This document shows, piece by piece, positions 1-10,864 of a stretch of DNA of 10,864 nt; the stretch's first letter is position 1, and every line of letters begins with the position of its first letter. Both the position numbers and the translations under genes were made by a program. Where the stretch lies: NCBI GenBank assembly GCA_029856125.1, contig JAHQWJ010000010.1, positions 1 through 10,864 on the forward strand, read 5' to 3'. Under the pieces are notes generated by a model, which was not told the DNA's origin, did no database searches, and saw only the letters and a list, made by a program, of their open reading frames with translations. Source of the DNA: Promethearchaeia archaeon. Lineage in GTDB: Archaea; Asgardarchaeota; Lokiarchaeia; Sigyniarchaeales; SOKP01.

Positions 1-552
1 TACCGCGTATTTTATGAATTGGTCGTTTAACTTGTATTTAAGAGAAATTTCTGCGATCTTCTTAATATATTCTAGATTATTAGATTCCTTATGAGCTTGG
101 TCTAAAAAATTTATTGCCTCATAATATTTTGAGTCTTTAATTAATTCCTCTGCTTTAACTATGAAATTTTCAGTTTTACTTTGCTTAATCAGATTGAAAT
201 TCGCAGAGAAATTTATAGTTCTTATATCTTGACACACACTTTTGCATATATTCGGTTCAAGTAAGAGTAAAACCTTGACGATATGTTTACAGAACTTAGT
301 AGTTTTTTTAAAGTCAGGGCAGTCGTGGATGATATTTACGCGTTGTCCGTCTTGAAATATGTTTACTACATATTTCGAGTTTCCAGAGCCTTGAATATTA
401 GCTAAAATTTTAATTGTTGGACTCTTTACCACATTGAAATTAATTATGTTTTTATTCGGAATGCTTTTTCCTCGATTAAATCTAGCTCCAATCACGTGTC
501 TTTTGAACAAATCGCCGTTTTGAATATTATTTTTAAGATCTATAGTGTTCAC
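1..552 (-). CDS. SWIM zinc-finger protein with downstream TPR-like helices (3' end runs off the window)
   Basis: Not in the ORF track; translated by hand from GTG at 552 and open for 184 codons to the window edge: MNTIDLKNNIQNGDLFKRHVIGARFNRGKSIP...ILANIQGSGNSKYVVNIFQDGQRVNIIHDCPDFKKTTKFCKHIVKVLLLL...ENFIVKAEELIKDSKYYEAINFLDQAHKES. It has the RG helix, the A-x-I-Q-G-S...Y-x-V strands and an HxC-x9-CxH motif (283-327) typical of prokaryotic SWIM proteins. The start codon is uncertain. Confidence 0.88.
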   Translation of the reverse strand, partial: MNTIDLKNNIQNGDLFKRHVIGARFNRGKSIPNKNIINFNVVKSPTIKILANIQGSGNSKYVVNIFQDGQRVNIIHDCPDFKKTTKFCKHIVKVLLLLEPNICKSVCQDIRTINFSANFNLIKQSKTENFIVKAEELIKDSKYYEAINFLDQAHKESNNLEYIKKIAEISLKYKLNDQFIKYAV

Positions 553-576
553 CTTTAGAAGGTAAGTGGAATTAAT

Positions 577-3150
577 TTATTGATTGGTAATGATTTCAGA
601 TATTAATTTTGGAAAGTCTCTCCACTGATTTAATGTTAAAAGAACTCCATTGGCTTCTTTTACCATTTTTTTGGCCATGACTGGTGAAAATCCAAACTTT
701 GGAACGACCATAACGAATTTTATATCTTTTTCCTTCATGATTTTTAATTCCTTTAAGCTATTGTTGAAGTCAAAAACATCTGCATCTGTAAATAATATGT
801 TCAGTTTGTATTTCGAGCGTGCTTTTTTTTCAAATTGAAGGTTTGCCCATTTAAGTGCGTGGTTTATACATGTGCCTCCCCTAGCGGTTATATCAAGTAA
901 TTCGTCAACTACTTTTTCCAATTCAACATCATCATCAAGATTTTTTAATTTGTGCGTGTTAGACTCAAAAAAAGTAAGTGCGATTTCTTCTGGTTTAAAT
1001 GCATAAACTAACATTGTTGTGCATAACGCCATTTGAGCTAACTTGTTTCCTTTCATACTTCCGCTTATGTCCAATTCAAGAACCATACATCGAAGACCAT
1101 CGGTAGTTTTTGACACTAAAAAATCGTCGTTAGTAATCGTTTCTACGGTTTTTCCACCCTCCAGTAAATTACTTATAGTCTCTTCTAGATCAATTAATTC
1201 AAAATCGTCCCCCAAAGTGTAAGGGATTACAACATTCTCTACAAGGGGTCCAGATTTGGCAGTACCAATTAATGAATTTGCCGCATTAATACCTAAATCA
1301 ATCATAATTTGTTTTATGATCTCTTTCAACTTCTTCTTGATTTTGGCTGAAATATTATGCCTTGAATAAAACCATTGTTCTAATAGATCCAAACCGCTGC
1401 CAGCACCCAGAGAGGAAAACGCCATATCAAGAGCATCGTCTCCCATTTGTTCAGCAGACCTTAATACTTGAGATAAGTTTTTCTCGCTTAACGCGCTCAG
1501 AACTTCCAAATTCGGCTGTTTTAGTGGAGCACCTCCTAACGCCATCTTCACTATCTCGTCAATCTGCTGGGGAGATAATTCCATCTCCTCGAGATAATCT
1601 TTATATGTCTGATAATTCGATTGATTCTCCTTGACTAATTGTTTAAAAACTTTATAACTTTTTTCGATTAAGTTAAGTATTTCTGTTTCTGTCATTTTGA
1701 GCCTTTTACCTGCGTTTTTAATAGAGTTAATGTTCGGAGAAAAGCCCATCTTGTTAAAATCCTTAACCATATTACTTAACGAGTCTTTACTAACAGCTTT
1801 TTCGACGGTTTTATCAACTAATTCAGAAACTTTATTGTTCAGTTGCGATTGGCAAGAAAGATCGCTACAGTTTTGTTTAGAATCAATTAAATTATCGATG
1901 TAATTCTTCATCTGGGCATCTTTCATTTGTTTATCGCTGTATTCGTCATTGATTGATTGGACATCCTTATCAATAATATTTGACATTAATTTTCGCCACG
2001 CTGGAGATTTTGTAGGGTTGTTGATTAATTCCTTTTTGATATCAGTTGAGTTTTTTCCTTTACTAAAGTTATCAAAATTTTCGTTAATCTCATCTAGATA
2101 TTGTTCGCTCAAATTGTCTCCAAAATATTGATCAAAGTTCTTTGCGTTATTGTAAGCGTCTTTAAATGGAAGGTTCAAACTGGTATTTAAGATACTATCA
2201 ATTTTTTTCTTCGCTATGTTAGGATTTGATCCCAAGACTTTTGAAGTGTTAAAAATATCGTTCAGATTTTTGTTAGATTTAGAGAGATTTTGTTTCAAAA
2301 GATTTTTTACTATGTTTTGACCTTGTTCGGTTAATTTATTCGATTTTAAAGCAAATTCAGCAATGTTCAATCCTTCAAAGGAATTATCGCTTAAAGCTTT
2401 AGATAAACTTTCCTTAAATTTGTCCAGTTTTTGGTCCTTTGCGAGTTGAGACATTATTTTTTCTTTTAACGAGTCAGATTTGGAAATTATGTCATCCAGT
2501 AAATCTAATTTTTCAGCTGCATCTATATCCTCGGGCTCTAAATAGTTTATTTTGTTTTTTAGCAATTCTTTTGCGTAATCAAGCAAAGCTTTTAAATCTT
2601 TAAATTGATTGAAGTTTGCAATAGCATTTTTGTCAATGATATCTAAAGCTGTCTTATATGGATTTTCTTCTAGATCTTCGCTAAATCGGTCAAAAAAATC
2701 GTTTAGACTCTCGTCCATTAACTGATCTAAATCAAGATCTTCTAACTCATTAAAAAAATTATCTAGTAATTCAAAATCGTCAAACATCTCATCTAATTCG
2801 CTCAAATCTAATCCTAGATCATCGAGTAAGTCTTGGGCTGTTTCACTCCCAAATATGTCAGATTTTGCTACATCAGAAGACATCCGATTTTTCATAGGGT
2901 TATTATATGATAATATTTCTGTGGCAATTTTCCGAGCTAAAGCTTGATTTTCAAGAGGACTGGTAACAACAGCAATTTCAATAAAGTCGTTGATTTCACA
3001 AACGCCTTTGTTCATAAATCTCGCTATTATTAATTTGCAAATAGCTATGGCTTGGCGGATAGATGGTTTATACATGCACTTCTCATGATTCCTTAACGCA
3101 TTTATGAACTTAAGAGAAAACCAAACTGGGCTTTGGGGGAAGATTATCAT
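577..3150 (-). CDS. vWA (MIDAS) domain protein, CoxE/YehP-like MoxR partner with long N-terminal extension
   Basis: 857-aa ORF. The C-terminal vWA domain has an intact MIDAS: DISGS (residues 694-698, nt 1057-1071), GGT, and FTDAD. It is preceded by an IDLEETI segment typical of CoxE-like vWA proteins and lies 32 nt downstream of a MoxR ATPase. Confidence 0.92.
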   Translation of the reverse strand: MIIFPQSPVWFSLKFINALRNHEKCMYKPSIRQAIAICKLIIARFMNKGVCEINDFIEIAVVTSPLENQALARKIATEILSYNNPMKNRMSSDVAKSDIFGSETAQDLLDDLGLDLSELDEMFDDFELLDNFFNELEDLDLDQLMDESLNDFFDRFSEDLEENPYKTALDIIDKNAIANFNQFKDLKALLDYAKELLKNKINYLEPEDIDAAEKLDLLDDIISKSDSLKEKIMSQLAKDQKLDKFKESLSKALSDNSFEGLNIAEFALKSNKLTEQGQNIVKNLLKQNLSKSNKNLNDIFNTSKVLGSNPNIAKKKIDSILNTSLNLPFKDAYNNAKNFDQYFGDNLSEQYLDEINENFDNFSKGKNSTDIKKELINNPTKSPAWRKLMSNIIDKDVQSINDEYSDKQMKDAQMKNYIDNLIDSKQNCSDLSCQSQLNNKVSELVDKTVEKAVSKDSLSNMVKDFNKMGFSPNINSIKNAGKRLKMTETEILNLIEKSYKVFKQLVKENQSNYQTYKDYLEEMELSPQQIDEIVKMALGGAPLKQPNLEVLSALSEKNLSQVLRSAEQMGDDALDMAFSSLGAGSGLDLLEQWFYSRHNISAKIKKKLKEIIKQIMIDLGINAANSLIGTAKSGPLVENVVIPYTLGDDFELIDLEETISNLLEGGKTVETITNDDFLVSKTTDGLRCMVLELDISGSMKGNKLAQMALCTTMLVYAFKPEEIALTFFESNTHKLKNLDDDVELEKVVDELLDITARGGTCINHALKWANLQFEKKARSKYKLNILFTDADVFDFNNSLKELKIMKEKDIKFVMVVPKFGFSPVMAKKMVKEANGVLLTLNQWRDFPKLISEIITNQ

Positions 3151-3182
3151 TCAGATCAATACCATCCATTAATTAATTTAAA

Positions 3183-4328
3183 TTATGTGGATCCTAGGAC
3201 TTGAGAGATAATGTTTGTAATAATATCTTTAGCCTTAACTCCAGGCTTAGCCTGAATAGCTCCAAATAAAACATTGCTTGCGAGATCTCTGAGAATTTTA
3301 TTTGAATCTGCTTTCTTATTTCTTTTCTGAGCCACACCAGTTAACCGAGCCAAGGCAATACCGCTTCTTAAACTGGCTGGTGTTTGGACTTGGTGATGGG
3401 TGCGCGTTCTATTAATAATTAAGTAGATTTTTTCTAAAATGCTCTCTTCGACTTTATAATACGGATTGTTATGCTCTATTATTTTCATTTCGGTCTTTTT
3501 GTCAGGGTAGTCAAGCTCAATCCAGACGTTAAATCGATCTTTTAGGGCTTCACCTAATCTATGGGTCCCTACTAATTCTGATGGATTCATAGCGCCAATA
3601 AAGAAAAAACCGGGGGAAGATTTGACACGCCCTATGTGTGGAATGGACAATGTCCTTTCTTCTAAGGGTTCTAATAATGAATTCTGAGTGTATTCTGTAG
3701 CGCGATTTATTTCGTTCGCTAAAAACAATCCACCGTTTAACATTGCTTTTATGAGTGGACCCGGATTGAACGCTTCGAACGAAAAACCTTTCTGGATCGT
3801 TGTGGCTGGATTAAAAGATCCTATTAGGTGAGAGGGTTTGGTCGATTCATCGAATGTTATCCACTCAAACGAATCATTTCCCGTGATTTCTGCTCTCGAT
3901 TGAGCGTAATACCTACATAGGGTTGTTTTGCCTATTCCCGGTGGCCCTACTAAAATGGGGTATAGGTTGGAAGCGTCTGCTTCAAACATTAGATCAAGAG
4001 CCTTCTCATATTGCCCTGTTAAAACGATTTCTAGCTTTTCTTCCTTTTGAAGAAGTAGATTTTTTTCAAACAAGTCTTTTAGGGTAAGTTGTTTTTGATT
4101 AAGTTGACCTTTACCTTTCACATTGATATACGGAGAGCTCTTTAAAATCGAGAGATTATCTAATCTTTTTTCTTTAGTCTCTTTTTGGGGTGTCTTATTA
4201 GCAGCAGGCTTTTTAGTAGCGTTACTAGTTTTTGCTGTCGTAGTGGTTCTTGTTTTAACTGGAGTTTTAATTGGGGGTTTTTGAGTTTTTTTAATTTGAT
4301 TATTTTTTGTTACGGGTTTCTTTGCCAT
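3183..4328 (-). CDS. MoxR-class AAA+ ATPase (AAA_5-like)
   Basis: Walker A GPPGIGKT (nt 3924-3947), PGPL motif, Walker B region LFLANEINRA, TQNSLLEPLEER, sensor 1 AMNP, Arg finger ALKDRF, sensor 2 ASLR. The first 55 residues are low-complexity and K/T/P-rich. Confidence 0.95.
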   Translation of the reverse strand: MAKKPVTKNNQIKKTQKPPIKTPVKTRTTTTAKTSNATKKPAANKTPQKETKEKRLDNLSILKSSPYINVKGKGQLNQKQLTLKDLFEKNLLLQKEEKLEIVLTGQYEKALDLMFEADASNLYPILVGPPGIGKTTLCRYYAQSRAEITGNDSFEWITFDESTKPSHLIGSFNPATTIQKGFSFEAFNPGPLIKAMLNGGLFLANEINRATEYTQNSLLEPLEERTLSIPHIGRVKSSPGFFFIGAMNPSELVGTHRLGEALKDRFNVWIELDYPDKKTEMKIIEHNNPYYKVEESILEKIYLIINRTRTHHQVQTPASLRSGIALARLTGVAQKRNKKADSNKILRDLASNVLFGAIQAKPGVKAKDIITNIISQVLGST

Positions 4329-4366
4329 ATAGAAAACCTTTACAGTTAAATTTTTGAATTTATGTC

Positions 4367-4388
4367 TGATGTTTAGTAATAAACATCA
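4367..4388. promoter_or_regulatory. Perfect 9-bp inverted repeat upstream of the MoxR gene (candidate operator or 5'UTR hairpin)
   Basis: TGATGTTTA-GTAA-TAAACATCA, 39-60 nt upstream of the ATG at 4328 and about 24 nt downstream of a minus-strand TATA-like box. Confidence 0.5.
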
Positions 4389-4411
4389 CTATTATTTATT
4401 TTGATTATCCA

Positions 4412-4419
4412 TATATAAA
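4412..4419 (-). promoter_or_regulatory. Candidate TATA box for the MoxR-vWA-SWIM operon
   Basis: Minus strand reads TTTATATA, matching the archaeal TATA consensus. The region is AT-rich, so a chance match is possible. Confidence 0.4.
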
Positions 4420-4491
4420 TCCAGAGAATAAAGAAAAAGTGAATTGTCTAATATTACTCTGAGGGATAGAAACTCAGTTAATTTGCGTTTA

Positions 4492-4514
4492 TATCATAAT
4501 ATAGACTTATGATA
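4492..4514. repeat. Perfect 8-bp inverted repeat over the 3' end of the 35-aa ORF
   Basis: TATCATAA-TATAGAC-TTATGATA; it includes the TGA stop at 4494-4496. Confidence 0.45.
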
Positions 4515-4601
4515 AATTAAACTAACGGGACACAAGTGAAAACAAAGCCCACATAAATCACATAAATCTTCTCTAAATGCAGAAATTCTCTTAATACTCA
4601 T
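4494..4601 (-). CDS. 35-aa peptide with one 4Fe-4S binding motif (mini-ferredoxin or truncated Fe-S protein remnant)
   Basis: Hand translation from ATG 4601 to TGA 4494: MSIKRISAFREDLCDLCGLCFHLCPVSLIYHKSIL*. It has an exact CxxCxxCxxxCP motif in a ferredoxin-like FREDLC context. It could be a pseudogene fragment. Confidence 0.65.
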   Translation of the reverse strand: MSIKRISAFREDLCDLCGLCFHLCPVSLIYHKSIL

Positions 4602-4641
4602 AAATTCTTAGCTATCTCATAATTTTACTTTTAAAGTATCA

Positions 4642-5457
4642 CTATGGTGCTATAATTAAAACAATACTATAAACAAGTATCAGATTTCCTAAAATAATAC
4701 CAACATCCTTTAGCGTAGTTCGACCTAATAAATCTTTACGAGGTTTCCTGAATATATACATGATTCCAAAAGGAAAGAAAATTATTGGGAGAAATATAAT
4801 GAATTGCGTAATGATTAACGATATTATCGCTATTGCTAACGACACTAATGAAGCAATCCAAATTACCATTTGAGAAGCCTTTGGAGATAACTTCGATAAA
4901 GAGTCTCCATCAATTAACTCGTGTAGCATTTGACCCGTATAACCTACGGATGCCACTGAAAGTAATATTAATAACTCAAATACATTTAGATTGGGGAAAA
5001 AACCTAAGATTATATCGCCCGCATTAATTTTTATCATCAACCATGGTAAAACGATGTGTGAAATACCTAAAATGATATGGTTAATGATAACAAGCGATTT
5101 GAACAGACAATAAAAAATTACCAAAATAACTATGATCACTAAATAAATCCCTAAAAGTGGATACACTACAATTCTATTCATAAAACAGATAGTCCCTATT
5201 AAGAAACTCGCTAATGAAATCGTTAAAATTTCTTTCCGACTATATCCTTGAACTCTTTCTAGCGTTTCTATCTCGTCTGGATTCTTCATATCTATAACGT
5301 CATTTAAAGTATTTCCTGTAATAGCATAAAAAGCAAACCCCGCTAAAATCCAAATGTGAGCGGTGATCTCATACTTGTTTAAATAAATGCTTAATAAACA
5401 GGGAACGAGGACTGAAAATAAGTATTCAATTCTTAATAATCTAAATCCATTACTCAT
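4642..5457 (-). CDS. UbiA-family prenyltransferase (divergent)
   Basis: Multi-pass membrane protein with N-terminal LLRIEY, first Asp-rich motif GNTLNDVID (NDxxD at 5290-5304) and a degenerate second motif HELIDGD (4903-4923). I prefer ATG 5457 over the track's GTG 5469 because a TATA-like TTATAATA lies about 25 nt upstream. Confidence 0.8.
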   Translation of the reverse strand: MSNGFRLLRIEYLFSVLVPCLLSIYLNKYEITAHIWILAGFAFYAITGNTLNDVIDMKNPDEIETLERVQGYSRKEILTISLASFLIGTICFMNRIVVYPLLGIYLVIIVILVIFYCLFKSLVIINHIILGISHIVLPWLMIKINAGDIILGFFPNLNVFELLILLSVASVGYTGQMLHELIDGDSLSKLSPKASQMVIWIASLVSLAIAIISLIITQFIIFLPIIFFPFGIMYIFRKPRKDLLGRTTLKDVGIILGNLILVYSIVLIIAP

Positions 5458-5586
5458 TGAAAAAATCACATTGAGATATATTATAATGAAGTAATAATTA
5501 ATAAAGTAAAAAAATTTAGGATTTTATTAATTTCTAACAAATTTTGGTTCCTTTTTAAGGGGGTAGAACTCTGGATTCATTAAATT

Positions 5587-5606
5587 AGAAAAAGAAGATT
5601 AAAAAA
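5587..5606 (-). terminator. U-rich archaeal-type terminator after the small-ORF pair
   Basis: Minus strand reads TTTTTTAATCTTCTTTTTCT, starting about 10 nt after the TAA at 5616. Confidence 0.4.
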
Positions 5607-5615
5607 TTGATACTA

Positions 5616-5741
5616 TTAAATAAAAACCCTATTATTACTATTGAGAAACGACTCTAATAATCTGTAAGTTTTTGGAATGTATTGTGCTCTTTCAATAAAT
5701 GAGGGTTTACTAATTTTTCTCTTGACATATTTATATCCCAT
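5616..5741 (-). CDS. Small basic hypothetical protein (41 aa)
   Basis: ATG 5741 to TAA 5616: MGYKYVKRKISKPSFIERAQYIPKTYRLLESFLNSNNRVFI*. SD-like AGGTG at 5752-5756; followed by U-tracts. Confidence 0.55.
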   Translation of the reverse strand: MGYKYVKRKISKPSFIERAQYIPKTYRLLESFLNSNNRVFI

Positions 5742-5767
5742 ACTTCTTTTACACCTGAATTGTATAT

Positions 5768-5932
5768 TTAATTGTAAGCACTATAATAATCCCGTTGAAA
5801 AGAGATACTTTTTAGAAGCGTCTCTTTATTTTCAAAGTACTTGTTGTTATATCTAGACTCTTCTATTGCTTGAGATAATTTTTTGTTCTTCAGACTAACT
5901 TTTTTATTATTTATTTTATTTACTAATGCCAC
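5768..5932 (-). CDS. Small basic hypothetical protein (54 aa)
   Basis: GTG 5932 to TAA 5768: MALVNKINNKKVSLKNKKLSQAIEESRYNNKYFENKETLLKSISFQRDYYSAYN*. Strong archaeal SD AGGTGAT (5938-5944) sits 5 nt before the start. Confidence 0.6.
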   Translation of the reverse strand: MALVNKINNKKVSLKNKKLSQAIEESRYNNKYFENKETLLKSISFQRDYYSAYN

Positions 5933-5965
5933 TTATTATCACCTATTTTATTAAATTAAACGAAT

Positions 5966-6022
5966 AATATATATTTTCTGTATAAAGTATATATATAAAA
6001 TAAAAAAGTATATATAAAATAA
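5966..6022. promoter_or_regulatory. Divergent promoter region with repeated TATATA elements
   Basis: Palindrome AATATATATT (5966-5975), then the direct repeat AAAGTATATATATAAAATAA (5984-6003) / AAAGTATATATAAAATAA (6005-6022). The last TATATAAA (6011-6018) is positioned for a leaderless transcript starting near ATG 6039. Confidence 0.55.
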
Positions 6023-6023
6023 G

Positions 6024-6050
6024 AAATTCTTCCATAATATGGAACGATTT
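6024..6050. promoter_or_regulatory. Inverted repeat centred on the regulator start codon (candidate operator)
   Basis: AAAT-TC-TTCCATA-A-TATGGAA-CG-ATTT: a perfect 7-bp core (6030-6044), with 11 of 13 positions pairing overall. Confidence 0.45.
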
Positions 6051-6926
6051 TACAGAAAAATACAGAAGTTAGGAGGCTCTCTTGTTGTGAGCTTGCCTAA
6101 AAAATGGACTAAAAACTATAAACTGACTAAAGAATCTTCAGTGGCTATCAATCTGAATAATGATGGATCCTTGAGTATCAATCCAGAACTAACTCCTTCG
6201 AAAAGAGATCAGGATAAATTAATACTGGAATCAAATCCATATGTGGTTAGAGAAGTGGTAAAGAACATATTATCTGGACAAACACACATAATCATTGTTT
6301 CAGATAAAATAATTAACAAGAGTTTAAGAAACCAGATAAGATATTGGGTTAATGGACTACCAAATACTGAAATTACTGAAGAAACAAACCAAAGAATTGT
6401 TGTACAAAATTTTGGATATAAAAAGATACCAACTAGCAAATTGATTCAACGTCTTCTTTATTTAATAGCAGATATGTTTGATGATGTGAAACACGAAGCC
6501 TATGATGATTTAAGTTATAATTTTGATCAATTAAGGAAGTTTTACTTCATATTAGTAATGCACATACGAGCTTACCTTCGAACAGGAGTATATGTGACAG
6601 AAAATAGTGAATTTACTCCATTAGAAGCAATGGATTATCGAATTTTTTGTGGAAAAGTTGAGGAGATTGGTAAAATTCTGAAAAATCTTAGATTATCTCC
6701 CATAGTAATACCATTTTTTAATGAAATCCATCAATATTTTAAAGAAGTGATGGATGCCTATTTAAAACGCGATTCTAAATTATCTTACTATGTTTGGTTG
6801 AAGAAGTACAAATTAATAGAGAAGGCAAATGATTTACTTGAGATACTAGATATTAACGACCATGATAAAATCAAAAGTATGATCGAAATTGCTGAGCGGT
6901 GCAAGGATATGGCAGGGTTAATTTAG
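6039..6926 (+). CDS. Archaeal phosphate-uptake-regulator family protein (N-terminal AbrB/MazE-like DNA-binding domain + PhoU-like helical bundles)
   Basis: N-terminus RKIQKLGGSLVVSLPKKW...NNDGSLSI is the AbrB-like signature of this family. It is followed by GLPNTEITEETNQRIVVQ and PhoU-like helices (RKFYFILVMHIR, EAMDYRIF..KVEEIG, EIAERCKDMA). Confidence 0.88.
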   Translation: MERFYRKIQKLGGSLVVSLPKKWTKNYKLTKESSVAINLNNDGSLSINPELTPSKRDQDKLILESNPYVVREVVKNILSGQTHIIIVSDKIINKSLRNQIRYWVNGLPNTEITEETNQRIVVQNFGYKKIPTSKLIQRLLYLIADMFDDVKHEAYDDLSYNFDQLRKFYFILVMHIRAYLRTGVYVTENSEFTPLEAMDYRIFCGKVEEIGKILKNLRLSPIVIPFFNEIHQYFKEVMDAYLKRDSKLSYYVWLKKYKLIEKANDLLEILDINDHDKIKSMIEIAERCKDMAGLI

Positions 6927-6930
6927 GGGA

Positions 6931-8118
6931 TTAAACTACCTTGTCTTGATAAAATTTCTCTATATCGTTATCATTATACCCTAATTCTAGAAGTATTTCT
7001 TTAGTATGTTGTCCTAATACTGGTGGAGATGTTAAAATTTCCCCCGGTGTGACAGAGAGTTTGACAGGAACTCCCGTTACCTTGATTTTTCCGGCTTTTA
7101 AATGATCAAGGTCTTTAACCATATTTCTATGTAGCACCTGTGGATCAGTAAAGATTTTATCCATATTATAGATTGGGCCACATGGAACACCAGCTTTAGT
7201 AAGAATATCAAGCCACTCTTGAGCATATTTCGAACTAATTATTTCACTAATAATGTTGACCAATTCATCTCTATTTTCGACTCGTTTTGCATTTGTAGAA
7301 TATAATGGGTTATCTATTATATCTTCTAATCCAACAACCATACAAAATTTTTGCCATAATTGATCATTACCCGCAGCAATATTAACATATGTATCTTTAG
7401 CTTTGAAAGCTTGATAAGGTACAATATTAGGATGTCCGGAACCTAAAGGTTGTGGAATTTCACCAGATGCAAAAAAAGACCCTGCCCTATAAGTTAACCA
7501 TGCAACTTGACTATCCAATAGAGACACATCAATCATTTGACCTTTGCCGGTTCTTTCACGATTAAAAAGAGCAATCATAATACCATACGCTGCAAACATA
7601 CCTCCTGCAATATCAGCTACAGCTATCCCAACTTTAATTGGAGGTCCCCCAGGTTCACCTGTAATACTCATTAGACCCCCCATTCCTTGTAGTACTTGAT
7701 CAAAACCAGGCAATAACCTGTATGGGCCATCCTGTCCAAAACCGGATATACTTGCATATATAATTTTTGGATTTAACTCAACAACATTCTCATAACTTAA
7801 TCCAAGTTTATCCATCGTTCCTGGTCTAAAATTTTCAACAATAACATCTGCCTTTTTTATTAATTTTTCGATAATCTCTTTTGATTTCTCACTTTTCAAG
7901 TTCAAAGTTATACTCTTTTTATTACGATTGACACTCATAAAATAAGCACTTTCTCCTTCTACAAAAGGAGGTCCCCATGATCGAGAATCATCTCCTCTTC
8001 CGGGCATTTCTAATTTAATTATTTCAGCTCCCATGTCTGCTAGCATCATTGTACAATAGGGACCCGCAAGAGCTCTCGACAAATCCAAAACTATAATGCT
8101 TTCTAGTGGTCTTACCAT
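6931..8118 (-). CDS. Family III CoA-transferase (CaiB/BaiF/Frc family)
   Basis: VLDLSRALAGPYCTMMLADMGAEIIKLE, GDDSR, NRNKKSITLNLK, ADVIVENFRPG, SISGFGQDGPY, catalytic-Asp region VADIAGG, and C-terminal PPVLGQHT. Confidence 0.97.
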   Translation of the reverse strand: MVRPLESIIVLDLSRALAGPYCTMMLADMGAEIIKLEMPGRGDDSRSWGPPFVEGESAYFMSVNRNKKSITLNLKSEKSKEIIEKLIKKADVIVENFRPGTMDKLGLSYENVVELNPKIIYASISGFGQDGPYRLLPGFDQVLQGMGGLMSITGEPGGPPIKVGIAVADIAGGMFAAYGIMIALFNRERTGKGQMIDVSLLDSQVAWLTYRAGSFFASGEIPQPLGSGHPNIVPYQAFKAKDTYVNIAAGNDQLWQKFCMVVGLEDIIDNPLYSTNAKRVENRDELVNIISEIISSKYAQEWLDILTKAGVPCGPIYNMDKIFTDPQVLHRNMVKDLDHLKAGKIKVTGVPVKLSVTPGEILTSPPVLGQHTKEILLELGYNDNDIEKFYQDKVV

Positions 8119-8254
8119 CTCCTATTTCACTTTTCTCCTATTTAACACGCTTTTTAATGTTATGAATAGAATATGTAACATTATAATTGAAGATTTCCTA
8201 ACAAAGACAATTTTTATCTACATAAGTAGAAATTAACTATGAGAAGAAAATCAT

Positions 8255-9055
8255 CTAGAAAAACATGGTTATTGCTAAACTTATTAAAACTGTGGCCACA
8301 AAAAGTTTTAAATAAAATTTAGGCATCTTTTTAGAAATTTTCGCTCCAATTATAGATCCTAAAATGGATCCTATTGAAATTATAATCCCAACAATAATAT
8401 CAATCTGACCTGTAATACTTTTTATAATTGTGTTATAAACTGCTGTGAAAAAGACTATTGAAGTTGATATCGCAGTAGAATTATGAATTGGAAAGTGTAA
8501 AACAATATTAAGAGAGGGAGAGTTAATAATTCCTCCTCCAATTCCTAGAAAGTTAGCTGCAAATCCTGCTAAAATAAAATATGGAATAGATTTCTTAAAG
8601 TTAGATTTATAATCATGAGTTTCTAAAGAAAAATTGCTTACTTCTTCAGTTTGATTTTTTGTTCTTTTATTTGCTTTTAAAGTCTTGTAAATCATATTTA
8701 TTCCAGCAATTAATAAAGTGCCCGCAAAGATCATTTTTAATACAATACTATCCACATGAACAAAGGAAAATAAAATCGAAGCTAAAACGCTTCCCAAAAT
8801 TGAAAATGCAGCGAACAATAAAGAGAGACGAAGATTTGTTCTTTTTTGTCGTAGATAGGTTATAAAGCCTGCTAAAGAAGAAAAAAGAATTATGAACGTG
8901 CTTGTATCTACTGCAATATTAATAGGGAAAAGAAAAAGGAGCGTCATGATTGATACGAAGAATACTCCTCCGCCTATTCCCGCGATAACAGAAACAATAC
9001 CGGATAATAGACCAAGTAAAATTAATAAGGAGACAAGATAGAAAGATAATTCCAT
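8255..9055 (-). CDS. Sulfite exporter TauE/SafE family permease
   Basis: Two internally repeated halves, each with GIGGG (IAGIGGGVFFV, FLGIGGGIINSP), followed by AVDTS and TAISTS respectively; hydrophobic helices throughout. I prefer ATG 9055 over the track's TTG 9118. Confidence 0.92.
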   Translation of the reverse strand: MELSFYLVSLLILLGLLSGIVSVIAGIGGGVFFVSIMTLLFLFPINIAVDTSTFIILFSSLAGFITYLRQKRTNLRLSLLFAAFSILGSVLASILFSFVHVDSIVLKMIFAGTLLIAGINMIYKTLKANKRTKNQTEEVSNFSLETHDYKSNFKKSIPYFILAGFAANFLGIGGGIINSPSLNIVLHFPIHNSTAISTSIVFFTAVYNTIIKSITGQIDIIVGIIISIGSILGSIIGAKISKKMPKFYLKLFVATVLISLAITMFF

Positions 9056-9205
9056 AGGCGATAAAATGGTATATTCATCATAAATCTTTTTAATAATTAG
9101 AAAGAGAATCTTTATCAAAAAATTGAAAGAAAAATCAATAATTAAATTATAAAACAGTTATTAGATTAATAATTATTTAATTTTAAATTCAAATAGTTAT
9201 CATTT

Positions 9206-9601
9206 ATGCCCGACTCTAACGAAGATAAGCTGGTTGTTGCTCTCGTTGCATGTTCTCGGTGTGGAAATGCTTTTATGATAAAAAAGGGACAAAAAAAAAC
9301 CGATCATTTGGTATGTGATAACTGTATTAGGTTAGAACAGCGAAAAAAGCAACTCTCAGACTCAGTTAAAGAATCTCAAAAAGAAATTGAAAGTTCTATT
9401 AAAGGATATAAAAATTCATTAAGAGTTGCTAAATCTCAAAAAATCAAACAAATATACTTCGATAAGATTAAGAAAACTTCTAACACATTAAATAACTCCG
9501 TCGAACTTCTTAAGAAGATAGAAGAAACTAACGATGAGAAGTATATCGAAGAATTTAAGAAGTTATTTGAAGAAATGAAAAAAGAGTATACAGATAAATA
9601 A
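9206..9601 (+). CDS. Hypothetical protein: CxxC-x17-CxxC zinc ribbon + coiled-coil
   Basis: CSRC...CDNC in the N-terminal third, followed by K/E/Q-rich helical sequence; T-tract after the stop. Confidence 0.8.
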   Translation: MPDSNEDKLVVALVACSRCGNAFMIKKGQKKTDHLVCDNCIRLEQRKKQLSDSVKESQKEIESSIKGYKNSLRVAKSQKIKQIYFDKIKKTSNTLNNSVELLKKIEETNDEKYIEEFKKLFEEMKKEYTDK

Positions 9602-9613
9602 TAAGCAACACAT

Positions 9614-9625
9614 TCCTCTTTTTTT
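9614..9625 (+). terminator. U-rich terminator candidate
   Basis: TCCTCTTTTTTT about 13 nt after the TAA of 9206-9601. Confidence 0.4.
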
Positions 9626-9714
9626 ATAATTTCATTCAGAATCATTTTTATACAATCTAAATTTCAAATTATTTAAGTTAAAATATCATTTTAAAAATTC
9701 TCCTCGAACAAAAA

Positions 9715-10137
9715 ATGCCGTTAAAACAAATATCTCTGTTTCTCCCAAATAAACCAGGGCAACTTGCTAATTTCTTTGAATTTTTAATGAACCACAAAAT
9801 ATACATAAGATCTTTAACTGTTGCTGAAACAGAAGATTATGGATTATTATTACTCCTTGTCAAACCTTTTGATAAATGCATAGTATTATTAGAGGATAAT
9901 GATTACTTACATTCAGTAACGGAAGTTATCGCAGTAAAACTATCAGACAATATCACTCAGTTGTATAATATCGCTAAAACACTTGGGAATCACGATGTAA
10001 ATATCGAATACATGTATACTTTTGCAGAAGAGACGTCAGAAATAAGTACAATGACAGTTCTGAGGCTAGATGACAACGAAAAAGGAACAAATGTTTTAAA
10101 AGAGCATGGTTTTGAAGTGGTGGAACATTTCAAATAA
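9715..10137 (+). CDS. Tandem ACT-domain amino-acid-binding protein (BT0572/COG4747-like)
   Basis: KQISLFLPNKPGQLA...IRSLTVAETEDYGLLLLLV (first ACT), VIAVKL...VNIEYMYTF (second ACT). Confidence 0.92.
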   Translation: MPLKQISLFLPNKPGQLANFFEFLMNHKIYIRSLTVAETEDYGLLLLLVKPFDKCIVLLEDNDYLHSVTEVIAVKLSDNITQLYNIAKTLGNHDVNIEYMYTFAEETSEISTMTVLRLDDNEKGTNVLKEHGFEVVEHFK

Positions 10138-10175
10138 ATTAAGGCGCTAAAATTACTCTTTTTAAAATTTAAATT

Positions 10176-10864
10176 TTACATTTTCAATTTCATGCGATCT
10201 AATAGCACTTTAATCGCATAAGCTGCCTCCGTTGGAGTAAAAAACACGGGTGCTTCCTCTTTTTTAGCAAATTCCCTTAGATCCATGAAATTTTCTCCAA
10301 AAAATACAAAAGGCACGAGCGGTTTTAATCTTTTCGTTTCATTCCAAGCTCTTATCATTCCCCTATAATGCTCATCAGATTTCATTTCTAAGAATGGGGG
10401 AATAACCAAGCATGGGACAACTATATCTATATCTGAATCTTCCAGCATGGCTTTCGTTATCTCGTAAAATTGTTGCTCAGCAGCTACGCCAATCATGTCT
10501 AGAGGATTCTGAATTTTAACTAGCGAAATCAGATAGGGTTGAATCTTTTGTTTGAGAGCGTCGGAAAACTCAGCTAATGTCAAATTAAACTCTTCTACCT
10601 TATCGCTGAACAAAACAGAGCTTCCACCACTATTCGTTAAAACTCCTATTCTCTTACCCTTAGCGTCGGGTAAAAATGAAAACGCTTTTAAAGCAGTAAT
10701 AAAGTCAGTGGCATTTTCACACAATGTTGCTCCTGCTTGTTGTATAGATGTTTTCAACATTTTATAGTTTGTGGCTATTGAACCGGTGTGACTACTTGCA
10801 GCTTTCATCCCCGATGAAGTTCTTCCGCCCTTTAAAATAATAACAGGTTTAATAGGAACAATTG
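10176..10864 (-). CDS. ADP-forming acetate/acyl-CoA ligase alpha subunit (5' end outside the window)
   Basis: The frame stays open upstream of the track's Met at 10808 to the window edge: IVPIKPVIILKGGRTSSGMKAASSHTGSIA (phospho-His motif SHTG), then VLTNSGG and NPLDMIG. No fused ATP-grasp beta domain follows. Confidence 0.93.
   Translation of the reverse strand, partial: IVPIKPVIILKGGRTSSGMKAASSHTGSIATNYKMLKTSIQQAGATLCENATDFITALKAFSFLPDAKGKRIGVLTNSGGSSVLFSDKVEEFNLTLAEFSDALKQKIQPYLISLVKIQNPLDMIGVAAEQQFYEITKAMLEDSDIDIVVPCLVIPPFLEMKSDEHYRGMIRAWNETKRLKPLVPFVFFGENFMDLREFAKKEEAPVFFTPTEAAYAIKVLLDRMKLKM

Follow-up and report, generated by a model that had tools for sequence, protein, structure and literature searches.

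A stand-alone AAA+ lid forms the N-terminus of a conserved vWA adaptor paired with a CbbQ-like ATPase

The vWA protein described here, 857 aa long and encoded at positions 577-3150 (minus strand) of the window (the whole stretch of 10,864 nucleotides that was analysed, from a Promethearchaeia archaeon), begins with a genuine AAA+ lid of the H2-insert clade that stands without a large domain. Together with its partner ATPase, it represents a real and conserved variant of the MoxR/vWA motor-adaptor pair that has apparently not been described before. We propose that the protein is a pseudo-subunit of the ChlD kind of which only the lid is left, and that this lid would anchor the adaptor at the seam of the ATPase ring, a reading to which we give a probability of roughly one half.

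Results

Organization of the locus

The window encodes three genes on the minus strand: the ATPase, the vWA protein and the first part of a SWIM-finger gene. The ATPase (381 aa; 3183-4328) is a CbbQ/NorQ-like protein of the AAA_5 family (AAA_5 E=1.9e-21), with the Walker A motif at 3924-3947, a Walker B motif with Asn-Glu at 3711-3728, the Arg finger at 3534-3542, its own sensor-2 at 3366-3374 and the lid at 3186-3500, all on the minus strand. The vWA protein, on the same strand, consists of a stand-alone AAA+ lid domain (residues 1-84; 2899-3150), as defined by the AF2 model, shape matches and hhalign, an acidic linker (residues 103-163, 41% Asp+Glu; 2662-2844), a middle region (residues 164-640; 1231-2661), a pre-vWA segment (1084-1230) that by analogy with NorD and CobT is a probable pore-inserting finger, and a vWA domain (580-1083; VWA_2 E=2.6e-7) with the MIDAS-type residues DxSxS (1057-1071), T760 and the Asp in FTDAD. 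A VWA_CoxE match starts at residue 653. The middle region has no Pfam match above cut-off and Atlas features of at most 0.80; in some homologues, which measure 390-540 aa in all, it is far shorter.

The SWIM-finger gene (its start at 1-552, minus strand; SWIM E=0.0057) stands third in the operon of the Lokiarchaeia subtype and encodes a protein of ~790 aa in relatives, with homologues downstream in loci L069, L071, L072, L076 and L082; its product is a candidate client or effector. The closest named relatives are in Promethearchaeota (Lokiarchaeia) genomes, where the ATPases are 93-98% identical, and a second ATPase/lid-vWA pair lies on another contig (C84) of the same genome.

Fold and homology of the vWA N-terminus

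The AF2 model of the vWA N-terminus, built from an alignment of 30 N-termini, has a pLDDT of 88.7 and contains four helices (residues 8-21, 31-48, 53-62 and 66-82), which correspond to helices 2-5 of the five lid helices in the ATPase model. The first lid helix, which follows strand 5 and covers the adenine, is missing, and most homologues begin 27-45 residues ahead of R32. This sensor-2-like Arg sits at the start of helix 31-48 within the S30-I31-R32 motif (3055-3063, minus strand; R32 codon 3055-3057), and the near-invariant R20 (3091-3093, minus strand) is equivalent to R309 of the ATPase.

The sequence-only reading had claimed an isolated AAA+ lid at this place; the predicted fold could have spoken against that claim, and it is a four-helix AAA+ lid. 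In the Atlas shape search, the matches that follow the protein's own family are AAA_lid_2, AAA_3 or AAA_5 lids in 8/8 cases (TM 0.66-0.71), and a feature search returns AAA-lid clusters. The top rows of VIA-align include the lids of dynein, BchI, Rea1, MCM and CbbQ, with middling Z values of 6.8 for BchI (rmsd 3.0, 69 aligned; BchI 267-350) and 5.4 for the CbbQ lid. A comparison by hhalign of the vWA lid profile against the partner lids gives 94% with E=1.1e-7. A profile made from vWA N-termini only finds as its next matches the C-terminal lids of adjacent ATPases in ~12 genomes (E 1e-6 to 8e-4), and in this genome the same ATPase-free profile ranks the partner lids 3 and 4 among 9,995 ORFs. 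The fold, hhalign and the profile matches support the claim of an isolated lid. Foldseek of the lid model against the PDB gave no match at E<=0.001, and sequence-profile searches of the PDB with the vWA lid gave chance matches only. In Pfam, no lid family scored above cut-off, with AAA_lid_2 weak in 2/113 members; a DUF7271 match, present in 1/113 members, was taken as chance. NCBIfam and PADLOC returned no match for the vWA protein, and neither Pfam nor NCBIfam includes a model of the lid domain.

The pairwise match from which the sequence-only reading started is marginal by itself, and homology rests on the family evidence above. The vWA segment at 3031-3108 and the ATPase segment at 3342-3419 (minus strand) do translate to the two 26-residue peptides that it had aligned, of which nine positions are identical (I16, N17, R20, H22, S30, R32, I35, A36 and L40; BLOSUM62 sum 44). 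When the whole protein is shuffled, nine or more identities are reached in 87.5% of cases, compared with 10% when the shuffle is confined to the N-terminal 100 residues. The local alignment score is not significant over the whole protein (p=0.36), which excludes the pairwise alignment as sole proof, and reaches p=0.0025 over the first 100 aa, a range chosen post hoc. BLASTP gives E=0.003, and DNA identity across the match is only 28/78. The absence of a Walker motif ahead of the lid segment was confirmed. The ORF cannot extend further upstream because the ATG directly follows an in-frame stop, and no hidden Walker region lies upstream of the lid.

Conservation and distribution

An HMMER search of 1.84 billion representatives with the lid profile gave 139 matches, and the lid is N-terminal in all of them save one spurious repeat. 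The S-x-R motif, singled out earlier as a point on which the idea could be checked, is conserved: among diverse homologues, which were gathered with a profile having an invariant R32, R32 is present in 135/135 sequences covering the position (100%), S30 in 90% and R20 in 99%. Other columns that were invariant in the seed dropped to 70-97%, and R32 is the sole invariant column among 113 diverse sequences. In the locus-derived set, R32 and R20 are each found in 125/125 sequences. Long homologues carry the vWA domain at their C-terminus; 92/96 have DxSxS, and a Walker A motif in the first 120 residues is found in 0/96.

Among the Asgard archaea, the lid profile matches 97/201 genomes, five of them via ATPase lids alone, which places the domain in ~92/201. 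Named homologues include members of Thorarchaeota, Hermodarchaeota, Thermoprotei, Desulfobacteraceae and Myxococcales, and the lid-vWA loci span Asgard, Thermoprotei, Myxococcota and Desulfobacterota. A CbbQ/NorQ-like ATPase gene lies directly upstream in 161/162 lid-vWA loci, the exception being at a contig edge; these 162 loci include kin and repeats and are therefore not independent. Conversely, a lid-vWA gene is next in 77/80 loci fetched by the ATPase. The third gene position of the myxobacterial type is taken by an SMC-like ATPase plus a small protein. One carrier, Sandaracinus amylolyticus, is a cultured, named myxobacterium with a complete genome.

Origin of the lid

The sequence-only reading had described the vWA lid as an apparent copy of the lid of its own partner, which the data do not bear out. 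Over the 26 residues, identity is 28.4% to the own partner, 27.9% to other ATPases of the family and 41.5% among vWA lids. In a tree of 91 columns, from which one MoxR row was dropped for low coverage and in which the attachment of the vWA branch is not fixed, the vWA lids cluster together (100/100), and the long branch that bears them (1.89) lies outside the partner lids. These identities and the tree rule out that the lid was duplicated from its own partner recently or in a concerted manner, and the lid domain is a single ancient acquisition.

The wider clade also holds lid-less adaptors and whole ATPase-vWA fusions. One locus (L212) encodes an ATPase followed by a degenerate ATPase-vWA fusion, the fused module of which has lost both lid arginines. 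ATPase-vWA fusions are likely the ancestral architecture, and in the simplest scenario a fused partner resembling ChlD would have lost its large domain on one occasion.

The partner ATPase is predicted to use its own sensor-2 in cis

A sensor-2 that acts in trans on the neighbouring subunit had been assumed for this clade at large. This geometry is true of RavA, BchI/ChlD and MCM and not of CbbQ, Rea1 or dynein; it needs a pre-sensor-2 insert, which RavA, BchI and MCM carry after the first lid helix and which CbbQ, Rea1 and dynein lack (PMC7973254). CobS likewise has no such insert. The assumption fails for the partner ATPase, since the insert is missing, the spacing from Arg finger to sensor-2 is 56 (56-58 in the family) versus 79 in the MoxR proper of this genome and 81 in RavA and ChlD, and the model is CbbQ-like. 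Specifically, the ATPase model superimposes on CbbQ with Z 26.6 (2.3 A over 258 residues) and on NorQ with Z 26.2 (2.2 A over 252), compared with an rmsd of 16 A for the swapped CHU_0153 (2r44) and 20 A for MCM. We therefore predict a CbbQ-like ATPase, the sensor-2 of which acts in cis because the pre-sensor-2 insert is missing.

In 57/57 sequences the ATPase has a sensor-2 of its own, together with the Arg finger, sensor 1 and the catalytic Glu, so that no donor is needed, and the possibility that the adaptor lid makes up for a missing sensor-2 of the partner is ruled out. The Walker A Lys is invariant in the family, and the first Walker B Asp is replaced by Asn. Lid-less vWA partners are paired with related ATPases of the same Asn-Glu Walker B type, for example in another pair of this genome (C30) and in many further cases; a lid is thus not generally required, and a general role of the lid in making up for the Asn-Glu motif is likewise ruled out. 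The residue before the sensor-2 Arg is Ile/Leu in 95% of the ATPases and variable in the adaptor lid.

Predicted docking of the lid on the ATPase

The lid was co-folded with one ATPase chain (residues 87-381), ATP and Mg in three runs. The lid-ATPase complex reached an ipSAE of 0.81, compared with 0.00 for the best control, with 100% contact agreement between the runs and a partner pLDDT of at least 88. The mark applied is reached by 58/80 solved complexes and 2/110 mismatched pairs, figures that are only a rough guide here. Solved structures include many AAA+ rings, which the predictor may simply have reproduced, and a lid from any protein of this clade may dock at the same site; the co-fold thus speaks for likeness and not for binding.

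In the predicted complex, the ATPase side of the interface comprises residues 112-122, 127, K263-D264 and 267-271. About half of this surface is the helix before strand 1 (residues 112-122; 3963-3995, minus strand), and the second half is K263-D264 with strand 5 (267-271; 3516-3542, minus strand). The lid side comprises residues 30, 32-33, 36, 39-48, 62-66 and 69. V127 aside, neither the P-loop nor the cis-lid linker is part of the interface. The Arg-finger face of the AAA+ large domain is the packing site of the neighbouring subunit's lid in the ring, and the adaptor lid is predicted to dock on this face, at the neighbour-lid site. Several of the conserved non-core positions of the lid, S30, R32, Q33, A36, L40, R44, 47, T63 and Q69, fall in the predicted interface; R20 lies outside it and probably has a structural role. 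On the ATPase, D264 and W269 are invariant and position 116 is acidic in 97%, and lid positions 44 and 47, which face the ATPase in the model, are mostly Arg (81% at position 47). The R32-D264 pair is not among the 25 best-resolved contacts of the co-fold.

Discussion

A proposed anchor of the adaptor at the ring seam

We suggest that the adaptor, in which an acidic linker and a long middle region join a four-helix AAA+ lid to a MIDAS vWA domain, would bind through its lid to the Arg-finger face of the ATPase large domain (helix 112-122, K263-D264 and strand 5), as the co-fold predicts. The neighbour-lid site is occupied in a closed ring; for the adaptor lid to bind, there would have to be a seam or an open end of a spiral, or else a resident lid would have to be displaced. 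Docking into the ring seam, as proposed from the sequence, is supported by the prediction in that the site is free only at the seam or open spiral end; the premise of a sensor-2 acting in trans in this clade is not. The lid would cap the seam or open spiral end and would fix the adaptor N-terminus as an anchor. By analogy with NorQD and CobST, the vWA finger may then enter the pore and be turned by ATP hydrolysis, and its rotation may strain the linker and the MIDAS-bound client. R32 would be retained through pairing with D264, an invariant residue next to the Arg finger, and may tie docking to the nucleotide state. The client is likely the product of the third gene, namely the SWIM protein here and the SMC-like ATPase with its small protein in the myxobacterial type.

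Several observations on related systems are precedents for this scheme. The terminal large domain of the CobS spiral is bound by an additional small domain, and the spiral's first small domain is mobile (bioRxiv 2026.07.21.739949). The N-domains of NorD (PMC13036017) and CobT (bioRxiv 2026.10.09.757910) are anchored on the ring rim with the finger in the pore, and a pore finger has been proposed as general to MoxR partners (PMC9976466). The ChlD sensor-2 mutant R289A shows weaker ChlI binding, less than 10% activity and loss of ATP cooperativity (PMC3789969).

Alternative readings

The adaptor lid might dock at the same site in a closed or nearly closed ring and displace helices 2-5 of one subunit's lid, so that a hybrid ATP site is formed from the Walker A/B motifs and first lid helix of subunit n, the Arg finger of subunit n+1 and R32 of the adaptor. 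The adaptor would then sense or gate hydrolysis at a single site, at the seam, which revives the earlier idea of sensor-2 supply, with displacement in place of an inborn trans geometry. In its boundaries the domain coincides with the four-helix unit swapped in RavA, BchI and MCM, R32 is kept more strictly than all other interface residues, CobS has mobile small domains at its seam (bioRxiv 2026.10.09.757910; bioRxiv 2026.07.21.739949), and ChlD R289A loses ATP cooperativity (PMC3789969). However, the ATPase is predicted to be canonical and retains its sensor-2 in all 57 sequences, its tethered own lid would have to be outcompeted, and the variable residue before R32 may reflect a lost nucleotide contact. 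We consider this exchange of lids plausible, but clearly less likely than the seam anchor.

The predicted site is also an oligomerisation surface, so lid binding competes with ring formation, and several adaptor lids could bind monomers or short oligomers, block the closure of rings or the growth of filaments, and be released on a signal. CobS makes spirals and filaments (bioRxiv 2026.10.09.757910) and NorQ activity is lowered by NorD (PMC9976466), as such regulation or inhibition of assembly might lead one to expect; the intact MIDAS and the finger region nevertheless suggest motor-adaptor work, and solved MoxR/vWA complexes hold one vWA domain per closed hexamer (bioRxiv 2026.10.09.757910, PMC13036017), which makes this the least probable of the readings weighed here. 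Hardly more probable is a lid that does not bind the partner at all and is a repurposed or vestigial remnant of an ATPase-vWA fusion, serving folding, self-association or client binding. Full fusions and lid-less adaptors do occur within the same clade, the vWA lids sit on a long branch (1.89), and lid homologues may pass co-folding by likeness. Yet the sensor-2 Arg is invariant in all homologue sets, in contrast to the degenerate fused module of L212 with both arginines lost, the conserved positions map onto the predicted ATPase interface, and the gene pairing is near-constant. Anchoring at the seam, which we prefer, would share the docking step predicted by the co-fold with both the exchange of lids and the inhibition of assembly.

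Comparison with known motor-adaptor pairs

ChlD/BchD resembles the vWA adaptor here in its AAA+-derived N-terminus, its acidic linker, its MIDAS vWA domain and its pairing with an active ATPase that is homologous to it, and the sensor-2 Arg on the partner side matters (R289A, PMC3789969). ChlD, however, has a whole AAA+ module of the swapped PS2i type, whereas only lid helices 2-5 and a CbbQ-like motor are found here, along with an inserted middle region of up to ~480 aa. The vWA protein does not match the ChlD/BchD model TIGR02031, and no ChlH or CobN was found among the called genes of the inspected loci. The NorQ-NorD and CbbQ-CbbO pairs resemble the present one in the ATPase fold, in the gene order of ATPase then vWA, and in the adaptor layout of N-domain, linker and vWA domain. 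The NorD N-domain, without known homologues, binds the outside of the small subdomain (PMC13036017, PMC9976466), whereas the N-domain here is itself a lid, predicted to sit on the large domain, and the Walker B motif is Asn-Glu; unlike in those systems, nor or cbb genes are not adjacent. CobS-CobT shares the canonical non-swapped ATPase, a ring-anchored N-domain and a free spiral end that accepts an extra small domain, but CobT, unlike the lid adaptor here, binds the small domain with an M48C peptidase-like N-domain (bioRxiv 2026.07.21.739949). Midasin/Rea1, the best PDB sequence match of the ATPase profile being midasin, and the Asgard fusions (L083, L084 and L212-L222) are similar in their AAA_5-type modules, acidic linker and MIDAS, but keep the large domain, and no lid-only form of them has been described. 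For a lid-only vWA adaptor in general, no description was found in the literature searched, from which most subscription journals are missing. The lid adaptor resembles ChlD in layout and probably NorD/CobT in mechanics, and belongs to neither.

Implications

The N-domains of the MoxR adaptors described so far (NorD, CobT) show no relationship to the motor and attach to the ring on its outer side. A lid-only adaptor would be a minimal intermediate between this type and ChlD with its whole AAA+ module and, if the reading is true, the four-helix lid would be a transferable docking module. A domain of 85 residues with one invariant Arg would thus offer a handle on how vWA adaptors are anchored on, and regulate, a cycling ring, and structural work could use such a lid, if bound to an oligomerisation surface, as a natural marker of the seam. 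If lids are in fact exchanged, the adaptor would directly sense or gate the firing of the motor at that seam. Sandaracinus amylolyticus provides a myxobacterial host in which the lid adaptor can be tested.

Walker B motif and N-terminal tail of the window ATPase

Across the clade of the window ATPase, lid-less pairs included, Asn-Glu replaces Asp-Glu in the Walker B motif (window 3711-3728, minus strand), and one member, the ATPase of locus L034, carries Gln-Glu. The window ATPase begins with an N-terminal tail of about 80 residues, rich in Lys, Thr and Pro (window 4083-4328, minus strand), which is missing in the paralogue from the second pair of the same genome (contig C84) and in most other ATPase subfamilies.

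Genomic surroundings and other MoxR/vWA systems

The genes in window 4642-10864 are neighbours unrelated to the ATPase/lid-vWA pair. They comprise a membrane protein that matches no Pfam family (4642-5469, minus strand), an AbrB/MazE-like regulator (6039-6926, plus strand), a CoA-transferase III, a TauE exporter, a zinc-ribbon protein and an ACT-domain protein, followed at the end of the window by an acyl-CoA synthetase-like fragment, recognized by eye. Elsewhere, the same genome encodes a lid-less ATPase/vWA pair (C30:29544-31546), a CbbQ/NirQ-like pair (C126:238818-242248), a MoxR proper (C22:4969-7353) and a CoxE-like vWA protein (C129:9281-9547).

An independent, ChlI/ChlD-like tandem occurs in an Asgard genome (L212:1898-4656, minus strand): next after an ATPase comes a degenerate fusion of ATPase and vWA, in which neither lid arginine is retained. 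Asgard ATPase-vWA fusions and their relatives (L083, L084, L182-L189, L216-L222, L169) possess a GxxxxSK(T/S) Walker A motif, not GK(T/S), and a Glu-Glu or Asp-Glu Walker B motif. Fusions of about 720 residues (L213-L215) are adjoined by a second AAA gene of 750-790 residues, assigned by a weak match and, judging from its protein size, possibly CDC48-like.

Diversity of lid-vWA operons

Short lid-vWA forms of 433-458 residues (L034:6001-7377 and L180:6001-7302) lack most of the middle region, residues 164-640 of the window protein. The gene for one of these two forms is directly preceded by smc-scpA-scpB. One complete 6.04-Mb genome carries two lid-vWA operons (L085 and L086).

A second operon type, hosted by Myxococcota, Desulfobacterota and some Lokiarchaeia, shows the gene order small ORF, SMC/SbcC-like ATPase (620-870 residues), protein of about 180 residues, ATPase and lid-vWA; examples are Sandaracinus amylolyticus (L177:2204-5105) and the loci L032, L178, L181 and L085. 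The SMC-like protein matches the PADLOC models mad3 and LmuB, probably via the generic SMC fold, and a link of this operon type to defence is possible.
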